Below, piece after piece: positions 1 to 64,000 of a stretch of DNA of 64,000 bases. The stretch's first letter is position 1, and each line of letters starts with the position of its first letter. The translations under genes and the position numbers were made by a program. The notes below the pieces were generated by a model. It searched no databases. It was not told where the DNA came from and was given only the letters and a program-made list of their open reading frames with translations. This DNA comes from a bacterium (GTDB lineage: Bacteria; UBA8248): positions 96,001-160,000 of the forward strand of contig CBDATS010000002.1 of the NCBI GenBank assembly GCA_965200245.1, given 5' to 3'.

Positions 1-21
1 GCGAATTCACCCGAACGCCCC

Positions 22-49
22 TTGCCAAAGTATGTTCATGAGATAGAAT
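22..49 (+). promoter_or_regulatory. Putative sigma70 promoter for TAXI-TRAP operon
   Basis: TTGCCA (22-27), 16-nt spacer, TAGAAT (44-49); GGAGGAG RBS before ATG 101. Confidence 0.45.
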
Positions 50-100
50 TATCTTAACGAGCACAACCAATTTTCTGCGATTTTCAACGGAGGAGAGTCT

Positions 101-1099
101 ATGCGCATTTACAAAAGATTGATCGCAGCAACGGCCGTTTTCGCCATGGTCGGCTTCGCCGCCTCACTGGCGAGCGCAGCCACCACCAACATCACCATCG
201 TCGGCGCGGGCAAGGGCGCGGGTGCGTTCCGCATGGCGGCGGGCTTGGCCGAGGCAGTGAACAAGACGAGCAAGACCGTCAACGTCACCAACCGTGAATC
301 GAAGGGCTTCGTCGCCAACACCCGCCTCGTTGCCAGCGGTCGTTCCGAAATCGGAATGACGAACGGGATATTCGTCGACTTCATCCAGCGAAAGCAAAAA
401 CCCTTCGACAAGGGCAAGGCGATGAAAACCATCCGGGGAATCGGCCCTGTATCGACTTCCTGGTTCCAGGTGACAACATTCCACAAGTCCGGCATCAAGA
501 CCTATTACGATCTCGCCGGCAAGCGGGTGAACATGGGGCCCCGAGGCAGTTCCACGCTGTTCATGATGAAGTTCATCACCGACAACCTCGGAATCACCGA
601 CAAGATCCGCAAGGACTACATGGGCTGGGCCCAAGCTGCCACCAACATGATCGACGGCAAGCTCGACGCCTTCGGCATTCCGAACCCGGTGCCCTCGCCC
701 TCGATTCTGCGTGCCTCACGCAGCGCCCCGCTCCGCATTCTGAGCATTCCCGACAAGGTGCGTGACAAGTTCGTCGCCCTGAGCGCGGGCTATTACAAGG
801 ACAACAAGGATGCCAGCCCCTATCAGGGCATGAAGGGCCAGAAGTTCAAGACGGTCGCCTACACCATTTTCGCCGTAGCGAACGAGAAGGTGCCCAACGA
901 CGTCATATACGAGGTGACGCGGCGGGTATACGACAAGGCGAACCGCGACTTCCTGATCAACGTCTTCAAGGGCTGGAAGATCGGGCTGGACTTCGCCGCC
1001 AAGTCCGATGAGTTCATCAAGCAGATGGGCAACTTCAACATGAAGCTCCATCCCGGCGCTGCGCGCTACTGGAAGACCAAGGGCTATAACGTAAACTAG
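101..1099 (+). CDS. TAXI-family TRAP transporter solute-binding protein
   Basis: Signal peptide; ESKGFVAN, DLAGKRVNMGPRGSS and C-terminal LHPGAARYW motifs typical of TAXI proteins. Confidence 0.92.
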   Translation: MRIYKRLIAATAVFAMVGFAASLASAATTNITIVGAGKGAGAFRMAAGLAEAVNKTSKTVNVTNRESKGFVANTRLVASGRSEIGMTNGIFVDFIQRKQKPFDKGKAMKTIRGIGPVSTSWFQVTTFHKSGIKTYYDLAGKRVNMGPRGSSTLFMMKFITDNLGITDKIRKDYMGWAQAATNMIDGKLDAFGIPNPVPSPSILRASRSAPLRILSIPDKVRDKFVALSAGYYKDNKDASPYQGMKGQKFKTVAYTIFAVANEKVPNDVIYEVTRRVYDKANRDFLINVFKGWKIGLDFAAKSDEFIKQMGNFNMKLHPGAARYWKTKGYNVN

Positions 1100-1106
1100 A
1101 GGTTTC

Positions 1107-1145
1107 CCGGCATCCCCGGAGGGCACGAAACCCTCCGGGAGCCGG
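1107..1145 (+). other. GC-rich intergenic stem-loop between binding protein and permease
   Basis: CCCGGAGGG-cacgaaa-CCCTCCGGG core with outer CCGGC/GCCGG arms; no U-tract, so more likely a transcript stabiliser than a terminator. Confidence 0.55.
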
Positions 1146-1185
1146 TGAAGCGCTTGTTATCGGTCTCTGGTGAGAAAGGGTGGCG

Positions 1186-3792
1186 ATGCGGAAGGTTTTT
1201 GATTTTCTCTGGGAATGGCTCCGGTTCATCTTCGCTCCGGAATCGGCCACCCGCAGGGACATCGAACCGGGCTTTCAGAAGGAAAACCTGCCCGTTTGCG
1301 TTTTTTTCTCCGGTCTTCTTCTCGTTTATATCCTTTTTCTGGCTGGCAGGACATACAATCTCTACCTTCCCTACGAGATATCCTGGGACTGGCAGGAAGT
1401 CGAGTTTCCGGCTCTCGATGCTTGGCTATACGCTCTCATCTGGCTCTACGTCTCAGGTTTGTGCGTTCTGCCGAAAGCGACGACCCTGCTCTCCTCGTTC
1501 GTGTTCGCTTCCTATTTTCTATATGGCGCCGCGAACAAGGCACCTGTGGATCTCGGGCTGGGCTTCGGCGAGGTCATCGTCTACGCCCTTTCCCCCTTTC
1601 TCACGGAAGGAATGGAAAAATCCCTCTCGGCGATATGGGAGACGTTTCACTTTCCGGGTCTGGCCATTTATGCGTTTCATTTCTATCTCCCCCTGTACGT
1701 TATCTTCACTGCCATCCTGACGTTCATCTTCTGTCCGGCGCGGGCGGGCGCTCCAATGCGTCGACCCTCTGTCGTGGACCTCATCCTGTGTGCAGGCGTG
1801 GTCATCTTCACGGTGGAATACATCATGAACTTCGCCGACCGGGGAGACCGGGCGGGTCTCGTCCTCTGGACGGACGTTGCCATGGGCACAATCGCCGTCA
1901 TCGTATCGATAGAAATGTGTCGCCGGGTGCTGGGCTGGGTACTCCCGCTTTTGGGCCTCTTTTTCTTCTACTACGCCATGTACGGCAACCATTTTCCGGG
2001 GCGACTCCTGCACAAGGGGTTTTCCTACAACGAGGTCGTGAACTTCATATACGGGACGTCCGGCATTTTCGGCGTCATCGCGAACGTCTATGCGAGCTAT
2101 GTGTTCCTGTTCATCCTGTTCGGCGTCTTCCTGGAAAAAACGAAGGTCGGTGACGTGTTCATCGACCTCTCCTACGCCCTGGTGGGCCGTCTGCGCGGAG
2201 GCGCCGCCAAGGCGTCTGTCGTATCGAGTGGCATGGTGGGATCGGTGGTGGGAAGCGGGGCGGCGAACATCGTCATCACAGGCACCTTCACGATCCCGCT
2301 CATGAAGCGCGCGGGCTACAAGGCCCATTACGCAGGAGCTGTCGAGGCAGTCTCCTCCATCGGGGGACACCTGCTGCCGCCGATCATGGGCTCGGCGGCG
2401 TTCCTCGTGGCGGCGTTCACCGAGACGGATTACGGCTGGATTGCGCTCATATCACTCGTGCCCGCATTGCTGTACTACTTCTCGGTCTACATGTCGGTAC
2501 ACTTTCGATCGGGGCTGGATGGCATCCACGGCCTCTCGAAAGAGGAATTACCCGAACTTTTGCCACTTCTGAAAAAAGAGGGTTACCTGCTGCTGCCGGT
2601 GGTGCTGCTCATCTTCCGGCTCATCATCGGCCGTTCGCCCTTCGATGCGGCACTCTGGTCCATCGTCCTGGCAATGGTTCTGGGATTCCTGCGCGAGGAC
2701 ACCCGCCTGCTGGCCCTGCCGCCGGTTCTCGCGCGTCTGGTGGGCAAGCCCGCGTGGAGCACCAGAAACGACAGACTCGAATTTGAGGCCGCAAAACACC
2801 ACAAGAAACTCATGGAATCGGGCAAAAGCCTGGAAGATGCCGATGCAGAGGCGGAAGCCTATCTCGAAGCGGCGAAGGCCGAACCGTCCGGTAATCCGAT
2901 CATGGAGAACTGGCCACTGCTCGCCGGGCTGGGGCTGTTCATCGTGCTCCCGGCGGCGGGGCATTCGTTCGCCGAGTCGATCTTCTGGTCGGTGCTCGCG
3001 GCAATTATCCTGTCTTCGCCCCGCGTTCTGGACGGACTGGAACGAGGCGCCGTCAACTCGCTCATCATCGGCGTGACGGCGGGCGTGATGGGCATCGTGC
3101 TCGCAGGCGTCTCCATGCCAGGTCTCGGCATCAAGTTCTCCTCCATCATCCTGGGCTACGCCTCCATCATCGACAACGCCTTCGGTATCACTGGAACAGC
3201 GCTCCCGGTGGCGATTCTGCTCTGCACTGTCGCCAGCTATATTATGGGCATGGGCATGACGATCACAGCGAGCTACGTGCTGCTCTCGATCCTCGCCGTG
3301 CCCGCGCTGGTGGAACTCGGCGTTCCGCTCCTGAGCGCGCACCTGATGATCCTCTGGCTGAGTCAGGACGCCTCGCTCACGCCGCCCTTCGCGCTTGGCG
3401 CGTTCATCGCTGCGGGCGTGGCGGGGGCAGACCCGATGCGCACAGGTTTCGCCTCTCTCAAACTCGGCAAGGCGCTCTACATCGTCCCCTTCCTGATGGC
3501 ATACACCCCGATCAACATGCCCCCCGGATCGGAGTGGTTCAACATCCTCGTCGTCTGGGTAACCGGATTCATGGGCTTTTTCTGCACCTCGGCGTCGCTC
3601 GAAGGTTACATGCGCAGAAAGCTCGAAATCTGGGAACGTGTCGTCTTTGCCGTGGCGGGCGGCCTGCTGTTCTTCTACATCCCGTGGATGAAGATAACAG
3701 GCGCCGTCATCATGGCCATCATGGTCGCCATCCAGTTCATGAGCGCGCAAGACGGGGGCGGAGCCTCCGCAAGTCCCGCAGCCTCTTCGTAA
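1186..3792 (+). CDS. TRAP transporter fused 4TM/12TM permease (DctQM type)
   Basis: Highly hydrophobic; GGAAKASVVSS, GSGAANIVITGTFTIPLMKRAGY, PPIMGSAAF and LTPP motifs; follows the TAXI gene. Start 1186 (ATG) or 1180 (GTG). Confidence 0.92.
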   Translation: MRKVFDFLWEWLRFIFAPESATRRDIEPGFQKENLPVCVFFSGLLLVYILFLAGRTYNLYLPYEISWDWQEVEFPALDAWLYALIWLYVSGLCVLPKATTLLSSFVFASYFLYGAANKAPVDLGLGFGEVIVYALSPFLTEGMEKSLSAIWETFHFPGLAIYAFHFYLPLYVIFTAILTFIFCPARAGAPMRRPSVVDLILCAGVVIFTVEYIMNFADRGDRAGLVLWTDVAMGTIAVIVSIEMCRRVLGWVLPLLGLFFFYYAMYGNHFPGRLLHKGFSYNEVVNFIYGTSGIFGVIANVYASYVFLFILFGVFLEKTKVGDVFIDLSYALVGRLRGGAAKASVVSSGMVGSVVGSGAANIVITGTFTIPLMKRAGYKAHYAGAVEAVSSIGGHLLPPIMGSAAFLVAAFTETDYGWIALISLVPALLYYFSVYMSVHFRSGLDGIHGLSKEELPELLPLLKKEGYLLLPVVLLIFRLIIGRSPFDAALWSIVLAMVLGFLREDTRLLALPPVLARLVGKPAWSTRNDRLEFEAAKHHKKLMESGKSLEDADAEAEAYLEAAKAEPSGNPIMENWPLLAGLGLFIVLPAAGHSFAESIFWSVLAAIILSSPRVLDGLERGAVNSLIIGVTAGVMGIVLAGVSMPGLGIKFSSIILGYASIIDNAFGITGTALPVAILLCTVASYIMGMGMTITASYVLLSILAVPALVELGVPLLSAHLMILWLSQDASLTPPFALGAFIAAGVAGADPMRTGFASLKLGKALYIVPFLMAYTPINMPPGSEWFNILVVWVTGFMGFFCTSASLEGYMRRKLEIWERVVFAVAGGLLFFYIPWMKITGAVIMAIMVAIQFMSAQDGGGASASPAASS

Positions 3793-3843
3793 CCGGAACC
3801 ATCTTGAAGCTCTAAGGAGAGCCGGGGCTTCGTTCCGGCTGTT

Positions 3844-4782
3844 TCACTCCGGCAAGGAACGCGCAAGACACGCCCTTAGCGCCCCGCCGCAATAAGAGCG
3901 GGCGAAATCCTCACCGTGCGCGGCAGCGAGGCGTTCTGCGAAGTCCACTGTCCCCCAGACGCCCCGGAATTCATCGAAAAGGCGCCTGCCGTCGGGCGCC
4001 GGGCGGTTGATGCCCGCAAAATCGCTGCCGAGCACAACCTGTTGGGCGGCGATTTCGGCCAGAAACTCGATTTCCTCGAGGTGGCGATCGAATGTCTCGT
4101 AGAACCCCGGGTGCGGTGCCAATCCGATGAGCGCGCCCGTTTCGAGGAGTCTCCTCGCCATATCGCGCGGAAGCCCCCGTTCGCCGAAGACGGGCAACAG
4201 TGGTTCGTCCAGATGCCCGTGGGAGTAATGCACCTCCTGACCCGTGACGAGGGCGAGATCGATCATGTCCGATTTCGTTCGGTGGTTCGCGTGCGCGCAA
4301 TCAACCATAAGTCCCATCCGCCAGGCCTGCATCAGGAAAGCGCGGCCCAAGGGAGTGAGACCACGCACGGATCCTCCCATCGCTCCGCCACCCAAGGCAT
4401 TGTCGTCGTTATACATGGGACCAATGCTCCGAACGCCCTCCTCCCACAACCATTCGAGATATCTCAGATCGTCTTCCGTTTCGATGAAATAGATGCCCTC
4501 TGCATGTATCAACTGCCGTCCCACGCCTTCCAGGTCTCCCCTTTTGAGCACGATGCCCAGGCCCTCCGCGGAACGAATCCGATCCAGATCGCGTCTCACC
4601 AGATCGAATTGCGCGTTCTGTGGCGCGCCTTCCAGCCGCTCAAGCGCCGAGAAAACCCCGCCCAGCTTTGCCGCCGTGGGGATGTCTATCTGATCTGCCA
4701 GATGAACGCGCTCCTCGGGCAAATCGACCATCCAGCGCAGATCGGTGTGAAAATCCCAGACGTCTTTCAGTTCAATCGGCAT
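3844..4782 (-). CDS. Membrane dipeptidase (M19)-like amidohydrolase
   Basis: N-terminal DFHTD (HxD), HAEG, GLTPLGR, VDCAHAN, YSHG and LGSDFAG motifs; start MPIELK chosen. Confidence 0.75.
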   Translation of the reverse strand: MPIELKDVWDFHTDLRWMVDLPEERVHLADQIDIPTAAKLGGVFSALERLEGAPQNAQFDLVRRDLDRIRSAEGLGIVLKRGDLEGVGRQLIHAEGIYFIETEDDLRYLEWLWEEGVRSIGPMYNDDNALGGGAMGGSVRGLTPLGRAFLMQAWRMGLMVDCAHANHRTKSDMIDLALVTGQEVHYSHGHLDEPLLPVFGERGLPRDMARRLLETGALIGLAPHPGFYETFDRHLEEIEFLAEIAAQQVVLGSDFAGINRPAPDGRRLFDEFRGVWGTVDFAERLAAAHGEDFARSYCGGALRACLARSLPE

Positions 4783-4922
4783 CCGTGTCCTCTCCCGGAA
4801 ACAGGGGCGAGCAATTTCCCCGAGCGAAAACGCCATCATAACACGCGGGATCGGGGGTTCGCCTTTGCGCTGCGGAGCAAGCTCGCATAGGCTTGTCGCT
4901 TCGCTTTCAGGGAGGACGTTCC

Positions 4923-5714
4923 ATGTCGAAAAAACCGTTGATTCACATCGAGCGCGACGGCCCGCTTGCCACGCTCACGTTAAATCGCCCCGAAAAAAGG
5001 AACGCCATGAACTCGCAGATGATCCGGGAGGCGAAATCGGCTCTGGCCGAACTCGAGACTGCGGATGATTTGCGGGTTCTCGTAATCGAGGGCGCGGGGA
5101 AATTCTTTTCCGCCGGGGCAGACGTGGTCGAGATGGGTTCGCTTACGGAGGATACCGCGCGCGGTTTCATCTCGAATCTCCACTCTCTCATCCGCAACGT
5201 GCGGGAATTCCCGCATCCCGTGGTCTGCAAATGCCAAGGATACGTTCTGGGCGGTGCACTGGAACTGATGCTCGGCTGCGATCTCCGTGTCGCAGCTGAC
5301 GATACGAAGTTCGGCATGCCCGAGGTGCGGGTGGGCGTTCCCTCCGTCATCGAGGCGGCGTTGTTCGTGCCCTTCTGCGGTTTGGGGGCCGCACAGCATA
5401 TTCTGCTTACGGGCAGGACATTCGGCGCACACGAGGCGCATCGCCTGGGAATCGTCCAGCGAATATGCGCGCCATCCGATCTGGAAGAGACGATACGGGG
5501 AACCATAGCGGAACTTCTTCAGGCCGCACCCGGCGCGCTCAGTGCCCAGAAGGCACTGATGAGAAAATGGATGCAGGCCTATATTGAAGCCGCCGTTGCG
5601 CCTTCCATCGACGCCTTCGAGGCATCTTTCCGAACCGGTGAACCGCAGGAGGGCATGGCCGCGGCACACGGGAAACGTCCCCCCGCCTGGGCGCCCGGCA
5701 AGAGGGGCAAGTAG
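4923..5714 (+). CDS. Enoyl-CoA hydratase/isomerase (crotonase) family protein
   Basis: LNRPEKRNAM, FSAGAD, GGALELMLGCDLR, FGMPEVRVG; GGAGG RBS. Confidence 0.92.
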   Translation: MSKKPLIHIERDGPLATLTLNRPEKRNAMNSQMIREAKSALAELETADDLRVLVIEGAGKFFSAGADVVEMGSLTEDTARGFISNLHSLIRNVREFPHPVVCKCQGYVLGGALELMLGCDLRVAADDTKFGMPEVRVGVPSVIEAALFVPFCGLGAAQHILLTGRTFGAHEAHRLGIVQRICAPSDLEETIRGTIAELLQAAPGALSAQKALMRKWMQAYIEAAVAPSIDAFEASFRTGEPQEGMAAAHGKRPPAWAPGKRGK

Positions 5715-5795
5715 AATGCTCTCCCTCGCGGTGGCTTTCGCTGGTTTCATGTGGCATCTTCACTCATCTCGCCAGAACGAAACGGGAGAACCAAG

Positions 5796-6108
5796 ATGCC
5801 GGAAAACGATGTGCCAATCTGATTCTCAGGCGGCTCAAGTGATTTTCCGAAAAAGATGTTCGGCGGCGTGTGCTTCCTGATCAACGGCAGCATGTACGTC
5901 GTCACATGGAAATACGCGTTCATCGTTCGACTCGGCAGTAAGAACCACGAGGCAACGCTGTTTGAATCCCACACGAAGCCTGCCGATATTACGGGTCGCG
6001 GGATGAAACGCTGGCACTGATTGAACCGGCGGGCATCGAGACTGAAGACGCCCTGAAATCCCGGGTGCGACGGGCAACAGGTTCGCGGGCTCGCTCCCTT
6101 CCAGGTGA
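5796..6108 (+). pseudogene. Degraded TfoX/Sxy N-terminal-domain family gene
   Basis: Manual translation from ~5850 gives KKMFGGVCFLINGSMYVVTWKYAFIVRLG...DITGRGMKRW, then frameshifted IEPAGIETEDALKSRVRRA and FAGSLPSR*; 5' end interrupted by a TGA. Confidence 0.7.
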
Positions 6109-6158
6109 GCGTTCCGCACGTACCACATTGGAATTCATTTATTCTAAAAGGATGAGGG

Positions 6159-7154
6159 ATGAAAGCGATTACAATCCAGGGAGACGCCGGAATCGAGGGA
6201 TTGGTCTACGGCGAAGTCCCGACACCCGAGCCGGGTGAGGGCGAGGTTCTGGTCCGGCTCCTAGCTTCGGGCATCAACCACATCGACGTCTACCAGTGCA
6301 CCCCCGACATGGTCCGCCACGAAAACCCCCACACCATGGGGGCGGACGGCGCTGGCGTAGTATACAAGGCAGGATCGGGCGTGCGCCTGGAACAAGGTGC
6401 CAAGGTGGTCGTCGATCCCAATCTGAGTGACCCCACCGAGCCGGGCTACGGCATCGTGGGCGCGCACTGCCAGGGTACACACGCGGAGTTCATCGTCTTG
6501 CCGGAAAAAAATTTCTTTCCCATGCCAGGACACCTGACGTTCGAGGAAGCGGCGGCACTCCCCCTCGCACTTTGCACGGCCTATCGACAGCTCATCAGCC
6601 GCGCACGTCTTGCAGCGGGCGAGAGCGTGCTCATCCATGGTGTGGGCGGTGGCGTCATGCTCTACTGCCTGCAACTCGCCGTACAGGCGGGCGCATTCAC
6701 AATTGTTACTTCATCGAGCGGTGAGAAACTCGAAACCGCCAAATCCTTCGGCGCGGATGTGTGCATCGACTACAAGACGCAGGACGTCACCCAGGCCGTG
6801 ATGGACGCCACCGATGGCCGGGGGGCCGACGTGGTGGTGGACAACGTGGGCGCGCCCACTTTCGCGCTTAGTGCCAGGTGCGTCGCACTCAACGGACGCA
6901 TCTCCATCGTGGGCGGAGCGGCGCATCACGTGATTCCGGAAGTGAACCTGCGCGATCTCTACTTCAAACAGGTCGACATTCACACTTCCACTATGGCGAC
7001 TCCCGAAGAATTCAGCGCGGCGATGAGCCTCGCCGCCGAGGGCAAAGTGAAGGCCCACATCGACTCCACCTATCCACTTTCGCGTTTCCGCGAAGCCATA
7101 GAACGCGTGGCGAAAGGCCTTCAATTCGGAAAGGTTGTGATAACGAGAGAGTAG
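6159..7154 (+). CDS. MDR-superfamily (zinc-binding/quinone oxidoreductase-like) dehydrogenase
   Basis: GINHID, GADGAG, VLIHGVGGGV, GADVVVDNVG, C-terminal QFGKVVI. Confidence 0.9.
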   Translation: MKAITIQGDAGIEGLVYGEVPTPEPGEGEVLVRLLASGINHIDVYQCTPDMVRHENPHTMGADGAGVVYKAGSGVRLEQGAKVVVDPNLSDPTEPGYGIVGAHCQGTHAEFIVLPEKNFFPMPGHLTFEEAAALPLALCTAYRQLISRARLAAGESVLIHGVGGGVMLYCLQLAVQAGAFTIVTSSSGEKLETAKSFGADVCIDYKTQDVTQAVMDATDGRGADVVVDNVGAPTFALSARCVALNGRISIVGGAAHHVIPEVNLRDLYFKQVDIHTSTMATPEEFSAAMSLAAEGKVKAHIDSTYPLSRFREAIERVAKGLQFGKVVITRE

Positions 7155-7218
7155 CAACGATGCACCTGTGCCTCCCATCACCAGGCAGACAATTCATCTT
7201 TGGAGAAAACACAAAAAC

Positions 7219-8367
7219 ATGAAAAGGCACCTCGCAAAGACCGTCGCCGCTACCGCAGGCGGAGAACGCGCCAACCACATGACAGCCAGGAAACCACCGG
7301 GTCTGGTGCCGCTCGATTCGGGAACGCCCAATTTCCCCACTCCCGAACACATCAGAGAAGCCGGCAAGGAAGCACTCGACCAGGGCCTCACCGGCTATGC
7401 CCCCGGTCAGGGAGACCCCGAATTCCTCGAAGCCGTGTGCGAGCACGTCGAGCGCGAGGCAAAAGCGAACTATACGCCCCGGTCCGTCATCGCAACGAAC
7501 GGGGCAAGTTCGGGCATCTATGCCGTCATGACGACTTTGCTCGACCCGGGCGATGAGACCATCCTCATGGACCCCACGTTTTCACTCTACGCCCATGTCG
7601 CCCTGCAATTGGGAGCCGTTCCCGTCTCCGTGCCACACGACGCGGATTATCAGATTGACGCAGAGGCAGTGCGCCGCGCCATCACCCCGCGCACGCGCCT
7701 CATTCTCGTCAACAACCCGAACAACCCCACCGGCGTGGTCTACCGGGGTGAATATCTGGCGGCTCTCGCCGAACTCGCCGCCGAACACGACCTCATGCTC
7801 GTATCGGATGAGGCCTATGCGAAAATCCTGCAACCAGGCTTCGAACACGTGCCCCTGCTCTCGTTCACCGAACACAAGGAACGGCTCATCCTGCTCGACA
7901 CCTTCTCCAAGACCTATTCGATGACCGGCTGGCGTCTCGGCTACATGGTCCTGCCCGAGGACCTGGCCCAGCCCATGTTCAGCGTTCACCGTTCCATCAA
8001 CGGGCCGATCAACACCTTCGTCCAGCGTGCGGGTGCGACTGCACTCAGGGGTTCCCAGGAGTGCGTGGAGGACTTCGGGCGTGAATACCACAAGCGGGGC
8101 CGCCTCATGCACGAGATGACCCAGGCCATTCCAGGTCTCATTCCCATCGAGCCCCAGGGCGGTTTCTACCAATGCTGCCGGTATGAATACCCGATTCCCT
8201 CAAGCGAGGTCCGAAAGCGCGTCTGGGAGGCCGGGGCGGCGATTCGCAGCGGTTCCGAATTCGGCGCTTCGGGCGAGAACCACTTGCGCTTCACCTATTC
8301 GGTAGATGAAGAAGTCATCGAAAAGGGTATGAAGATCGTGGGCGAGGTGTTCCGCCACCTGGGCTGA
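7219..8367 (+). CDS. PLP-dependent aminotransferase class I/II (aspartate aminotransferase-like)
   Basis: GTPNFPTP, NNPNNPTG, SDEAY, TFSKTYSMTGWRLGY (PLP lysine). Confidence 0.92.
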   Translation: MKRHLAKTVAATAGGERANHMTARKPPGLVPLDSGTPNFPTPEHIREAGKEALDQGLTGYAPGQGDPEFLEAVCEHVEREAKANYTPRSVIATNGASSGIYAVMTTLLDPGDETILMDPTFSLYAHVALQLGAVPVSVPHDADYQIDAEAVRRAITPRTRLILVNNPNNPTGVVYRGEYLAALAELAAEHDLMLVSDEAYAKILQPGFEHVPLLSFTEHKERLILLDTFSKTYSMTGWRLGYMVLPEDLAQPMFSVHRSINGPINTFVQRAGATALRGSQECVEDFGREYHKRGRLMHEMTQAIPGLIPIEPQGGFYQCCRYEYPIPSSEVRKRVWEAGAAIRSGSEFGASGENHLRFTYSVDEEVIEKGMKIVGEVFRHLG

Positions 8368-8430
8368 GGCTTGTCCGTTTCAAGCAAAAAGACCGCCTTC
8401 CCCCTGATGACGGCCTTCGTGTCGGCCTCA

Positions 8431-9369
8431 TCAATAGACGGGCAGAATATCCTTCTCGTAGGTTTCGTCCACCCCCCGGGCGGCGGCATAGAAAATTTCC
8501 TGCAGCCTGCGCGTGAATTTCCCTGGCTTTCCGTCTCCTACCTCGATGCGATCCAGCGAGAGCACGGGTGCAACCTCAGCGGCGGAGCCACATATCATCG
8601 CCTCATCGGCCACGTAGATCTCCGTACGATCCATCGGCCTCTCCAGGGGTTCAGAACCGATGTGTCTGCCGAACATCTCGATTACGCTGTCGCGCGTAAT
8701 GCTCTCGAGAATCGAGGCCGTCACAGGTGGGGTGATAAGCCTGCCCTCACGGACGATCATGATGCACGTGCCCGTTCCCTCGGCCACCGTACCGTTCTGG
8801 TTGAGAAGAATGGCGTCGTCGTATCCGTTGATTCGCGCTTCGACGCCGGCAAGTCTGCCGTTTTGGTAATTCGCCGAAGCCTTGACACGCGGCGGCACGG
8901 AATCATCCGAGATGCGCCGCCAACTGCTCACGCACAGGTTCACGCCCTGCTCCTGTCGTTTGCGGTTGCTGTTCGGTCCTCCGCTGATGAACACGCAGGT
9001 GTCCACTTCGTCCGCCGCGTAGCCCTTCATGTCCAGGGGCCCCGAATCGTCGAAATACACGTTGAGCCTGAAATGGATATCTTCCTTGAACTCGTTCGCC
9101 CGTATCCACTCGATGACAGCGTCCCTGAATTCCTCCGCCGTATAGGGCGACGTCATCCGCATCACCCGCATCGAATCGAACAGTCGCCGGATGTGCGGGT
9201 CTATCTTCCAAAGAAAGAGATTGTTTCTCTCCTCGCTCCAATAGGCGCGAATCCCCTCGTATACGCTCGAACCCCTGAGGACCGCCTGGCTGAATACGCT
9301 GATCCTGGCTTCCTCGGGCGGAACCACCTCTCCGTTGAGCCATACCTTGGCATGATTGTAACTGGGCAC
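8431..9369 (-). CDS. ilvE: Branched-chain amino acid aminotransferase-like protein (class IV PLP)
   Basis: VYEGIRAY, PPRVKASANY, GYDDAILLN, AEGTG, ILESITRDS, GSAAEV; GTG start at 9369 after GGAG. May be a non-IlvE paralogue. Confidence 0.8.
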   Translation of the reverse strand: MPSYNHAKVWLNGEVVPPEEARISVFSQAVLRGSSVYEGIRAYWSEERNNLFLWKIDPHIRRLFDSMRVMRMTSPYTAEEFRDAVIEWIRANEFKEDIHFRLNVYFDDSGPLDMKGYAADEVDTCVFISGGPNSNRKRQEQGVNLCVSSWRRISDDSVPPRVKASANYQNGRLAGVEARINGYDDAILLNQNGTVAEGTGTCIMIVREGRLITPPVTASILESITRDSVIEMFGRHIGSEPLERPMDRTEIYVADEAMICGSAAEVAPVLSLDRIEVGDGKPGKFTRRLQEIFYAAARGVDETYEKDILPVY

Positions 9370-9536
9370 ATAAATCTCCAATTTGGAAATGAAAACGGTT
9401 TCCCGAAAAGAAAAACACGGCATAATGAACATTTGGAAGCCGGTTGACAAGGCGCTTCCCAGCCTTGACGCTCGGATGCGCTTGGGCGTAGCGTTGTAGC
9501 GGAAAAATTTCAGGACACCATCCTTATGGAGATTTT

Positions 9537-10906
9537 ATGCCGCAGCCAACTGACACCCCCAAGCTAGCCGACGCCTACGCCGAATCCCTGCCCGCCTCGC
9601 GTGCCCTCTACGAGCGGGCACAAGAGGTCTTCCCCGACGGGGTGACACACGACAACCGCAGGATGCAGCCGTTTCCCATCTACGTCGAGCGTGCCGAGGG
9701 CGCACACAAGTGGGATGTGGACGGTAACCGCTACATCGACTACTGGATGGGCCACGGCGCGCTTCTCCATGGACACAACCCGCCTCACATCCGGGATGCC
9801 GTGAGCGAGGCCGTTCTCAAGGGTTCACATTACGGGGCGAGCCACGGGCCGGAGGTGGAATGGGGTGAATGGGTGCAACGCCTCGTGCCCTGCGCCGAGC
9901 GGGTGCGCTTTACCGCTTCGGGAACCGAGGCCACCCACATGGCACTCCGGCTCGCGCGCGCCTTCACAGGCCGGAAACGCGTTGTCAAGTTCGCAGGCCA
10001 TTTCCACGGCTGGCACGAGGGACTCGAAATCGGCGTACGCGCCCCTACACGAATGCGCCCGAAGCGGGACAACTGGAAGTGGTGACGGACCTGGTCACCG
10101 TCTGCCCGCCGGACGACACCGAAGCCGTCCGGGAGGCACTCGCACCGGGCGAGGTCGCTGCGCTCATCCTGGAGCCGACCGGCGGACATTTCGGCACTAT
10201 CCCGATGAGACAGGATTTCGTTGCCGCGCTCAGGGAAGAGACGGAAAAGTCGGGCACACTCCTCGTTTTCGATGAGGTGGTAACCGGCTTTCGCGTCGCG
10301 CCGGGCGGCGCGCAGGCGCATTTCTGTGTAACGCCCGATCTGGCGAGCCTCGCCAAGATACTCGCAGGCGGCCTGCCGGGGGGAGCCGTCGTGGGACGGG
10401 CTGACGTGCTCGAGTATCTCGCCACCAAGCCGGATCCCGAGGTGAACCGCCACACGAAAATCCCCCATCACGGTACCTTCAACGCGAACCCCATATCTGC
10501 GGCCGCAGGCGTCGCCATGCTCTCGACCCTGAGGGATGGCCGGATAACCGAAGAGGTGAACACGCAGGCGCATAAACTCAGATGCGGGATGAACGAGATT
10601 CTCGCGCGAGAAGCCGTGGCCTGGCGGGTGTATGGCGAATACAGCGACTGGAAAATATTCTTCGACGCCGATGTCCCGCCGAAAGACGGAGAGGATCAGG
10701 ATGTAGGCGGAATCGACTGGCGGCGCCTCGATTCCAAAAACGCGCAGAAAAGCCGGGCACTCAGACAATCGCTGATCCTCCACGGTGTAGATTTCAACGG
10801 CGCGCGCGCTTTGGTGGGAACATGTCACACGGACGACGTAATCGAGGAAACTCTTGCCGCCTTCCGGGCGGGCGTCCGGACCATGAAGGAAGAAGGCATC
10901 GCCTAG
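9537..10906 (+). pseudogene. Class III aminotransferase (glutamate-1-semialdehyde aminomutase-like), split by a 1-nt frameshift
   Basis: ORF 9537-10085 (WDVDGNRYIDY, ASGTEAT, FHGWH) continues in ORF frame 9869-10906 (FDEVVTGFR, AKILAGGLPGG, GTFNANP); one extra C in CCCC at 10042-10045 restores a 456-aa frame. Confidence 0.8.
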
Positions 10907-10952
10907 AGATTTTTCCAACAGACGCATCAAACCCCATGTAGGAGAGTTACAC

Positions 10953-12203
10953 TTGTACAGCGCGCTGAAAGGCCTATTGAGCTTCGAATCCGGACGCATC
11001 GTGGACGACATGGAACATCCTTTCACCTGCCCTGAAACGGGCGGGAACCTGCAGGGCAGCTACGACTTCGAGTGGATAAGGGCGAACGTGGACAGGGACG
11101 AAATCGCTCGCAGACCACAGGGAATCTGGCGCTGGCGCGAACTTCTGCCCGTGCGGGACGAGAAGAACGTGGTATCGCTTGTGGAGGGCGACACCCCTCT
11201 CATCCACGCGGAGAGGCTCGGGAAGGCGATCGGGTACAGGAACCTCTACATTCTGGATGAATCGAGAAACCCTACGGGATCGTTCAAGGACAGGGGCGGA
11301 TCGGTCACTATCAGCAAATGCAGGGAAGTAGGGATAGACCGCATCGTGCTGCCTTCATCGGGCAACGCCGCCGCCTGTTTCAGTGCCTATTGTGCGCGGG
11401 GAGGTATCGAGTTCATCGGCTTCGTGCGCGATGACAGTTCGGCGGTCCATTGCCTGCAAGTCGGGGCATACGGAGCATTCACGCTCATCGTCGAGGGCGA
11501 TCAGGGCGTGGGCGGGTGCTTCGCCGAAGAAGTCTCGAAAGAACTCGGCTGCCTGCACGCCACCCTGCCCCGGAATCTCTACAGAATCGAGGGCAAAAAG
11601 ACGGCAGCTTTCGAGATTGCGGAAAAACTCGGCTGGCGCGCTCCGGATCGCGTCGTCTGCCCCACGGCGGGTGGCACCATGGCGCTCGCGATGGATCAGG
11701 GTTTCCGAGAACTTCTGGCCTTGGGATGGATAGACAGCATGCCGGCCATCGACATCGTGCAGCCAGAAGGATGTGCGCCCATCGTCCGGGCACTGCGCAC
11801 GGGCGGAAAGGTGGAGCCATGGGGCGAAGTGCGCACGAAATCCGCCGGCCTCACGAGTCCTTCGCCGGGTGCGGGCGAACGCGTGTCCGAAGTTGTTCGG
11901 AAATCAGAGGGTCACGGCATCATCGTGAGCGACGCGATGAACCTAGAAGCCGAATTCCAGATTGCCGGACGCGAGGGACTTTTCCTGCAGCCCGCCTCTG
12001 CGGCGTCCGTCGCGAGCCTGATGGAAGGCGCCGAGCGTCCCGGAAAACCCGAAGCCGACGAGGTAATCGTCTGCATCGGCACGGGTACGGGCAAGAACGC
12101 AACGGAAGTGGCGAGCGAGTCGCTCGGCAGGCCGGGGCGCATTCCACCCGACATCAAGGCCTTCAAGCAAGCGCGCACCGCCTGGCGGGGCAACGGTTCC
12201 TGA
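10953..12203 (+). CDS. Threonine synthase-like PLP enzyme (fold type II)
   Basis: SLVEGDTPL, NPTGSFKDRG (PLP lysine), SSGNAA, YRIEGKKT, CIGTGTG; TTG start after AGGAG. Confidence 0.85.
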   Translation: MYSALKGLLSFESGRIVDDMEHPFTCPETGGNLQGSYDFEWIRANVDRDEIARRPQGIWRWRELLPVRDEKNVVSLVEGDTPLIHAERLGKAIGYRNLYILDESRNPTGSFKDRGGSVTISKCREVGIDRIVLPSSGNAAACFSAYCARGGIEFIGFVRDDSSAVHCLQVGAYGAFTLIVEGDQGVGGCFAEEVSKELGCLHATLPRNLYRIEGKKTAAFEIAEKLGWRAPDRVVCPTAGGTMALAMDQGFRELLALGWIDSMPAIDIVQPEGCAPIVRALRTGGKVEPWGEVRTKSAGLTSPSPGAGERVSEVVRKSEGHGIIVSDAMNLEAEFQIAGREGLFLQPASAASVASLMEGAERPGKPEADEVIVCIGTGTGKNATEVASESLGRPGRIPPDIKAFKQARTAWRGNGS

Positions 12204-12482
12204 GGCTGTACGTCTGTGCGAATGCAATCCTGACAAACGACACAACACCTGCTGATGCCGGAGAACACTCCGGTTCTTAATAGTACAGGTTCGACTCCAC
12301 GCGATTTTTATACAGGCGAAAATCTTTCCTCCTCCCGTATTATGATAATGTTCCACTTCATCATATAAAGCATAAATATATGTTAATAAGTGCATTACAT
12401 GGATGTCAAAAAATATCCTTTACTTTCGTATTATTTTTGTATACCTTTTTCTCTCACGTCAATTCACACAGGGAGAATAACC

Positions 12483-13727
12483 ATGGTAACGGAAAAAATC
12501 CTCCACAAGCTGACCATTCTCGGCGGACAATCCTTCGACGACAGGGAGGGCCCGCCCGGGGTGCGGAAACATCCCGTATTTCGCCGAAAATTCCTGGCCT
12601 CGGATACCCCTGCGATATTTCCCGTCCCTTTCAAGGGTGGACGCATCATGCCACTTCTCTCCACCATGATGACCAACGCCTGTAGCTACGACTGCCACTA
12701 CTGTCCAATGCGGGCCTCGCGCAACATGCCGCGCCACTCCTTCAGCCCCGATGAGTTGGCCGATACCTTCATGGCCCTCAAGAAGAGAAACCGTGCAGAG
12801 GGGCTGTTCCTCACCAGCGGTATTCCGGGCAGCGGCGTCAGGGGCGCGGACAGGATGATAGCGACGGCGGAAATTCTGCGCTTCAAGTATCGTTTCAGCG
12901 GCTACATTCACCTGAAAATGCTGCCCGGTGCAGAGGATTCCCAGCTCAGCCGTGCCGCACAGATAGCCACGAGGCTCTCCGTAAACCTCGAAGCCGCCAC
13001 CCAGCGAGGACTTCACGCCTTAGCACCCGAGAAAAGGCTGGAAACCGACCTGAAACGCGCCCTTCGCTATGTGGGGAGGATGGCGCGCGAGTCATTTTTC
13101 GAGAGAACAGGCCTCATCAAAGGCGGCGTGACGACACAGTTCATCGTGGGCGCAAGCGGGGAGAGCGATATGGACGTCCTGACTGCCTCCCATTCCCTCC
13201 AGAAGCAGGGTCTCTTGCGCCATACTCATTTCAGTGCCTTCAAGCCCGTGGAGGACACCCCGATGGACGGCGTGCCCTCAGTCTCCAAGACGCGCGAGCA
13301 CAGACTGTATCAGGCGGAGCACCTCCTTCGCGAATATGAATTCGGGCTGGATGAGATTCCCGCTTCAAATGGCAATCTGGCGCTTGATGAAGACCCCAAA
13401 GCGATGTGGGCGAGGCAGAACCTCTCACAGTTCCCGGTGGAGATCATGACTGCGGACCCCAGAATGCTCATGCGCGTACCGGGCATCGGACCCACTTGGG
13501 CGAAACGCCTGGTAGAGGTCAGGAAAAAAGCGCACATACGCGATCTCAGGGATTTGATGCGCCTGGGCCGCATCCGCAAATCGGCGGCTGGCTGGCTCAT
13601 GCTACACGGCAAGCGTCTCGGCCCCGAACCCGTACTGGCCACGCAGATGAGCCTCGGACTGCAGCACAGGGGCAAAAGGTGGGTTCATCCTTCGATGCGA
13701 ATGCTGCCACCGTGTTCCTTTCGTTGA
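12483..13727 (+). CDS. Radical SAM protein with helix-hairpin-helix (putative DNA modification/repair family, TIGR03916-like)
   Basis: NACSYDCHYC, GLFLTSG, GYIHLK, REHRLYQAEHLLREY, LDEDPKAMWA, RVPGIGP. Confidence 0.88.
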   Translation: MVTEKILHKLTILGGQSFDDREGPPGVRKHPVFRRKFLASDTPAIFPVPFKGGRIMPLLSTMMTNACSYDCHYCPMRASRNMPRHSFSPDELADTFMALKKRNRAEGLFLTSGIPGSGVRGADRMIATAEILRFKYRFSGYIHLKMLPGAEDSQLSRAAQIATRLSVNLEAATQRGLHALAPEKRLETDLKRALRYVGRMARESFFERTGLIKGGVTTQFIVGASGESDMDVLTASHSLQKQGLLRHTHFSAFKPVEDTPMDGVPSVSKTREHRLYQAEHLLREYEFGLDEIPASNGNLALDEDPKAMWARQNLSQFPVEIMTADPRMLMRVPGIGPTWAKRLVEVRKKAHIRDLRDLMRLGRIRKSAAGWLMLHGKRLGPEPVLATQMSLGLQHRGKRWVHPSMRMLPPCSFR

Positions 13728-13766
13728 TGAGGTATCCAAAACAGGGAGATGAATCGTGCCGCCTGC

Positions 13767-13795
13767 TTGACGCGAAAAAATGATGGGACTACTCT
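13767..13795 (+). promoter_or_regulatory. Sigma70 promoter for tRNA-Glu
   Basis: TTGACG (13767-13772), 17 nt, TACTCT (13790-13795), ~55 nt upstream of the tRNA. Confidence 0.55.
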
Positions 13796-13849
13796 TCCCG
13801 TCTCTCGTCATCGCACCCGTAAACGCGATGATTACAAGAACCGCTTCAT

Positions 13850-13924
13850 GGCCCCTTCGTCTAGCGGTCAGGACACCGGCCTCTCACGCCGGCAACAGGG
13901 GTTCGAGTCCCCTAGGGGTCACCA
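13850..13924 (+). tRNA. tRNA-Glu (anticodon CTC)
   Basis: Acceptor stem GGCCCCT/AGGGGTC plus ACCA, anticodon arm CCGGC-ctCTCac-GCCGG, T arm AGGGG-TTCGAGT-CCCCT; 75 nt. Confidence 0.97.
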
Positions 13925-13962
13925 GGCTACGAAACTTTCCGGCAACCGGCTCGAACTCCGCC

Positions 13963-14607
13963 TCACCCCCAAGTGTTCACATGCACAATCTCGTCGAGCG
14001 GACGACGCACAGCGGGCTTGAAGTTCGTTCCCAGCTTGTAGGCCACCGGAATCAGCGCCACCTGCATGAAATCATCCGGCACGCCGAGAATCTCCGCGGC
14101 CTCGGCCTCGCAGCGCAGGTGCAACGTGGTGAACACGGAACCAAGACCTCGTGAGCGCAGTGCCAGCTGGAAACTCCACACGGCCGGCATGATGGAACCC
14201 AGCAGACCCGCCCACATGAATCTCGGCGGGCTTTCGGGCAGGAAATTCTGGATACAGGGAATCACTTGCACGGGGGCGTGCTCGATGTTCTCGGCCAGAT
14301 AGATGGCGGAATCGAACACCCGCTCGTCCTGCGTGGCCCCGCTCTCGCGCGCCTGCGCCAGACCCTGCGCAAGATATTCGTCTCCCCCCTTTCGGTAGAG
14401 CCGTCCGAGTTCTCGGCGTTTTTCCTCATCCGTCACCACGAGCCAGCGCCAGCCCTGCCGGTTCGAACCCGTAGGAGCCTGCAGGCCGAGTTCAAGACAA
14501 TCCAACACAACCTGCGTCGGCACTTCACGGGTGAAATCGAGGCGCTTGCGTACCGAACGCGTGGTGGAGAGAAGCTTGTCGGTCATTTCGAGGTCAAAAT
14601 CGGCCAT
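13963..14607 (-). CDS. Nitroreductase family protein
   Basis: TTRSVRKRLD, QAPTGSNRQGWRW, LALRSRGLGSVFTT; AAGGAGG RBS. Confidence 0.92.
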   Translation of the reverse strand: MADFDLEMTDKLLSTTRSVRKRLDFTREVPTQVVLDCLELGLQAPTGSNRQGWRWLVVTDEEKRRELGRLYRKGGDEYLAQGLAQARESGATQDERVFDSAIYLAENIEHAPVQVIPCIQNFLPESPPRFMWAGLLGSIMPAVWSFQLALRSRGLGSVFTTLHLRCEAEAAEILGVPDDFMQVALIPVAYKLGTNFKPAVRRPLDEIVHVNTWG

Positions 14608-14702
14608 GCGGCCCTCCTTTCAGATGCAGGTCTCGTTTGTTACAAGCGGGATACGGCATGGTACCAGAACTGAAAACTCCGCGTAACACACATGCGCGCC
14701 GG

Positions 14703-14731
14703 TTCCCAAGATTTCAGGGCTTGCCTATAAT
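14703..14731 (+). promoter_or_regulatory. Putative sigma70 promoter for AhpD/CMD gene
   Basis: TTCCCA (14703-14708), 17 nt, TATAAT (14726-14731). Confidence 0.45.
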
Positions 14732-14765
14732 CATCCAAAGATTCCATCACCAAAGCGAGGAAACC

Positions 14766-15449
14766 ATGAATAGTCAAGCGCAACAAGCAAGCAGAATCCG
14801 GTTGCTCGACCCCGATGAGGCGGCGGGCGATACGGCGCGTTTTTTCGAGGCGACGCGCGAGTTTCTCGGCCGCATCCCCAATTCCGCGCTTGCGATGGCG
14901 AACACGCCCTACATCGCGCGCTTCTACCTCCCCTTCAACGCCACGCTCCAGCGCGAGGGCATGGGCGGGTTACTCACGTGCAAGATCAAGGAGATCGTGG
15001 TCCTGAAGACGAGCTTCGTGAATTCGTGCGCCTACTGAATCGCTCACAACACGGCGCTTGGTCAAGCAACGGGAATCACTGATGAGCAAATCGAGGCCAT
15101 CGCCTCGGACGATTACATGACCTCCCCGGTTTTAAGCCCGCGCGAGCGTGCCGCCTGCCTGTGGGCGGAGCACTTTACGAAAAATACCGCACGCGAGAAC
15201 CCGGGCGTGCTCGAAGAGGTAAAAAAACACTTCACCGACGGGGAGATCGTCGAAATGTCGCTCATGAGCGGCAAACAGGGCATGATGAACCGCTTCATGG
15301 ACTCGTTCGGCATCCCTATCGAGGACGAGGGCGAGGTGAACAAGATTAAAAAATCCGTGCGCGGAAATCCTGACAAGATGAAAGCCTACCTACAGGCGCT
15401 CATCGACAACTGGCCCGAGGACTTTCCAGAACCCAGCCCGGATGATTAG
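14766..15449 (+). CDS. AhpD/carboxymuconolactone decarboxylase-family protein, probable selenoprotein (CxxU), 227 aa with TGA read-through
   Basis: ORFs ending 15038 and starting 15117 are in the same frame; read-through gives KEIVVLKTSFVNSCAY-U-IAHNTALGQATGITDEQIEAI...LSPRERAA...HFTDGEIVEM; SECIS-like hairpin follows. Confidence 0.85.
15042..15087 (+). promoter_or_regulatory. Bacterial SECIS-like element
   Basis: GCTT-GGTC-AAGC apical hairpin (15056-15067) with the loop 21 nt after TGA; lower GCTCA/TGAGC pairing (15042-46 with 15083-87). Confidence 0.7.
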
Positions 15450-15762
15450 AAGCGCCTGTGGCGGGCGGAGGCCGCCGCACGCACAGAAGTGACATTCAAG
15501 CTTACGCGCCTCTTGCTACAGGTGCCCTCTCCTCACGGATCGAACCATCTCTTGAGTTGCGCGCAGAAGGTCACGACGCCGGCGAGTCCCACGGACGGAA
15601 CACTAACCTGCGCTTGCACCTGGAATGGCAGTTACGGCATGCCTGTCCTGGCAGTTATTCGTCCTGAAATGGGACAACCATGGGGGACATCCCTTCAAAT
15701 ACGGACACGGCGGCAGGACGGATCCGAAAATGCCAACCTACGAGGGATTGCACAGCGCTTTT

Positions 15763-16692
15763 TCAACATCTATTCATGGCCTCATGGCCGAGGCCGAGTA
15801 TCCATCCTTCTTCCGTCCTGACGATTCGCCGCTCGTCGAGATTGAGATAAGGAGCACCCTCGAACAAGGGGCCTAGACGGCCCAATGCGTCGAGCCACGC
15901 GAAAGCCTCCGCATTCACGCGAACCTGAGCGGCGTCGAGTATCTCACCCACATTCTGTCGCTTTTCGATCTCTATCCTGAGGAGGGAGGGATAGATTTCA
16001 CAAATCACGGCGGACCCTTCCCCTTCTGGCACTTCGGGCACGCAGAGACCGGTATCGAAGGGCCAGACGGCGAGGCGGCGTTCTTTGAGGAGCGAATGCT
16101 CGACGAGGCGCTTGAGAGCGGGAATGCCCAGGAGTGTCTGCGAACCGACGGAACCTGCGTAGAACAGTTGCCACACGCTCTTGGCGCCTTTGGCTTTATG
16201 ATCGGCGATTCGCCATTCGCAGGGATGCCCCTTCTCGTTCGTACGGTCTGAGGCGTTTGTCGGCACGTTGGGGTAATTCTGTTCTTTCGGGCGCCCCCAA
16301 AAGGGACCAGTCCCCGGATAAGTTTCGTTGATCTTCGCTGCGACCTCGAAGCGGTTGTTCTTATTTTTAGAGTTGTCACAGATATGGAGCTTCAACCAAT
16401 CCCAAAGTGCAAAGGCCGAATCCTCGCCCGTCAGGTGCTTCGCAACTCCGGCGGGATATCCGAAGGGAAAATCGAAGCCTATCAATACCCGCCGGTCAGC
16501 GTCGAGTTCCTTTGAGATAAGGCAGGCGAGCCGCTCCACAGCATCATGTCGGGTGCGGGCGTAAGCGAGTTCTACCACGCCGTCCCTGGCGGCGGCCCAG
16601 CAGATGGCGTCTTCCGTATAACCCTCGGAGCTCGGCGACGAACGTGCCGACCAGTCGACCATGACGTATGTGTCGAAGATGTTCTCGGGCAA
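15763..16692 (-). CDS. Uncharacterised protein, DUF429-like (predicted RNase H-like fold)
   Basis: MVDWSA, VLIGFDFPFGYP, GSVGSQ, VWPF, CEIYPS, EEGWILG; TTG start after AGGAGG. Confidence 0.6.
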   Translation of the reverse strand: MPENIFDTYVMVDWSARSSPSSEGYTEDAICWAAARDGVVELAYARTRHDAVERLACLISKELDADRRVLIGFDFPFGYPAGVAKHLTGEDSAFALWDWLKLHICDNSKNKNNRFEVAAKINETYPGTGPFWGRPKEQNYPNVPTNASDRTNEKGHPCEWRIADHKAKGAKSVWQLFYAGSVGSQTLLGIPALKRLVEHSLLKERRLAVWPFDTGLCVPEVPEGEGSAVICEIYPSLLRIEIEKRQNVGEILDAAQVRVNAEAFAWLDALGRLGPLFEGAPYLNLDERRIVRTEEGWILGLGHEAMNRC

Positions 16693-16755
16693 GCGGTACT
16701 CCTCCTAAAAACGGATTGTCCTCACGAGAGGAACCCTGTGTCAGACGACCTCACA

Positions 16756-17931
16756 CTAGCCGCAGAGTTTCTCCTGGAGCCAGTCAAACATGTAGGTCGC
16801 GCCGATGGCGTAGTTGTCGCGCTGGCAGTGCTGGGAGCCGCCCTCCTCCACGGTGAAGACCTTGAGCGTCTTGTCTTCGGAACCCACGGCGTCGTAGAGG
16901 GCCTGCGCGTCTTCGAGTGGAATCTGCTTGTCGTCCTCCCCGTGCGTGACGAGGAAGGGACACCGCATCTTCTGCACCACTCCGTCGAGCCGGAAGCCCT
17001 CGAGCTTGACCAGGGCGTCGTCGAGCGAATCCGCGTTCAGTATCCACTGGATGTGATGGCCCGGAACGGAAAGTTCTGCCTTGAAGGAAGCTTCGATGCG
17101 CTTTTTCCAGGTGGCATGGTAGTCCCATATCGCCCCCCATGCCAGACACGCCTTGCAGCGGTCTTCCATGCTGGCGATGCGCGGCGCATAGTAACCGCCC
17201 AGGCTGATGGCCATGACACCCGCGCGGTTCACATCCACATCGTCTCTGGTTTCGAGGTAATCGAGTGCGGCCGAGCCCGCGACCTCGTAGTCGGGTCGCA
17301 GGTAGATTTCGCGCAGCCGGATGGCCTCGCCCGTGCCGGGGCCGTCCATGATCAGGCAGCTCATGCCCCGGCGAACGAGGTCTTCCACGCCGCGCGTGAA
17401 CTGAAGCTCCTTGGTGACGTCGAGTCCGTCGAAGAAGATCACCACAGGTGGTCTGCTCTCCTCGGTGTTCTCTGCGTGCACGAAATAGCCCGGCAGGTGC
17501 TTTCCACCCTCGAAGGGAACCTCCACGGCCTCGATTCGGGGCCTGTCCGTCAGGCGCACGAAACGGCGGAACACGTCGAGCGATTTCTCGAATGTGGCGA
17601 TGGCTCGTTCGTCCTTGGGTGTCCGGAAACGCTCGCCCATCTGGTAGTAGCAGGTGGCACGCTTGTAGTGGGAGGCGGCGGAGAGATATCTGTTCGTCTC
17701 CTCGGCAGCACGCCCCAGATCGCGCACGATGTCGCCCATGCGATCCCACTCGTCGAACCAAAGGTCGTCGTCACCGAGCTTCCTGTAGAGGCGGCGGCAA
17801 ACCTTGTCGACTTCGCCGATCTCCGTCCCGCCCCATTGCGCACTGGACACCATGCCGCAGATGGCGGCCGACCAGCGGTAGTCTTCGGGAAAATACGTGA
17901 ACCAGTTCGTGTTCGCGGGTGCTTCCGCCAT
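16756..17931 (-). CDS. Alpha/beta hydrolase (2,6-dihydroxypseudooxynicotine hydrolase/FrsA-like)
   Basis: FDGLDVTKE, DGPGTGE, nucleophile elbow ISLGGYYAPR, HGEDD, QHCQ. Confidence 0.85.
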   Translation of the reverse strand: MAEAPANTNWFTYFPEDYRWSAAICGMVSSAQWGGTEIGEVDKVCRRLYRKLGDDDLWFDEWDRMGDIVRDLGRAAEETNRYLSAASHYKRATCYYQMGERFRTPKDERAIATFEKSLDVFRRFVRLTDRPRIEAVEVPFEGGKHLPGYFVHAENTEESRPPVVIFFDGLDVTKELQFTRGVEDLVRRGMSCLIMDGPGTGEAIRLREIYLRPDYEVAGSAALDYLETRDDVDVNRAGVMAISLGGYYAPRIASMEDRCKACLAWGAIWDYHATWKKRIEASFKAELSVPGHHIQWILNADSLDDALVKLEGFRLDGVVQKMRCPFLVTHGEDDKQIPLEDAQALYDAVGSEDKTLKVFTVEEGGSQHCQRDNYAIGATYMFDWLQEKLCG

Positions 17932-18110
17932 GAAGAGCCTCCTTTGGACCGCATCCATATCGCACCAGATCACATGAACGCCCAGCCCTGCGAGTCGCGC
18001 GAATGCGGGTTATCGGGTTGAATGTAAACGGTGGGGATCATATCTTTGTTCCGAGCCGATAATCAAACTGATGAGCGGATTGCGGGCGTCCCGAGAATGA
18101 GGAATGTGCG

Positions 18111-19469
18111 ATGAGCGAAAGGAAAGACTTCGGAGCCATACTGGACTATATCGACGCGAACGCGGAGCGTTTCGTGGCCGATTTACAGGAGCTATGTCGC
18201 CAGCCGAGCATCTCCACAACCAACGTCGGAATAAGGGAGATGGCGGCCCTGCTCGAATCCCGCGTGGCGCGCTCAGGCCTTGAGACGACGCTTCACGAGA
18301 CCGGAGGCAACCCGATTCTCACCGCCCATCTCGCGGGCAAGGGCGACAAGACGCTTCTCTTCTACAACCATTACGACGTGCAGCCTGCCGAGCCGCTTTC
18401 TGAATGGAACACCCCGCCCTTCGACGCCCAAGTGGTGGATGGCGCCATCATCGCGCGGGGTGCGACGGACAACAAGGGCAACATCATGAGTCGCCTCGCG
18501 GCGTTCGAGGCGTTTCTCGCGGTGCGGGGAGAACTCCCCTGCACGGTCAAGTACATCATCGAGGGCGAAGAGGAGGTGGGAAGCCCATCACTCGAACCCT
18601 TCGTCATCGAAAATGCGGATTTACTCTCTGCAGACGGCTGCGTATGGGAGGACAACACCACGCGGGTGGACATCCCCGTCCTGTCGCTCGGCAACAAGGG
18701 GCTTTGCTACATGGAACTCACCTGCCGGACGGCGAACGTGGACTTCCACAGTTCGAACGCACAGATATACGAAAACGCCGCCTGGCGGATGACCTGGGCA
18801 CTCTCGACCATGAAGGATCGAGACGAAAACGTGCTCGTGGATGGATTCTATGACGATGTGCTGCCCGTCAATGAAATCGAGGACAGTCTCATACGGCGTA
18901 TCAGGCCCTACAACGGGGCCGAGCGCATCGAGAAGTTCGAACTTCGCAGGTTCCTCCTCGACATGAAAGATGAGGACCTCCCCCGCCGTCACCTCGCGAA
19001 CCCCACCTTCAACATCGCAGGCTTTGACGGTGGCTACACCGGTGATGGGGTGAAAACCATCGTTTCGGCCCGCGCGCGCGCCAAGGTGGACTGCCGCCTC
19101 GTACCGAACCAGGATCCTTTCAGGATTCGCGATTGCGTGCGCGCACACCTTGACAAGCACGGCTTCGGGGATATCGGCGTAGAGCTTCTCTTCACCTCCT
19201 GCCCGGCGAAGAGCGACCCCGAGGCCGATATCGTCAAGGCCTGCAACGCAGCGGCACAGAGGCTCTACAGGCAGGACGCCATCATCAATCCCTTCGGTAA
19301 CGGCAGCACGCCGACCTGGATCGTCTTGAAACATTTGGGCATCCCGCTCTCCTCCACAGGGGTGGGCCGCATCACCTCGCGAACGCACAGCGCGAACGAG
19401 AACCTCAAGATCGAGGACCTGATCGACGGGGCCAAGTGGATGGCCGCTATCTGCGAGGAGTTCAGCTGA
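18111..19469 (+). CDS. M20/M25/M40 family metallo-hydrolase (ArgE/DapE/dipeptidase-like)
   Basis: YNHYDVQP, ARGATDNKG, IEGEEEVGS, HSANE. Confidence 0.92.
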   Translation: MSERKDFGAILDYIDANAERFVADLQELCRQPSISTTNVGIREMAALLESRVARSGLETTLHETGGNPILTAHLAGKGDKTLLFYNHYDVQPAEPLSEWNTPPFDAQVVDGAIIARGATDNKGNIMSRLAAFEAFLAVRGELPCTVKYIIEGEEEVGSPSLEPFVIENADLLSADGCVWEDNTTRVDIPVLSLGNKGLCYMELTCRTANVDFHSSNAQIYENAAWRMTWALSTMKDRDENVLVDGFYDDVLPVNEIEDSLIRRIRPYNGAERIEKFELRRFLLDMKDEDLPRRHLANPTFNIAGFDGGYTGDGVKTIVSARARAKVDCRLVPNQDPFRIRDCVRAHLDKHGFGDIGVELLFTSCPAKSDPEADIVKACNAAAQRLYRQDAIINPFGNGSTPTWIVLKHLGIPLSSTGVGRITSRTHSANENLKIEDLIDGAKWMAAICEEFS

Positions 19470-19544
19470 CAGTAAAGAGTTCATGCGGGCCGCGTTCGCG
19501 CGTCCGTTTTCATTGCGATGGCATCACGCCCACAGGAGAAGAAG

Positions 19545-19940
19545 ATGCATGTTTTCGATCTGGAAAAGGAAAAGGAGTTCAGCAGCGTAAAGCACGTGGA
19601 GAAAATCCTGGGCCGTTTCGAGGAAGGTGACGTGACGGTGGCCTGTTGGGAACCCGGTCAGGTAAGTCCCTACCACTGCCACCCCTACGCGACGGAGATT
19701 TACTTCTGCTACAAGGGCGGCGGCAGAATGAAGACCCCCACCGGCGAGGTCGACGTCATACCCGGCTCTTTCATCGTCCATCCCCCGGGCGAACTTCACG
19801 AGTACACGAACGGCTCGGAACGCACGCTCCTCTACCGGGTGCGCTACGGAGGTGACAAGGTTTCGCGCCACAAGGAATGGCCCACCAACCCGAACTGGAA
19901 AGCCAGGCCCGAGGACGAAGAGTATTTCAAGGGCGAGTAA
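19545..19940 (+). CDS. Cupin domain protein
   Basis: PYHCHPYATEIY and PPGELHEYTN metal-binding motifs; AGGAG RBS. Confidence 0.88.
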   Translation: MHVFDLEKEKEFSSVKHVEKILGRFEEGDVTVACWEPGQVSPYHCHPYATEIYFCYKGGGRMKTPTGEVDVIPGSFIVHPPGELHEYTNGSERTLLYRVRYGGDKVSRHKEWPTNPNWKARPEDEEYFKGE

Positions 19941-20045
19941 GCGTCGGTGAGTTACAGGGGCGGACCTGTGTAGCCGTCTCTACGAAATTACGCCTGAACC
20001 GATACCGAACCCTGAAACGAGAGGCGATGAGCCCCTGGCCGGAGC

Positions 20046-20843
20046 GTGCCCGTGAGCGACACGATGAATTTCGACGCCGGCGCCTCGCGCGGTGCCGAAG
20101 CCATTTACCAGACTCCGGACATGGTGGAGGCTAGACGGCAAACGATAGAAGCTTTGCGTCTCGCACCCGGCGTACGCGTTCTGGACGTGGGTTCGGGCCC
20201 CGGACTATTTGTCGATGAGATAGCGCACATTTGCGGCCCGACGGGTTTTGTGCACGGCGTCGACCTGAGCGAATCGATGAACGAGATCGCCCGGGCGCGC
20301 TGTGCCGATAAACCCTGGGTCGACTTTCAAGTCGCCGACGCCGTATCACTCCCGTTCGAAGACGGGGATTTCGACGCCTGCGTGTGCGTGCAGACGCTCG
20401 AGTTTGTGGCTGACGTGGGCGCGGCCTTGCGCGAGATTCACCGCGTGTTGAAACCCGGCGGACGACTCGTGGCCAGCGACACCGACTGGGGCACCACGAC
20501 GTGGCACTGCAAGAATGCGGCGCTCTGCGAGCGGGTGATGGCTGGTTGGCTGGAAGGCTTCGCCCACCTGAGGCTGCCGCTTACGCTCAGGTCCAGCATC
20601 GAGGCGGCAGGCTTCGTCGGTGCTTCCGTACAGGCGACTCCCATTCTCAACACCGCCTACGGACCCGAGGGCTTCAGCTTTCACCTCATACGAATGATCC
20701 AGGGCGTCGTCCCGGGACGTACCGGCCTCACGCAGGAAGAGGTCGATACCTGGGCGGAAGACATGCGGGAACAAGGCGAGATGGGCGTTTATTTCTTTGC
20801 GCACTACAGGTACATGTTCACGGCAGACAAGTCGGGCCTGTAA
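20046..20843 (+). CDS. Class I SAM-dependent methyltransferase
   Basis: VLDVGSGPG, GVDLS, ADAVSLPFEDGDFD, RVLKPGGR; start could be 20064. Confidence 0.9.
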   Translation: MPVSDTMNFDAGASRGAEAIYQTPDMVEARRQTIEALRLAPGVRVLDVGSGPGLFVDEIAHICGPTGFVHGVDLSESMNEIARARCADKPWVDFQVADAVSLPFEDGDFDACVCVQTLEFVADVGAALREIHRVLKPGGRLVASDTDWGTTTWHCKNAALCERVMAGWLEGFAHLRLPLTLRSSIEAAGFVGASVQATPILNTAYGPEGFSFHLIRMIQGVVPGRTGLTQEEVDTWAEDMREQGEMGVYFFAHYRYMFTADKSGL

Positions 20844-20846
20844 GGG

Positions 20847-21563
20847 TTATCCCTCTTTCGATTTAATCTTCTTGTACACTACGGGGATGAGCGAGAGCAC
20901 GGCGAGTCCCACGAGCGCGATGATGACCTGCGGCGTCAGTATCCCCTTGGCGGAGAACTCACCCCCAGACTCGAATATGCTGCCGAGTCCCGCACCCACC
21001 GAAGCGAAGACGAACGATCCGGGAATGATCCCAAGGAACGTGCCGACAACGTAGACGCTCAAGGACACCCCGAGAAACGCAGGTACGAGGTTCACCACGA
21101 AAAAAGGAAAGATTGGCACCAGTCTCAAGACGAGAAGATAGCTCAACGCGTTTTCCTGAAAACCCTCCTCCATCTTCTGAAGCCAGGGGCCGGCCTTCGC
21201 CCGCAGGGGGTCTCCGAGTGAGGTCTTTGCTGCAATGAAGAGAACTGTCGCACCCACCGTCGCACCCACGACGATGTAGAGCGCACCCCAGATAGCCCCA
21301 AAGAGAAAACCGCCGGTGATGCTCATCACCAGCCCCCCGGGAAGCGAGAATATTGTCACCGCCGCGTAGGCGAGCATGTAGGCGATGACGGCGAGAGTAC
21401 CGTTCGTTTGCACCCAAGTCTTCAGGGCGTCCTGGTTCTCCCGCAAGGTATCGAAAGTGAGGTAGCGACCCAGCCCCGAGTAGAAGAAGGCGACGAGCAC
21501 AATGACGAGGAGCAACGGAATGATGAAATTTTTATACGATAGTTTTTTTCCTGTTTCGCTCAT
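20847..21563 (-). CDS. TVP38/TMEM64 (DedA/VTT domain) membrane protein
   Basis: SLPGG, GGFLFG, GATVGA, LRLVPIFPFFVVN, GTFLGIIPG. Confidence 0.92.
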   Translation of the reverse strand: MSETGKKLSYKNFIIPLLLVIVLVAFFYSGLGRYLTFDTLRENQDALKTWVQTNGTLAVIAYMLAYAAVTIFSLPGGLVMSITGGFLFGAIWGALYIVVGATVGATVLFIAAKTSLGDPLRAKAGPWLQKMEEGFQENALSYLLVLRLVPIFPFFVVNLVPAFLGVSLSVYVVGTFLGIIPGSFVFASVGAGLGSIFESGGEFSAKGILTPQVIIALVGLAVLSLIPVVYKKIKSKEG

Positions 21564-21815
21564 TTTCGGATGACTGCTTTCATATTTTGGGCAGCGATTC
21601 GATAGGAATTTTTATTCCCTTTGGTTAGAAACTCAGCGCGCGCCTGCATGGCAATCCGCTTCTATCACATTTCACTTGCAGGGTGAAATCGGGATTGAAG
21701 TCGAAAATAAGTGCGATTTTCGACCTGATTCGGGGATAATAACTTTCTGCGCAACTGGTGATGAACTGATGTACACACGGCTGAAACCACATCAGACCCT
21801 CGGCATCCCACTTGT

Positions 21816-22850
21816 TCATAGATACCCCCGCACCTCCACCGTTCTGCCCAGACGCGAACTCGCGTCCGCCGCGAAGACCACGGCGAGGTTCTCGTGCGCC
21901 ACGCGGCCGTCCACCTCCGGCCTGCGGTCCTCGCGCACGCAATCGGCGAAGTCCCCGAGCGCGTCTCGGAACATGTCCCCCTCCGGCATGTGGTATACCG
22001 CGTCCTCCCCCAGCGGGTCCCTGTCCACGTGCAGGCGAATCGGTTCCGGCGCCTTCGACGGGTCGCGCCACTGCTGGCCCGTGATCCGGAAGTGCGCCAC
22101 GCCCCCCGTGCCGTGCACGTTCATGTGAAACGCCCAAGGACACGCCCAGCCACCACCCACGTAGGAGAGCACGCCGCTCTCGTGTTCCAGAATCATCATC
22201 GAGGTGTCGTCCACGTCCGCGGTCGCAAAGGCACGCTTCAGTTTCGCCGTCACGCTCCTCACGGGCCCGTACAGGTAGCGGAACGTGTCGATGTGGTGAA
22301 TCGACAGCTGGATCACCACACCCGTAGGGTTGAACTCCCGGCTCGAGCGCCACTTCTCCGGCGTGAGTTCCAGCCCGCGCTCTGTGCAGAAGTTGCTCTC
22401 GCTCATCGAGACCCTGCCGATCTCGCCCGCATCCACGAGTTCCTTCAGGCGTCTCGACACGGCCAGGCGACGGGCACTGTGGCCCACCGCCAGTTTCACG
22501 CCCGCCCCCTCCACCGCATCCACGATCGCACGGGAATCCTCCAGGCTGTGGGCGATGGGCTTCTCGCAATAGACATGCTTGCCCGCGGCGGCCAGGGCCT
22601 CGATGTGTTCCCTGTGGTTGTGGTTCGGCGTCGTCAGGATCACGGCTTCCACCTCATCGTCACGCAGCAGCGCCCCGAGGCTCTCCGCCTCCCGCGTGCC
22701 GTAGCGCTCCATGAAGGCCCGGCGTTTCTCCGCCGTGCGGCTGAAGCACGAAACAAGCCTGATCCTGCCGCCGCGCAGCGCTGCCTCGGCGAGAACGTCG
22801 GCCCAGCGGCCCAGACCCATCGAGGCGACCCGTACCGGTTCGAACGACAT
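21816..22850 (-). CDS. Gfo/Idh/MocA family oxidoreductase
   Basis: GLGRWA, TTPNHNH, GKHVYCEKPIA, IHHID. Confidence 0.92.
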   Translation of the reverse strand: MSFEPVRVASMGLGRWADVLAEAALRGGRIRLVSCFSRTAEKRRAFMERYGTREAESLGALLRDDEVEAVILTTPNHNHREHIEALAAAGKHVYCEKPIAHSLEDSRAIVDAVEGAGVKLAVGHSARRLAVSRRLKELVDAGEIGRVSMSESNFCTERGLELTPEKWRSSREFNPTGVVIQLSIHHIDTFRYLYGPVRSVTAKLKRAFATADVDDTSMMILEHESGVLSYVGGGWACPWAFHMNVHGTGGVAHFRITGQQWRDPSKAPEPIRLHVDRDPLGEDAVYHMPEGDMFRDALGDFADCVREDRRPEVDGRVAHENLAVVFAADASSRLGRTVEVRGYL

Positions 22851-22946
22851 GTCGTCTTCTCCTGTGATTGAATGTCCGAGGATTTACTGAATCCGGTATA
22901 CACCGGGCTACGAAAACCCTAAAAATCCACTTCGTCTCGACCGGTG

Positions 22947-23399
22947 CTAGATGCTCACCTGGAATTTCGGCAGGCGTACACCCGGACCGGTCGGAGACGC
23001 GCTTAATTCCTCGAGTGTGGTTTCGCGCAGTGTCTTGTCGATGGCGTTCTCAAGTTTCTTCCACAAAATGCGGCTCCCGCACAAGGGGATGTTCGGGCAC
23101 GGCACCGAGGGAGGTTCATCGCCACAATTGACGGGCTGAATCGTCTCTCCCACGGCGGAGAGAACGTCATGCATATTGATCTCTGGGGGCGGCAGGGCGA
23201 GGATGTAGCCGCCTCCCGGCCCCCGTGTGCTGCTTACCAGAGAAGCCCTGCGCATCTTTACGAACAATTGCTCCAGATAGTGCTGGCTGATTGCAAGTTT
23301 GCCGGCTATCTGCGGCAGGGGAACGGGGTGCGTTTGCGAATGCCGAGCCAGTTCAATCATGGCAAGCACGGCGTAGCGGCCCTTGGTGGATATCTTCAT
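22947..23399 (-). CDS. Rrf2-family transcriptional regulator, IscR-like with three Cys
   Basis: MKISTKGRYA, YLEQLF, STRGPGGGY, C-x8-C-x5-C (CGDEPPSVPCPNIPLC). Confidence 0.9.
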   Translation of the reverse strand: MKISTKGRYAVLAMIELARHSQTHPVPLPQIAGKLAISQHYLEQLFVKMRRASLVSSTRGPGGGYILALPPPEINMHDVLSAVGETIQPVNCGDEPPSVPCPNIPLCGSRILWKKLENAIDKTLRETTLEELSASPTGPGVRLPKFQVSI

Positions 23400-23433
23400 C
23401 GTTGGCATCCTCTCATTGGGCGTCCGGGTCTCA

Positions 23434-24171
23434 TTACTGAACGAACGCTGCACGCTTTACGGGAATTCCGGTTGCGCGCTTCCTTGCGAGTGCGCAGACC
23501 GGACAATCCGGATCCTGGACGACATGCACACCACCCAAGGAGTTGTTCCAGAATTCGGCTGTCATCAGCTTGTTCAACCAGGCGGGTGTGAGACCCCTGA
23601 GAACCCGGAGAGCGTCAGCGGCCTGCGCCATCCCCACGAAACCGGCTACCGCTCCGAAAACACCCGCATCCCCGCAATCGAGACCACGTGCGTCCGCACC
23701 CTCCTCGCCCACCAGACAGCGCAGGCAAGCACTCTCGCCGGGCAGAATCGTCATCACCTGGCCGAAAAAACGCAAGACGCCTCCCATAACCCATGGCTTG
23801 CCCGTTGCGGCGCAGGCATGGTTCAGGGCGAACTTGGCAGCCAGGTTATCGCTTCCATCGATCACAACATCATATGGTGCGATGATGCGGGCGGCGTTCT
23901 CGCGCGTGATCCTTTGGGGAATCTTGTCCACCCCAACCTCGGCGGATAGCCTGAATATGGAATCGGCGCCGGAGTCCACTTTCAATCGGCCGACATCTTC
24001 TGTTCGGTGGAGAATCTGGCGCGCGAGGTTATCGAGAGTCACGACGTCGTGGTCCGCAAGCCCAATGCGCCCCACTCCTGATGCCGCCAGGGTAAGCGCG
24101 GCAGGACAGCCCAAACCCCCGACTCCGACGATGAGGGCAGATGAACTATCGAGAGTTTTTTCATCTCTCAC
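23434..24171 (-). CDS. MoeB/ThiF-family adenylyltransferase (catalytic motifs intact, lacks N-terminal RYSR segment and rhodanese)
   Basis: GVGGLG, DHD, NLARQ, GRLK, DGSDN, CLRC, DCGDAG, CPVC; GTG start overlaps the JAB gene stop (GTGA). Confidence 0.9.
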   Translation of the reverse strand: MRDEKTLDSSSALIVGVGGLGCPAALTLAASGVGRIGLADHDVVTLDNLARQILHRTEDVGRLKVDSGADSIFRLSAEVGVDKIPQRITRENAARIIAPYDVVIDGSDNLAAKFALNHACAATGKPWVMGGVLRFFGQVMTILPGESACLRCLVGEEGADARGLDCGDAGVFGAVAGFVGMAQAADALRVLRGLTPAWLNKLMTAEFWNNSLGGVHVVQDPDCPVCALARKRATGIPVKRAAFVQ

Positions 24172-24662
24172 GCACCCGCCTCCTCATATATCTCAAGTTC
24201 GCTTTCGATGAACGTCTTTTGCCCCGCGTTCCAGGAGTAAACCTTCTGACCAAGCACCACGCCCTCACGCACACTCATGACGATGTGCTCTGCATCCGGG
24301 AACGCGGGAATGTCCCCGAAAGGAACCGCCGCGTCCTCGTCTTCTTGTGAAAAATAGGCGTCCTCGTCCGGGTGGCTGTGAAAAATGCCGCGAACCACCT
24401 CGCCCGCCTCCTCGGCACGCCTCACGATGCGCTCGAACTCAAAGGGGTCGATGAGAAAAGCGCGCCGCGCCGTACGGGGGTAGAATTCCGGGTCCTTCGC
24501 GTGCATCTCGTTCTGGACGTTCCTGCACGGCAAAAGCTGGAGCGCCTCTGTTTTGTGCCCTTTCGCAGACGGCGGCCCGATAATCAGCCCGCAACACTCA
24601 TCGGGATATGTCTCGCGTGCGTGGCGGTGCATCAGTTCCACCTGTTCACGGTTCAGACGCAA
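24168..24662 (-). CDS. JAB/MPN (M67) metalloprotease, Mec-like
   Basis: YPDECCG and IFHSHPDEDAYFSQED (JAMM E...HSH-x7-S-x2-D). Confidence 0.92.
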   Translation of the reverse strand: MRLNREQVELMHRHARETYPDECCGLIIGPPSAKGHKTEALQLLPCRNVQNEMHAKDPEFYPRTARRAFLIDPFEFERIVRRAEEAGEVVRGIFHSHPDEDAYFSQEDEDAAVPFGDIPAFPDAEHIVMSVREGVVLGQKVYSWNAGQKTFIESELEIYEEAGA

Positions 24663-24674
24663 CTCGATACTCCC

Positions 24675-25613
24675 TTAACGTGCTTCGCTCAGGTACCTGT
24701 CCCCACCGTCGGGGAACAAGGTGACGATCACACCCTTGCCAATTCGCTTCGCCACTTCGCGCACGCCCACGAGTGCGGCACCCGCCGAGTGGCCGATGAA
24801 GAGTCCCTCTTCCCTGACGATACGCTCGGCGAGATCGTAGCTCTCCTCGGTACCCGCCAGTATCAGGTGTTCGTGGACACTCTCATCATAAATTCCCGGT
24901 CGAATGGCCGTGGGAATATGCTTCATGCCTTCCAGGCCGTGAAACGACTCTGCCGGCATGACCGCATGCACCACGACATCCGGCTTCCTCGCCTTGAGGC
25001 CACGTCCCGTGCCTACAAGCGTTCCCGTAGTGCCAAGACCAGCGACGAAATGATCGACGCGCCCACCGGTCTGATCCAGAATCTCGATCGCCGTCGTCTC
25101 GACGTGGGCGAGAGGGTTGGCGGGATTGTCGTATTGACAAGGCAGAAAATATTTCTCCGGCTCCTCGCCATGCATCTTTGCAGCGAGACGCTGCGCGCCG
25201 TCCGATCCTTCCAGGGGATCGGAAAAAACGATGTCGGCCCCGTAGCCCTTGAGCGTCGCCTTGCGCTCGTCACTCGCATTCGCAGGCAGGACAAGGCGCA
25301 CGGGAATCCCGAGCGCTGCTCCAATCATGGCGTAGGCGATGCCCGTGTTCCCGCTCGTGGAATCGAGCAGAACCTTGCCGGGGCGCAACTGTCCCGTTTC
25401 CAGACCGTCTTTCACCATGAAGAGCGCCGGCCTGTCCTTCACCGAGCCGCCCGGGTTGAACCATTCCGCCTTGGCGTAGACTTTCACATCGGGATATTCA
25501 CTCTCGAACAACTTGATCTTGAGCAGCGGAGTGTTGCCGATGCATTTGATGATTGGGGAATCCTCCAGATTCCGGAACGCGCTCGCGGGATTTTCCACCG
25601 TCGATTCGACCAT
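24675..25613 (-). CDS. cysM: Cysteine synthase B-like PLP enzyme
   Basis: IGNTPL, NPGGSVKDR, TSGNTG, QYDNPAN, GLGTTGT, HGLEGMK, DGGDRYLS. Confidence 0.85.
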   Translation of the reverse strand: MVESTVENPASAFRNLEDSPIIKCIGNTPLLKIKLFESEYPDVKVYAKAEWFNPGGSVKDRPALFMVKDGLETGQLRPGKVLLDSTSGNTGIAYAMIGAALGIPVRLVLPANASDERKATLKGYGADIVFSDPLEGSDGAQRLAAKMHGEEPEKYFLPCQYDNPANPLAHVETTAIEILDQTGGRVDHFVAGLGTTGTLVGTGRGLKARKPDVVVHAVMPAESFHGLEGMKHIPTAIRPGIYDESVHEHLILAGTEESYDLAERIVREEGLFIGHSAGAALVGVREVAKRIGKGVIVTLFPDGGDRYLSEAR

Positions 25614-25646
25614 CGATATGGCCCTCGCACTTTGCTCCTGAAAACT

Positions 25647-26297
25647 TCAGGAAAGGTTCGCACGCGCTTCCAGCAAGCCGTGCGAAAAATCGAAACGGGC
25701 CTGAGCGGTCGACCCCACCGTATCCTCAGCATCCAGCAGGCGACGCAGGACCTTCGCAGCCATCCATGCACCCATCGCCCCTTGTGTCGCCACGTTGTGC
25801 GCTCCCCCGTCGCGAGGGGCTCCGCACAATTCCCCCATAGATCCGGTATCCTCTGCGACCTCACCCGTCTCGCCCCGGGAGACGCCCACAAGCGTAATGT
25901 TCGCCGAAGCCGCGAGCCTCTCGAAATCCGCGGACATCCCTTTGCCCAACCAGAGGAGAGCTTCGAAAGCATCTCCCGCTTCCTCGACTGTTCGAAAGGA
26001 AACCAGTCCGGCATCCGGATTGAGACTCCATATGCCATCTTCCAGAGAACAACCCAGAAAGGCGGTGAGTGGAAGGTTTCTTCCAGGTTCGCCTTTCTCG
26101 TTCATCGCAAGCCGACCGATGCGGCCCACTCCTGCAGCGGCCAGATAGATCAGGGCCACAGACGCAGCGTTATCCTCATCTTCCGAATAGGCGACCAGTA
26201 CAGAAGAAGTCAGTAATCGTTCCTGCCCGGCTCCTCCGACACCCGGGAGCAGAACGTGTCGGCTGTAGCGCTGAATCTGCTCTTCGCTCAAGCCCAA
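25647..26297 (-). CDS. Degenerate ThiF/MoeB-like protein (predicted catalytically inactive)
   Basis: Starts LGLSEEQIQRYSRHVLLPGVGGAGQERL, keeps YLAAAGVGRIG and SLNPD, but has no GxGxxG, NLxRQ or CxxC; TTG start at 26297 after AAGGAG. Confidence 0.75.
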   Translation of the reverse strand: MGLSEEQIQRYSRHVLLPGVGGAGQERLLTSSVLVAYSEDEDNAASVALIYLAAAGVGRIGRLAMNEKGEPGRNLPLTAFLGCSLEDGIWSLNPDAGLVSFRTVEEAGDAFEALLWLGKGMSADFERLAASANITLVGVSRGETGEVAEDTGSMGELCGAPRDGGAHNVATQGAMGAWMAAKVLRRLLDAEDTVGSTAQARFDFSHGLLEARANLS

Positions 26298-26331
26298 TGG
26301 GCGATTCTCCTTCCTGTGGTTTTGCGGACGT

Positions 26332-26610
26332 TTAGCGACCACCCGCAATGGCCGGTACAATGGAGACCTCGTCCTGGTCGCTTACCGCAGTTCCCTCGCC
26401 CTGCAGGAACCGGATGTCCTCCTGGTTCACGTAAATGTTCACGAAACGGCGCAGCTTGCCTTCTTCGTCATAGAGGCGCTGGCCAATGCCCGTGAACTGG
26501 CTTTCGAGGTTCGCGAGCACTTCCTTCACGTCTGCGCCCTCGATCTCTACAGCGTCCTGCTGCTGGGTGAATTCTTGCAAGGGTGTGGGAATAAGGACTG
26601 TTACCGCCAT
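26332..26610 (-). CDS. MoaD/ThiS/CysO-family ubiquitin-like sulfur carrier, C-terminus GG-R
   Basis: [37 protein letters not shown]. Confidence 0.92.
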
Positions 26611-26627
26611 ATCTCTCTCCTGATCTG

Positions 26628-26646
26628 AAAACCCCGCCTTTCGGGG
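26628..26646 (-). terminator. Possible weak intrinsic terminator between cysK and sulfur carrier gene
   Basis: Minus strand CCCCG-aaagg-CGGGG-TTTT. Confidence 0.45.
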
Positions 26647-26664
26647 ATGCCGAAAATAGAATTT

Positions 26665-27624
26665 CTAACGAAAATGCTGTTCCAGACTATAATACCTCTC
26701 CCAGCCGTCGGGAATGACGACCACCACATTTTCCTCAGGACTCATCCGACGCGCAATCTGCAGGGCAGTGGAAACCGCTGCGCCCGCCGAAATGCCGACA
26801 GCCATGCCCTCCTCGCGGCCCAGGGCCTTGCACATGTCGTATGCGTCTGAATCGTTTACCGGCACGACCTCATCGATGATCGCGCGGTTCAGTACCGCAG
26901 GGACGAAACCCGCACCGATACCCTGAATCTGGTGCGGTCCCGGCTCGCCGCCCGAGAGAACTGCGGACGCGGCGGGCTCGACGCCGACGATCAGGGTTTC
27001 CGGTTTCTTTTCTTTCAGGACCTCTCCCACGCCCGTAATAGTGCCTCCCGTCCCCACACCCGCCACGAAGGCGTCCACCGGCTCCGCGCCCATGTCGCGC
27101 AATATCTCGCGCGCCGTGGTTCTGCGGTGAATCTCCGGGTTGGCCAGATTGTTGAACTGCTGCGGCATGAAATAGTCCGGGTTCTCCTCCAGAATGGTTT
27201 CGGCCATCACGAGGGAGCCGTACATTCCGCCCTCGCTTGAACTGAATACCACCTCAGCCCCATAGCCCGTGAGCAGGGAATTCCGCTCATGACTCATGCT
27301 ATTGCTAAGCACAATGATCGTCCTGTAGCCGCGAATCGCACCGATGAGTGCCAGGCCTATCCCCGTATTGCCGCTCGTGGGTTCGATGATCGTCCCGCCG
27401 GGTTTCAGGAGGCCGCGCCGCTCTCCGTCGAGCACCATGCTGAGCGCAATGCGATCCTTCACACTGCCGCCGGGGTTGTATTGCTCAAGTTTCGCGAACA
27501 CGCGCGCACCAGATGTGTCGGGCAAACGCTGCAACTGGACGAGGCTCGTGCTCCCGATGCGATCGATGAGCGAGGGAAGTGCCCTCAGAATCTGGGGCGG
27601 ACGGCCCCGCGTACCCAATGCCAT
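26665..27624 (-). CDS. cysK: Cysteine synthase A
   Basis: NPGGSVKDR, IEPTSGNTG, PQQFNNLANP, GVGTGGT, GPHQIQGIGAGF. Confidence 0.9.
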   Translation of the reverse strand: MALGTRGRPPQILRALPSLIDRIGSTSLVQLQRLPDTSGARVFAKLEQYNPGGSVKDRIALSMVLDGERRGLLKPGGTIIEPTSGNTGIGLALIGAIRGYRTIIVLSNSMSHERNSLLTGYGAEVVFSSSEGGMYGSLVMAETILEENPDYFMPQQFNNLANPEIHRRTTAREILRDMGAEPVDAFVAGVGTGGTITGVGEVLKEKKPETLIVGVEPAASAVLSGGEPGPHQIQGIGAGFVPAVLNRAIIDEVVPVNDSDAYDMCKALGREEGMAVGISAGAAVSTALQIARRMSPEENVVVVIPDGWERYYSLEQHFR

Positions 27625-27677
27625 AAGTATGTCCTTCTGAATATTTTCACATAGACCCAGACGAGCCCGAGACTATA

Positions 27678-27702
27678 ATTCCCAAACAAAACTGTCAAGA
27701 AT
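27678..27702 (-). promoter_or_regulatory. Candidate Rrf2/IscR-type operator overlapping -35 of cysK operon promoter
   Basis: Minus strand ATTCTTGACAGTTTTGTTTGGGAAT, a 25-bp imperfect palindrome containing TTGACA; TAGTCT lies 17 nt downstream. Confidence 0.6.
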
Positions 27703-27829
27703 TACCACTTAAAGGGTTTTTTCGTTTTTTCTTGCCCTCGTCATATTTCCGACATACTCCCAATATATCCTTGGTGTGTTACATTCTCATATCGCACCGT
27801 CTAATGATACGAGGCGAGAGGAGAAAGAC

Positions 27830-28651
27830 ATGGAGAAACCCGGGAGCGCTCCACCCATCGCACTCACGATAGCGGGCTCGGACTCCGGCGGCGGAGCCGG
27901 GATTCAGGCCGATCTCAAGACCTTCAGCGCGTTCGGCGTATACGGTGCCTCGATCATCACTGCACTTACTGCGCAAAACAGCGTCGGCGTTCAGGGGGTA
28001 CACGCCGTTCCTCCCGATTTCATCGGGATGCAATTCGATTCGGTATGTACGGATTTCGAAGTCGCGAGCGCGAAAATCGGCATGCTCGCCACGGTCGAGG
28101 TTATCGAGGTAGTGGCCGGAAAACTCGAGGAACACGCTTTGGCGCGCGTCGTACTCGACCCGGTAATGGTCGCCAAAAGCGGCGACCGCCTCCTGGCACC
28201 CGATGCGAGAGGCGCGCTCGTTGCTCGCCTCTTTCCGCTGGCTGAGGTCATCACCCCCAACACAGAAGAAGCGTGCGACATTCTGGAGATCGGGAAAATA
28301 GAAAACCTCGAACAGATGAAGAAGGCTGCCCGTGCCCTCCACGAGCAAGGGGCGAAATGCGTGTTGCTAAAGGGAGGCCACATCACCGACGGGGCGGTGG
28401 ACATCCTGTTCGACGGAGAAAACGAGATCGCGCTCGCAGGCAGGCGCATCGACACTCCGCACACCCACGGAACCGGATGCACACTATCCTCCGCCATTGC
28501 GGCGGGGCTGGCGATGGGAGATTCCACCATCGAGGCCGTGAGACGAGCGAAAGATTTTATTCAGGGCGCCATCGAGAACGCGCTCGCTATCGGGAACGGC
28601 AGGGGCCCACTCAATCACATGTACCGCCAAAACGAAAGGAAATTCCGATAA
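27830..28651 (+). CDS. thiD: Hydroxymethylpyrimidine/phosphomethylpyrimidine kinase
   Basis: ALTIAGSDSGGGAGIQADLKTF, LDPVMVAKSG, KGGH, HTHGTGCTLSSAIAA. Confidence 0.95.
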   Translation: MEKPGSAPPIALTIAGSDSGGGAGIQADLKTFSAFGVYGASIITALTAQNSVGVQGVHAVPPDFIGMQFDSVCTDFEVASAKIGMLATVEVIEVVAGKLEEHALARVVLDPVMVAKSGDRLLAPDARGALVARLFPLAEVITPNTEEACDILEIGKIENLEQMKKAARALHEQGAKCVLLKGGHITDGAVDILFDGENEIALAGRRIDTPHTHGTGCTLSSAIAAGLAMGDSTIEAVRRAKDFIQGAIENALAIGNGRGPLNHMYRQNERKFR

Positions 28652-28718
28652 GCCTCGGACTCTGGCCCATCCGGAAGTTTGAGATTTCAGGGACGATCAA
28701 CAATCAGGAGGAATTGCA

Positions 28719-29123
28719 ATGAGTAATGACAAAACATTGCGAGTGCGGGAGAACGAAGCCCTGAGCGGGGAATTGCCAGTGCCCGGCGGGAGGAGCAAGT
28801 TCCGCATTCTGCTGGATGAGGAAACGGTGGGCGCCAGGCATTTCGCCCTGCTCATCAACGAATTTGACCCCGGCCTCACTTCCACCGCCCACAAACACGA
28901 CAATGAAGAGCACGCCTTCTATGTAATCAGCGGGACGGGTGTGATCGACATCGAGGGCGAGAGGATTCCGGTCGAGCCGGGCGACGCCGTCTTCGTGCCT
29001 CCTGGAAAGATGCACCAAATCACGAGCACAGGTGACACGCTGTTCAAATATATGGTTTTATATTCGCCTCCGGGTCCCAATGTGGCACTCCGGGAAAAAG
29101 GGGCCTATGGACTCGCCGAGTGA
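28719..29123 (+). CDS. Cupin domain protein
   Basis: AHKHDNEEHAFYVISG and PPGKMHQI motifs; AGGAGG RBS. Confidence 0.88.
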   Translation: MSNDKTLRVRENEALSGELPVPGGRSKFRILLDEETVGARHFALLINEFDPGLTSTAHKHDNEEHAFYVISGTGVIDIEGERIPVEPGDAVFVPPGKMHQITSTGDTLFKYMVLYSPPGPNVALREKGAYGLAE

Positions 29124-29199
29124 TTCGGACCGATACGGGAAATCTTCCTCATAAAACCGGTATGACCAGAATAAACCAAAATCCTTTACGGGAACAAAA

Positions 29200-31749
29200 A
29201 TGACGACCGTTCTTTCGTTTCAGGTAGTGCCCAGCATTCCTCCCGAACTCGGAGGTCTCGAAGAAATCGCCAACAACATCGCCTTCGACTGGAACCATCG
29301 CGCGCGCGCGTTGTTCGCCAAGCTGGACGAGACCCTGTGGAAGGACTGTCACTACAACCCCGTAGCGATGCTCAAGTCCGTCTCGCAGGAGAGGCTCGAC
29401 GCAGCGGCGCGCGATGCGCATTACCTCCGCGATATGGAAAGCGTACTCAAGGAACTTCACGCATACCTTCACAAGCCATCCTGGTACCAGAACCTGCCCG
29501 AGAACGAAAAAGTAGAGGAACTTCGCATCGCCTACTTCAGCATGGAGTTCGGGTTGACCGAATCCGTGCCCAACTATTCGGGCGGGCTGGGTGTCCTGGC
29601 GGGCGATCACATGAAATCCGCGAGCGATTTGGGCTTGCCCCTCATCGGCGTGGGTCTCGCCTACGGCCAGGGGTATTTTCGCCAGCACCTGGGGCCCGAC
29701 GGCTGGCAACAAGAACGCTACCCGGACAACGATTTCCATCACACGCCGTTTAGTCTCGAACGCGACGACAATGGAGAGCCCATCACGGTGGGAGTCGACT
29801 ATCCCGACGGTCACCTTACGGCGCAAGTCTGGCACGTGCAGGTGGGGCGCAGCCCCATATACCTCCTGGACTCCAACGTGCCGGGCAACGCGCCATCACT
29901 TCGCGAAATTACTCTGGCTCTCTACGGCGGTGACATGGAGACGCGCATCCGTCAGGAAATATTGCTTGGCATCGGCGGCGTGAGGCTGCTCCACAAGCTG
30001 AATCTCCCTCCCGTCGTCTGTCACATGAACGAGGGGCATTCAGCCTTCCTGGCGCTCGAGAGAATCCGTTTTTCGATGGGCAAATTCGGCATTGACGCAG
30101 GCACTGCCCGTGAATTGACCTCCGCCGGCAACGTTTTCACAACGCACACGCCAGTCCCTGCGGGTATCGACATCTTCCCGCCCGATATGATGGAGAAATA
30201 CTTCCGCTCATACGCAACATCCCTCTCAATGGAGTGGGACGACTTCCTGGGTCTGGGCCGGATGAACCCCGAACAGGGGGATGAGCCTTTCAACATGGCT
30301 GTCCTCGCGCTGCGCCTGTCCTCGGCGGCGAACGGCGTCAGCAAACTCCATGGCGATGTGTCGCGAAAAATGTGGCGTTCCATGTGGCCCGAAGCCCCCG
30401 AGCACGACGTTCCCATCGATTCCATCACGAACGGCGTCCATTTCCCCTCTTGGGTATCGCCCGATATGAAATGGTTGTTCGACAGGCATCTAGGTGGCGT
30501 CTGGATGGAGGAGACCGACAAGCCGGAGATATGGAAGAGGGTCGCCTCCATTCCCGAGAGCGAACTCTGGAGCGTTCGGGAGAAAAGCCGAGAGCAGCTC
30601 ATCACCTATTGCCGCGCGCATGCCCTCAAGCGGCCATTGGGAAGCGTTACGCGCCCTAACGTCACGATTCTTCCCAACCCCAGGGCACTGACGATCGGAT
30701 TCGCAAGACGCTTCGCCACCTACAAGCGCGCAACCCTTTTGCTCAAAAGACCGGAGCGCCTAGTCTCTCTCCTCACGAACCGGGACAAGCCTGTTCAGAT
30801 CATATTTTCAGGAAAAGCCCACCCTAAGGATATGGAGGGCAAGAGCTTCATCCGAGAACTACTTCATTTCGCCAGGAGGGAAAACGTTCGCGACAAGCTC
30901 GTGTTCGTGGAGGATTACGACATCAACGTCGCACGCCAACTCGTGCAGGGAGTGGATTTATGGCTCAACAACCCACGCCGTCCACAGGAGGCAAGCGGCA
31001 CGAGCGGCATGAAGGCCGCCGCCAATGGCGCCTTGAACCTGAGTATCATGGACGGCTGGTGGGCTGAGGGCTACGCGAGTCATCTGGGATGGGCAATCGG
31101 CGGCCTTGAGACGTACAACGACCCCGGCTACCAGGACGAGATGGAATGCGAAAGCCTCTTCAACACCCTGGAACAGGTCGTGGTTCCCCTTTTCTACGAA
31201 AGAGGCGAGGACGGCGTTCCATACCGTTGGGTAGAGATGATCAAGAACTCGCTGCAAACACTTTGCCCCTACTTCAATACGAACCGGATGGTGCGCGAAT
31301 ACGCCGAAAAATTCTATCTGCCCCTCGGAGCGCACCATGCGCGCCTCATGGCGGACGAAAGGGCACCCGCAAGATCGCTCTCCGAATGGAAAGAGCGTGT
31401 ACGCAACGCATGGCCCGGGGTGGAGATCACACAGATATCGATGCCGCAAAACGGTGTCGTCCATTTGGGAGCCAGGATGAGGGTCGAGGCGGAGGTGTCA
31501 CTCGGAGAACTCTCTCCCGAAGAGGTTCGTCTCGAGATATACGAGGGCGCCCTGAAAGACGAGAATCTGCTGTCAGGTGTAGTCGTCTCCCCCATGTTCT
31601 TCCTCGAGGACCGCGGTGGCGGCACGTATCGCTTCCACGGTGAGATCGAATGCCGAAGACCAGGCGTGCACGGCGTGTCGGTGCGCGCCGTGCCCCAACA
31701 CCCACACCTCGTTCATCCCCTGAGCCTGCATCTTTTGACCTGGGGCTAA
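29200..31749 (+). CDS. glgP: Alpha-glucan (glycogen) phosphorylase
   Basis: YFSMEFGL, YSGGLGVLAGDH, HMNEGH, ARRFATYKR, EASGTSGMKAAANG. Confidence 0.95.
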   Translation: MTTVLSFQVVPSIPPELGGLEEIANNIAFDWNHRARALFAKLDETLWKDCHYNPVAMLKSVSQERLDAAARDAHYLRDMESVLKELHAYLHKPSWYQNLPENEKVEELRIAYFSMEFGLTESVPNYSGGLGVLAGDHMKSASDLGLPLIGVGLAYGQGYFRQHLGPDGWQQERYPDNDFHHTPFSLERDDNGEPITVGVDYPDGHLTAQVWHVQVGRSPIYLLDSNVPGNAPSLREITLALYGGDMETRIRQEILLGIGGVRLLHKLNLPPVVCHMNEGHSAFLALERIRFSMGKFGIDAGTARELTSAGNVFTTHTPVPAGIDIFPPDMMEKYFRSYATSLSMEWDDFLGLGRMNPEQGDEPFNMAVLALRLSSAANGVSKLHGDVSRKMWRSMWPEAPEHDVPIDSITNGVHFPSWVSPDMKWLFDRHLGGVWMEETDKPEIWKRVASIPESELWSVREKSREQLITYCRAHALKRPLGSVTRPNVTILPNPRALTIGFARRFATYKRATLLLKRPERLVSLLTNRDKPVQIIFSGKAHPKDMEGKSFIRELLHFARRENVRDKLVFVEDYDINVARQLVQGVDLWLNNPRRPQEASGTSGMKAAANGALNLSIMDGWWAEGYASHLGWAIGGLETYNDPGYQDEMECESLFNTLEQVVVPLFYERGEDGVPYRWVEMIKNSLQTLCPYFNTNRMVREYAEKFYLPLGAHHARLMADERAPARSLSEWKERVRNAWPGVEITQISMPQNGVVHLGARMRVEAEVSLGELSPEEVRLEIYEGALKDENLLSGVVVSPMFFLEDRGGGTYRFHGEIECRRPGVHGVSVRAVPQHPHLVHPLSLHLLTWG

Positions 31750-31846
31750 GGTCTGCACGCGCCAGGGCGCGTTTCGCGTTTCTCCCCACTCCTGATAAGC
31801 TGTCCCGGACAAACGACAGGGAAGCAGGCACTAGGGAGAGTCATTC

Positions 31847-32161
31847 ATGAACGAGAACAAGCCATACATTGTTGAAATCGGCCAAGGGGGGAGAATCCAT
31901 CTGCCCAAAGACATAATGAAATCCCTGGATGCGGTACCGGGCAATCAAATTTGCTTCGAGATCAAGGGAGATTCCGTGCAAATCAAGCGGCATCAGGTGA
32001 AAGATCCGTTCGCCGAAGCCGCGAAAAAAAAGATTCCCGATATTCAGGATTTGATGAGTCAGCAAGCAACCAGAAAAAAGGAGGCCGCCGACCTGTTCAA
32101 TAAAAGGATGCAGGAAAAACACGAAATCAGGCCCGAAGATCGGGAAGATTTCTGGCGCTAA
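31847..32161 (+). CDS. AbrB/MazE/SpoVT-family DNA-binding domain protein
   Basis: IGQGGRIHLPKDIMKSL...PGNQICFEI swapped-hairpin signature. Confidence 0.75.
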   Translation: MNENKPYIVEIGQGGRIHLPKDIMKSLDAVPGNQICFEIKGDSVQIKRHQVKDPFAEAAKKKIPDIQDLMSQQATRKKEAADLFNKRMQEKHEIRPEDREDFWR

Positions 32162-32198
32162 CAAAGAAAAGCATGGAAGTGACGCGCTACGAAATTCC

Positions 32199-34097
32199 CT
32201 AGAGGCTGAATCCCTCTTCGAAGCGGATATTGGCTGCTGCCCTGAGTTTCTCCATATACCGGTTGAACATCATCCCTTTTTTCACAAGAAGCAGGGTCCG
32301 GTGAAAATCCGCTTTTTCGGCATCAAACTTCTTCATGTCCGTGCGAGGCACCTCCAGCACCTCGAAGAGAATAACGTCACCTCCTGATCGGGCGGTTCCG
32401 AAACCACCCTTCTCAAGGGAGAAAGCGAGGCTCGCCAAATCCGGAGATGGCCCCAGTTCATCGGGCACGTCTGCCCGCTTGAAGGCTTCGGGCCTGAGCA
32501 CCTCGAGCTTGAACTCATCGGCGATGGCTGCGAGGTTGCGTTTCCTGTCCTTCAGTTCCCTAAGCAAAAGTCCGGCTTTCCGCTTTGCAACCTCACTCCC
32601 CTTGAGACGAAGGAACGAATTCTCCACCTCTTCACGTACATCCTCGAATTTCGGGACATATGGTTCCCGCTTTGATTCGAGGCGCACGAAGCTAACGCCC
32701 CCGCCTCCTTCTCCTTCTTGGGATATCTTCTCCTTGCCGCTCAATGAGAAGGCGAGCTGGCTCACTACGTCGGATGCAGGAACAGTCTTCGGGAGCCCTC
32801 CACTTTCGAAGAAGCCCGTTTCTCCTTTTTGCAGCCCTTTGAGCGCAGGCTCCGCTTTCTTGTCCTCTACCGCGTAGCGGACTTTTCTTAACACGCTTTT
32901 CGCCCGATCCTTGGCGCGCAAGTCTCGCAAATCCGCTTTCACCTGCTTTCGGACCTCCTCAAAGGACTTCTCGCCGGGCAACACCTTGTCGCGCACCCAA
33001 AGCAGATGCATACCGAAAGAGGTCTTGATGGGCTTGCTCACTTCTCCCTTTTTCAGGGCGAAAGTCGCCTTCTCGAGTTCGGGCAGTAGCTGTCCCCTGC
33101 CGAAAACCCCGAGGTCACCGCCTCGCTTCGCCGCCGGCCCCTGGGAATACGCTTCGGCCAGTTCAGTGAATTTCTCGCCTTTGACGAAGCGGTCGCGCAG
33201 TTCTTCGAGTTGTTTCCTGCTCGCTTCAACGAGTTCCTGTTTCGGGTTGGCGGGCATTTTCAGGAGAATCTGATTCACGTGCACACTCTCCTGACGCGCA
33301 TACTTTTCACGAGTTTGCATGTAGTGCGATCTCAAGTCCGCATCGCCGAGCTCGATCTCATTCGCTACGGCGGAAAACGGGAGATGCCACCAAGATACCT
33401 TCCTTTGGGGACCCGTCTTGAACTGCTCCTTGTTCTTTTCGTAATAAGACTTGAGGTCAGCTTGGGATTTTTCCACCTCACCGGCGAAAATCTCTGGTTT
33501 CAGTCGAACGGCGGCCAACTTGATCTCCGCGTTTTGCCACTCATAGGCGGCGCGCGCTTCCTGCTCACTCACCAGTACGCCCATATCCACGTAGTCACGA
33601 AGCTGGCCCAGCAAAAGAACCCTCCTTTGGTCCTCCTCGAACTGTCGGGGGGTAATACCGCTCGCCTCCAGCATACTGCGATAGCGCTGGGCGTCGAATT
33701 TCCCGTTCCTCTGAAAGGGTTCGAGCGACTGTATCTGGAGAGCAACTTGAGCGTCAGTTACTTCGAGCCCGAGTTGACGGGCCTCGCGCATTTGGAGTTT
33801 CTCCAATATGAGTGCGTCGAGTATCTGGCGCCTCAGGCCAAGCCTGCGTGCGAGTTCCTCGTTATAGGCAGCGCCTAACTGTCGCCTGAGACTTTCGGCC
33901 TGTTGATAATAGCGTTGTTCGAATTCAAGCACTGAAATGGGAGCATCGCCCACCCACGCCGCGACGCGGCCGCCCCTGGGGTCTGCCTGCTTGTCCGTGA
34001 ACGCAAAGCCGCCGAAAGACACAAAAGTGAGCGCCACGAAGCCAAGCAGTGCTTTCAGGACCCAGCTTTTCCCTTTCGCCCGCAAAAAGCGAAGCAT
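32199..34097 (-). CDS. ppiD: PpiD-like chaperone/peptidyl-prolyl isomerase (SurA N-terminal and parvulin domains)
   Basis: N-terminal TM anchor, FQRNGKFDAQRY, YSQGPAAKRGGDLG, PIKTSFGMHL; divergent from mreB. Confidence 0.85.
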   Translation of the reverse strand: MLRFLRAKGKSWVLKALLGFVALTFVSFGGFAFTDKQADPRGGRVAAWVGDAPISVLEFEQRYYQQAESLRRQLGAAYNEELARRLGLRRQILDALILEKLQMREARQLGLEVTDAQVALQIQSLEPFQRNGKFDAQRYRSMLEASGITPRQFEEDQRRVLLLGQLRDYVDMGVLVSEQEARAAYEWQNAEIKLAAVRLKPEIFAGEVEKSQADLKSYYEKNKEQFKTGPQRKVSWWHLPFSAVANEIELGDADLRSHYMQTREKYARQESVHVNQILLKMPANPKQELVEASRKQLEELRDRFVKGEKFTELAEAYSQGPAAKRGGDLGVFGRGQLLPELEKATFALKKGEVSKPIKTSFGMHLLWVRDKVLPGEKSFEEVRKQVKADLRDLRAKDRAKSVLRKVRYAVEDKKAEPALKGLQKGETGFFESGGLPKTVPASDVVSQLAFSLSGKEKISQEGEGGGGVSFVRLESKREPYVPKFEDVREEVENSFLRLKGSEVAKRKAGLLLRELKDRKRNLAAIADEFKLEVLRPEAFKRADVPDELGPSPDLASLAFSLEKGGFGTARSGGDVILFEVLEVPRTDMKKFDAEKADFHRTLLLVKKGMMFNRYMEKLRAAANIRFEEGFSL

Positions 34098-34336
34098 CAA
34101 TGTTGCACTCCTTCCGAATCGACACCCTTGTGGACGCGCGCAATTTCAGCAATAAACACAATAGAAAATAGCTCAGTCCTCGTATCATCGCAAACCGGTG
34201 AGGGCGAATTTCATTGGCCAGCTATCGCTGTATGAAATCTTTTTCGTATCCACACGCGTTTAGCGTTGAAATTGGTGTATCCCTTGATTATTCTCGTTCG
34301 GAGTGTAATTATAGGTGTGATAATGCCAATGGATGA

Positions 34337-35395
<1,059 letters not shown>

Positions 35396-35476
35396 TCAAC
35401 TTGCTGTAACAGAGCACCGCCCACCGCCCCCAATAATCGCGCTTTCGCGCTTTTCCGAAAATATACCCAAGCTACC

Positions 35477-36310
35477 ATGTTCCAGTTTTTCGCCGAACGC
35501 AGAAGCCTGGCCCTCCTCTTGGGGTTGCTTGTCATATGCTTCACGCTCATGACGCTGAGCGCGCGCCTTCGAGGACAATCCACCTGGCTGGAAAGAGAAC
35601 TTCTCTCCCTGGTCGGTTCGGCTATCCAGATCGCCGACGGCCCCAGAAAATGGTCGGTCGAACTCTGGCAGAAATACCAACTACTCAAGAACGCGGACGA
35701 AGAAAACACATTGCTGAAGAAAAAACTGGGATCACTCACTACGCATCATGCGCAGGTCCAGGAATTGAAATCGCAAATCGCGCGCTTGGAGCAACTCCTC
35801 GGCGCATCGAAGAATCTGGAGGCACCCGCTCGCCTCGCGCGGGTCGTGGCTCGCAACAGGAGCATCTATGGAGAATCGTTGCTGGTGGACCTGGGTTCGC
35901 AAGACGGCGTTCGCAAAAATATGCCGGTCATGCACCAGGCAGGTCTCGTGGGCAGAATCTCCCGCGTGGGAAACAACGTGAGCCAGGTCCTGACCCTGCT
36001 CGACTCAAGAAGCGCCGTGAACGTCATTGCCCAACGCTCCCGCGCGCAGGGAGTCTTCGCCATATCCTCCATAGGCAAGAGCGAAGTGCGCTACATGCAG
36101 TTCCATCCCGAAATGAAGCGTGGGGACCTGCTTATTTCCGCCGGATTGGGCGGTATTTTCCCGAAAGGTCTTCCCGTGGCCCACATTACGGAAATCTCGG
36201 ACACAAGGGGGTTGTTCCCGAAAATAAAGTCCAAGGCGATAGTGGATTTCTCAAACCTTGAAGAGGTCCTAGTACTCATGACGAAACCCAAGGATAAGCC
36301 CTGGAAATGA
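35477..36310 (+). CDS. mreC: Rod shape-determining protein MreC
   Basis: TM helix, coiled coil, GLVGRI, SAGLGGIFPKGLPV; follows mreB. Confidence 0.95.
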   Translation: MFQFFAERRSLALLLGLLVICFTLMTLSARLRGQSTWLERELLSLVGSAIQIADGPRKWSVELWQKYQLLKNADEENTLLKKKLGSLTTHHAQVQELKSQIARLEQLLGASKNLEAPARLARVVARNRSIYGESLLVDLGSQDGVRKNMPVMHQAGLVGRISRVGNNVSQVLTLLDSRSAVNVIAQRSRAQGVFAISSIGKSEVRYMQFHPEMKRGDLLISAGLGGIFPKGLPVAHITEISDTRGLFPKIKSKAIVDFSNLEEVLVLMTKPKDKPWK

Positions 36311-36843
36311 TTGTTTTATCGTACATTATAATCGCAGCCATTACAATTGTTCTGCAAACTTCCATGGGGGACTATTTCTCCATCTGGTTCGGAGCGAGAC
36401 CGGACGCCATTCTCCTGACAACGGTCTTCCTCGGCCTGTACCGCGACAGAGAAACAGGGCTTATCGCAGGTTTTTTCCTCGGAATTTTCGAGGACATACT
36501 CTCTGGAGGCCTGCTGGGTTTCAATGCGCTCCTCAAAGGTCTGACTGGTTATTACACAGGCAGATTAAACACAGGCGGGTTAAATCCCAATATGTCGGCG
36601 CGCTTCTTGATGCTCAATTGCTCGGTAGTGTTTTTCGCCTCGATATTCAACATTTTGTTTTCCATCTTTCTGGTTCAGATATTCGCCCCCGCTCAATTTT
36701 TACCCTTCGCCTATTGGGCTGACGCCTTGAAGACAGCGGGACTGAACGTCATTTTTGCGCCGTTCGTCATCAGCCTTCTGAGAAAAGTGGAAGAAAAAGT
36801 GCTACCATCCGAAGTGGACACGCCCTATTCGGAGCGATCCTGA
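36307..36843 (+). CDS. mreD: Rod shape-determining protein MreD
   Basis: Hydrophobic, RPD and GFFLGIFEDILSGGLLG; ATGA overlap with mreC. Confidence 0.88.
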   Translation: MIVLSYIIIAAITIVLQTSMGDYFSIWFGARPDAILLTTVFLGLYRDRETGLIAGFFLGIFEDILSGGLLGFNALLKGLTGYYTGRLNTGGLNPNMSARFLMLNCSVVFFASIFNILFSIFLVQIFAPAQFLPFAYWADALKTAGLNVIFAPFVISLLRKVEEKVLPSEVDTPYSERS

Positions 36844-36844
36844 A

Positions 36845-38749
36845 ATGACGGACTGGCCATTCAACTCGAATCCGGCGACGAGCGACGCTATCAAGCACCG
36901 TATCATGATATTCGGTGTTTGTTTCGGACTCATCCTATTCGGCCTGTTCGTCAGGCTCTGGAACCTTCAGGTGATTCAGGGCGCGAGATTCCGTGCGCTC
37001 TCAGAAGACAACCGCATCGCCTATCGAATCGTCCAAAGTCCCAGGGGCATGGTGTTCGACTCGAATGGAGAGCTGCTCGCGGACAACCGCGCGTCGTTCA
37101 ATATTTTCCTGATCCGTGAAAACGTAAAGGAACTGAAACAAACCGTTCGCCAGTTGGCCGAAATCACGGAACAACCCTTCGAGGAACTCTACAAAAGCAC
37201 AAGGAGAGCGAATCCCTTTCGCCCATTCCTGATCAAGGCTGATATCAACCGCAAAACCATGGCCTTCCTGGAAGAGAACAAACCCGATTTTCCCGGCGTA
37301 TTCATCCAGGTGTCACCACTCCGGCAATATCCCTCCAGGGAACAGGCCAGTCATCTCCTAGGTTATATGGGTGAGGTCACAAATCGTCAGTTGCAACGCC
37401 TGAAAAAACAAAACTACCGGCAGGGAGAATTGCTCGGTCAGTACGGGGTCGAGCGAACCCAGGAAAATTACCTGCGCGGCCAGAGCGGGATCAAGCAAGT
37501 CGAGGTGGACGCTTACGGCAGAGAACTGCGCGTCGTACGTCCGTTTGTGGAAAAACCCGGGAACAACGTCTATCTGACAATTGACATGGACCTTCAGAAA
37601 AAAGCGGAAGAATTGTTCCAAGCGCACGAAGGGAGTATCGTTGTACTCGACCCCTCTGACGGTGCCATACTGACCATGGTGAGCAAGCCGTCCTTCAATC
37701 CGAACATCTTCGCCGGTGGCATTGACGCCAAAGACTGGAAGAGCCTGATGAAAAATCCCTTGAAACCGCTCGAGAACCGGGCCATTCGAGGGCAGTATCC
37801 CCCCGGCTCAATTTTCAAAATTGTGATGGGTTTCGCTATCCTGAACGAGAAAATCGCGCGCGCCAATGAAAAAATACGCTGCCACGGATCGTTTCCATTT
37901 GGCAAGAAAATATTTCGTGACTGGAAGAAAGGCGGACACGGACCCATAGACTTCATCCAGTCTATGGCCCAGAGTTGCGATGTCTACTACTACATCAACG
38001 GCCATAAGCTGGGCATCGGGAAAATCGCAAAGTATTCGCGCATGTTCGGCATGGGTTCGCCCACCGGATTCGGAGCCGCTGAAAAGGGAGGGCTCGTCCC
38101 ATCGGACGCCTGGAAGCGTCGCAGGTTCAATGAAAAATGGTATGATGGCGAAACGATCAGTGTATCCATCGGCCAGGGCTTCAATCTCATCACACCCATG
38201 CAGGCTGCCAACCTCATCGCCACCGTGGCGAACGGCGGTTCTCTCTGGAAGCCCTACATCGTGAGAAAAGTACTGAGCCCGGGCGGCAAGACGCTCTTCG
38301 AATCCAAGCCCTCCCTCATTCGCAGAATTCCCATCTCCCAGGGAATATTCCAGAAAGTCCGGGAAGGCCTGAAAGAAGTCGTTCACGGCAAGCGCGGGAC
38401 GGCGAAAAAGGCACGGGTCGAGAACATAATCGTTGCCGGCAAGACGGGTACCGCACAAACGGTAGGCCTCAAATATACGGGTCGCAAAAGAAAGCCCGAA
38501 GAATTGCCACGCAAATTCCGGGACCATGGCTGGTTCGTCGCGTTCGCCCCCTCTGATAACCCCGTCATCGCGATAGCCATATTAGGAGAAAATGCCGGCA
38601 GGCCGGGTTCTTATTTCGCCCCCTACGCGAAAGAACTGATTTCCTTTTATCTCGAGAAAAACAACGAGGACTCGATTTTGGCGTCCAACGAACATACCGG
38701 GGAAAATCCGCTCCCCTCGAACAACCGGGAAAGCGGAGCACACCGATGA
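36845..38749 (+). CDS. mrdA: Penicillin-binding protein 2
   Basis: YPPGSIFK (SxxK), SCD, KTGTAQ, DHGWF. Confidence 0.95.
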   Translation: MTDWPFNSNPATSDAIKHRIMIFGVCFGLILFGLFVRLWNLQVIQGARFRALSEDNRIAYRIVQSPRGMVFDSNGELLADNRASFNIFLIRENVKELKQTVRQLAEITEQPFEELYKSTRRANPFRPFLIKADINRKTMAFLEENKPDFPGVFIQVSPLRQYPSREQASHLLGYMGEVTNRQLQRLKKQNYRQGELLGQYGVERTQENYLRGQSGIKQVEVDAYGRELRVVRPFVEKPGNNVYLTIDMDLQKKAEELFQAHEGSIVVLDPSDGAILTMVSKPSFNPNIFAGGIDAKDWKSLMKNPLKPLENRAIRGQYPPGSIFKIVMGFAILNEKIARANEKIRCHGSFPFGKKIFRDWKKGGHGPIDFIQSMAQSCDVYYYINGHKLGIGKIAKYSRMFGMGSPTGFGAAEKGGLVPSDAWKRRRFNEKWYDGETISVSIGQGFNLITPMQAANLIATVANGGSLWKPYIVRKVLSPGGKTLFESKPSLIRRIPISQGIFQKVREGLKEVVHGKRGTAKKARVENIIVAGKTGTAQTVGLKYTGRKRKPEELPRKFRDHGWFVAFAPSDNPVIAIAILGENAGRPGSYFAPYAKELISFYLEKNNEDSILASNEHTGENPLPSNNRESGAHR

Positions 38750-39888
38750 AAGGCGTCGCGTCCTCGCAGTCATCTCCTTTTCGGAGAGCCCTCGCGCAGA
38801 CGGACTGGCTGCTCGTCCTCGCAACTTTTTTGCTCAGTTTGACGGGCATTTTCATGATATACAGCGCTATCCATTCCAACCCCGCTTTCCTGAAAAACTC
38901 CCTGCACCTCAAACAGGTACTGTGGTCATCCATCGGATTTTCCATACTGGTTTTCATGCTCTTTTTCGACTATCACATATTTACAAAATGGGCCTATCTT
39001 TTTTACGCTCTCATTATCATCTTGCTCATCGCCGTTCTCCTCGCCGGGCAGGTAGTCTACGGCGCGAAACGTTGGCTCGTATTCGGCCCATTGCGCCTGC
39101 AACCCTCAGAACTGGCGCGTTTGGCAGTCATTCTCGTATTGGCTAAATATTTCGGCTCCCGGGGAGGAGAAAAACCTATCGGATTCAAAGAACTCATTCC
39201 ACCGTTCGCTCTGGCAATTGCACCCGTTTTGCTCATAGTCCGGCAACCGGATCTGGGCACCGGCCTCACGGTCTTCCTGATAGCGGGCGCGATGACGCTC
39301 GTCGTAGGTGTCAGGAGGAGAGTGCTCATCACCATCGCAAGTCTGGCAGTTGCATGCACGCCTTTGGGTTGGTTTTTCCTTCAGGATTATCAGCGCCGGC
39401 GTATCTTGACGCTCTTCAACCCGGATGCCGACCCACTGGGAGCGGGCTACCAGAGCATGCAGAGCATCATCGCCGTCGGCAGCGGAGAATTCTGGGGAAA
39501 GGGACTGTTGCAGGGAACGCAGAGCAGACTTCACTTCCTGCCGGAGAAGCACACTGATTTCATCTTTTCCGTACTTAGCGAAGAGTTAGGGTTTGCCGGC
39601 AGTATTACCGTACTGGCTTTGTTCTTCATCTTTCTTCTGCGGTGTCTGAGCGCGGCACTCAACGCCGCCGACAAGGAAGGCACATTACTCGTCGTAGGCA
39701 TAACCGCGGCGTTTTTTCTCTACATCATTTTCAACATCGGGATGACACTCGGCTTGATGCCCATCGTCGGCATCCCGCTCCCTCTGGTCAGCTACGGTGG
39801 GAGCGCCTCCATTTCGTCATTCATCGCCATCGCTCTAGTCCTGAACGTAGGCATGAGGAAAAAAAGCCTCACACCCGTTTTCGGCTAA
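38746..39888 (+). CDS. rodA: Rod shape-determining protein RodA (SEDS)
   Basis: GAKRW, QPSE, QPDLGT, LPEKHTDFIF, GIPLPLVSYGGS. Confidence 0.95.
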   Translation: MKGVASSQSSPFRRALAQTDWLLVLATFLLSLTGIFMIYSAIHSNPAFLKNSLHLKQVLWSSIGFSILVFMLFFDYHIFTKWAYLFYALIIILLIAVLLAGQVVYGAKRWLVFGPLRLQPSELARLAVILVLAKYFGSRGGEKPIGFKELIPPFALAIAPVLLIVRQPDLGTGLTVFLIAGAMTLVVGVRRRVLITIASLAVACTPLGWFFLQDYQRRRILTLFNPDADPLGAGYQSMQSIIAVGSGEFWGKGLLQGTQSRLHFLPEKHTDFIFSVLSEELGFAGSITVLALFFIFLLRCLSAALNAADKEGTLLVVGITAAFFLYIIFNIGMTLGLMPIVGIPLPLVSYGGSASISSFIAIALVLNVGMRKKSLTPVFG

Positions 39889-41357
39889 TTCCCCTTCTCT
39901 CCGTATTCACTCTCGCCCGGTGGCGGTGATGCAAAACTGTTTCCGATAGCGATTACGGCCTCTCGCCCGCCGTGCCGCTCGACAAGTGCTGCCTGTTCCG
40001 CCTTGGCGCGGCTGTCCACCTCATCGGGATCGAGAATACGCATCAGCCGCGCTTCCAGTTCCCCAAGAATGGATTGGTGCGCAGGGCTTCCGGAGAGGTC
40101 GCGGCGTTCCTCGGGATCGTTTTCAAGATCGAAGAGTTCGGGCGCATACCCAACGTAATGAATATACTTATAGCGTCCGTGCCGTATCATAAACATTCCC
40201 GTCCTTGCACCGAGAGCATGGAACTCGCTGAAAATTTCGCGCTCGATATCGTCGGGTTCGTTCGCTAGTCGGAACAGGGAATCGCCGTGCAACCGTTTTT
40301 CTTCATCATTACCGAGCTCGCCTGCGCAATCAAGCGCAGCGGGAAACAAATCGATTAGGGAGACCGGTGTTCGTGATACCATGCCCTCGGGAATGTCCGG
40401 GGCGGATACGATGAGAGGAACGGCGACGGATTCTTCATACATTGTGGATTTTCCCCATAGGCCACGCTCACCCAGATTGTCCCCGTGATCGCTGGTAAAG
40501 AGTACCCGGGTATTATCCTTGAGACCCGAATCCTCCAGGGTTTTCATAATTTTACCTACGTTCGAATCTACGAAGCTGACCATGGCAAAATAGCATGCCA
40601 GCGCGACGCGACGTTTGTGGTCATCAAAATAGACGTCATACGGTGCACACTCGTGAAGCGCTGCAATCCAGGGGTGCCAATCATAACTACCCGAAGGGTG
40701 CGGTTTGGGCAGCGGTATGTCTTCGAGCGGATACAATTCGTAAAACTCGGGGGGGCCTATGAAGGGAAAATGCGGGCATGTCAGGGAGACGAACAACGCC
40801 CAGGGGCACCCGTCATCTTCTTTCGCTTGTCTGGCTATCCACTCACAGGCCAAATCTGTGACATTGGTGTCGTAGGTGATGTATTTTGAGTCTCCCGGCC
40901 CGATTAGCTCAGCCATCCACTGCGGATTTTTTCTGGGCGGAAGGCCCTTATCGTCGCGAACCGCGCTGGAAACATCGCCAATCCCCCCTTTGGGCAGATG
41001 CAGAGGGATGATCTGCTCATCGAAGCCGACGGGAACTTCGGCGTTTCGGTAATGGAGTTTGCCGACCGAAACTGTTCTCACGCCAGACTCTTGCAATCTA
41101 TGAGCCCAACTCGGCGGATATCCTTCGTAGGGATGCGCATTGTCCCAAGTACCGATTTCATGCACATATTTTCCCGTGGCAAAGCTCGCACGAGCCGGCG
41201 CACAGATCGGGCAGTTCGTATAGGCGTTCTCGAAACGCACCCCTGATGCGGCAAGCGCGTCCAAATTCGGCGTTTTGACGAGTGGGTGCCCATAGCAGCC
41301 CATCATTTTTTGTGTGTGTTCATCGTCCATCAAGAGTAGAAAATTCATCGCTTCCAT
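39885..41357 (-). CDS. Sulfatase (choline-sulfatase-like)
   Basis: DDEH, KTPNLD, CAPARAS (CxPxR), VGKLH, PHFP, SDHG, WGKSTMYEES. Confidence 0.92.
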   Translation of the reverse strand: MEAMNFLLLMDDEHTQKMMGCYGHPLVKTPNLDALAASGVRFENAYTNCPICAPARASFATGKYVHEIGTWDNAHPYEGYPPSWAHRLQESGVRTVSVGKLHYRNAEVPVGFDEQIIPLHLPKGGIGDVSSAVRDDKGLPPRKNPQWMAELIGPGDSKYITYDTNVTDLACEWIARQAKEDDGCPWALFVSLTCPHFPFIGPPEFYELYPLEDIPLPKPHPSGSYDWHPWIAALHECAPYDVYFDDHKRRVALACYFAMVSFVDSNVGKIMKTLEDSGLKDNTRVLFTSDHGDNLGERGLWGKSTMYEESVAVPLIVSAPDIPEGMVSRTPVSLIDLFPAALDCAGELGNDEEKRLHGDSLFRLANEPDDIEREIFSEFHALGARTGMFMIRHGRYKYIHYVGYAPELFDLENDPEERRDLSGSPAHQSILGELEARLMRILDPDEVDSRAKAEQAALVERHGGREAVIAIGNSFASPPPGESEYGEKGN

Positions 41358-41664
41358 CTGCGCAGCTCCCTGAATCGATTGGAGTTGAAACGGACATAGC
41401 GTCGAATATCATATCTCCAACAACACTGGATTGGGAAACGCCCCCTTACCCGAATCATGGCGAAGCGTTTTGCCCTTCTTTCGACAAATATCATGCACGC
41501 GCGCGTTCCCCATTTGATCTGGTTGCCAATTTTTCCCTTTTCGACCAAAATAAGCGATCAGTTCACCCGCACCCACGGAAACCCACGAAAAGTACTGGTC
41601 GGGGAACGAAAGAAGAAAATACGTCGCCTCGCATATGGCGAGAGACTTTAACAGGTTGATTACA

Positions 41665-44487
41665 ATGAATTTAGACTATGCACGGGATGTATTTCCCTTC
41701 GTCCAGAAACCTTCACGTTATCTGGGTAACGAAGTGAATTCGGTCCGTAAGGACCTCTCGGGGGTGAAGAACCGTGTCGCCCTCGCCTTCCCGGATACCT
41801 ATGAAGTCGGTATGTCACACAACGGCATCCGCATACTTTACCACCTCCTGAACGAATATGAAGACATCGCCGCTGAGCGGGTTTTTCTCCCCTGGGACGA
41901 TTTCGAGACCATTTTGAGGAGTAAAAATGCGCCCCTAACCACGCTGGAAAGCCGGACCCCGGTCCGGGAGTTCCACGTTCTGGGAATATCGCTTCTCTAT
42001 GAACTGGCCGCCAGCAACGTAGTCTTGCTGCTCGATCTGGCCGGCATCCCCAGACGCCCCGCCCAAAGGCGACGAGAAGACCCGCTCGTCATCGCAGGTG
42101 GGCCCGTGACGTTCAACGTGGAGCCAATGGCGCCTTTTTTCGATGCCGTCGCCCTCGGTGATGGAGAAGAACTCTTCCCAGAGGTAATCAAGGCCCACCA
42201 GAGGTGGAGAGAGACGAGCGCGCCGAGAGAAGCACTACTCGAAATGCTGGAGGAGATTAACGGGATATACGTCCCGAATCGCTATGTGGTCGAACACGAC
42301 CCCGACGGAGAGGTCAAGAACTTCCGCCACATGAGCGGACATCGAAGACCCGTATTGGCGCGGGTGCTAGAGGATTTGAACAATTCGCTCCACCCTACGC
42401 GACCCATCGTTCCCTATACCCAGGTGGTGCACGACCGGGTGACACTTGAGGTGCAGCGTGGATGCACGAGGGGATGCCGCTTCTGCCACGCGGGCATGGT
42501 CTATCGCCCGGTTCGGGATCGGGACCCCCACAAGGTACTCGAGCTCGCCGAGGAATCCCTCAAGAACACGGGCTATGAGGAAATCAGCCTCTCATCGCTT
42601 TGCATTGCTGATTATCAGCCCTTGAAGGGACTCGTTCCCCTGATGATGGAACGTCTCGCCCCCATGCAGACTTCCATCTCTCTGCCCTCACTGCGTGTGG
42701 GGGCGATGAGCCCGGATTTGCTGGCCCAAATTGCGCGCGTACGCCGCACGGGCTTCACACTGGTGCCCGAGGCGGGCAGCGAACGGCTGCGCAACGTCAT
42801 CAACAAGGTATTGACCGAAGCGGACCTGAAGCGAAACCTTCAGGACATCCTTGACACGGGCTGGCCCGGCGTGAAGTTCTATTTCATGCTCGGACTCCCT
42901 ACCGAGAACTTCGACGACTTACAAGAAATGGCCGACATGCTCATGTCCTGCATGAGAATGCGCTCGCGCGAAACGGGCGAGCCTTTTCGCTTCATCAACG
43001 TAAGTCTTTCGACCTTCGTGCCGAAACCCCATACGCCTTTTCAGTGGTTCCCCCAGAACACCAAGGATGAAATCAAGGCGAAACTTGATTTCATCAAGAG
43101 ATCAGTTCCAGACAGGCGGATCAAATTGCACTGGTCAAATCCCAAACATAGTTTTCTGGAGGCGGTCATCTCGAAAGGCGACCGCCGACAGGCGGATGTC
43201 ATCGAGACGGCGGTCGACCTGGGATGCAAGTTCGACGGTTGGATGGAGTTTTTCGACTACGACAAATGGATGGCCGCTTTCCGGGAACATGGCCTCGACC
43301 CGGAATGGTACGCTTACCGAGAAATCCCCGAAGACGCCCCACTTCCGTGGGACCATCTCGACTGCGGCGTAACGAAGGAGTACCAACTCGCTGACTGGAA
43401 ACGTTCCCTGCGTGAGGTCACCATCGGCGACTGTCGCTACGAAGCGTGCGGTCAATGCGGCATTCTGGACAAATACAAGGGCATCAAATACCACTACGAA
43501 AAGCCCATGCCGCTACCGGCTTCTTCACTACCGATCATCAACGGACCGTCACGAACGGACGACGCCATCCGGGCGATGGACCTAGCTCCCGGTCAAGACA
43601 TCGCTCCCTCCGAGCCGGTAGAACTCGCCATCGCCAAGGCGCGACCCGAGGCAAAACACCAAAGACAAAAACGTCGCAAGAGCACCGCTCGTGAACACGG
43701 CCCTGTTCCGGTGGGCTTCGAGGGTGCGCACGACGACAACCCCGGCCTCGCCGAGGAACAACCCGATGCACCCATCCGCAAATTCAGGTTCATCTACGAA
43801 AAATCGGGCGATCTGCGCTTTCTGAGTCATCTGGAAATATTGAGAACCTTCATCCGCGCCATTCAGCGCGCGGGCTACCGTCTGGAACATTCCAGGGGCT
43901 TCAATCCGCACCCGAAGATTGTCTTCTCCCATGCGCTGCCCGTGGGCGTAGAAAGCCGCGCTGAAGTGGTGGATTTCTCGCTATTCGAGGTCGACGGGCA
44001 TATCCGGTTGCGGGATTTATTCAAAAACCTGAAACGGGAGCTTCCACGAGGCTTGAGGCCTCGATCGGGATGGCGCATCGAGGGGAAAACACCTTCATCC
44101 GCCAATGCGCTAAGCGCCGCAACCTATGAAATCATTTTGTCCCGAGAAGATATGAAAACCCATGAAACACCGGATGCCTGGGTCAAATCCACTATCGAAA
44201 AGTTCATGAATGAGGAACACATCGAAATCACCCGCAAGCACAAGGGTAGAATCAAACATTTCGACGCAAGGCCCTCCATCGATCGTTTTACGTTCGAATC
44301 ATCGACAATCACTACCATTCGCCTGCACCTCACGCTACGCTATAGGGATGGCGTGAAACCCAAGGTCACGGAAATACTCGCCAAGTGCTTGGGGCTGACT
44401 CCCGAAGCGTGCCTCAGAACCCGAATCCGGAAAATTTCCGTCTATTGGAGAGCGGGAACCTCCCGCGCGATAGCACATGCCGTCTGA
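41665..44487 (+). CDS. TIGR03960-like radical SAM protein fused to C-terminal DUF2344/TIGR03936-like domain
   Basis: VQKPSRYLGNE, FPDTYEVGMS, RGCTRGCRFC, PKPHTPFQW; C-terminal LRFLSHLE...GFNPHPKI...ALPVGVES; upstream of rng. Confidence 0.88.
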   Translation: MNLDYARDVFPFVQKPSRYLGNEVNSVRKDLSGVKNRVALAFPDTYEVGMSHNGIRILYHLLNEYEDIAAERVFLPWDDFETILRSKNAPLTTLESRTPVREFHVLGISLLYELAASNVVLLLDLAGIPRRPAQRRREDPLVIAGGPVTFNVEPMAPFFDAVALGDGEELFPEVIKAHQRWRETSAPREALLEMLEEINGIYVPNRYVVEHDPDGEVKNFRHMSGHRRPVLARVLEDLNNSLHPTRPIVPYTQVVHDRVTLEVQRGCTRGCRFCHAGMVYRPVRDRDPHKVLELAEESLKNTGYEEISLSSLCIADYQPLKGLVPLMMERLAPMQTSISLPSLRVGAMSPDLLAQIARVRRTGFTLVPEAGSERLRNVINKVLTEADLKRNLQDILDTGWPGVKFYFMLGLPTENFDDLQEMADMLMSCMRMRSRETGEPFRFINVSLSTFVPKPHTPFQWFPQNTKDEIKAKLDFIKRSVPDRRIKLHWSNPKHSFLEAVISKGDRRQADVIETAVDLGCKFDGWMEFFDYDKWMAAFREHGLDPEWYAYREIPEDAPLPWDHLDCGVTKEYQLADWKRSLREVTIGDCRYEACGQCGILDKYKGIKYHYEKPMPLPASSLPIINGPSRTDDAIRAMDLAPGQDIAPSEPVELAIAKARPEAKHQRQKRRKSTAREHGPVPVGFEGAHDDNPGLAEEQPDAPIRKFRFIYEKSGDLRFLSHLEILRTFIRAIQRAGYRLEHSRGFNPHPKIVFSHALPVGVESRAEVVDFSLFEVDGHIRLRDLFKNLKRELPRGLRPRSGWRIEGKTPSSANALSAATYEIILSREDMKTHETPDAWVKSTIEKFMNEEHIEITRKHKGRIKHFDARPSIDRFTFESSTITTIRLHLTLRYRDGVKPKVTEILAKCLGLTPEACLRTRIRKISVYWRAGTSRAIAHAV

Positions 44488-46084
44488 ACTCGTCATCAAT
44501 GCCGAGCCGTTCGAGACGCGTATCGCGCTGCTCGAAAACGGAGTAGCGGCCGAACTCTATATCGAGCGCGAGAGCGGCAAGAGCATCGTCGGTAATATTT
44601 ACAAGGGAAAAGTGACGAAAGTGTTGCCTGGTATGCAAGCGGCTTTCGTGGACATCGGTCTGGAAAAAGCGGGATTTCTATACGTAAGTGATGTGGACAC
44701 CATCGAGTCCATCGAAAATTACCGCAAACTTGCAGCCGAGCAGGCAGATGACGACGATGACCTCGAATTCGAGGGCAACGACTTCAGTAACGGGGACGAA
44801 CACGAAGACAACAAGGACGAGCAGCAAAACGGCTCGCATCGAAACCTTATTGGAAGACGCCCGCGCCGCTGGGAGGGAGAACGCCACATCGAGAACCTGC
44901 TCAGGGACGGCCAGGATGTCATCGTCCAGGTCAGCAAGGAACCCCTTGGCACCAAAGGCTCTCGCCTGACCAGCTACGTCACCCTGCCGGGCCGGTACGT
45001 GGTTTACATGCCCACTATCAAGCAGATCGGTATCAGCAGGCGAATCGACAACGAAGAGGAACGGAAACGACTAAAGAAACTGGTCCGCAAGCATCGTCAG
45101 CCGGGAGCCGGATACATCGTCCGCACTGCCAGTGAAGCTATGCCGGCCCAGGATATCGAGGCCAACGTGAACTTCCTGCACGCACTATGGGAAGACATTC
45201 TGCTCAAGAACGAATCGGCTTCTGCCCCATCCCGAATTCACATGAATTTGAATATCATTGAGCGGACCGTGAGGGATTTGTTCAATTCCAGCGTCGAAAG
45301 AATGATCATCGACGACAAGGGACAATACCTCAAGACCAGGGAATTCCTCAAAAACTATTACCTGCATCTCGTCCCCAAACTACAGCACTACGACGGCGAT
45401 GAACCGATATTCGATTATTTCGGTGTCGAACTCGAACTCGAACGCGCGCTCGGGCAACGCGTTTGGCTGAGAAACGGTGGTTACATCGTGATCGACCAGA
45501 CAGAGGCGCTTACGACCATAGACGTCAACACCGGGCGGTTCGTAGGAAAGAAGAGCCCCGAGGAAACGATTCTCGAAACCAATCTCGAAGCGGTGCGCGA
45601 AATCGTAGCCCAATTGCGCCTTCGTAACCTGGGCGGAATCATTATCGTCGATTTCATCGATATGGAGAAGGAAGAGAACAAGGAGAAGGTGTTCAACTCT
45701 TTTAAGGAGGAACTCCGAAAGGACCGCTCGCGTACCAACATCCTGAAAATAAGCGAACTCGGGCTCGTCGAAATGACCCGGAAACGCGTCCGCGACAGCA
45801 TCCAGAGAACGCTCTGCACCGCATGCCCATATTGCGAGGGACGCGGACAGGTGAAATCCGCAATCTCGGTGAGCTATGAAGCTATGCGGGAAGTGCGACG
45901 GATGAGGAGAGCACATAAAGATGCCTCAAAATTCCTCATCAACGTCCACCCCGAGGTCGTGGACATCCTCCTTGATGAGGAAAGAAGGAACGTAGAAGAG
46001 CTTGAAAGCCTGCTCAACATACAGCTCGTCATCAAAGGCGACGCCGAACTGCATCGCGAAGGCTTCGAAGTCGTCCGGCTGTAA
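44477..46084 (+). CDS. rng: Ribonuclease G (Rne/Rng family)
   Basis: GNIYKGKV, PGMQAAFVDIG, IDVNTG, LRLRNLGGIIIVDFIDM, CPYCEG. Confidence 0.95.
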   Translation: MPSELVINAEPFETRIALLENGVAAELYIERESGKSIVGNIYKGKVTKVLPGMQAAFVDIGLEKAGFLYVSDVDTIESIENYRKLAAEQADDDDDLEFEGNDFSNGDEHEDNKDEQQNGSHRNLIGRRPRRWEGERHIENLLRDGQDVIVQVSKEPLGTKGSRLTSYVTLPGRYVVYMPTIKQIGISRRIDNEEERKRLKKLVRKHRQPGAGYIVRTASEAMPAQDIEANVNFLHALWEDILLKNESASAPSRIHMNLNIIERTVRDLFNSSVERMIIDDKGQYLKTREFLKNYYLHLVPKLQHYDGDEPIFDYFGVELELERALGQRVWLRNGGYIVIDQTEALTTIDVNTGRFVGKKSPEETILETNLEAVREIVAQLRLRNLGGIIIVDFIDMEKEENKEKVFNSFKEELRKDRSRTNILKISELGLVEMTRKRVRDSIQRTLCTACPYCEGRGQVKSAISVSYEAMREVRRMRRAHKDASKFLINVHPEVVDILLDEERRNVEELESLLNIQLVIKGDAELHREGFEVVRL

Positions 46085-46134
46085 CGAGGTGTCCTGCTTT
46101 TTTTGATAATTCTGCCGTACCGAGGATAGACGAT

Positions 46135-46947
46135 ATGTGGCGAAGTGCTTGCGCATTAACATTCGCTATTTTCGCGGCGGGATGCACCAATTTCTCCCTA
46201 CTTGATTCAGGATCCGATCCGGAAGAAGCACACAAGAACGTTTCCGAGAGCAAAGAACTGGAGAAGGAATTCCTGTCCGCGAAGGAGCGCAACGCGCGCC
46301 TTGAGGGCCAGATTGCTGAATCCCTCAGGAAAGTCGAAACACTCACCCGGGAAATTCGTGACCTGCAGAAGAAAGAAACCGCCATGGAAGGCGCCATGGA
46401 ACGCTTGAGCCGAGAAAACGTCATGAAAAAGATATTCCCGACCACCCCTTCCCGACAAAAAAGGATGTGGTCGCCCAGGCGGCCATCGTCTCACATACCC
46501 TCTCCCCGGAAGGGCGACGCAACAGCGAACAAGCAAAGGGTTGCTTCCACTACCCCACAGGATCTTTACAACAAATCATACCGCGCAGTCCGGGATGGAA
46601 AGAGTGGCGAAGCCATTCGCGGATTTCGTCTTTTCTTGCGCCTGTTTCCCAACAGTCAGTTGGCGGGCCATTCGCAGTACTGGCTCGGAGAAGCTTACTA
46701 CGCTCTCAAGCAATACCCTGAGGCGCTGGTTGAGTTTCAGAATCTCATCACGAACTACCCCGGAAGCCGTAAAGTTCCCGACGCTTATTACAAGCGGGGA
46801 CTTACATATGTCCGGCGCGGATTTCCCCTCATCGCCACGCTTGAATTCGAAAAACTGCTCGAAAAATATCCCTCGCATCCTCTTTCGAAAAAGGCAAAAG
46901 TCCAACTTCAAAACCTTGAACATTACACTGGAAAAAAGCTCCGGTGA
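46135..46947 (+). CDS. cpoB: Tol-Pal-associated CpoB/YbgF-like TPR lipoprotein
   Basis: Lipobox-like AAGC, coiled coil, FPNSQLAGHSQYWLGEAYY, YPGSRKVPDA. Confidence 0.8.
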   Translation: MWRSACALTFAIFAAGCTNFSLLDSGSDPEEAHKNVSESKELEKEFLSAKERNARLEGQIAESLRKVETLTREIRDLQKKETAMEGAMERLSRENVMKKIFPTTPSRQKRMWSPRRPSSHIPSPRKGDATANKQRVASTTPQDLYNKSYRAVRDGKSGEAIRGFRLFLRLFPNSQLAGHSQYWLGEAYYALKQYPEALVEFQNLITNYPGSRKVPDAYYKRGLTYVRRGFPLIATLEFEKLLEKYPSHPLSKKAKVQLQNLEHYTGKKLR

Positions 46948-47029
46948 AAACACATCGCCCGGTCATATTTCATGGTTAAATTCGAGACACGGACCCCCAT
47001 GTTATTGGCCTATGATGCACCCCCCCGGA

Positions 47030-47970
47030 TCGTGAATGAGAACCTGAAATCCTTTGCCGCGCTCAATTCATCGGATATTCCTGGAACGAAGCCGAATGGC
47101 TGGCTCGTCTTACGAATTCTGTCGCAGGCTGAGCACTCAAATCGGCTGCCGGAATTGTTTGAAAATCCTACGGAAGCTTTTGAGTCTCCATCCGACGTAT
47201 CGAGCGATTCGCGGCCGTTAAAGCCCTTGAAGTTCTGGAGAAGAAGTTTCCCTCGATTTGTCTGCCAAAATCCATCGAGAGGCATCAAAAACAGATACAG
47301 GAATCATTACGCACGATTCCACCCAGCATCCAGATCCCCCGCCTGACATTTGCACCCCGCCCGGCACACTCTTCACCAAAGGAGAAATATCGACGTCGGG
47401 CAGTTCGCCGTCACGATTTTCGGCATGCGACGCCTGAAGGACTACGGAAGGCGGGTGGCGAGGCAGCTTGTAGCCCAATTCGCCAGAAAGGACGTCACTG
47501 TCATGAGCGGAATGGCCCAGAGAGTCGACGCGTAAGCCCATTATGCTCACGCTCAAAAAGGGGGGAGAATCATCACCGCGCTCGACTCCGGATTTACACA
47601 GAACTACCCGGTGGAGCATAAGAAACTCAGATGCAAGATCGACACCTCCTCAAAGAGGGTGCACATCTGATAGAATGGAAAACGTGGACGATATCGTTAA
47701 CGCTCTTCCAGAGTACGCCCGAAATATGCTAGATAATCCAGCGCAGATTCGAGTGAGGGGATTGGGGCCTGAAAAACTGAAGGCAAAGAGGCTCCAGAGG
47801 TGGTAGCGCTCCTCAACCTCACGATTGTATGAATGGGTCCCATGATGAACCGGCTGGCTCGCTACTAGATGAGGAATTACCAACTTGACCAACCGCCTCT
47901 GCAAGGCGCTGCCGATAGGGAATCGAAAAACGACTACCGCCCCCCTGGAAATTCCACCTGCAGACGACGC
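47030..47970 (+). pseudogene. dprA: Heavily degraded DNA-processing protein DprA
   Basis: Fragments AVTIFGMRRLKDYGRRVARQLVAQFARKDVTVMSGMAQRVDA*AH, YPVEH, LKEGAHLIE and ENVDDIVNALP across several frames with stops; sits directly upstream of topA. Ends approximate. Confidence 0.85.
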
Positions 47971-48002
47971 TCCGTGCAGCAATCCGCAGGAATGAGAAAT
48001 AC

Positions 48003-50552
48003 ATGACTGACCAGAAAATCTCGAAAAACGCGCGTTTGAAACAAGCCTCTGCAAGGAGCAAATCACGCAATCGCTCCTCCCGAAGTGCAAAAAGCGGGAG
48101 CCCCGCCTCGAAACTCCTCATCGTGGAATCGCCGACAAAGGTGCGCACCATCCAGAAATTCCTTGGGCCCGATTTCGACATTCTCGCGTCACAGGGCCAT
48201 GTGCGGGACCTTAGAAAAACAGGCGAGCGCAAAATGGGAATAGATGTTCATAACGATTTCAAGGCAGACTACGGCGTTATTCAGAAAAAATCGAAGACCA
48301 TCGACCAGTTGCGCAAGGCGGCCACGGCGGCGAAGGAGATATATCTCGCTCCGGACCCAGACAGAGAGGGCGAGGCAATCGCCTGGCATATCCAGGAACT
48401 ACTCGAGGGTTCAGGGGCCGACAACGAATTCTACCGTGTGACGTTCAACGAAATCACGAAACGCGCGGTACAGGAAGCACTCTCGAAACCAAGACGAATC
48501 GACCAGAAGAAAGTGGATGCGCAAGAAACACGCAGAAAACTCGACAGAATCGTGGGCTTCAAACTCTCCGGCGAAATACTCTGGAACAAGGTCGCATTCG
48601 GCCTAAGCGCGGGTCGCGTGCAGTCGGTCGCGCTGAAACTGGTTTGCGAGCGCGAAGACGCGATTGAAGCCTCCGAACCGAAAGAATACTGGAGTATTAC
48701 GGCGCATCTGGAAAAAAGAGGCTCCGAGCCCCCCTTCGAAGCCAAATTGTTCCGAATCGACGGAAAAGAAGCGGAAATACCGGACGAATCCAACGCGATG
48801 ACACTGGCGAAGAAAATAGCGTTTAGCACCTTGAGAGTTTCCAGGGTCGAGAAAAAAGAACGTCGCCGCAGGCCGCTCGCGCCTTTCATCACCAGCACAC
48901 TGCAGCAGGAAAGCTCCAGCAAACTGCGCTATGGCGCAAAGAAGACCATGAGTATCGCCCAGTCGTTGTACGAAGGGGTGAACTTGGGGCGCAAAATGGG
49001 AAATATCGGCCTCATCACCTATATGAGGACGGATTCCGTGCGCCTCTCACCCGAAGCTGTCGCAACGGCGCGAGCCTATATCGAAACAGAATATGGGCAT
49101 GACTACCTCCCCCAAAAACCCAACGTCTTCAAAACGAGAGAGACTGCCCAGGACGCGCACGAAGCGATTCGGCCCACCGACGTTGGACTCACGCCCGAGA
49201 AGGTGCGCGCTTACCTGAAACCGGAACTATACGCTCTTTACAGTCTCATCTGGCGGCGCTTCCTCGCGAGCCAAATGACGCCCGCCGTCTTCAGCCAGAC
49301 GAGCGTGGACATCACGCCCGACCACCACCCAAAGAATGAGGAATTTCTTTTGCGAGCGAGCGGTTCCGTTTTGAAGTTCAATGGTTTCCTGAGGGCATAC
49401 CAAGACGACCCCGAAGCGGGGAAAGATGCGGACTCCCAGAAAGCCGGCGCGTCCAACTCCGGGCAGGATAGACTCCTGCCACCTCTTGAGGACGGCGACC
49501 CCCTGTTATTCGTCAACTCCGAAGCCGCGCCCACCGGGGTCGTCGCAGAGCAGCACTTCACCCAACCCCCGCCTCGCTACACAGAAGCCTCGCTGGTGAA
49601 AGAACTCGAAGAAGACGGTGTGGGCCGCCCGAGCACCTACGCCAGCATACTGGACACCCTGGAAAAGCGAAAATACGTCAGCATCGAGAGAAAGCGCAGG
49701 CAGTTCACCCCCACCTCGCTCGGCAGGGAAGTCAATCGTCTACTCATCCAGGGCTTTCCCGATCAGATCGACGTGGGCTTCACAGCGAAGATGGAAAAAT
49801 ATCTCGATGACATCGAGGACGGGACGACGTCGTGGCTACCCGTGATGAGAGATTTTTATGACAACTTCGACAGGAAAATTCAGATAGCAAAAAAGGAACT
49901 GCCGAACCTCAAGACCTCGGGAGAGCCAATCGGCAGAAATTGCCCCGAATGCGAGCGTGAATTGGTGAAAAAATTCAGCAAGAACGGCTGGTTCATCTCC
50001 TGTTCGGGATATCCGGGCTGCCGGTACTCGGAGAACATTCCCACCGAAAGCGAGCCCGATCCGGAAGAGACACAGGAGATGGCCCGCATCGAGGAAGTCG
50101 CCCAGCCATGTGAAGAGTGCGGTGCGCCGATGCAGGCGAAACGAGGACCGTACGGGATATACCTCTCCTGCACGGCGTTTCCCGATGCACACAGAAAGAG
50201 GAAAGCACTCGGCAACGGACAGGCCGCCACCGTCCCCAAGCCTACAGGCGTATCCTGTCCTACAGATGGCTGCGACGGAGAACTTGTGGAGCGGCGCTCC
50301 CGCCGCACCGGGAAGCCCTTTTTCGGGTGCAGCCGCTTTCCGGCATGCAAAACGGCTGTCTGGGATTGGCCCGTAGCGCAACCCTGTCCTTCCTGCGGTA
50401 ACTCCATCCTCACCATCAAAACGACCAAAAAGAATGGGGCCAAGCTTGTTTGCTCACAAAAAAATTGCGGATATACGGCAGAATGTCCTCCTGAACTCAC
50501 TGAGCGGATGGAAGTCTCGAAATCCACTCCCCCCCAGGAGGCCTCGGCTTGA
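48003..50552 (+). CDS. topA: DNA topoisomerase I
   Basis: LLIVESPTK, APDPDREGEAIAWH, SAGRVQS, LITYMRTDS, C-terminal zinc ribbons. Confidence 0.97.
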   Translation: MTDQKISKNARLKQASARSKSRNRSSRSAKSGSPASKLLIVESPTKVRTIQKFLGPDFDILASQGHVRDLRKTGERKMGIDVHNDFKADYGVIQKKSKTIDQLRKAATAAKEIYLAPDPDREGEAIAWHIQELLEGSGADNEFYRVTFNEITKRAVQEALSKPRRIDQKKVDAQETRRKLDRIVGFKLSGEILWNKVAFGLSAGRVQSVALKLVCEREDAIEASEPKEYWSITAHLEKRGSEPPFEAKLFRIDGKEAEIPDESNAMTLAKKIAFSTLRVSRVEKKERRRRPLAPFITSTLQQESSSKLRYGAKKTMSIAQSLYEGVNLGRKMGNIGLITYMRTDSVRLSPEAVATARAYIETEYGHDYLPQKPNVFKTRETAQDAHEAIRPTDVGLTPEKVRAYLKPELYALYSLIWRRFLASQMTPAVFSQTSVDITPDHHPKNEEFLLRASGSVLKFNGFLRAYQDDPEAGKDADSQKAGASNSGQDRLLPPLEDGDPLLFVNSEAAPTGVVAEQHFTQPPPRYTEASLVKELEEDGVGRPSTYASILDTLEKRKYVSIERKRRQFTPTSLGREVNRLLIQGFPDQIDVGFTAKMEKYLDDIEDGTTSWLPVMRDFYDNFDRKIQIAKKELPNLKTSGEPIGRNCPECERELVKKFSKNGWFISCSGYPGCRYSENIPTESEPDPEETQEMARIEEVAQPCEECGAPMQAKRGPYGIYLSCTAFPDAHRKRKALGNGQAATVPKPTGVSCPTDGCDGELVERRSRRTGKPFFGCSRFPACKTAVWDWPVAQPCPSCGNSILTIKTTKKNGAKLVCSQKNCGYTAECPPELTERMEVSKSTPPQEASA

Positions 50553-51871
50553 GTGACAGACTGCGGATCATCGGCGGCGGACTGGCGGGTTGTGAAGCCG
50601 CTTGGCAAGCGGCCAAACGAGGCATCGAGGTCGACCTCTACGAGATGCGACCCAGCAAGAAAACAGCCGCGCATGAAACCAGCGGTTTGGCTGAACTCGT
50701 CTGCTCGAATTCGTTCCGTTCGAACTCCATGGAAAACGCCTCCGGCTTGCTCAAGGAAGAAATGCGAAAGCTCGACTCAATCATCTTGCGGGGCGCCGAT
50801 TCCTGTCGGGTTCCCGCAGGGTTGGCATTGGCCGTCGATCGGACGTCTTTCAGCAAAGCGATCACCGAAGCGATCGAAAACGACCCACGAATCACAGTCT
50901 ACAGGGAAGAAGTCGGGAATTTGGAGGATAAAATCCTCACCATCGTCGCCACCGGCCCACTTACAAGCGATTCCCTCTCCGCAGAAATCGCCCGCCTCAC
51001 ACAGGGCAAATACCTCTATTTCTACGATGCCATCTCGCCTATCCTGCACGCGGACAGCATCGACATGTCGGTGGCTTTCAACTGCTCGCGTTACGGAAAA
51101 GGCAACGAAGGCGACTATCTCAACTTGGGCCTCAACGAATCGCAGTATTACCAATTCGTCGAGGATTTGCTCGCCGGCGAGAAAATACCTCTACGCGAAT
51201 TCGAACGCGCCATCTATTTCGAAGGCTGCCTCCCTGTCGAAGAAATGGCCGCGAGGGGAAAGGACACGCTTGCCTTCGGACCGATGAAGCCCGTGGGTCT
51301 CGAACATCCTGAAACGGGAGAGACGTACTGCGCGGTCGCCCAACTCAGGCGAGAGGATTTAACGGGAGATTACTTCTCCATGGTGGGCTTTCAGACCAGA
51401 TTGCGGTACCCCGAACAAAAGCGTATCTTCTCGACACTGCCCGCACTCGAGAATGTTCGCTTTTTGCGCTACGGAAGCCTGCACCGAAACACCTACATCA
51501 ACGCACCGCGCCTGATGCGGATAACCCTGCAACTCAAGCGCCACCCGCATATATTCATGGCGGGTCAGCTCACGGGTGTGGAAGGATACCTTGAATCGGC
51601 AGCCATCGGCTTGATCGCCGGAATGAATGCGGCCGCACTTATCCAGGGAGAACCCATCGCTCCCCCGCCCGCGACGACAGCGCTCGGCGCCCTGAATCAC
51701 TACATCATCGAGGCGAATCCGAGAAACTTCCAGCCCATGAACATTAACTACGGCCTGTTCTCGCCCCTGGAAAAACGTGTCCCAAAGAAATTCAGGAAAA
51801 GACACGTCACGAAACGCGCTATCGAGGATCTGGAGCAATGGCAAAGCAGACTCGCCTCACCAACAGCCTGA
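50549..51871 (+). CDS. trmFO: tRNA (uracil-5)-methyltransferase TrmFO
   Basis: IIGGGLAGCEAAWQ, AELVCSNS, FGPMKPVGL, AGQLTGVEGY. Confidence 0.96.
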   Translation: MSDRLRIIGGGLAGCEAAWQAAKRGIEVDLYEMRPSKKTAAHETSGLAELVCSNSFRSNSMENASGLLKEEMRKLDSIILRGADSCRVPAGLALAVDRTSFSKAITEAIENDPRITVYREEVGNLEDKILTIVATGPLTSDSLSAEIARLTQGKYLYFYDAISPILHADSIDMSVAFNCSRYGKGNEGDYLNLGLNESQYYQFVEDLLAGEKIPLREFERAIYFEGCLPVEEMAARGKDTLAFGPMKPVGLEHPETGETYCAVAQLRREDLTGDYFSMVGFQTRLRYPEQKRIFSTLPALENVRFLRYGSLHRNTYINAPRLMRITLQLKRHPHIFMAGQLTGVEGYLESAAIGLIAGMNAAALIQGEPIAPPPATTALGALNHYIIEANPRNFQPMNINYGLFSPLEKRVPKKFRKRHVTKRAIEDLEQWQSRLASPTA

Positions 51872-52776
51872 GCGAAACCCGGAAACTTTTCGAAGCGCAT
51901 CTGCGAGATGAGCGCGACAGTTCGGAACATACGCTTCGCGCATATGCGACCGATCTGAAGGACTTCGATGCGTTTCTTACCGACTGGGCGGAAAAGCCAG
52001 TTCCACTGGATGAAATCGACCCCTTGGCAATTCGAGGCTATCTCGGGTTTCTGTACAGGAAGGGAGTCTCTCCGAGGACCGTAAACCGGCGCCTGTCGAG
52101 CATACGCAGCCTGTTTCGTTTTTTGAGACGAGAGGGGTTTTCCCTGAACGATCCGGCGCGAGAGACACCCTCCCAAAAAGAAAAAAGGCCCTTGCCCAAT
52201 TTCTTGCCCGTGGACGACGCCGTCCGCCTCATGGAAATGCCCGACACTTCGACCCCGGAAGGCACGAGGGACAGGGCGATCTTCGAACTTCTCTACGGCT
52301 CCGGCCTTCGGGTCAGCGAATTGACGGGGCTGAACCGCGCCGATCTGAACATGGCGGAAAGACTCATTCACGTGCGCGGCAAAGGCAGAAAAGAGAGAAT
52401 CGTGCCCATCACGAAAAAGGCGGCCAACGCCGTATCGAACCACCTCGAGAAGATGGATACTGAATCTACCGAGGATTCTCCCGTGTTCATGAACAAGCGG
52501 AACAAGAGAATCTCCCCGGCCTTTGTGCGTTCGATCTTCCGCACGTATGAAATAAAAGGCGGCTTCAGCTATCATTTCACCCCGCACACCCTTCGCCACA
52601 CGGCGGCGACGCATCTGCTCGAAAGCCAGGAGGCTGACCTTCGCTCAATCCAGGAGTTGTTGGGACACGCGAGCCTCTCCACGACGCAAAGGTACACTCA
52701 GGTGAACTTCTCCCACCTGCGCGCCGTGTACGACGACGCGCACCCCAGGGCGAAGATGCAATCGAAACGAGGATGA
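51838..52776 (+). CDS. xerC: Tyrosine recombinase XerC
   Basis: RDRAIFELLYGSGLRVSEL, GKGRKER, HTLRH, QELLGHASLSTTQRY, HPRA; trmFO-xerC-hslV synteny. Confidence 0.92.
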   Translation: MAKQTRLTNSLSETRKLFEAHLRDERDSSEHTLRAYATDLKDFDAFLTDWAEKPVPLDEIDPLAIRGYLGFLYRKGVSPRTVNRRLSSIRSLFRFLRREGFSLNDPARETPSQKEKRPLPNFLPVDDAVRLMEMPDTSTPEGTRDRAIFELLYGSGLRVSELTGLNRADLNMAERLIHVRGKGRKERIVPITKKAANAVSNHLEKMDTESTEDSPVFMNKRNKRISPAFVRSIFRTYEIKGGFSYHFTPHTLRHTAATHLLESQEADLRSIQELLGHASLSTTQRYTQVNFSHLRAVYDDAHPRAKMQSKRG

Positions 52777-52779
52777 TAG

Positions 52780-53327
52780 ATGACGACACCAGACGCCATT
52801 ATCCGCTCGACCACGATTCTCGCTCTGCGCTACAAGGGCCAAACAGCTCTGGGCGGAGATGGACAGGTCACCATGGGGAACGCGGCGGTGAAGCACGGAG
52901 CTGTGAAAATTCGAAAGCTTGGCACCGGAAAGGTACTCGCAGGATTTGCCGGTTCGGCTTCCGACGCCATCGCCCTGTTCGAGCGTTTCGAGGGGAAACT
53001 CGAGGAATACCGGGGGAACCTCTCGCGCGCCGCCGTGGAGATGGGCAAGGATTGGCGGACAGACAGGGTCCTGCGTCGTCTGGAAGCCCTCCTCGCCGTG
53101 GCGGACGAAAACACATCGCTCATCCTCTCGGGCACAGGCGACATTATCGAACCTGATGACGGCGTGCTCGGGATCGGCAGCGGTAGCCCCATGGCCATCG
53201 CCGCCGCGCGTGGCATGCTGAGTCTCGAACCCGATCTCGGCGCAGACGAAATCGTGAGAAAATCTCTGGAAATCGCAGCGGACATCTGCGTCTACACCAA
53301 CAAGAACATTTCAGTGGAAACGCTCTA

Positions 53328-53328
<1 letters not shown>
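52780..53328 (+). CDS. hslV: ATP-dependent protease subunit HslV
   Basis: STTIL, GDGQVT, AGFAGS, GSG, ICVYTN. Confidence 0.97.
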
Positions 53329-54686
<1,358 letters not shown>

Positions 54687-54789
54687 ACCTTCACCCCTTC
54701 CCCGTTGGCCATGCACCTTCGGGAAGTGTATATTTTTCGGCTTGTGACGAGAAATCCATATCTCATTCTTCGCTATTGAAGGTTCAGAC

Positions 54790-55665
54790 ATGGAACCTAG
54801 AGACAGGGCGGCGACGCTGATTGAAGCGCTGCCCTATATCCAACAGTTTGCGGGCAAGACCATCGTCGTCAAATACGGCGGCGCGGCGCAGGTGCAGTCG
54901 GAACTTCAAGCTCCCTTCGCACAGGACATCGTGTTGCTCAAGTACGTGGGCATCAACGTGGTCGTCGTCCACGGCGGAGGCCCCCAAATCGGTGAAACCC
55001 TCAAGAAAATCGGCAAGACCAGCGAGTTCATCGAAGGTCTCCGGGTGACGGACGAAGAAACCGTCGGCGTGGTGGAGATGGTACTCTCCGGTGCCACGAA
55101 CAAGAGCATCGTGAGACTCATCAACCGGCACGGTGGGAACGCCGTGGGTCTTTCCGGTTCGGACGCAGGCCTCACGACGGCGAAGAAACTGATCATGAGC
55201 AGAAAAGGGCCAAGCGGAGAGGACATGGAATATGACCTGGGACGCGTCGGCGAGGTGCTGTCGATACAGCCCGATATCATCCACCACCTCACCAACGGCG
55301 GTTTCATTCCCGTCATCGCGCCCCTGGGCGTGGGGGAAGACGGCAACATCTACAACATCAACGCCGACTCTGCTGCCGGTGCCATCGCGGGCGCGTTGCA
55401 CGCGGAAAAATTTATCCTGCTGACCGACGTGCCCGGTATTCTGGACGATGGGCAAAGCCTCATCAGTACCATCAGACACGATGATATTGATAGGCTCAAA
55501 GAAGAGGAAATCATCACCGGCGGGATGATTCCGAAAGTCGACGCGTGTCTGCATGCGCTCTCATCGAACGTCACGAAAACCCACATCGTCGATGGCAGGG
55601 TTCCACACGCCGTTTTGCTCGAAGTGTTCACGGATGAAGGCGTGGGCACGCAAATCGTCAGATAG
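54790..55665 (+). CDS. argB: Acetylglutamate kinase
   Basis: VVKYGG, VHGGGPQI, GLRVTD, NINAD, GGMIPKV. Confidence 0.96.
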   Translation: MEPRDRAATLIEALPYIQQFAGKTIVVKYGGAAQVQSELQAPFAQDIVLLKYVGINVVVVHGGGPQIGETLKKIGKTSEFIEGLRVTDEETVGVVEMVLSGATNKSIVRLINRHGGNAVGLSGSDAGLTTAKKLIMSRKGPSGEDMEYDLGRVGEVLSIQPDIIHHLTNGGFIPVIAPLGVGEDGNIYNINADSAAGAIAGALHAEKFILLTDVPGILDDGQSLISTIRHDDIDRLKEEEIITGGMIPKVDACLHALSSNVTKTHIVDGRVPHAVLLEVFTDEGVGTQIVR

Positions 55666-55684
55666 CTCCTTTTTGAGGAAAAAC

Positions 55685-56878
55685 ATGGACAACGCCACAC
55701 TGATCTCGGACGCCGAACTGAACGTCGCCCCCACCTACGGGCGCTATCCTATCGCCCTGGTCCGCGGCGAGGGATGCCGCGTCTGGGATGCGGACGGGAA
55801 GGAATATCTGGATTTTGTATCCGGTCTGGCGGTGTGCAACTTAGGGCACTGCCACCCCGGTGTCGTGGCCGCCATCAGAGAACAGGCCGGAAAGCTGATT
55901 CACGTTTCGAACCTCTATCACATCGAACCACAAATCGAGTTGGCCAAGAAGCTCAACCGGCTTTCTTTCGGTGACAAGGTATTTTTCTGCAACAGCGGCA
56001 CGGAAGCCGTCGAAGCGGCACTCAAACTCGCCAGAAAATATTCGTTCCAAAAATACGGGGAAGGCCGACACGAGATATTGAGCTTCGACATGAGTTTCCA
56101 CGGCCGCACCATGGCGTCTCTCACCGCCACGGGCCAGACGAAATTTCACGGGGCGTTCAAGCCGTTACTGCCCGGTTTCCGCTACGTGCCTTTCGGCGAC
56201 GTGGAAGCGATTGCCGCCTCGGTCTCGGAGCAAACTTGCGCCATCATGGTGGAACCCATCCAGGGCGAGGGAGGCGTGAACGTGCCGCCCGAAGGATATC
56301 TCAAGGGTCTAAGGGAGGTTTGCGACGCCAACGATCTTCTCCTGCTTTTTGATGAGGTGCAGGTCGGCCTCGGCAGGACGGGAAAACTCTGGGCGTACGA
56401 GAACGAGGGTGTAGCGCCCGACGCCATGAGCCTCGCGAAGGCGCTCGCGGGCGGAACGGCCATAGGCGCTCTGGTCGCATCGGATAAAGCCATGGCGTTC
56501 GAACCAGGCGACCACGCCGCCACGTTCGGGGGCAATCCACTGGCCACCGCCGCAGGATGCGCAGCAGTGGACGCCATCACCGCACCCGGATTCCTCGAAC
56601 ATGTCCGGGAGATGGGAGCCTACACTACCGCAGGACTCGAGGAATTGGCGAAGCGGCACGCTATCATCAAGGACATCAGAGGCAAGGGGCTGATCATCGG
56701 CTGCGAGGTGGACGTGGACGCGACTTCCATCGTCGCGAAGGGATTCAAGGCGGGGTTTTTGCTCAACGTAGCCGTCCAGAAGGTTATCCGGCTCATCCCG
56801 CCCCTCGTCGTGGAAAAGGAAATGATCGACAAGTTGATGGATTTCCTCGACAAGGCACTCGCGGATCTGGCGAAATGA
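55685..56878 (+). CDS. argD: Acetylornithine aminotransferase
   Basis: FCNSGTEA, SFHGRT, EPIQGEGG, DEVQVGLGRTG, AKALAGG, TFGGNP. Confidence 0.94.
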   Translation: MDNATLISDAELNVAPTYGRYPIALVRGEGCRVWDADGKEYLDFVSGLAVCNLGHCHPGVVAAIREQAGKLIHVSNLYHIEPQIELAKKLNRLSFGDKVFFCNSGTEAVEAALKLARKYSFQKYGEGRHEILSFDMSFHGRTMASLTATGQTKFHGAFKPLLPGFRYVPFGDVEAIAASVSEQTCAIMVEPIQGEGGVNVPPEGYLKGLREVCDANDLLLLFDEVQVGLGRTGKLWAYENEGVAPDAMSLAKALAGGTAIGALVASDKAMAFEPGDHAATFGGNPLATAAGCAAVDAITAPGFLEHVREMGAYTTAGLEELAKRHAIIKDIRGKGLIIGCEVDVDATSIVAKGFKAGFLLNVAVQKVIRLIPPLVVEKEMIDKLMDFLDKALADLAK

Positions 56879-57816
56879 ACAAGCTCGACTATCTAACCGG
56901 CCAGGAACTGAGCGCCGCCCAAACGCTGGAACTCATCGAAGAAGCGCTTGTCCAGAAACAAGAAACCGTACAGGAGGGAAAACTCCGCCCCGCCTTGGCG
57001 GGAAAGAACTTCGCGTTCCTCTTTGAAAAGCACTCCACGAGAACCCGGGTTTCCTTTGAGGCAGGGCTATCGCAACTGGGCGCGAACGCGATTTTCCTAG
57101 CTCCCAACGACACACAGATTGCCCGGGGAGAAACCCCCGCAGACAGCGCAAAGGTGCTGAGCGAATATGTGGACGGCATCATCGTCAGAACCTATGCACA
57201 TGAACGCGTGGAGGAAATCGCCGCGAACGCGGGCGTTCCCGTGATCAACGGCCTGACGGACCTGCACCATCCCTGCCAGGCGCTTGCCGATTTCCTGACA
57301 ATGAGAGAACGCTACGGAACGCTCGAGAACTTGAAACTCGCCTATTTGGGCGACGGAAACAACGTGCTCCATTCACTGCTCATCGTGGGCGCCTTGATTG
57401 GTGTTGACGTGAGCGCCGCGTGCCCGAAAGAATATTGGCCGGACTCCGGAATCCTGGAACAGGCTCAAAACTCGGCGCGAGAATCCAGCGCGCAAATCCA
57501 CGTCACAGAAGACGCGGAAGAAGCCTGCACTGACGCCGATGCCATTTATACGGACGTATGGACCTCTATGGGACAGGAAGAAGAGAACGAGCACCGCCAG
57601 AGGGTGCTGGCTCCATATCAAGTGAACGAGAACGTATTCCGGGTCACGAACGAGGACGCCGTCTTCATGCACTGCCTCCCCGCACACAGAGGGGAGGAGG
57701 TAACTGCGGACGTCATCGACGGCCCGCGCAGCGTCGTGTTCACGCAGGCAGGGAATCGGCTCCACGCACAGAAGATACTCCTTCAAATCCTAGCTGGAGG
57801 AAACAATGGCGCCTAA
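56875..57816 (+). CDS. argF: Ornithine carbamoyltransferase
   Basis: [28 protein letters not shown]; ATGA overlap with argD. Confidence 0.96.
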
Positions 57817-59020
57817 GCCGAAAAGGGTCGTCCTCGCCTACTCAGGAGGGCTGGACACCTCCGTCATGCTCAAGTGGATCAAGGAAACGTACGAATGCCC
57901 CGTCGTGGCCTATGCGGCGGATGTCGGACAGGGTGCAGGAGAACTCGACGGCCTGGAGGAAAAGGCGCTGGCCACAGGTGCGGAATCGTGCCACATCCTC
58001 GATTTGAGGGAAGAGTTCGCGTGCGACTTCATCTTTGCCATGTTGCGCGCGGGCGCCATTTACGAAGGGTCATATCTGCTGGGAACCTCCATCGCAAGGC
58101 CGCTCATCGCGAAAGGCCACATGGACGTGCTTGCAAAAACGGGGGGCGACGCCGTCGCCCATGGAGCGACGGGCAAGGGGAACGACCAGGTGCGCTTCGA
58201 GTTGACATATGCCTCCATCGATCCGGAGGTCACCATCATCGCGCCCTGGCGTGACTGGGACTTCGGGGGGCGGTCCCACCTCATCGCCTACGCGGAAAGG
58301 CACGGCATCCCCATACCTGTGACGGCGGAAAAACCCTATTCGATGGACAGAAACCTCCTGCACATCAGCTTCGAGGGCGGTGTTCTGGAAGACCCCTGGG
58401 CGGAGCCGCCCGAGGACATGTACGTCCTGAGCGTATCCCCCGAAAAAGCGCCGGACGCGCCCGAATATGTCGAAATCGAATTTGAAAGGGGCGACCCCGT
58501 GGCATTAAACGGAGAACCCCTCTCTGCGGTCGCCATGATGGAGAGACTCAATGCCTTGGCTGGCGCGCACGGCGTGGGCCGGGTGGACCTGGTCGAGAAC
58601 CGCTTCGTTGGCATGAAGAGCAGAGGCGTCTACGAAACGCCTGCCGGCACGGTGTTACATGCGGCGCGACGGGCCGTGGAATCCCTGACGATGGACAGGG
58701 AAGTCATGCAACTGCGCGATTCCCTGATCCCAAAATACGCGCAACTCGTCTACAACGGCTTTTGGTTCGCGCCCGAGCGGGAATTCCTGCAATCCGCCAT
58801 TGATCGTGCGGCGGAAACGGTTTGCGGCTCGGCCCGGGTGAAACTCTTCAAGGGTTCCTGCAGCGTGGTGGGAAGAAAAGCACCTGAAAACATGACCCTG
58901 TATCGTCCCGACCTCGCCACCTTTGAGGAAGATGTGGTCTATTCTCAGAAAGATGCAGAAGGGTTCATCCGCCTGAACGCCTTGCGTCTCAGAGTGCGCT
59001 CGCAACGCGGTTCCCGGTAG
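57806..59020 (+). CDS. argG: Argininosuccinate synthase
   Basis: [40 protein letters not shown]. Confidence 0.97.
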
Positions 59021-59469
59021 AATCTTTCCGGTTGTCCTGCAATTCCTCGTAAAATTTGTGCTTAAATCGGGGTTTTGCGGCGATGGTCGCATGACACGAG
59101 CGGTGGTGAACAGTCACTTCTCCCAGCCGAAACACCTCGCCCTTTTCGGAAATTGCTTGAATGACTCTACAACTCCTTGGGTGATTTGTTTCTAGATATC
59201 GTCAATTGATATTCAATGACCCTCTATGTTTCCCAACCTACGCTCACTGTATTCTTTATTTTTTGTATTTCGACCCGGATTAGATTATCCTCTATATGTG
59301 TGGCTATGCCGATGGTTCCATTAAGCCAGTATGGCCTCAAACTTCCGCCCATTCTCTTCAAAATATACAATAATGGTCGTTGGCAATCTGGAATGGACTC
59401 AAGCTAGCTATGCGTATATATGATGATTTGCGACTAAAATGAAGTCATCCAAATGAGGGAGGAAGCTCC

Positions 59470-60162
59470 ATGTCCATGGGTGAGAGGCAGATGGATGACC
59501 CCCGTGAGCTGCCCATTTACACGATTTCCGAGGCTGCGCGCTATCTTACCGTACCCGCTGCTACGATCCGCTACTGGTCGGTGGGCCGGGACGATTATCA
59601 GCCATTGATTACAACACCCGAGCACGAACCGGTGCTACTTTCGTTCCTGAATCTTACGGAACTTCACATTCTGGCCGCCATCCGCCGAAAGCACAAGGTA
59701 AAAATGCCGAGTATCCGAAAGGCGATCCAGTACCTGGCAAAGCATCCTCTGAGAGCGTCTGAAAAGCGCCATCCACTGATCAGCCGCAAGTTGGAGACGG
59801 ACGGACTGGATCTGCTCATCGAACAATACGGGCAACTGATTAATATTAGCCAAGCAGGTCAAACAGCCATGCGGGAGATTATCAGCGCAGCACTGCGTCG
59901 CATCAATCGTGACTCCGATGGTATCCCGATCAAGCTCTATCCGTTTACAAGAGCGGCTATGATCGACGCGCCGTCTATGGTCGTCATAGACCCGACGATT
60001 TCTGCCGGCCGGCCTATAATCTCCGGTACCGGGCTCACCACGCAACTCATTGCCGAGCGCTACAAGGCAGGGGAATCGGTCAGCGATTTGGCTCGAGACT
60101 ATGAGCGTGAAAATGCGGAAATCGAAGAAGCGATCCGCTGTGAACTCCAAGCCGCAGCTTGA
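59470..60162 (+). CDS. DUF433-domain putative antitoxin (VapB45-like)
   Basis: N-terminal HTH YTISEAARYL, LSFLNLTE, C-terminal IDPTISAGRPII...IAERYKAGESV...IEEAIR. Confidence 0.85.
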   Translation: MSMGERQMDDPRELPIYTISEAARYLTVPAATIRYWSVGRDDYQPLITTPEHEPVLLSFLNLTELHILAAIRRKHKVKMPSIRKAIQYLAKHPLRASEKRHPLISRKLETDGLDLLIEQYGQLINISQAGQTAMREIISAALRRINRDSDGIPIKLYPFTRAAMIDAPSMVVIDPTISAGRPIISGTGLTTQLIAERYKAGESVSDLARDYERENAEIEEAIRCELQAAA

Positions 60163-60577
60163 GGATCCAACCCGTTTCCTGGATCGGAATCTCGGAAGGC
60201 ACATTATCGCGAAACAGTTCCGATTGGAAGGAATGAAAGTCGAAGTTCACGACGATCATTTTCCGTTGGGTGCTCCGGATGAAGAGTGGCTGGCGCACGC
60301 TTGGAACATGAATTGGGTGGCAGTTACTATGGACAAGAACATCCGTTATTGGCCTGTCTAATCCAATGCCATCAAGAAACATAGGGTGCGCGTAATCGTG
60401 GTGCGGATGAAAAACGCAACGGGACCGGATATGGCCGGGTTGCTGGCAAAAATGAGACGTCGGATCACACCCTTCAACGCAAAAACGTCTGCTCCATTTG
60501 TGGCGGGGCTGGATCGGAGTGGCAGGATAAAAACCATAGGTGATTATCCTCTTGATGAACTCGGTACAACACCTTGA
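60159..60577 (+). pseudogene. PIN-like toxin (VapC45-type) with premature TAA
   Basis: TTG overlaps the antitoxin stop; FLDRNLG, PDEEW, TMDKNIRY, then TAA at 60359-60361, and the same frame continues SNAIKKHRVRVIVV...APFVA to 60577. Confidence 0.78.
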
Positions 60578-60870
60578 CGCCGGGGCCATCCCATAGAAGC
60601 GAAAGATGCTGGGGTGTTATGAGATATTCAGAAGCGCAAGCTATACTACCCGGCGGATCAAATTGCCACAGAACAAAGTATACAGAGACGCCGACGAGAG
60701 ATGGTGCTTCGGGATTTCTAAATTATATCAATCGATTATCGATGAATTACGGGCCACGAGAATAGTTCGTTTTTCTCTGTGCCTGTATCTTGCAGAAATA
60801 AGCATATGATGAGTCAGCGAACTCCCTGAGAAATTGCAGTGTTACATCGGCAAGTGATGGGAGTATTGTC

Positions 60871-61800
60871 TCAAGCTTTGGCGGCGGAACTGCTCTTTCT
60901 TCTGGTTCTGCTGCGCGCCGCCTCGGGCCACGCCAGCAGGATGGGGCTGGCCACGTAAACAGAGGAATAGGTGCCGGCCACAATGCCGATCGCCAAAGCA
61001 AAGGCTACGTCCGAAATCACGTCGCCACCCAGGAAAAGGAAAGCCAGCACGGCGATCAAGGTCGTCCCAGAAGTGAGCAATGTACGTGACAGCGTCTGGT
61101 TGATGGATTTGTTGACCAAGCCTGAAAACTCAGCCCGCCTCGAAACGCGCGTATTCTCGCGAATACGGTCGAACACGACGATGGTGTCGTTCAGCGAATA
61201 ACCGATGATGGTCAGGACGGCCGCCACGATGGGGAGCGTGAACTCCTTGCCGGACAGGGAAAAGACACCCAGGGCGATGATGACGTCGTGCAAAAGCGCC
61301 ACGACCGAGGCAATCGCCTGGCGAAACTGGAAACGGAAACTGATGTAGATCAGGATGCCGACGAGGGCGAAGAGCATGCTGCTGAGCGCCTTCTGGCGCA
61401 AATCAGCACCGACTTTCGGCCCTACCATCTCGGTCCTGCGCATCTCGAACGCATCTTTGCCGAATTTCTTTACGAGTGCGCCTTTCACGATGGATTCGAC
61501 ACCCTTGATATCACCGGAGCTTTTCTCCACACGAACCAGGAACTCCCTGTCAGAACCGAAATTCTGGATCACGGTATCACCCAAAGAAAGCCCCGCAACG
61601 GCACTACGCACCTCCCCTATCGGCTTGGCCTCTTTGAATTGTACCTGAACCAGTGTTCCGCCGGTGAAATCGATGCCGTAGTTAATTCCCTTGGTCAAAA
61701 GAAGGAAGATGGACAGTATCACGACTACGGTGGAAATGCCGGCGAAGAGCTTGATTTTGCCGATGATATCGAACGATATGCCTGGCCGGATGATTTCCAT
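60871..61800 (-). CDS. secF: Protein translocase subunit SecF
   Basis: GIDFTGG, VGPKVG, HDVII, GYSLNDTIVVFDRIREN, GTYSS. Confidence 0.97.
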   Translation of the reverse strand: MEIIRPGISFDIIGKIKLFAGISTVVVILSIFLLLTKGINYGIDFTGGTLVQVQFKEAKPIGEVRSAVAGLSLGDTVIQNFGSDREFLVRVEKSSGDIKGVESIVKGALVKKFGKDAFEMRRTEMVGPKVGADLRQKALSSMLFALVGILIYISFRFQFRQAIASVVALLHDVIIALGVFSLSGKEFTLPIVAAVLTIIGYSLNDTIVVFDRIRENTRVSRRAEFSGLVNKSINQTLSRTLLTSGTTLIAVLAFLFLGGDVISDVAFALAIGIVAGTYSSVYVASPILLAWPEAARSRTRRKSSSAAKA

Positions 61801-63350
61801 CAGATGCTCAAACTCCTCACGTCGGTGCGGAACAGGAAGAAGTCATATACGAATCGGGTGACGAAAATCGCCGTGAACATACTTGCCACGATACCAATGC
61901 TCAAGGTGACGGCAAATCCTTTGATGGGCCCCGTTCCGAACTGCAGTAGTACGAGTGCTGCGATGAGCGTCGTCACGTTCGCGTCGAGAATGGTAAGGAA
62001 GGCTTTGCCGTAACCCGAATCGATGGCGGATCGAATGGTTTTCCCCAGACGCAACTCTTCTCGGATGCGCTCGAATATCAAGACGTTTGCGTCCACCGCC
62101 ATACCAACCGTGAGCACGATGCCCGCGATTCCCGGCAGAGTCAGCGTGGCACCGAAAAAGCCGAGTGCCCCCATGAGTATCAGGAGGTTGAACAAAAGTG
62201 CCATGATAGCCACAGCACCACTCAACTTGTAATAGACCCCCATGAATATAAGTACAAGAACGAAGCCGACGATGATGCTGATGAGGCCCTGTCGCACGGA
62301 ATCGGCTCCCAGCGAAGGCCCGACGTTTCTCTCCTCAAGCACTTCCACCGGAGCGGGAAGCGCGCCTGCTCTCAAGGCAATTGCCAGATCTGTCGCTTCT
62401 TCAAGCGTGAAACTCCCCGTGATCTGCGCCCTGCCCTGGCTGATACGTTCCTGAATCACGGGCGCGCTGTAGATGACGCCATCCAGCACGATAGCGAGTC
62501 GCCTGCCCACGTTGGCTGCCGTGAGGCGGTCGAACGCATCCGCACCTACGGAATCGAACGCGATGGCCACATACGACTGGTTGAAGCGATCACCGATTTC
62601 TACTCGGGCATCCGTGAGGTTGTCCCCCGTCAGGGCAGCTTCTCTTTTGACCAGCAGGGGGGTGCGCTCAAGTACCTCGCCCGTCTGACTGTCTCTTGTC
62701 ACCTGGTAGAGAAGTTGAAGCCCCTCGGGCGCGTGACCTCTTTCCAACGCATTCGCCACGTTGGCCTGGTTGTCCACCATCTTAAATTCGAGAAGCGCGG
62801 TTTTGCCGATCAAGGACTTCGCCCGGGAGGGGTCTTCCACACCGGGAAGCTGGATGATGATGCGCCGCTCTCCCTGGCGCTGCAACGTAGGCTCACGCAC
62901 TCCGAACTGATCGATGCGGTTACGAATGGTCTCGAGCGCCTGGACGATTGATTGTTCTTTCGTGCGTTCCACCTGTTGCGATGAGAGGAAATAGACGAAC
63001 GTCGGCGGTGTTCCCTCTTCGCGCTCCAAGGTGAGGTCGGGGTAATTCTGCATCATCGAGAGAAAACGCCCCCTGTCACCGGGGCGGTGAAGCGTTACCG
63101 TCAGCTTCAGCGCATCGCGTTTGAAGGTTCGGGTACGTATGTCGTCTATGGAGAGGCGGTTTCGAATCTCCGTGAAGTAGCGGCTCATCTTCGAATCCAC
63201 CGCCTTTTCGGTTTGCACCTCAAGGACCAGATGAATGCCACCCTGCAGGTCCAGCCCCAGGTTGATGCGATCTTCCGGTGGAATCAGATAGAAAGCGGAC
63301 ACGACGATAACAAAAGCTACCAAGCCCGCCTTCCAGCCCATACCCCTCAT
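61800..63350 (-). CDS. secD: Protein translocase subunit SecD
   Basis: LGLDLQGG, RNRIDQFGVREP, VGPSLG, TLPGIAG, DANVLIFERIREE. Confidence 0.97.
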   Translation of the reverse strand: MRGMGWKAGLVAFVIVVSAFYLIPPEDRINLGLDLQGGIHLVLEVQTEKAVDSKMSRYFTEIRNRLSIDDIRTRTFKRDALKLTVTLHRPGDRGRFLSMMQNYPDLTLEREEGTPPTFVYFLSSQQVERTKEQSIVQALETIRNRIDQFGVREPTLQRQGERRIIIQLPGVEDPSRAKSLIGKTALLEFKMVDNQANVANALERGHAPEGLQLLYQVTRDSQTGEVLERTPLLVKREAALTGDNLTDARVEIGDRFNQSYVAIAFDSVGADAFDRLTAANVGRRLAIVLDGVIYSAPVIQERISQGRAQITGSFTLEEATDLAIALRAGALPAPVEVLEERNVGPSLGADSVRQGLISIIVGFVLVLIFMGVYYKLSGAVAIMALLFNLLILMGALGFFGATLTLPGIAGIVLTVGMAVDANVLIFERIREELRLGKTIRSAIDSGYGKAFLTILDANVTTLIAALVLLQFGTGPIKGFAVTLSIGIVASMFTAIFVTRFVYDFFLFRTDVRSLSI

Positions 63351-63431
63351 GCAACTCTCCTTACTCCAAGCGGCGCCATGCCGCCCATATCGAACATCAT
63401 TTCACCGAATGAAGGAGAAATGACTTCACTT

Positions 63432-63824
63432 TTATTTTTTTGATTTTTCTTTCTGGGGAGCGTTGTTCTGCTCCGCATTCGCGCCTGAGTTATTGGCCGT
63501 AACGAAAGTCTTTTGCACGCGAATGCGCACGTTTTCATCCACCTTGAGCGTCACGATGTCGTCCTTGATTCTCGCCACTTCGCCCAGTATTCCGTTCGCG
63601 ACTACCTGATCGCCGGGCTTGAGGGCCTCTTGCATCCTGCGTATCTCCTGCTGTCTTTTCTGCTGGGGTCTGATCATGATGAAATAGATGATGGCGAAAA
63701 TCATCAGGAACGGCGCCAACTGAATCAGGAAACTGGGTTGCCCTCCCCCTTCGCCGGAGGGAGGAGCCATGGCGTACGCAACGGAAAAATCCGTCAACCA
63801 TGCCACTAGAGAATCCAACATCAT
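63432..63824 (-). CDS. yajC: Preprotein translocase subunit YajC
   Basis: YFIMIRPQQKR, LKPGDQVV; upstream of secD. Confidence 0.93.
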   Translation of the reverse strand: MMLDSLVAWLTDFSVAYAMAPPSGEGGGQPSFLIQLAPFLMIFAIIYFIMIRPQQKRQQEIRRMQEALKPGDQVVANGILGEVARIKDDIVTLKVDENVRIRVQKTFVTANNSGANAEQNNAPQKEKSKK

Positions 63825-64000
63825 CTACATCTCCATGGAAAATGCTTCACCTGTCTTCATAGCCAAGGCTTCGTAACAAAGCCCCCGCTCCTTGTCAACA
63901 AAGGTATTAAGAATCAGTCGCTTAATCCCGTGAGGATGCGCCCGGAACCAAGCGTCCCGAGCGATCCCGCCGCAACCCTCCACCGCCTCTCGGAGGGCCT

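Follow-up and report, generated by a model that had tools for sequence, protein, structure and literature searches.

We identified, in a cysteine-synthesis operon of a Nitrospinota bacterium, two MoeB/ThiF-type genes whose products probably act together as an inactive-plus-active E1 for the sulfur carrier CysO. One encodes a short MoeB with a full set of catalytic motifs and without the N-terminal arginine-finger helix, and the other a catalytically dead copy that has retained this helix. As the short MoeB is missing exactly the piece that the dead copy keeps, the two proteins probably work as a pair. The operon lies within the 64,000-nucleotide stretch of DNA that was analysed as a whole (the window), for which an initial annotation had proposed a complementary pair acting on the adjacent carrier; this part of the proposal is supported by synteny in 20 of 20 loci, co-occurrence, repeated joint loss with relics, selection and a predicted interface.

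Operon layout and the two ThiF-fold proteins

The operon runs cysK-cysO-dead MoeB-cysM-JAMM-short MoeB-rrf2, with all genes on the minus strand. Its first gene encodes a cysK-like cysteine synthase A (26665..27624; 319 amino acids (aa); Pfam PALP, 250.5 bits; NCBIfam TIGR01139 cysK, 395.1 bits against a cut-off of 350.95), followed by a CysO-type sulfur carrier of the ThiS/MoaD fold with the C-terminus AIAGG-R (26332..26610; 92 aa; Pfam ThiS, 64.6 bits). In 20 of 21 orthologues this carrier ends in Gly-Gly plus one or two further residues, and in the remaining one in Gly-Gly plus 11, so trimming would be needed ahead of activation. Downstream of the dead copy (25647..26297; 216 aa) lie genes for a cysM-like, PLP-dependent cysteine synthase (24675..25613; 312 aa; Pfam PALP, 216.8 bits), which reaches 337.8 bits with the NCBIfam cysM model TIGR01138 and thereby stays under its cut-off of 394.2, and for a Mec-like JAMM/Prok-JAB metalloprotease (24168..24662; 164 aa; Pfam Prok-JAB, 69.4 bits). 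The short MoeB (23434..24171; 245 aa) comes next, its 3' end overlapped by the last gene, which encodes an Rrf2-family (IscR/CymR-like) regulator (22947..23453; 168 aa; Pfam Rrf2, 119.3 bits; NCBIfam rrf2_super, 121 bits against a cut-off of 73.3). The set of the CysO-CysM-Mec pathway, that is a ThiS-fold Gly-Gly carrier, a PLP cysteine synthase and a JAMM protease, is complete in the operon. Pfam and NCBIfam detected no rhodanese domain in either ThiF-fold protein, neither of which is a rhodanese-fused activator of the MoeZ type. A separate, full-length rhodanese-MoeB, with the rhodanese domain at its N-terminus and an arginine-finger helix of its own, is encoded elsewhere in the genome, marking the operon pair as a dedicated extra.

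Contigs from four RNA libraries of a single study match the locus at 99% or more, cover parts of both genes and span the cysO/dead-copy, dead-copy/cysM and JAMM/short-MoeB junctions; as DNA carry-over is possible and contigs cannot show transcription, they were given no weight.

The short MoeB carries all motifs of an active-type adenylyltransferase (GVGGLG, DHD, NLARQ, DGSDN, CLRC and CPVC). G16, G18, G21, D40, D42, N48, R51, Q52, D108, C149, C152, C223 and C226 are invariant in 20 short-MoeB sequences, as is the crossover-loop cysteine C166. Pfam ThiF (PF00899) recognises the protein with 209.1 bits (cut-off 28.1), the match starting at profile position 15 of 238; similarly, alignments with E. 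coli MoeB and ThiF (E values of 5e-37 and 1.4e-38) start at MoeB residue 27 and ThiF residue 24. The GTG start codon overlaps the stop of the JAMM gene (GTGA), and an in-frame TGA lies five codons 5' of it, with no start codon in between and an open frame of 249 aa, which rules out a missed start or a frameshift hiding the N-terminal helix. An RYxR segment was found in none of the 20 short-MoeB orthologues, upstream frames included. These upstream open frames are Arg/Gly-rich, out-of-frame overlaps with the JAMM gene, ruling out that the helix hides there. The initial annotation had described the full motif set, a start 15 residues ahead of the Gly loop and the upstream TGA, all of which were borne out.

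Equally accurate was its description of the dead copy as an open reading frame that keeps the RYSRH helix and has lost the catalytic motifs, every detail of which agrees with the sequence and with the Pfam and NCBIfam profiles. Translation of the 216-aa protein, in outline MGLSEEQIQRYSRHVLLPGVGGAGQERLL...VLVAYSEDEDNAASVALIYLAAAGVGRIG...GAMGAWMAAKVLRRLL, starts at a TTG codon with GGAGA 8 bases upstream. Inspection of the sequence revealed no GxGxxG, DxD, NLxRQ or DxxDN motif and neither CxxC pair. The protein still has the arginine-finger helix (R10, Y11, S12, R13, H14) and the C-terminal helix, NPD and some of the Rossmann core, as well as VGSTxQARFD, a conserved tail. Pfam ThiF scores 12.6 bits, under its cut-off of 28.1, over residues 32-81 of a 237-aa frame, and the NCBIfam MoeB/MoeZ models cover only the first ~60 residues, with a best E value of 5.5e-12 and all scores far under their cut-offs. 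The fold is nevertheless E1-like: an AlphaFold2 monomer model (mean pLDDT 70.2, pTM 0.72) matched Uba4, ThiF and MoeB in Foldseek with a probability of 1.00 and query-normalised TM scores of 0.59-0.65, indicating a Rossmann fold of the E1 type, and matched SAE1 and APPBP1 chains with the same probability. Profiles of the dead copy and the short MoeB align over 119 columns (hhalign probability 89%, E 2e-6). By HMMER match offsets, R13 is the counterpart of MoeB residue 14 and ThiF residue 11; Arg14 of MoeB and Arg11 of ThiF are named as arginine fingers in a passage of PMC13139853. The two operon proteins together present what defines a heterodimeric E1 at the sequence level, namely two ThiF-fold chains, one ATP site and a trans arginine on the other chain.

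Joint inheritance, selection and a wider dead family

Gene order from cysK to rrf2 was identical in 20 of 20 loci fetched. Among 50 other genomes of the phylum, 29 encode a full-length orthologue of the dead copy. Both genes occur in 28 of these 50 and neither in 19, a split that overstates the number of events because kin are not independent; one further genome (G009) holds a diverged pair on cut contigs, and two (G022 and G040), whose loci end at a contig edge, were assigned to neither class. In all six pair-less operons inspected, both genes were gone while the intervening cysM and JAMM gene were kept, and in four of the six a deleted gene has left relics (fragments of the dead copy in G023, G034 and G037, and of the short MoeB in G010). 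On a CysK+CysM+Mec tree with 28 rows, the distribution requires five joint changes, at least three of which are forced by well-supported branches. The housekeeping rhodanese-MoeB, unlike the jointly gained and lost pair, was found in nearly all genomes of the phylum.

Median dN/dS over 91 pairs was 0.33 for the dead copy, 0.205 for the short MoeB and 0.08-0.13 for their neighbours. Within the dead copy, it was 0.14 in the N-terminal, 0.44 in the middle and 0.29 in the C-terminal part. The dead copy is the fastest-evolving gene of the operon, with 57-64% identity in 11 of 12 loci whose neighbouring genes stand at 78-95%; its frame is intact (210-232 aa) in all 20 fetched relatives, which span several genera and reach down to 34% identity. 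R10, Y11, S12 and H14 are invariant across the orthologues, and R13 is kept in 19 of 21 sequences, His taking its place in the close relatives L044 and L053. The dead copy is therefore under purifying selection, strongest on the arginine-finger segment. Both co-occurrence across genomes and purifying selection had been suggested as checks by the initial annotation, and both were found. The orthologues share no invariant cysteine, and the window's own copy also does without the common GWC cysteine; a role of the dead copy as persulfide carrier was ruled out on this ground.

The dead copy is a member of a large family whose dead MoeB-like proteins come mostly from metagenomes and are often encoded beside cysM. 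Our alignment of dead copies (A1) matches that of the family (A3) over 203 columns with an hhalign probability of 100% and an E value of 6.9e-44. All 15 members of A3 share R10, Y11 and R13, and NLxRQ and DxxDN are lost; the Nitrospinota dead copies have no CxxC, whereas most other members keep two pairs. Members lie directly after cysM in four of seven loci, and one metagenomic member (L212) has neither ThiF nor cysM within 6 kb. At another metagenomic locus (L153), the gene for an active ThiF without the RYxRQ helix (profile match from position 13) is followed by genes for a ThiS, a PALP enzyme and a NIL protein and for a dead ThiF that retains the RYxRQ helix; this locus represents a second case of a complementary pair. 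Among the Pfam and NCBIfam profiles, no curated model recognises the dead family at its cut-off, and databases label its members 'ThiF family adenylyltransferase', 'molybdopterin-synthase adenylyltransferase' or 'hypothetical protein'. Pathway reconstructions that follow the adenylyltransferase labels therefore count an enzyme that is unable to bind ATP.

The initial annotation had regarded the two genes as locally sub-functionalised. A recent local duplication of the short MoeB is, however, not favoured as the origin of the dead copy, and recent local sub-functionalisation is improbable, because the dead copy resembles the wider dead family (E 7e-44) much more closely than it does its neighbour (E 2e-6). 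Hits that covered residues 1-114 in genomes of Nitrospira and others were considered as extra dead copies; all proved to be normal full-length MoeBs (68 of 68 loci). Five matches to the dead protein of L153 among 401 genomes of the phylum of genome G052 (E up to 1e-25; frames of 272-284 aa, 36-41% identity) were taken for normal MoeBs as well, judged from length and identity alone. A search of five genomes with the A3 profile could not separate dead from normal MoeBs by E value.

Predicted heterodimer, proposed mechanism and alternatives

Modelling of the heterodimer with ATP, likewise suggested by the initial annotation, resulted in an ipSAE of 0.92 (best of three controls, 0.00) and placed the arginine-finger segment in the predicted interface; this high score may stem from the likeness of the pair to solved MoeB and ThiF homodimers. 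The ipSAE mark that we applied is reached by 58 of 80 solved complexes and 2 of 110 mismatched pairs. The runs share at least 93% of contacts, with a partner pLDDT of at least 79. On the side of the dead copy, the predicted interface takes in residues 6, 9-14, 16-20 and 198-213; in the monomer model, pLDDT stays under 50 for residues 192-216. The predicted interface is enriched in conserved columns (22/58 versus 31/158; Fisher one-sided p = 0.006).

In the mechanism that we propose, cysteine would be made by way of a protein thiocarboxylate, as Mycobacterium does with CysO, CysM and Mec, and the activating enzyme would be split over two ThiF-fold proteins. The short MoeB would carry the sole site for ATP and carrier adenylation, the zinc site and the crossover-loop cysteine. 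The dead copy would replace the second subunit of the usual MoeB homodimer, lending the arginine-finger helix (R13) that its partner is without, and its C-terminal tail would join the interface. The JAMM protease would cut off the residue or residues beyond the Gly-Gly of CysO, upon which the heterodimer would adenylate the carrier at its single active site and some persulfide donor would supply sulfur, a separate donor being proposed because both subunits are without a rhodanese domain. CysM would then join the CysO thiocarboxylate to activated serine, and the JAMM protease would finally free cysteine. The two proteins have been shown to be complementary in sequence, ThiF-like in fold, conserved, and present and lost together, with a confidently predicted interface; we infer that they bind each other in a 1:1 ratio and that R13 takes part in catalysis, and likewise which substrate and which source of sulfur they use.

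Three other readings were weighed against the heterodimeric E1. The short MoeB could be a self-sufficient, TcdA-like homodimer and the dead copy an adaptor that binds CysO or CysM or a subunit that docks the sulfur donor, the two being lost together only since the whole branch becomes dispensable once the housekeeping rhodanese-MoeB takes over. According to the part of PMC13139853 (2026) that treats these enzymes, the arginine fingers of MoeB (Arg14) and ThiF (Arg11) are non-essential and TcdA has none, so the short MoeB might act without a partner. Given this and the His at R13 in 2 of 21 orthologues, the pairing, which the initial annotation called obligate, may not be so, and the arginine may not be essential. 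The frequent position of the wider dead family directly after cysM and the member without a nearby ThiF fit an adaptor, as does the absence of a rhodanese domain from both subunits, which calls for some contact with a sulfur relay. Yet the tightest constraint on the dead copy lies on the arginine-finger segment, with its low dN/dS and its invariant R10, Y11, S12 and H14, and to our knowledge the only role of this segment is to complete the ATP site of a partner and the dimer interface. The invariance of R10, Y11 and R13 throughout the wider family, the lack of an invariant cysteine that a persulfide carrier would have and the confidently predicted heterodimer point the same way, and we regard the adaptor role as rather unlikely.

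Considerably less probable still is that the dead copy pairs with the housekeeping rhodanese-MoeB, or bridges the operon enzymes to it, bringing rhodanese sulfur to CysO while the short MoeB acts separately. ThiF-fold proteins share a common dimer interface, and the genome's other MoeB does offer at its N-terminus the rhodanese domain that the operon is without. However, the housekeeping enzyme has an arginine-finger helix of its own and hence no complementary defect, and it persists in nearly all genomes while the dead copy is gained and lost with the short MoeB. That the degenerate frame is a functionless, decaying duplicate is the least credible reading: rapid evolution and escape from Pfam would suit decay, but the frame has stayed intact at 210-232 aa in 20 of 20 relatives down to 34% identity, dN/dS stands at 0.33 for the whole gene and falls to 0.14 over the N-terminal part, true losses took the form of deletion down to short relics, and the protein is part of a large conserved family.

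Beyond the proposed heterodimeric E1 of this operon, such pairs may possibly constitute a widespread, unnamed bacterial class of two-gene sulfur-carrier E1s, a tentative extension in which CysO/CysM-type operons of uncultured lineages, Nitrospinota and Binatia-like ones among them, would obligatorily pair an arginine-finger dead MoeB with an active MoeB truncated at its N-terminus. If so, asymmetric adenylation architecture would have arisen also as separate subunits in primary sulfur metabolism, providing a simple prokaryotic model of how E1 asymmetry evolves. The literature covered, with Burroughs, Iyer and Aravind 2009 outside that scope, contained no earlier report of such a pair. The step to asymmetry, with one inactive and one active partner, has been documented for eukaryotes, for the fused BilD of phage defence and for Tcd1-Tcd2 of yeast. 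A version encoded by two genes within a biosynthetic operon of a bacterium would offer a small, tractable setting in which to ask why E1s turn asymmetric and what the actual roles of the trans arginine and the second subunit are.

Comparison with known systems

In the textbook view, E1 enzymes descend from the symmetric MoeB and ThiF of bacteria. The short MoeB resembles the E. coli proteins in fold, motifs and zinc site, and the dimer geometry is presumably that of their homodimers. In those homodimers, both subunits are active and exchange arginines, whereas the operon proteins each have one half of this exchange.

Mycobacterial CysO-CysM-Mec likewise relies on a carrier resembling ThiS, a PLP-dependent cysteine synthase, a JAMM protease and activation by a MoeB-type enzyme, as described in part of PMC3227635, and type 4c of the operons in Iyer et al. 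2006 (PMC1779556, in the relevant passage) is of the same kind as the present one. The mycobacterial activator MoeZR is one full-length, rhodanese-fused MoeB encoded in the operon or elsewhere; in the Nitrospinota operon, unlike in Mycobacterium, cysM and the JAMM gene lie between two genes for ThiF-fold proteins that have no rhodanese domain.

The eukaryotic E1s SAE1-SAE2 (SUMO) and NAE1/APPBP1-UBA3 (NEDD8) consist of two ThiF-fold polypeptides that form a pseudo-symmetric dimer with one ATP site (passages in PMC12355090 and PMC11354881), and there as here the inactive subunit keeps the N-terminal arginine. The parallel with eukaryotic E1s drawn by the initial annotation holds for the two adenylation domains only, as the operon pair, unlike those enzymes, has no catalytic-cysteine half-domain, ubiquitin-fold domain, E2 or conjugation. 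Pfam and NCBIfam revealed no extra domain in either protein, and the operon contains no E2-like gene; the pair would work like an E1 adenylation core, not like a canonical E1. It also differs from the eukaryotic enzymes in its small subunits of 216 and 245 aa, in the loss of the N-terminal helix from the active one and in what it is predicted to make, a carrier thiocarboxylate that serves cysteine synthesis.

Closer to home, BilD, the bacterial E1 of Bil antiviral systems, joins an inactive and an active adenylation domain in a pseudo-dimer whose key arginine comes from the inactive domain, according to the text on it in PMC10557695. BilD is one fused polypeptide with a CYS domain, operating with an E2 in conjugation and defence, whereas the operon pair consists of two genes of sulfur metabolism. 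The yeast ct6A dehydratase Tcd1-Tcd2 is, like the proposed pair, a heterodimer of ThiF-family paralogues in which the inactive one gives the arginine finger; as stated in sections of PMC13139853, Tcd1 completes the Tcd2 site through Arg59, Tcd2 depends on Tcd1 for its stability, and the R59A mutation lowers activity by only 26%. By this small loss, the finger in the operon pair may be structural rather than catalytic. Tcd1-Tcd2 differs in being eukaryotic, membrane-anchored and tRNA-acting.

Two ThiF-fold genes in a CysO-type operon

Pfam and NCBIfam scans resolved a compact seven-gene operon on the minus strand (22947-27624; intergenic gaps of 12-54 bases), encoding, from first to last, a cysK-like cysteine synthase (26665-27624), a 92-aa ThiS/MoaD-fold carrier with the C-terminus AIAGG-R (26332-26610), a degenerate ThiF-fold protein, here called the dead copy (25647-26297), a cysM-like PLP enzyme (24675-25613), a Prok-JAB/JAMM protease (24168-24662), a short MoeB (23434-24171), whose start overlaps the JAMM stop (GTGA), and an Rrf2-family regulator (22947-23453). 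The gene set corresponds to cysteine synthesis of the CysO/CysM/Mec type, as described in mycobacteria (PMC3227635). CysO-type carriers, here and in the orthologs of loci L034-L053, always end in GG followed by extra residues (R, L, G, LY or VG; 11 residues in L050) and therefore need trimming before adenylation, presumably by the JAMM protease of the operon.

The dead copy starts at a TTG with GGAGA 8 bases upstream, and its length of 216 aa recurs in its close relatives in the protein database. NCBIfam models of MoeB, MoeZ and ThiF match only its first ~60 residues (E 5.5e-12 to 1e-4), and it falls below the Pfam ThiF cut-off (12.6 vs 28.1 bits). Alignment with Uba4, ThiF and MoeB ran from the RYSR helix through the first Rossmann-fold strand and helix, revealed an acidic stretch, three residues longer, at the Gly-loop site and, by match offsets, equated R13 with MoeB residue 14 and ThiF residue 11. 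In a profile-profile alignment with the short-MoeB family, residues 26-146 mapped to short-MoeB residues 5-138 (probability 89%), with GxGxxG, DxD, NLxRQ and DxxDN every one replaced. Both comparisons bear out the initial annotation, which had described a retained RYSR segment and lost catalytic motifs. The AlphaFold2 model (pLDDT 70.2, pTM 0.72) matched Uba4, ThiF and MoeB, as well as SAE1 and APPBP1, the inactive subunits of eukaryotic E1s, each with a Foldseek probability of 1.00.

As initially described, the short MoeB carries all catalytic motifs and both CxxC pairs. It begins at ThiF profile position 15, equivalent to MoeB residue 27. A longer form was rejected, as an in-frame TGA 5 codons upstream of the GTG leaves no room for it, and the helix is missing in 20/20 fetched loci. 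In one genome (G035, L040:2711-3406), the nearest ATG, GTG or TTG lies inside the Gly loop and the frame is open further upstream, through the usual SSVLI strand; the true start may be located there or be non-canonical.

Conservation and joint loss in Nitrospinota

By record title, the closest relatives are Nitrospinota MAGs. Among 50 other genomes of the phylum, 29 encode a full-length dead-copy ortholog, 28 of them together with a short-MoeB ortholog (52-83% identity), and 19 encode neither. G009, from another family, encodes a diverged version of the pair split over two truncated contigs: the gene in the place of the dead copy has RYARH but no DxD or NLxRQ, and the short MoeB lacks RYxR. 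Contig ends prevent scoring in two genomes: in G022, 1013 bases separate the dead copy from the contig end, rendering the short-MoeB absence uninformative, and in G040 a short-MoeB fragment adjoins rrf2 at the contig start, with cysM absent from the assembly. All 20 loci fetched with flanks share the seven-gene order and an intact dead copy of 210-232 aa. The initial annotation had raised the prospect of a decaying pseudogene; the dead copy is instead conserved in relatives.

Median pairwise dN/dS across 91 pairs of closer relatives indicated purifying selection on the dead copy (0.33), with values of 0.205 for the short MoeB, 0.126 for JAMM, 0.093 for CysM, 0.082 for CysK and 0.081 for CysO. 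Along the dead copy, the ratio was 0.14 in the N-terminal 61 residues, 0.44 in the middle and 0.29 in the C-terminal 50. Invariant or nearly invariant are Q7, R10, Y11, S12, R13, H14, L16, L17 and P18 of the helix, GGxGQxRLL, YLAAAGVGRIGW, NPD, the C-terminal helix and the tail VGSTxQARFD; at position 13, Arg occurs in 19 of the 21 sequences and His in the other two, which are close relatives.

All six pair-less operons inspected (G023, G034, G039, G037, G010, G042) read cysK-cysO-cysM-JAMM-rrf2. Since cysM and JAMM, which lie between the two missing ThiF-fold genes, remain, each such loss requires a pair of independent deletions. Gene relics demonstrate loss, not gain: 25 and 22 residues of the dead-copy tail in G023 and G034, a 75-residue dead-copy remnant in G037 and 42 residues of the short-MoeB C-terminus in G010. 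These short translated pieces sit in intergenic spacers (L059:5495-5675, L060:7540-7718, L149:1141-1500, L150:2935-3148); in the G037 remnant, an N-terminal IQRSSRH fragment apparently runs straight into the C-terminal tail, the pattern that an internal deletion would leave. On a CysK+CysM+Mec tree (28 rows, quick IQ-TREE search), pair presence requires five changes, at least three of which are forced by well-supported branches, and both genes changed the same way in every event. Every one of these genomes retains a full-length MoeB that has an RYSR helix of its own and presumably can serve CysO where the pair is lost. In the window genome, the separate full-length MoeB is fused to an N-terminal rhodanese. 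Contig C4 of that genome additionally encodes a third ThiF-family protein of 465 aa (L003:979-2376), in which a long N-terminal extension precedes the E1 domain and the ThiF match is partial (profile 3-205, 95.8 bits); it could be a JAB-E1 or defense-type E1.

A wider family of degenerate MoeB-like proteins

Searching the dead-copy profile against 1.84 billion representatives returned eight proteins at E up to 1e-30, followed by many proteins of 200-260 aa with an intact QIERYSRQ helix and degenerate ATP motifs. Among the best 150 matches, 84 measured at least 190 aa, 50 of which had RYxR but neither NLxRQ nor DxxDN according to a simple motif script. An alignment of 15 of these 50 (A3) showed invariant R10, Y11 and R13 and two CxxC pairs and, used as a second query, yielded 106 further top clusters (96 degenerate by the script). 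Members (P0128-P0375; L153, L154, L156, L163, L164, L188, L212) stem mostly from metagenomes, often lie just downstream of cysM and, where named, come from Binatia, 'Deltaproteobacteria' and Thermodesulfobacteriota MAGs. Existing annotations call them ThiF family, MoeB adenylyltransferase or hypothetical, and no curated NCBIfam or Pfam model scored above cut-off on them, generic PF00899 for some excepted.

The Nitrospinota dead copy aligned with A3 over 203 columns (probability 100%, E 6.9e-44), which marks it as a member of this family without the zinc site. The same alignment makes a recent copy of the short MoeB improbable, and with it the initially proposed sub-functionalization of two local genes.

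Of 80 fetched metagenome loci, five held a degenerate ORF by script and two more (L154, L156) by eye and profile. It directly follows a cysM-like gene in four of these seven (L153, L156, L164, L188), with a NIL-domain ORF in between in L153; around L212, neither cysM nor ThiF was found within 6 kb. L153, the only one of the seven with enough upstream sequence, also encodes an active ThiF matching from profile position 13 and lacking RYxRQ, a second instance of dead/short complementarity. In L153 and L188, the neighborhood of the dead MoeB-like gene (L153:5678-5989 and 7034-7972; L188:1295-2923) includes a radical-SAM-like ORF downstream of it (weak Pfam hits); in L153 the NIL-domain protein precedes it, and in L188 genes for a sulfate symporter and an ATP sulfurylase come next, which hints at a larger sulfur-assimilation module.

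Predicted complex and comparison with known E1 systems

Complex prediction with the short MoeB and the dead copy, both entered as alignments, and ATP gave ipSAE values of 0.92, 0.91 and 0.92, as compared to 0.00 for the best of three controls; the calibration mark is reached by 58/80 solved complexes and 2/110 mismatched pairs. Runs agreed in at least 93% of contacts, with a partner pLDDT of at least 79. On the dead-copy side, the predicted interface comprises helix residues 6, 9-14 and 16-20 as well as 198-213, a tail with pLDDT <50 in the monomer model, and is enriched in conserved columns (22/58 vs 31/158, p = 0.006). Because structures of the MoeB and ThiF homodimers are solved, the high score may reflect likeness to them; the prediction suggests that the pair fits MoeB/ThiF dimer geometry and is not proof of binding. 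Taken together, we consider it reasonably probable that the two proteins form a heterodimer that adenylates CysO at a single active site, much as the initial annotation had proposed by parallel with the SUMO and NEDD8 E1s; within this reading, we infer that the subunits bind, in what ratio they do so, what R13 contributes, and which serine substrate and sulfur donor are used.

A search of the full-text literature, with subscription papers outside its scope, retrieved no earlier description of a bacterial MoeB/ThiF enzyme whose inactive and active subunits are encoded by two genes. The CysO/CysM/Mec gene set was catalogued as an operon type by Iyer et al. 2006 (PMC1779556), who do not mention an inactive or paired E1; the operon described here differs in holding two ThiF-fold genes. 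Arginine fingers, namely MoeB Arg14 and ThiF Arg11, have been named and stated to be non-essential (PMC13139853). In the Tcd1-Tcd2 heterodimer, the analogous R59A mutant lost only 26% of activity, and Tcd2 solubility depended on Tcd1 (PMC13139853). By analogy, the main contribution of the dead copy may be structural support of its partner and not the donated arginine, which fits the two His variants at R13.
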